This document shows, one piece after another, positions 1 through 20,000 of a stretch of DNA of 20,000 nt. Each line of letters starts with the position of its first letter. Position 1 is the stretch's first letter. Source of the stretch: Cystobasidiomycetes sp. EMM_F5 (lineage: Eukaryota); assembly GCA_051047955.1 (NCBI GenBank), contig JBPGPT010000055.1, positions 51,267 through 71,266 on the forward strand. Reading direction: 5' to 3'. Made by a program: the position numbers and the translations under genes. The notes under the pieces were generated by a model, which was given only the letters and a program-made list of their open reading frames with translations, had not been told where the DNA came from and made no database searches.

Positions 1-319
1 CGACGGCGAAGCGGGTACCTTGGCTGCTCGGGGACGTCACGATCCTTGTGTGGTCGCTCGAGCTGTGCCTATCGTGGAAGCGATGGCAGCACTAGTCATT
101 ATGGAGTGGGTCATCTTTCTGCGCCTACTGCGAGGTGGTTGATGGCTGAATCGCGTCAATTCTAGTGCCGTCTTGATGCAAAATGCTCGTCGAGCTGCTG
201 CTTCTTTGCTGCCATCTATGACGCATCTGCCGGCCACGATGATGCTTCCATCTGCGAAACAGATCAAGGAGGCTGTACCTACGGAAAAGGAGGTGCGCGA
301 GTCGGAGCCGTTGCACTAG
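1..319 (+). CDS. ARO2: Chorismate synthase, C-terminal part (gene begins upstream of the window)
   Basis: Frame from base 2 reads [35 protein letters not shown], the [15 protein letters not shown] chorismate synthase signature. Intron 106-165 (GTGGGT..CTAG). Last exon 166-319 reads [16 protein letters not shown]...EPLH then TAG. Not present in the ORF track. Confidence 0.95.
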
Positions 320-429
320 TATGTGAGGTTGTGAAGTTGCGCACACTCTAACAGCCGTTTGATGGCGATCTGGTGTTTCGTGCATTGCATGAGACAGCAC
401 AGCCCTTTCACGTATTCTTGTATTGTGCA

Positions 430-1192
430 CTATTGCAGCCCGACAGTCTTGTTGAGAGCAGTCCACGTAATGAGGAGATCGTCCGGCAGTTCTGTGTCCT
501 TGTCGACTTTGTAGAGCTACAGGGAGCAATTGTGTCAGCGATCGCTGGCACGGCTCATGTGACACGACACTGACCTTTTTAAGGCTAAGGATGTTCACCT
601 GCTCGTTGAGTGCATCGAGCGGGGCCAGCTTGCCGGAAACGAACGACGCCATGCGGTCGTGCAAGTCTGCTTTTTCGCTATCCGTCAAACGATGACTGAT
701 CTTGACGAGCATGATAGACGAAGAAGATGCGTTTCCTCCAAAACGCCGTAAGCCTTCGCCAATCTGTACATGATGCGCGTTGTCAGTCTTTCCACCTTTT
801 GCACAAATGATAGATTGCACAGACGTTGGACGCTGGATTGAGGTGATGTATGATTTCGCTATGTACAGTCTGAGTCTTTAGGTCGCCTTGAGCTGCACCG
901 AGTATAGCATTGTGTGCGGCTGTGAGGATATGGTCTCGTGAGGCAATCTGAGTCAATGAACGGATCAATATCGGCATCGATAACGGCTTCATTATCGACT
1001 GACCATACTGCCATCAAGGAATGCGAAGTCAAGTAGCTGCCTTTCAAGGATGCCTTGGTCGCCAGCCATGGTGGAAGCCGCGATGAAACGCTGCCTGACT
1101 TCAGCCGCATTGACGACATCCGTCCACAGCGCGAGCGTAATCTCTTGCAGCTCGTCAGGATACGCCTGAGCGGGCAGGACATAGCTTTCCAT
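430..1192 (-). CDS. CGI121: KEOPS/EKC complex subunit Cgi121 (TPRKB family)
   Basis: Exons 1192-1004, 947-825, 763-575, 516-430, separated by GT-AG introns. Protein contains LDFAFLDGSM|IASRDHILTAAHNA...LKTQTVHSEIIHHLNPASN|IGEGLRRFG, matching the Cgi121 pattern KT..lHSEI...L.P.nnI.e.lrrFG. Confidence 0.88.
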
Positions 1193-1464
1193 GGGTCGTG
1201 TACAAAATATGTTGGTCTGTAGTCAAGCATTCGGCAGCCCGACATCCGAAGTGGCAACGACTTTTCGAAAAGTAGGCGCGTGTCAAAGCTTTTTGCCCTC
1301 TGAGCGATTCACAAAAATGACAAGGAGAGACTAACCTGTTTTACTAACGTAGTGCGACTGGCCGTACGCTGAACGTGTTCGCAGACGACACAGAAGATTG
1401 CGTAAAATTGACCCTTATCTGATAGCGCAGACATCGGAGTCGTCGGCGAAAGTCAAGCCTCAAG

Positions 1465-2614
1465 ATGGCGACCGCATGGAGATGGTATCTGCGGATGCTG
1501 AGGGAGTAGGTTTGCTAACCCGCTCGCGAGATGCTGCCGAATTGAGCATGGTTTACCAGCCATACTTTACCGACACAGATGGTGACTGGTATGAGAAGCT
1601 CGACCCAGGCATACTAACAGACAAGCTGATTCTTGCCGACCATCTCAACAAATTATGAAGGTGCATGCATCGGTTTTACGGCCGATACGACCGCGCAAAG
1701 GGTAGTTGAGAGGCGGATACAGCAGAATGTGGGTTTGTCGGATCCCGCAATTAAATGCTTGATTACCTTTGTTGATGATCATATCACTGACAGTGGAAAA
1801 GGACGGGCAGACAGACTTTGTATAGTAAGCTAAACATGGCGGGATTCCGTCTACGACAAGGCATGACCCGGACACTCGCGATTTCCACAGGCTTTTTCGT
1901 TTTTGCCCCAATGGCGAATAGATGGTTTGCTGTCCTGCAACGCATCAACTTCAAGAATATATGGACTAGTGTGTATAGTATGTTTTTCGGAAAGCCGAAT
2001 ACCGGCTAATGTTGATATCGCAGCTGCGCTGGCCAGAACCGGCGTCGGTACGCTCAATATCGCAACTACTGCTGTAGCCTCTCTGACTCACAACTCCTGC
2101 AGATATGGTCACTTTCATGCCCTTCAGCAGCTTCATGTTTTTCACCTGTTTAGGCACAATGGAGGGTCGGCCGTTTGCGGAAAGCAAACATCGGTGGTTG
2201 ACAGTCAGCCACTACATTTGTGAGATCCGTGGTCAGCCGGCTAATAGGATGTTACCCAGAATTTCCCACAAGTCATCAGGAATCAGTATATGGTTTTCGC
2301 CCCGGCGCAAGTGCGTCAACACATGTAATGTTCGGACATTTAAGCGGCTAAGACTGAGGTACTGCAGATTATCAATATGGTTATGCTGCCTTTATACGCG
2401 CGCCCTCCGTTTTTGAACTGCGTTGGACTCGGGTGGATGCTGGTGAGTCACGATTCAGATGCATTAGGTCTATCCGGCTCAGATGACGGGACTGCAGTAC
2501 CTTGCGACGGTCAACAGCAGACCGACTGTGCCCATGACACCTGAGGGTAGCGCTGTGACTACGCCGATGTCGTCAAAACAAAGCCAAAGTACCACGATAC
2601 TGGTGGGTGACTGA
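1465..2614 (+). CDS. Mpv17/PMP22 family membrane protein (Sym1-like), 9 exons
   Basis: Manual splicing gives MATAWRWYLRMLRD|HTLPTQMVTG|ACIGFTADTTAQRVVERRIQQN|WKRTGRQTLYS|FFVFAPMANRWFAVLQRINF..|..ARTGVD|MVTFMPFSSFMFFTCLGTMEG..|NFPQVIRNQYMVFAPAQ|IINMVMLPLYARPPFLNCVGLGWML|YLATVNSR..VGD*. This follows the Mpv17 family pattern (D..AQ, RT.R, W...L, R...D, Q..N, YL...N). Confidence 0.85.
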
Positions 2615-2992
2615 TAGCGGTGATTGGCAGGTGGTCGAGGGATGGAAGTGGTCGCTTAGACGAGATCAGACGAGATTGAGATTGAGGGATGTGTAGTTGA
2701 TCTAGCATCAGTCAGTTGTGGTAGGATACTCGTATGGCAATTCGCAAGCACCGGCTAGCCGTCGTGCCAGTCTTTTCGGAGCAAATCGTTATCCTACATG
2801 TCGTACATGAACCACTCAAGACGCACATTACGTCCAGTGAGTCTGCCTCTTCTCCGCGCAGACGAGCTCGGATTTGCATCACCTTTTCAATTTTTCTTGC
2901 AATCGAGGAAGGCACAAATTCCCGCCCCAGAGCCAGAAGCTCAAGAGGGAACCGGGCAACGACGGCGCTAAAGCTCAAGCAAAACACACAAT

Positions 2993-3830
2993 ATGTCGGC
3001 AGCACCAGTGACCGCACACGCGGAACAGACCGAGAAGGCGTACTTGAAACAGCCAATCTTTCAAAACACGAAAATCTCTGGAAAGGCAAAGTCATCGACC
3101 AAGCTCAAGAGGTGGACTCGCGAGGTCGGACTGGGCTTCAAGACCCCGTCAGAGGCAATCAACGGAACCTACATCGATAAGAAGTGCCCCTTCACCGGCA
3201 ATGTCAGCATTCGCGGCCGTATCCTTACCGGCGTAGTCGTAAAGACCAAGATGACACGAACAATCATCATCCGAAGAGATTAGTTAGTCGTGCTGCCTGA
3301 AAGACATGCGGTACACCAGAGATTTTTGGACACTAATGGCATGCCTGCTCGCACGCGCCAGCCGCCTATGCCGTACGCACTTGCATTGCAACGGAAAGCG
3401 AATGCAATTGGAGCAAACAGCGGCGTGCCATAGAGAGCCAAGATTACAACGTGGACCGCTGCACTCAATGCACATACTGACGTGATGCTATGTCTTCCCA
3501 GCTTGCACTACATTCCCAAATACAACCGTTACGAAAAGCGACACAAGAATGTTGCGGCGCACTGCTCGCCAGCGTTCCGTGTAGAGGAGGGTGATATTGT
3601 TACCGTTGGTCAATGTCGGCCATTGACAAAGGTCGGTCAGCTCGTCGCTGGTTTGGTCGTCCGATTATGCTGAGATGCATCCTTGATTGCAGACTGTCCG
3701 CTTCAACGTTTTGAGAGTGCAAAAGGGCAAGCAGTCTGGGTCGAAGCAATTGTGCGCATTGGCATTTGCCCCTCTCTATACCACCAAGCTGAACTAATGT
3801 CCCGTTCCCTCTTACAGCGTCAAGTTCTAA
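2993..3830 (+). CDS. RPS11: 40S ribosomal protein S11 (uS17)
   Basis: Exons 2993-3282, 3502-3631, 3693-3751, 3818-3830. Protein contains [34 protein letters not shown]...[20 protein letters not shown]...[17 protein letters not shown]...KQF|VKF*. Confidence 0.98.
3283..3501 (+). other. Long, self-complementary first intron of RPS11 (candidate structured RNA element)
   Basis: 219 nt, against about 50-75 nt for the other introns in the window. Nested complementary segments: 3308-3316/3451-3459, 3321-3329/3438-3445, 3336-3345/3422-3431, 3346-3350/3411-3415, 3381-3387/3401-3407. Confidence 0.6.
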
Positions 3831-4124
3831 GTCGTTCAGGAACGGATTGATGATTTGGCTGTCGTTGCATCACCGTGATTGCTCAGCGGTGTTTACGTTG
3901 TTTGGCGGTAGATCCGGGTCACCCCAGGCAATGCAAGCATACTAAAGAGCCGTTGCCGTGATATCAAGTGCCACGGATCTTCTCCAGCGTGCTCCAAACC
4001 CTGCCGCCCACCTCCTTTCAGACATTTTCTGACAACATCTAGCCACTGATTACTTCCCTGCTCCGTCATTCTGGTCAGATAACATAAGGTCGCGCAATGT
4101 TCTGAACACCAGACTGGCTACATT

Positions 4125-5876
4125 TCAGATGAAACACCCGATCACTGTCGTAACCCAGCTCAAGAACGACAGATGTCGAGGTCCATTGTCTCCGAAAAGA
4201 TTCGTGTTGGCCGGATAACCCTGCTTGCCTAGCGCTAGGTAGCGATACAGCACACTGGCGTGAATCTCGGTCGGGAGGGCTTCGTATCCCTCTCGTATTG
4301 GCTTGAGAGGTCGCAGGACTCGGAAGGCAGCGTGATGCGGGCTAGAAAGGCAAAGCGGTCAACACCAGAAGCGTTCGTGCACACAACGCTGCCTTGACTG
4401 ACAGAGACGATGAATGCCATGTCACCTTGCCGTCTGCATTTACAACTGGGTACGTGCGCTCAAAGTTGAGGAACTCGAGAGCCCACCAGCCCCATTGCAG
4501 GACTAGCTTGTCGTGCATCGGCGCAGCGAAATCGGCTCTGTACTGCTTAAGACGCGGTTCGGCTGCAACTTGTGCTGTGTCGACTGAATCGGTAGCTATG
4601 CTGAACGGACTTTGGTCGTTCTGGTTCCGATGATCCAGAAATGCGCCGGGTCTGGCAATATCAGGGTATAAAGCCAGGAACGGCCCAATTTTGTCTTGGT
4701 CGAATTGCAGTCCGTGTTGCATGGCGTGAAGGAGCATCCATTGGCTGCAGAAAGGTAGAGCAAATTATCAATACTGATGCACTTTCTAAGTCCAAAAAGT
4801 ACTTACAGGGGGATGTTTGCTAGACATGCTTCGGGGGCATCAGACCAATATTTTGTTCTGCCGCCGGGCCCGCCCACGTCTGGCCTTGGAATTAGCGCAG
4901 CTCACAACGTCTGAGAAGGAGGGTTTTGTTCACCTGTATGGCAACCTGCGAACCATACCTCATTGAAATTCTTGCTGGGAGATTTGGGATTGTTGGACTT
5001 CTCCTGCGAAACTAGATTCTTACCAAACTTTACGCGTCTTTCGTCGAGTGATACGGCGTGGTACAAGTTGTCGACATTTTCGTTTGCGTAGGTGCCTGGC
5101 AGTCTGTGCACACGAAAGTAGCCTACGGATGATACGGTATCCCTGTGAAGGATCGCAACCGTGTAAGCTGGACCATCTAATAGTCTGGTGTGGTGTATAG
5201 TCTCACCATACACCCATGAAGTGGATATTCAAGCTTCTGCAACCTGCTTCTCCCTTTGCATATTCCAGCCTCTGCCTTGTCTTTCGATATGTTGCTTCAT
5301 CGCCCGACTCTTTGGCTGTGTAGTAGCCTTCATACTCTTGCCATAGTCCTTTTACTTCTGCGGGATCACTTGCTCGGCTTGGTCGGACCCCAATCTAGGC
5401 GGTTGCATGAGCCGTCTTCGGTAAATTAGGTGGATGTATGACTTGCCCGATGAATGAATGCAGCAAGAACTCTGGCAGTACTTTGAGCGAGCAGGAGGAG
5501 CATTACTCACATCACTGCACTGATACCATTTCTCCACTCACTATGCGCCCCTCGAGAAGCCAAACATGCACACTCTGTCTCCGGGCTTGGTACTACCGGC
5601 TATGAAGCAGTATGCATTGACAACCTTCTGGCCCAGGCTCCACGCTACGCCCATATCGGACACGTTCTTCAGCCATGTCACTGCTTGCCACTCGGATGGG
5701 CTGATGTCCTCTGTTCCAATGCCGGTATAGTATTGCACGGTTTGCTTCGAAACTTCGTTTTTCAGGAGCGCATCTGCTACCAGTCCGACGTTTGTCACGC
5801 TGCTTGGGGTGTTGTTGGTGCCATCAAAGCAGAGAATGACGGTGCGCCCAGAGAATGGTTCGTCGGGCTTGGACAT
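4125..5876 (-). CDS. DUF2235 / Tle1-like phospholipase-type alpha/beta hydrolase, multi-exon
   Basis: Motifs: VILCFDGT.N, YYTGIGT, MFGFSRGAY|TARVLA, HFMGVW|DTVSSVG, HAVSLDERRVKF, EVWFAGCHTD|VGG, LANIPL|QWM, WWALEF, IHASV..R. The position of the 3' end (TGA at 4127-4125) is less certain. Confidence 0.88.
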
Positions 5877-6255
5877 GAATGGTCAGCCCAATTAGTATTA
5901 GATGTTGGATAATGTTAGTCGACTGATTCGTGCAGAGGAAAGTCTGGCTGGCTGAAGCTTTGAACTTGCGACGTAGGGTTCCCCACGTGATGTTGGGGTA
6001 ACTCCGAAGCTGCGGTCGTTTAGGATACAAGTATCGCATCAACACTTGGCTCAGCTGCGATTGCACTTCTGTCCAAGGTATTGCGGAGACTGCTCAGATC
6101 TCGCCAGCTCGGCTCCGCTGCGACTATCCGTTGGCCCGTTCAGCGCCAGTCAAGTCGTATTCTGGTTCCGCTCGCTCGCTCAGCTGGTCCTTGACCAGCA
6201 ATCTGACCCAGTCTCGGTCTATGCAACCGCTCGAGTTACTGCCTGACGCGCCGCT

Positions 6256-9200
6256 ATGTCGCTCAGTCCAGGCCATGGAAATCAGCTGCCAAATCACGTC
6301 TGTGGAAATAGCATAGATTTACGAATCAAGCTAACGTCTCATCGTGATGGAAACAGCAACTGGGTGAAGTCCTCGGCAGAGGGGCATTCGGATGCGTTTA
6401 CCGGTGAGTGAAACCGTGATATTTCCTTTGGCAACTCGGTGAAGACATGTGTTGCAGGGCGCTTAATTGGCAGACTGGGGCAACAGTCGCAGTCAAGCAG
6501 ATACAACTTGGCAATATTCCTGCAGCCGATTTACCGGAGATTATGGTCCGCTCTTCTCCATTAACGTACCAGAACGCAGGCTGACTCCGGCTCTCACTTA
6601 TCCTAGAGCGAAATCGATCTTTTGCGCAACTTAGAGCGTAAGTGTGTTTCAAGATCTGCCATCACGCTCTCAGCATCTCCTTTCGCAGACCCAAATGTGG
6701 TCCACTACAGAGGATTCGTGAAAACGACTGAATTTCTATGGATTATTTTGTGCGTAGCTCTGCCTCAAACGTATGTAACGGCCACATGTTGATATTATCT
6801 GTCAGATAGGGAATACTGCGAGAATGGGTCTCTCACAGCTATCTGCAAGAAGTTTGGCAAGCTGCCGGAACAGCTTTGCCAAATATACATACATCAGGTG
6901 CTTGAAGGGCTGCTGTACTTGCACGATCAAGGCGTCATACACCGTGATATCAAGGGATCCAACATACTTGCGACCAAGGAAGGCTCCGTCAAGTTGGCAG
7001 ACTTTGGAGTAGCTACTCGAGTTGTGACGTCTGCTAATTCCGATGACAAGCTCGAAAACGCATCCGAAGCTACCGGAGTTGTGATTGATCGCAGTGTAGT
7101 CGGATCCCCCTACTGGATGGCCCCGGAGGTTATAGAGCAGTCTGGTGCCACTACAGCTTCCGATATATGGTCGCTTGGTTGCACAATCATCGAGCTTCTA
7201 CAAGGGCACCCGCCTTATCATCACCTCGACCCCATGCCAGCGCTGTTCCGGATAGTCAATGACGACTGTCCGCCTTTGCCCGACCAGGCCAGCTCCGTTG
7301 TCCGGGATTTCCTGATGCAATGCTTTCAGAAAGATCCGAATCTCCGTGTATCCGCGCGACAATTGCTGAAGCACCCGTGGATGATGTCTGCTCGTAAGCA
7401 ACTGGATCGCATTCACCAAAGTGCACAAGCATCATCAAGGAGGTTGAACACGAGCAACGGAGACAGCAATCGCCGTAGTACTGCAGCGGTACCATACGAA
7501 GAAACTGTCGCACAAGTACGAGAATGGAACAAAGCGCTCGATCAATCACAGACCACGACCAACAGCCGTCTACGAGCTCCGCATCCACCCTCGAACGCGC
7601 GCCGAACTTCGAACGAGATCCTACATAAGTTGTACTCGTCGAGCATTACACCCTTACCCATAGGCGCATCAGTCTATCCAGTGATATCCAACGTCGGTCT
7701 GAAGTCGCAATTGAAGAATTTTCCCGAAGTTAGTTCCAGCACGGAGAACAAGGAGAACGAAGATAATTGGGACGACGATTTCGTCGGCGATGCACCTCTG
7801 TTTGCAGTGAGGGGCGCAATGACAACGCAATCATCATCAAGTCATAGCAACGAATCAGATAAATCGCGCACATTACGACCGCTGCAGTCAAGGCTGCCGA
7901 AGGTACGAGCTGGCAACCTTACCTCTATTGGCGGTAACGGAGATGGTGCCACGGCGCCTCTCCAATCGCCGGATCACAGGAGGTCGAATAGCACCAGCTC
8001 AGAAAAGTTCCCCAATGTACAGCTACAGACCCGCAGAGGTTCAAGTACAATTCGCGTGCCTCGATTGCTCGAGAAGCCTGCACATTCGCCGCAGCCGGCT
8101 CGACCAGTACCAAACTCGGAATCGGGCTCCGGTCCGATTTACGTATCTGGCGGGCAGCCGGAGTCTGATGTTGAGTTGTATGACAATGACTACTCCGACT
8201 CCTTCTCCACAAACAAGCTAGACGCTCAGTGGCACCGGCGCAAGTTGAAATTGCGGAGAAGTCCCACAAACAATGTATGTTCGGCTCAAAATTAGTCTTA
8301 TCAGTACAGTTCGACTGAGATTGGGCAATCATAGATGGGAGACGGACATGAAACCGCAGATCCTTTTGCAGACCTCGGGGGCGATGCCGAATTTGGCCAA
8401 GACAGTGTGTCTGAGACTCTTGAGGTTAGACTGCAGCGGGAAAGGACTGTCAAGTACTGCGCCGTCATCGATACAGCACTGGAGTCCATGGAGAACGGGT
8501 CGGATGCAAAGGCCTTGATAATCGGACTGGGGGAGCTGGTGAGTTTGCTTACCGGTAGTGCATTACAAACACGGGTTTGTCTCACAATGTTGTCAGATGG
8601 CTACGATAGAGCAGTCGGGGGACGCGAAGATACACTTTCTGCGCTCACACGGTTTGATGGCTCTGGTAGATGCGATAAAACGCGTTCGCTTACTGGAGCT
8701 GGCCAACCTATTATTGCGGATTCTCAATTTCGTAAGTTTCACATACACCCATGCGGAATGGTTCAAGCTGAATAGTGATGCATTGCGAAGTTGACGGCCG
8801 ATGACTCTTCTGGTTTGGACAAGATATGTGTCAGTGAAGGTAGAAATCTGGCAGAGCTCCTCGTCTAACAATACAGGCTTCTGCAGCTTGCCGGCGGTTT
8901 CCCTCTCATCTTATCGTATGCGAATGCTCGGTATCCGCGCAGCATTCGTCTGGAAGCAGCTGTTTTTGTCGGGGCTGTATGCACGAGCCCAGCCTTTACG
9001 GTAGGCTTTGAATGTGATGTGAGATAATACACAACTGTCTGACTGCCATCTTAGCTACATGTATTTACGAGCTGCGGTGTAAGTCTGAGTGGCCTGCCTT
9101 ATACGACAGGAGAGCGCTTACGTGAGCACCTTGTCAGGGTCTGTCTACCCTCGTAGACATGCTGGACGGCGATTACAATGAATATAAAAGCCTGCAATGG

Positions 9201-10743
9201 ATGGCTATTGATGGCATCAGCAAGATCTTTGATATTAAGGTGAGTTGGGGAGCATTGCATTCTGATAAGATGGAACGAACTGGCGCTACTGACCGAATTA
9301 CCAGTCGGCGATGTCTCGGAACGATCTATGTCGATTGTTTGTCCGGGAGGGCTTGCTTTGCCGCCTATCGCGGCTACTGCCGAGCTGCTCAGCAGACGAA
9401 GACCCGCTAGCCGATAACGCAGTTTTGAAAATAGTAGCTCTTCTGCTATTATTCTCCCAGAGTGATCTTCGCATCAAGCTACAGCTGGCTGAGCAGTCGA
9501 ATTTGACTAGTGAGTTGCTATTGTTATACTCAAGCTCGATTGAATGCCTTCTGATCTGAAGACAGCTGTCATGACATGTTTGGGTAGTCTGCCGCCTCAT
9601 CTCAAGGCTCAGTTGCTCAAGGCTATTAAGAATATTAGTATGGCTCCAGCGGCATTGGAGGCGTTACAGAAAGCGAATGCCGTCACGGTTCTTGCAGGAT
9701 TGCTGACCAACCAACTTGCAAATACAGTAAGCCCAACGTACTTCTTGAGTCAAGCCATCGATTATTAACATTTCTATAGGACATCTCCAACCCCGTCGTA
9801 TCGACATTGTATAACCTGTGCAGACTCAGCAAAGTGCGGCAGGAGGAGGCTGCGCTAGCTGGAGCAATTCCAGCTCTGCTTTCCATTGTGCATGCAAAAT
9901 CCCCGTTAAAGCAATTCGCGCTGCCTATACTCTGCGATTTTGCAGCAACATCCAGGTCGTGCAGGAGACTGTTGCGCCGCTTTGGATGTCTCGATCTGTA
10001 CATCAGCCTGCTGGACGATCCATTTTGGAGCGTTTCATCGCTTGATGCGATACTATCATGGTACATTTACATGCCGTTACGTACCTGATACGTTCTGACA
10101 CACATCTCGTTGCGTCAGGTTACAATGCGAGATGACTTACGTTGAGAAAGGTCTACTTCAACCCGGTGCAGTTGATGCCATCTCAAGAATGCTCGACGTC
10201 AAATCAAATAGCTCCGATAACTCGCTCGAGCCACTTTTGAAGGCATGTTGAACAGATCGGCTTGCTAAGCGCTTGTGCTAAATGCGATTTCTCCTGCTAA
10301 TTTAGATCATGCGCATGTCCACACCCTTGACACGCCGGCTAGGTGTGCGGTCAGATGTATACAATGGCATTGTCAGCCGCCTAGGATCAGCATCCACTGC
10401 GGTGACGCGCTTGAACTTATTGCGGCTGACCAAGCTTTTGGTCGACACAATCCATGGTCTGTCTTCATGCTGGAAAAAGTCAGACCTGCGATTGTGTATT
10501 TCTCGGCTGGCAGACGAGGACCCATCTCTCCTGGCACAAAATCTGTCAAAAGAGCTTCTGAAGGAATTGAATGACCCTCAACACCATCAGGGACTCACTC
10601 GCAGCGCATCAGTACAGATCAGCCGCGCCTCAGGCAGAAATCCGTCCCCTACTTTGTCCGACAGATCAAGCCGTGGGCACCGCATCCGATTAAGAAATAG
10701 ATCACGATCTCCCGCATATGCTTCCGCTGAGGTATCTGAGTAA
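6256..10743 (+). CDS. Cdc15/SepH/Cdc7-type septation/mitotic-exit Ser/Thr kinase (N-terminal kinase, low-complexity linker, C-terminal ARM-like region)
   Basis: [45 protein letters not shown]..|[15 protein letters not shown]..|[57 protein letters not shown]-terminal motifs [49 protein letters not shown] are typical of SepH/Cdc7. Many short introns. Confidence 0.93.
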
Positions 10744-10975
10744 GAAGTCGTTATCGCAGTCTAAATGCAGCACGTAGGCAGAGTGGGGAACTGGTACGCA
10801 GTCATACTTTTCAGCCCGAACAAGGTAGAAATAGGTAGTTGAGCCAGCGGTAGCGTGTCAGGAAAGCAGTACGGTCTTTGAGTCAAGTGTCCTGCTTTGC
10901 TCGGTCTAGCGCCAGTCTTGCAATTTGCTCGGCGGCATTACCGCTCGACAGGCTTTCTTTCGCACCAATCAGATA

Positions 10976-13395
10976 ATGAACGGAGCACTCCCATCAGGCC
11001 GACCTTGGACTGGACCGCCGTTGCTGCCGTGCAAGTTCTTTGCGTCCGGTGCGCTGCGTCGTCCAGAGGCAAGCGGGTCGTGACTGAATTGTTATTTGAA
11101 TCAATGATAGGGTCCTGCAAGAACGGTAAGATGGGGGTTATATTCTTTACACCGCATCCCGCTCAAATCATACATCACTCTCGGGTCATCGCAGGTGACG
11201 CTTGTCGTTATCTTCACGCTCTGCCCACCCCAACAACGTCCGTAGATACGGAAATCCATGCAAACGCTAGGCGGTCACGGCCTGAGGAGTGGTATACTGA
11301 ACAAACTGAAGCCCGAGATGAGAAGCGATACCGCCGCGCTTCGGATGTGTCGCCTCGACAGCATTCGCCCCGCGTACCGTCATTCGCGAACAACGACTCG
11401 GACGTACATTCACAGATACGACCGCAAAGATCCACGTATGAAACCACTAGTCAGTACGATCCTGGCCAGCCATCTCTACTGCGGGAGAGCGGCGGAAGCG
11501 TTGCATTACAGCAGGACCAGAATGCGCCATATCAACGGACCGACTCGAGCGGACATCGCGCACCGGCCTCGCACACCACAGCTCCTGCGCCATCCAACGG
11601 TACTGAAGTCAATAGTCGCTTAATATGGGATCCAGTCACGAAAAGTCTGGTTTCCGAAAAGTCCTTACAAACTCCAGAACTGTCGGGACCTGCGCACAAT
11701 GCTGACCGCCATTATACGGCTGTTTCTCATGCGAGTCGGTCGCCTTTAGGAGGTACCGGTAAACTGCACGACAACTCTAGACACGGAACTTCGCGTAATG
11801 AGGCAGAACGAGATCGTTCGAACCGTGCGCATGTTCGCCAGCTCACGCCGCCAATCCATCCACAGGCGACATCAGCTGTCAGCTCTGCCCCGACTTCTGC
11901 ATCCAAATCGTCCCTCCCGATTCCGGCATTAAAGCCAGCGCACGTCGCAAAGTCGGCAAAAGAGGCGGCTGATCAACACCGCGTCAAGTTGAAAGCCCAG
12001 CTTCACCGCGCTAACATGGAAGCCGCACGATCTGCTAATCAGAAGTCCGCAGACGAGATTCCTGTCAAAGTTGCACCTCCACCCCCGGATAGGCATGATT
12101 CTGGTGATCCGCAGCATCATATCACGTACGAAGTCCGTCTTGATATCCCGTCATCCGCCTCGCCCAATTCGCAATACATGCGTACCCTGATATTTGGTAA
12201 AGACTCGACCAACATTATTCGCGTGGCAGACTTGAGCAAGGCCCGCATTCGGATTAGCACAAGCCATAACTGTCTGGTGATATCGGGTACACGGGAACAG
12301 ACTGATACGGCGGTCATGTTGCTCGAGCAATCGGTGCAGACGAGGTTCGATGGTTGGCGTGCGAAAATTGTGAAGCAATATCCCGAACATCACGCTGAGC
12401 ATCAAAGAGCGGAAACTGCTCCCCACCACGTCCCATTACACCATAACACGCCTTCGCTTACGTTACTTGGAAGAAATGGGGTTTCTACGGGCGAACTTGC
12501 TCCAACGGCGTCGCAACATGTGCCGAAAAGCAGTGATAAACAGTCCCCACACGCACACACACGCGCTCTAGACACTACATCACCTCCAATGAATTCGTTC
12601 GGACGCCCTCATGCGCCTAACCTGCAACCCGCTGACGAAATGAAGGTGTCGACAGTTCCGGCAACACAAGGTCTGCGAGAGCGCACAAGTGCGGACGCGC
12701 AGGTTTGGCTACAAGAAGTCGCTCGGTCCTTTGGTCATGAACCGGCATCAGCCGCCCAGATGTCTCCGCCAAAGGCTAGCAGCTCCTACGTGCGAGTGAA
12801 AGAAGAGGAAGATAGTCCCAGCATGTCCGACTTGTCCCCGCAGTTGATCCAAGGCAAAGAGCAAACCGACAATGCGGAGCAGGTCCTTCGCGCCAAACTT
12901 AGAGAGCGTAATACTGCATCAAAGAAGATCTCGGATGTCATCGAGCCGGACGTCGGGCATGCTACCGCTACTATACCGCAGGAATCGGCGGTGAATAGTG
13001 AAGGTAAGCCTTATGTGTCTGTCCAGACATTACAGTGACGCCTGATGCCACGCTTAGCAGTCGCGGATGACCTGCACAATCTGAAATCTGGCAACGATGG
13101 TCACGGAAAGCACGAGCAGGACTCGATAGCTTCGCGAGCAAAGCGGAGCGTAAGCAGTACACACGTCGCACGACAGCCGAGAGTCGCTTTGCCGCAGGAC
13201 GACGATGCTGTTCAATTGTTTGACGCCGTCAATGCCTTTCGCGAAAGCCGCGGAATGTTTCCCGTCGGCAAGCTGCACATGGATAAGCTATACAAGCTTT
13301 TAACAGTGACCGAAGGCGCTTTCAAGGTCGCGATGTGCGAAATAGAGCGCTTGGTAGGAGAATACACGGAACCTACTCTTGGCACCAGAGTCTAA
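10976..13395 (+). CDS. Uncharacterised putative RNA-binding protein: N-terminal CCCH zinc finger, disordered regions, KH-like domain, C-terminal CUE-like helical domain
   Basis: Exons 10976-11048, 11111-11125, 11195-13003, 13061-13395. Spliced N-terminus is MNGALPSGRPWTGPPLLPCKFFASGSCKNGDACRYLH (C-x7-C-x5-C-x3-H). KH-like segment YEVRLDIP..MRTLIFGKDSTNIIRVADLSKARIRI..LVISGTREQTDTAVMLLEQ at about 12120-12340. Confidence 0.78.
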
Positions 13396-13523
13396 TCGAG
13401 TGGAACAACGACAATAAACGGTAAATGGGCCCAACTTGCTCTTCCTCTCTAACGCAGCGCTACAGAGTGGATTGCGGTGAAGCAGAGTTAAAGATTATTT
13501 GCACGCTTAATTCTTGCAAGCGA

Positions 13524-15355
13524 CTAGCTTGTACGACTAAGTCCCGATGTCTTGACAATGCTTCTTGATGCATCCCAATGTGGAAACGAGTCGCCCCATC
13601 TGCTCTTGCGCGCATCGTAATACTCTTGCTTACCGGCTGACTTTGGCACAGTCACTCGCTCAATGTTGCCGTTCGGACAACAAGCGTCCAGGATGACATG
13701 CCCGCCGCGTTTGAGCGGCGGCACAACAAGTCGTGGCCATAAAGATTCTGATGTTGGTCTGTCGCCGCGTTTAATCACTACATAGCTGTACGATGCCGTC
13801 TCTTCGTTGGTTGATGAGTGCTTGGTCTTGCGTAAGAATGCAGGTCTTTGTACTGCAGAAATGTCAGCACACAGTCAGTCTGCACAGCTGCGAGGACCCA
13901 CGTTTCTGGGTAAAATGGCAGAAGTCGCGCGTCTTATGCAATGGACACGATTTTTCGTGCGGACACTGCACAATACAATGTCAGATAAGAGACAGTCAAG
14001 CATGTGCGAGACCCACAGGCGCCACAACATAACAGCCACTCTGCGTGGGACCAGCCTGTTGAGACGCATTCTCGTCGCTCCTGCTAGCATGCAAATCTGG
14101 CTCATTGTATTCTTCTTGCCCGTCGTGATCTGACTCTTGTAGAACGAAAATCTCATCGCCTATGCGAATCTCAGTTTCGTCTTCGTTAACGACTATGCTG
14201 CTTTCGTCAATAGGCAAAACGGCTTCATTGACGGAGGTATCGGAGCGTGAAGTGCTGTGTCTGCCGAGCCTCAGCAGCTGGTCTCTAGCCTGGGCGATGA
14301 TATCGGCTCCTTTGGGTGTACCACGGTCGATCAATACAATGACTTCCGCGCCAGTATTCCAGATTGAGCGAACGACTTCTCTACGCGATTTCTCACTTGG
14401 AATATCACCAAGTGTGAATGCGGCAATGGCCATCGTTTCTGATGACGGAATATCCGGGAATGCGGCCGTTATAGCCGTGTTCAGGTTCGGCGCTGCCAGC
14501 GAGGTTTGCACAAGTTTTCGCTGAAACGTCGGCGAAGGGATAGCTTTAAGAATGTTGGACGATAAGACTTGCATTGCGCGAGAGCTGTCCAGCCCGACAT
14601 AAGATATGGGGTCTTCCGACCATGTCTGGTGAGCGGCCCTATACTAACCTTGTCATTCGACGTCTATGTATCGGGGCGCTCACGCTTACCAGCCAACGCT
14701 ACCGACTCCAGATCCCCAGTCGACAATCTTCCTTGGCAGCCAAGGTGTGACTCCAGCCTGTATCGCGGACGTATCCAGTCTTTGCCTTGCTTCTAGCAAA
14801 GCCGCCAATGTAGACCCGTAGATGGAGGGCATGACGCCGGCGGTATAAGCTACTGCAGTTGCTCCGTCTAGGAAAGGTTTAGGCGGAAGCTTCTGATAAC
14901 CTGCATAATGCTTGTCGCCCTTGACCCTGTTTGCGGGCGAAGGTTCATCGGACGTCTTCCTAAACCACTCATAGATCGCCAGAGCTCTCTGTCTGAGCAA
15001 TTGCTTGTCGGTGTCTGTCAGAGAGTCGCGTTCAGTCGTCGCAACATCGTGCACAGTATACGGAAATTTGGGCACCTTGGATTATACCGCTGACTGCGAG
15101 CTGGAGTTCAGTCGGAAGCTGGATCATTCCGATCCTGCTGGAGCCATCCTGAGCTGCCTGCGAGCGCCTCCCGCCGCCAGCCTCGTCAGTATCTTGTTCC
15201 AGAGCATCGTTGACGGCATCGAAGCTGGAAGTGCCATATGATGAAGCTGGCAGAAATTCTGGGCGGGCAATATATTCGGTGACGACTGCAGCGGGTGCTG
15301 ACTGGCTGCGAATGGCAGAAGACGCAGCAATTCTTGCAAGCTTCGTGCAGTACAT
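13524..15355 (-). CDS. RSM22: Mitochondrial small-subunit assembly factor Rsm22 (METTL17 family)
   Basis: Ser/Ala/Arg-rich N-terminus without acidic residues (presequence-like). Motifs [32 protein letters not shown]...[75 protein letters not shown]. Confidence 0.93.
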
Positions 15356-15430
15356 GGTGCAGAATCAGAGCATTACCACCTTCATTGTGGCGCCCAAACA
15401 ATATCATTGCAAATCTGATCATGCTCATGT

Positions 15431-16986
15431 CTAATCAAACCGAATCTTGTTGCCCGATGGTTTCTTCATGGCCTGGGATATCGCCGCTTGAGCTTCCTTT
15501 GCCTTCTTCTTGGCCTCCCAGCTCGGATGGAGAGCCTTCGGCACGTCCTTTATCGGTGGATCTGCTGCACCTGCAGGAGGCGGTTCCTTGGCCCAGATCC
15601 GCGCAGACTTGCCTTCTGCGAGCTGCGTAAGATTCGAGTCGACGCCATAAACGAAACGTCCGCTCTTTTTCAATGCCTCAATTTCTCGTTCTGCTCTGGC
15701 CCGCTTGCGATTCTCTTCAGTCTCGGCTTCTGCCTTGCGCTTCTTGACGACATGATTTGCATTCTTTCCGTACTTTTTCTCCCAGATCCTGCGTATGATG
15801 GTATATTGCTCAGCGTTCGTTGCCGCTATTGCATTGAAAAAATGCTACTCACGCTTGCCTCGCCCGCTGTCCGCGGCGGTTCTTGCGCTCGGTGACGATG
15901 TTGCCAGGGTTTTCATCGTCAGAATCTGAGTAGACGGATCCATCCGAGTCGCCCATCGTGTAGCCGCCGGCAAGCGACGGAAGAAAAGCAGATGTCACAG
16001 GCGCGGCTTTCGACGCTTTCCTTCCAGCGGGTGTATTAGTTACGGAGGCAGCTTTTATTCTTGAAACACGTGTCGGTGCTTCCTCTGAGCCTGTCTCGGC
16101 GTCAGAATCCGCACTTCCGCCATCTGAATTGGCAATGCCTTCGAACATTTCCCCGTCATCGTCGTCATCATCAGCCGACGATAGGTGAGAGATGGTTGCA
16201 TCGCTGCCGCCATTCTCTCGATCATCACTTTCGTGTACGTCGGAGTCTTGCGAGTCTGTTTGTAGTGTACGTTGTTGACTTCTGTCGGATGGCCCTTGCT
16301 TCTTCCGGCCATTCTGCTTCAGTGGCTCGGCATTCGTATCTGCTCCTTTGCGATTCGCCTTGACACCAGTGCCAGCAATGCCAGCTCGACTCTTGACATC
16401 GCCAATGATTTCTGTCAGACATTCGGTCCATACTTTGCTTGCCGACAATTTGTTCTGTGCTTTGCCTGCAGCGCTAGCTGGCGTCGAAGCGACTGCTGAT
16501 GTGGGTAGATCATCGGAAAGGCCGTCGCAGAAGGTCTTGACAGCTGGTACATCAGCGAGACCGCTCCTATCCTTGCAGAGTTTGGATAGCAGAGTCCGTT
16601 TCGCAAAGTCTTCTGTATCCAAATCCTTCAGTGCTAAGAGAACAGCTTCCAACTCCTCGCGCAGCCTAGGCGCATGGCTCGTTGAAGCAGGTTTGGCTTG
16701 ATCTTGACGTATCTTGCGCACCAATTTCTGAATTTCAAATGTTTTCGCCTTCTTGGCGGCGCGAACAGCGAGCTGGAGGTTGTGATGCTGTGTCGATACA
16801 TTGCGAAGTACGTTCACTCAGCTGGGCTCAGGCTGTTAATTGGATATCGCCCACCAATTTGCCGGCCAGGTTGTCGGGCGCTCCTGCCTTTGCCGTCACA
16901 GCCCTGCGGCCTGGTCCCTTGTGCTTTCGACCATCTTGCCGACTATGCTTCTGCTGGTTATCATTTGCCATACGAGCATTAGACAT
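15431..16986 (-). CDS. BUD22: Bud22 family protein (ribosome biogenesis / 18S maturation; SRFBP1-like)
   Basis: Exons approx. 16986-16855, 16787-15853, 15788-15431. Motifs KKAKTFEIQKLVRK, acidic middle region, FLPSLAGGY..GDSD, RKNRRGQRARQA|IWEKKYGKNANH, LHPSWEAKKKAKE, GNKIRFD*. Confidence 0.92.
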
Positions 16987-17151
16987 GATGCGCCTTTCAT
17001 CGGCAGTCGAATTGCAACAGAAACAACCATTTACAACAACGACAACGCAGCTTCGCGTTCAAATATCGTATTCGGCGTCAAATACAAGTACGACAACTCC
17101 ACCTGTGCACGACTTGATAGCTAGAGAAAGGCCGCTCCTTCGCCAGCAATT

Positions 17152-17634
17152 TCAAGCTGCTTTTGCGTATTTGTTGGCCGAGCGGACTCCAAACCCAGCC
17201 AGGAAAGCGATACGCAGAGGCAGGGCGACGAGCAGCATACCGACGTTGGAGTAGTCGAGCGGTCGCCAGTGGTGGGGTTGGAGTAATTGCAGGCCCATAA
17301 CCTCGACCATGCCGAAGAGGTGAAACGCGTCTCCAAACAGCATCAACGCAATGACCATTTTACAGATATCGAGCTGCCTGGCTGCCAGCGCCTGCCGCAT
17401 GACGAGCGCTTGGACGCCGGCCATGAAGAGTTCCAGAGCTCCGAGCTGGTACATGACTGGCTTGAAGGCGAAGGGAATGGCCGGGACGCGCAAAGGCGTG
17501 AAGACGTTGAGATGCTCGATGGGTTGAAATATCGCTTGGAGGCCGCCGAGAAGAATGGCAATTGGCTCGAGCCACAGGAAATAGAATCGATACGGCATTG
17601 CCATATGGACTTCTCCGCTGGCGGGCATGGTCAT
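17152..17634 (-). CDS. Small intronless multi-pass membrane protein of an uncharacterised fungal family (DUF7704-like), paralog A
   Basis: 160-aa ORF with about 4 hydrophobic segments and motifs YRFYFLWLEP, FGDAFH, W...D..NV...LRIAFLAGFG. Colinear with the 18042-18530 ORF. Confidence 0.8.
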   Translation of the reverse strand: MTMPASGEVHMAMPYRFYFLWLEPIAILLGGLQAIFQPIEHLNVFTPLRVPAIPFAFKPVMYQLGALELFMAGVQALVMRQALAARQLDICKMVIALMLFGDAFHLFGMVEVMGLQLLQPHHWRPLDYSNVGMLLVALPLRIAFLAGFGVRSANKYAKAA

Positions 17635-18041
17635 TGTGGTATATGTCTACGAAAGGCTCTGCGTTAGCTGTGAGTAGCTGGAAACCAATGAACTTGGACT
17701 CACAGCTTGGCACGGCTTTCACTCCGTACGGTGGACGATGGACGACTACAGACTGCATGACCGACTGGCTCACGCTCGTTTCGTATCGTGCGCTATGGGC
17801 CAGCCCCGCAGGAAGGTCCCGCACGTGATCCGAGTCCTTCTTTCCGTCTGAAAACCCTCCGGCGGTCGTAAATACGATATACAATCACAAAATACAAGTA
17901 GACACCGTCCCGCTTATCCTATCAATCATCTCAGCAGCTAACGAGGCCTTGCCGCCCAGAAGAGCCATCTCGCTAATCACCCGTTTGTCCGGCTGCACAA
18001 GCCAATTTAGACTGACGGTCCCCTTTGTTGCCTTCTACTCC

Positions 18042-18530
18042 TCAAGCTGCCTTCTCTTGCCTGCTCTGAAAATGGACTCCCACACCAAACAAGAAAGCGG
18101 CTCGCAGCGGCAAGGCTATCAAGAGTCCGCCAACATTCGGCCATTCTACCGCGCGCCATAGCCATGGCTGGAAGAATTGGCGTCCCATAGTAGCGACCAT
18201 GCTGTAGCAGTGAATCATATCACCAAACATCATGAATGCCAGATTCGCATTGAATATATCGAGTTGACCGCTAGCGAACGCCTGGCGCAGTATGACAGCC
18301 TGGAATCCTGCCATGCAGATCTCGACTGATCCCAACTCATACATGAGTGGCTTGAAGGCAGTAGGAATGTCCAGAATCCTTGGAACAGTAAAGACGAAGA
18401 CGTGTTCAATTGGTTTGAAGATGACCTGGAGTCCCGAGAGCAGCAAGAGAAAGGGTTCGAGCCACAAGAAGTAAAAAGTGTACGGCCAAGCAATCCTGGA
18501 TCTTGATCTGACTATCGTCGCAGCTGCCAT
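18042..18530 (-). CDS. Small intronless multi-pass membrane protein (DUF7704-like), paralog B
   Basis: 162-aa ORF with motifs YTFYFLWLEP, FGDMIH, NVG.LL.ALPLR.AFL.G.GV. Aligns without gaps to paralog A over its core; both end in KAA*. Confidence 0.8.
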   Translation of the reverse strand: MAAATIVRSRSRIAWPYTFYFLWLEPFLLLLSGLQVIFKPIEHVFVFTVPRILDIPTAFKPLMYELGSVEICMAGFQAVILRQAFASGQLDIFNANLAFMMFGDMIHCYSMVATMGRQFFQPWLWRAVEWPNVGGLLIALPLRAAFLFGVGVHFQSRQEKAA

Positions 18531-18715
18531 TGTAAAAGCTTGGCAGTGCGTTTCCTATGAATACTTTCGAATTTCAGCGGAGACTCGACAATTCGCCAAT
18601 TCGATAACCTACGAAGCGAGGCTGAGGCACAAGACGCTATGGGAAGCTACGGAGTGTCTTGTCGAGTCTTGGGACTTGTCGAGTCGGGGAAGTGGGTAAA
18701 TGCTGTAGAACCAAG

Positions 18716-18752
18716 TCATGGCAATCTCGGTCTTCATGGCAATCTCGGTCTT
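18716..18752. repeat. Perfect 18-bp tandem duplication (TCATGGCAATCTCGGTCT x2)
   Basis: Directly visible in the intergenic region between paralog B and the SDR gene. Confidence 0.9.
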
Positions 18753-19071
18753 GCCTCGATTCTGGGAACGCCTCCGGTCTGCTGCCGATGGCGCGTGCAA
18801 AGTCATGTTGGTCAAAGAAGTCTTACCTTATATACCTCAAGAATCGCATGCGCGTTTACGTGATTCAACGGAGTTTCGCGCGTGAATGTGTAAAATATGA
18901 CCAAACACGCGAATGAACCTGGAACGTCTCCAGTGCTTCAACAACAGAACACGCTTACAGCGCAATGAACATGACCAAGCAAACCAATCGACCGTATGAT
19001 TGTGCGTTTCTACGCGCCTTCAACGTCCTATCGCCTCTCGCTCCGACATCATATGCGGACGAAGTGCCTGC

Positions 19072-19946
19072 CTAAAACTGAACGTATTTGCCATTTACAA
19101 ATGTTGCTTGCAGTGGCAGCTGTTGTGTGGACTGAGCCAGACTTAGGAAGAAGTCGGCGTGTGAGGGGCCATCCACTCCTTCTGACATGAAGGTCCCATC
19201 CGCATGACGCTCATCTGCGTAATAAAATCTGCATAGCGCGTGTCATCGCTTGTGACCACGAAAGCCTTCTCCACTTAACAGAATAACTCACCGGGCACCT
19301 TGTCCGCCATAGGATCGGCTGACGGTTTCAAGAAGATATGCAGAAGCTGTTTTACCCAATCCCAGTGCCAACAGATGCGGCTTGATTAAAGTGTTCAAGC
19401 CGTTTCCTGTATAGATGAAAATGACATCCTTCTTCTTTCCCACAGCGGCTTTGATCGCTGCAAAGACCGACGTGTGGTTGACATTCAGTGCGTGTAGGTA
19501 CGTCTCGACAGGGATGTCAAGAGGCGTTGGGCTGGGTCTGCCGCCGATATCGTAGGCTGAAGTTGTGCGAGTAAGCTCTGTAATCGAAGTCACTAAGCTT
19601 TACTACGATGATCCTCACCGTTATACACCACTACGTCTGGGATGCCGACATTACCCGCGACTTCATCGAATGCAGCAGCGACCGCGCTTGGGTTGACCAA
19701 GTCTAGCGGTACATGGTAGCCGCCTTCGTTATGTTTGGCATCGGTTGTACGGGAACTAGTAGCGATCTTGTAGCCTGCCTCGCTAAACTTCTTTGTGACG
19801 GCTGCCCCGACCTGAGAAAGCGCGGACAACAGCGTCCATTGTGCATCAGTATTGAAAGAGCTAGACGAACAGAAAGAGCGTCTTACTTTCGGGCCAGCTC
19901 CTAGCAGAAACAAGACTTTGCCAGCTACGGATGTAGATGATGCCAT
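19072..19946 (-). CDS. Short-chain dehydrogenase/reductase-like (Rossmann fold) protein, atypical
   Basis: Exons 19946-19887, 19811-19619, 19556-19292, 19228-19072. Protein contains VLFLLGAGPK|VGAAV..KF...GYKIATSSR, DL, PDVVVYNA, LNVN..SVFAA, FIYTGN, LGLGKTASA, R|FYYADER..DG...YVQF*. Confidence 0.9.
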
Positions 19947-20000
19947 GCAAAAAACAACGTATCGGATTATTGTAAACAGGTTTGCTGCCGTAAGGGCGAC

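Follow-up and report, generated by a model that had tools for sequence, protein, structure and literature searches.

Most of what is known about ribosomal proteins that feed back on splicing comes from budding yeast and animals. Among the closest described systems is RPL30 of Saccharomyces cerevisiae, in which an RNA structure lies over the 5′ splice site, the encoded protein (L30e) binds it, and splicing is inhibited there (PMC13232506); this element is a kink-turn (L30e-mRNA; PMC5061560, PMC4316175). Zipper stems, defined in introns of S. cerevisiae such as those of RPS17B, RPS11A, and RPL7A, link the stretch that follows the donor to the one that precedes the branch site, and their structure is kept while their sequence is not (PMC12350175). 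Intron 1 of RPL7B, also a ribosomal-protein gene of S. cerevisiae, holds both a zipper and a conserved structure to which protein binds (PMC12311795).

We analyzed RPS11, the gene of ribosomal protein uS17, in a 20,000-nucleotide stretch of DNA from Cystobasidiomycetes sp. EMM_F5 (the window). As in RPL30, a structure is predicted over the 5′ splice site, where the encoded protein may bind and inhibit splicing. Unlike RPL30, the protein is uS17 and not a member of the L7Ae family, and the turn would be of the complex Kt-11 type, built from coding sequence deep in the open reading frame. The long intron that follows carries a predicted rod resembling the yeast zippers. A zipper and a conserved, putatively protein-binding structure would thus stand together as in RPL7B, with two differences: the RPL7B structures exclude each other, whereas those predicted here are adjacent and compatible, and the weak signal in RPL7B is the branch point, whereas the unusual signal here is the donor (PMC12311795).

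RPS11 was present in one copy in the 18.3-Mb source genome, and its best-scoring named homolog was P0001 (80% over exon 1), from a Cystobasidiomycetes yeast. On the plus strand, the gene consists of coding exon 1 (2993..3282), which matches PF16205 and ends in the TA of a Tyr codon, exon 2 (3502..3631), which matches PF00366, exon 3 (3693..3751), and exon 4 (3818..3832), which holds the coding end and the stop, the spliced translation ending in VKF. Intron 1 (3283..3501; 219 nt, GT-AG) separates the first two exons, followed by intron 2 (3632..3692; 61 nt) and intron 3 (3752..3817; 66 nt). Exons 1 and 2 were further supported by spliced contigs, and exon 3 and introns 2 and 3 by spliced contigs and by comparison with an orthologous locus, L009. 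The splicing evidence came from assembled contigs of 4 of 24 sequencing runs. Contigs of three of these four runs (X1, X2, and X4) joined 3282 exactly to 3502, which bears out the preliminary description of an intron with a GTTAGT donor, an ACTGAC branch (3476-3481), and a CAG acceptor; none of the contigs covers 3308-3477, and they are hence uninformative on retention. Two of the three joint-bearing contigs had 128 letters on their short side, with 1-3 differing letters per exon. The branch site ATACTGAC (3474..3481, plus strand; branch A at 3480) was placed from the consensus, and all 8 of its letters are the same in L009.

Intron 1 had been described as 3-4 times longer than every other intron in the window, which holds for the two other RPS11 introns (length ratio 3.3-3.6), to which our comparison was limited. 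Across 220 kb (the window and 200 kb from a single contig, with control introns picked by motif), the excess of donor motifs before branch and acceptor motifs peaked at intron lengths of 50-69 nt. Other ribosomal-protein genes, from two families, showed no gap longer than about 60 nt inside their matched parts, at coarse coordinates. Retention of intron 1 would, as previously noted, bring a TAG into frame at the junction, a stop at codon 97. Since TA followed by any GT donor spells TAG, the same would result from any intron that splits a Tyr codon behind its TA, and the stop is no independent sign of design. UPF1 is encoded in the source genome; in Cryptococcus, intron retention is reported to be mostly NMD-independent (PMC5006051). 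Separately, the database protein P0044 is identical to window exon 1 as far as IDK and picks up again in exon 2, with 33 residues missing; in place of the GTTAGT donor, its model used a GT farther upstream, at 3184 (window 3184-3282), and it reads into intron 3. A joint of this type from 3184 was absent among the run contigs, and the P0044 gene model is probably an annotation error.

L009 is a metagenome contig found with a pattern for the exon-1/donor junction, which retrieved one locus from metagenome contigs and none from viral or prokaryotic contigs. Its RPS11 has an intron of 366 nt (777-1142) at the same position as intron 1, besides introns of 59, 74, and 71 nt. The 59-nt intron (L009:464-522), after the fourth codon, is absent from the window gene, and the other three positions are common to both. 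The long intron and a predicted rod both recurred in L009. The intron bodies could not be aligned (best local match 8 nt, p = 0.86), and the exon/donor hairpin pairs described below showed no two-sided change.

The conserved part, which the preliminary description had missed, comprises the end of exon 1 and the first 7 intron bases (3242..3289, plus strand), identical to L009 at 47 of 48 positions and predicted to fold over the donor. Among codons eligible for synonymous change, 11 of 12 were identical within this block, compared with 51 of 94 elsewhere (Fisher p = 0.011). Permutation of codons within amino acids gave p = 0.046 for the block window and p = 0.44 for any window, and the codon conservation, taken alone, appears modest. 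The donor GTTAGTC is identical in both genes, whose two other shared introns have donors that differ; GTTAGT is rare in the genome (2 seen versus 1.6 expected from background, among about 184 excess donors). The sole difference in the block, A or G at 3262, coincides with an rRNA position that is likewise either A or G.

A consensus hairpin of 13 pairs over the donor was predicted in both species. Between these two sequences, its differences were two one-sided changes, both of which keep the pair, and none of the 13 pairs changed on both sides. The hairpin energy was -3.6 kcal/mol in the window and -3.3 kcal/mol in L009 (p = 0.22 and 0.58; 1000 shuffles). Burial of the donor was unremarkable, as 63-133 of 144 motif-picked control donors were equally closed. 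In a nascent-like context (60 nt of exon and 40 nt of intron), the predicted probability of the hairpin was 0.65-0.9 in the window and 0.24-0.8 in L009; with the full intron and both flanks it was 0.16-0.39.

We presumed helix 11 of small-subunit rRNA, whose numbering we take to be 240-286, to be the counterpart of this hairpin, and then tested the match. The part of kink-turn Kt-11 that S17 binds is its C helix (PMC3884654); this turn is of the complex kind, with two bases, the 3n pyrimidine among them, separating 1n from 2n (PMC5061560, PMC4316175). The helix-11 sequences were drawn from Rfam consensus lines, the organism's own 18S rRNA, and 80 usable prokaryotic loci (79 among the 80 listed of 117 found, plus L032), of which 78 were parsed and 2 dropped. 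When the 18S piece was searched against plasmids and E. coli, no usable 16S was obtained. The plasmid search returned NZ_CP050525.1, an entry of 1,764 bp filed as a bacterial plasmid; over the query it shares 87.7% identity with eukaryotic 18S rRNA, and it is likely a contaminant contig.

The two strands of helix 11 were matched in circularly permuted order. Judged against the 78 prokaryotic helices and the own 18S, 3252..3265 (plus strand) would be equivalent to the 3′ strand, the bulged Kt-11 strand, fitting it with one extra base, a loop at 3258-3261, and the variable purine at 3262. The equivalent of the 5′ strand would be 3278..3290 (plus strand), which holds the 5′ splice site (3283-3289) and is identical at 11 of 13 positions to several bacterial strands. 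We infer the assignment of Kt-11 positions to window bases as follows: G3278 would pair with C3265, with A3279 opposite A3263, U3281 opposite U3264, and A3282 opposite purine 3262; in the C helix, G3283 would pair with C3257, U3284 with A3256, U3285 with C3255, U3288 with A3254, C3289 with G3253, and G3290 with U3252, leaving A3286 and G3287 bulged. The position matching U3281/U3264 is UU or CC in all 78 prokaryotic rRNAs. Because this register pairs 3283-3289 in the C helix, the 5′ splice site would be one strand of that helix.

The match was scored with a descriptor of 15 features and a profile of the 78 helices, both designed after the site had been seen. The descriptor gave 15 for the own 18S and for 77 of 78 prokaryotic helices, and 14 for both the window and L009. 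Scores of at least 14 occurred at 14 of 437,228 positions, the site included; 142 control donors scored 12 or less, and the other five RPS11 introns scored 7-9. By the profile, the site ranked in the top 7 of 437,354 positions and came first among those whose donor-equivalent place is GT; a single position of the 437,354 exceeded the L009 score. In both the window and L009, the junction was the best position of the RPS11 gene.

Individual Kt-11 features agreed in part. The arrangement of 1n and 2n is present (A3279, U3280, U3281, and A3282, with U3264 as the 3b match), as is the 2b adenine (A3263). The 1b base is G in L009 and A in the window; A occurs there in 1 of 78 prokaryotes and as 'a' in the eukaryotic Rfam consensus. 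Of the canonical helix of three pairs, bulge, and further pairs, 5 of 6 pairs can form, and the third is U.C instead of U.G. The loop has four nucleotides (3258-3261) instead of three, and strict membership of the Kt-11 class fails on this loop length; without the extra loop base, the profile score fell from 14.0 to 4.2 in the window and from 19.2 to 4.8 in L009. The mimic further departs from rRNA Kt-11 in its reversed strand order and its short C helix without an apical stem-loop. It lacks the G of the U-G pair that is invariant in the prokaryotic helices (78 of 78), and two further pairs invariant among these 78 are altered. Its 2-nt bulge resembles bacterial and archaeal helices, unlike the 4 nt of the own 18S. 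The Kt-11 register was predicted to be unfavorable without protein (+2.8 and +2.1 kcal/mol; nearest-neighbor estimate with Watson-Crick pairs only). We also considered whether the RNA forced the Thr of K-M-T-R-T in the protein; this was rejected, as only 66 of the 113 homologs that could be parsed have Thr at this place (7 of the 120 listed could not be parsed).

Within the intron, all eight stems listed in the preliminary description lie where it had placed them, and the inner rod (3308..3459, plus strand; starting at intron base +26 and ending 21 nt short of the branch A) persisted in 4 of 4 sequence contexts, with most pairs of the three lower stems at probabilities of 0.83-1.0. With the splice signals held open, the nesting depth of the rod was 52 pairs in the window, compared with 29 in shuffles (p = 0.007; 300 shuffles), and 73 pairs in L009, compared with 46 (p = 0.02; 150 shuffles), giving a combined p of 0.0013; the folding energies gave p = 0.09 and 0.053, respectively. 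A zipper stem is defined by at least 6 bp, a distance of 10 nt or more to the donor, one of 20 nt or more to the branch, and a linker of 42-85 nt (PMC12350175). Stems of this geometry were found in the window (9 bp, linker 77; p = 0.19 versus shuffles) and in L009 (19 bp, linker 55; p = 0.007 versus shuffles), and a stem of at least 6 bp with this geometry also occurred in 36% (window) and 22% (L009) of shuffles. Unusual folding stability of the whole intron was not observed: the minimum free energy of -68.4 (z = -0.86) was equaled by 39 of 200 shuffles, and a second set of 500 shuffles gave p = 0.16. Trimming to the donor-branch segment gave z = -2.2 and p = 0.02, with a cut picked post hoc. 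The rod is thus real in outline and appears kept in shape but not in sequence, and the structure first described as a switch is best read as a zipper that would shorten a long intron.

From the intron and its splicing, the conservation, the sequence match, and the predicted folds, we infer kink-turn formation, Rps11 binding, and a splicing response. In the proposed mechanism, the rod would bring donor and branch to roughly the normal spacing of 50-69 nt and, by analogy with yeast zipper stems, allow an intron of 219-366 nt to be spliced as long as the uS17 site is free. The final 31 nt of exon 1, together with the opening 8 nt of the intron, would form a marginally stable hairpin able to adopt the permuted Kt-11 shape, in which the helix gripped by uS17 has the 5′ splice site as one of its strands. 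Rps11 in excess of the pre-rRNA supply would bind this site on its own nascent transcript and stabilize the Kt-11 form, and the bound protein would stall spliceosome assembly at U1 binding or a later step. The unspliced RNA, with its early stop, would then be lost by nuclear decay or NMD. We consider RPL30-type autoregulation of this kind, through a Kt-11 mimic together with a zipper rod, to be evenly poised between right and wrong. The preliminary description had proposed a uS17-responsive splicing element in intron 1. Its broad idea gains support because the conserved exon-1/donor element resembles the uS17 site in rRNA, whereas the structure predicted here differs from the one it drew and lies mostly outside the intron; the proposal is in this sense partly supported.

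The alternative that survives best, although we judge it unlikely, is that intron 1 is an ordinary long intron with a zipper rod only, whose likeness to helix 11 is an accident of the T-R-T-I and D-Y codons and the donor consensus, the block being kept by protein constraint, codon bias, and splice signals. To weigh this explanation, we combined exon and donor sequences from different sources. When synonymous codons were drawn at random and combined with control donors, 3% of 4000 trials reached the window score of 14.0 and 0.2-0.6% reached the L009 score. With the real exon and control donors, 33 of 150 combinations did as well as the window (the set included this donor itself), and the median profile score was 8.5 for the window and 13.7 for L009. 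These trials indicate that the codons supply most of the match, and that the improbable part is a long intron beginning exactly there. The accident is also consistent with another stretch of RPS11 that is identical at 33 of 35 positions between the two species, with the frequency at which permutation produces a window of 11 in 12 identical codons somewhere in the gene, and with the ordinary hairpin energy. Zipper stems are frequent in long yeast introns, that of RPS11A included, and poorly conserved in sequence (PMC12350175), and yeast RPS11 appears to be without feedback: RPS11A and RPS11B were not repressed in an S. cerevisiae overexpression screen, with log10 differences of -0.13 and -0.09, respectively, compared with 0.75 for RPL22B (PMC7732827), in a different intron from that of RPS11 here. 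However, an ordinary intron leaves unexplained why the sole long intron starts exactly at the gene's best helix-11-like position in both species, why both share the rare donor GTTAGTC, and why the intron has stayed long.

Far less probable is a regulatory exon/donor hairpin that is read by an L7Ae-family binder or another ribosomal protein, or that slows splicing in its Watson-Crick register. In both species, this register has the lowest predicted energy (-4.5 in the window and -4.9 in L009), the genome holds five L7Ae-family matches, and the faces of k-turns differ in the proteins they bind (PMC3884654). Nevertheless, the sequence agrees with the pattern of the complex Kt-11, to which the very protein encoded here is cognate, and lacks a standard tandem G.A/A.G core.

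Slightly less probable again is the switch of the preliminary description, in which donor-branch pairing closes the rod and an internal helix competes with it. The donor:branch helix is part of the minimum-energy fold of the bare intron (probability about 0.9), the donor and branch hexamers are identical in L009, and the exon hairpin of the window falls to a probability of 0.01-0.03 when the fold takes in just the complete intron and 60 nt of exon 1. With exon flanks of 30, 60, and 100 nt on both sides, however, the donor:branch helix dropped to 0.0, 0.1, and 0.23, respectively, and in L009 it stood at 0.01-0.06; complementarity between such signals is generic. The competing helix (3290-3296 with 3308-3314) had a probability of 0.0 in 4 of 4 contexts and is not conserved.

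It is very improbable that the intron owes its length to a hosted small RNA (an H/ACA or C/D snoRNA) or to a poison micro-exon (3362-3372): the window does contain ANANNA at 3313 and an ACA 14 nt below an internal loop, as well as a cryptic branch at 3332, an acceptor at 3359-3361, and a donor at 3373, but the Rfam search, which the preliminary description had called for, returned nothing for the window (E ≤ 1) or for L009 (E ≤ 5), no convincing target was found in 18S, 5.8S, parts of 25S, U2, and the U6 region, the best pocket (8.5 pairs) and the best antisense stretch (12 nt with one G-U) were at chance level, and the unalignable L009 intron has no internal branch or donor motif. A snoRNA host, judged by boxes in place, a target among the RNAs covered, and a conserved guide, was rejected, and so were the frameshifting 11-nt micro-exon and a cryptic 79-nt intron (window 3332-3378), both absent from L009. 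An introner-like element was rejected as well, since the only match to the intron in the source genome is itself and its position is shared with L009.

The snRNA genes covered by these target searches had features of their own. In the U6 gene (L008; G000:C221:637132-637185, minus strand, and downstream), the Rfam match is confined to model positions 1-50; there the gene is broken by an apparent GT-AG intron with a branch site, beyond which lie 8 nt of U6 and another GT donor. Spliceosomal introns occur in the U6 genes of some yeasts. The U2 snRNA (L007:1501-1742; G000:C68:218639-218880) measures 242 nt against a model of 192 positions, with about 50 extra bases.

A search of the openly licensed literature turned up neither RPS11/uS17 autoregulation nor a Kt-11 mimic; subscription papers and supplements may hold such a motif. 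RPS11 is absent from the main text, as far as available, of PMC8216456 (Ascomycota only), PMC5640933, PMC8047918, and PMC13232506, and a bacterial review names uS17 once in its available text, as a primary binder (PMC10931766). The fungal structure screens examined cover Ascomycota only or, in the text accessible to us, never mention basidiomycetes. Among the reports found, this would be the first uS17 autoregulatory RNA in any organism, a permuted Kt-11 made from the gene's own codons and 5′ splice site through which Rps11 would block splicing of its own pre-mRNA, with the intron fixed there as the codons already spelled most of the site; we place this claim a little short of even. If it is true, uS17 joins the self-regulating proteins, a second kind of kink-turn switch exists at a splice site, rRNA mimicry can be built from coding sequence, and a natural RNA of 39 nt becomes available for testing what uS17 needs for binding. 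It also suggests a search rule, in which the donors of long ribosomal-protein introns are scanned for permuted copies of the protein's rRNA site.

Elsewhere in the window, two neighboring open reading frames on the minus strand (17152-17646 and 18042-18554) encode visibly similar small hydrophobic proteins and are likely a tandem duplication.
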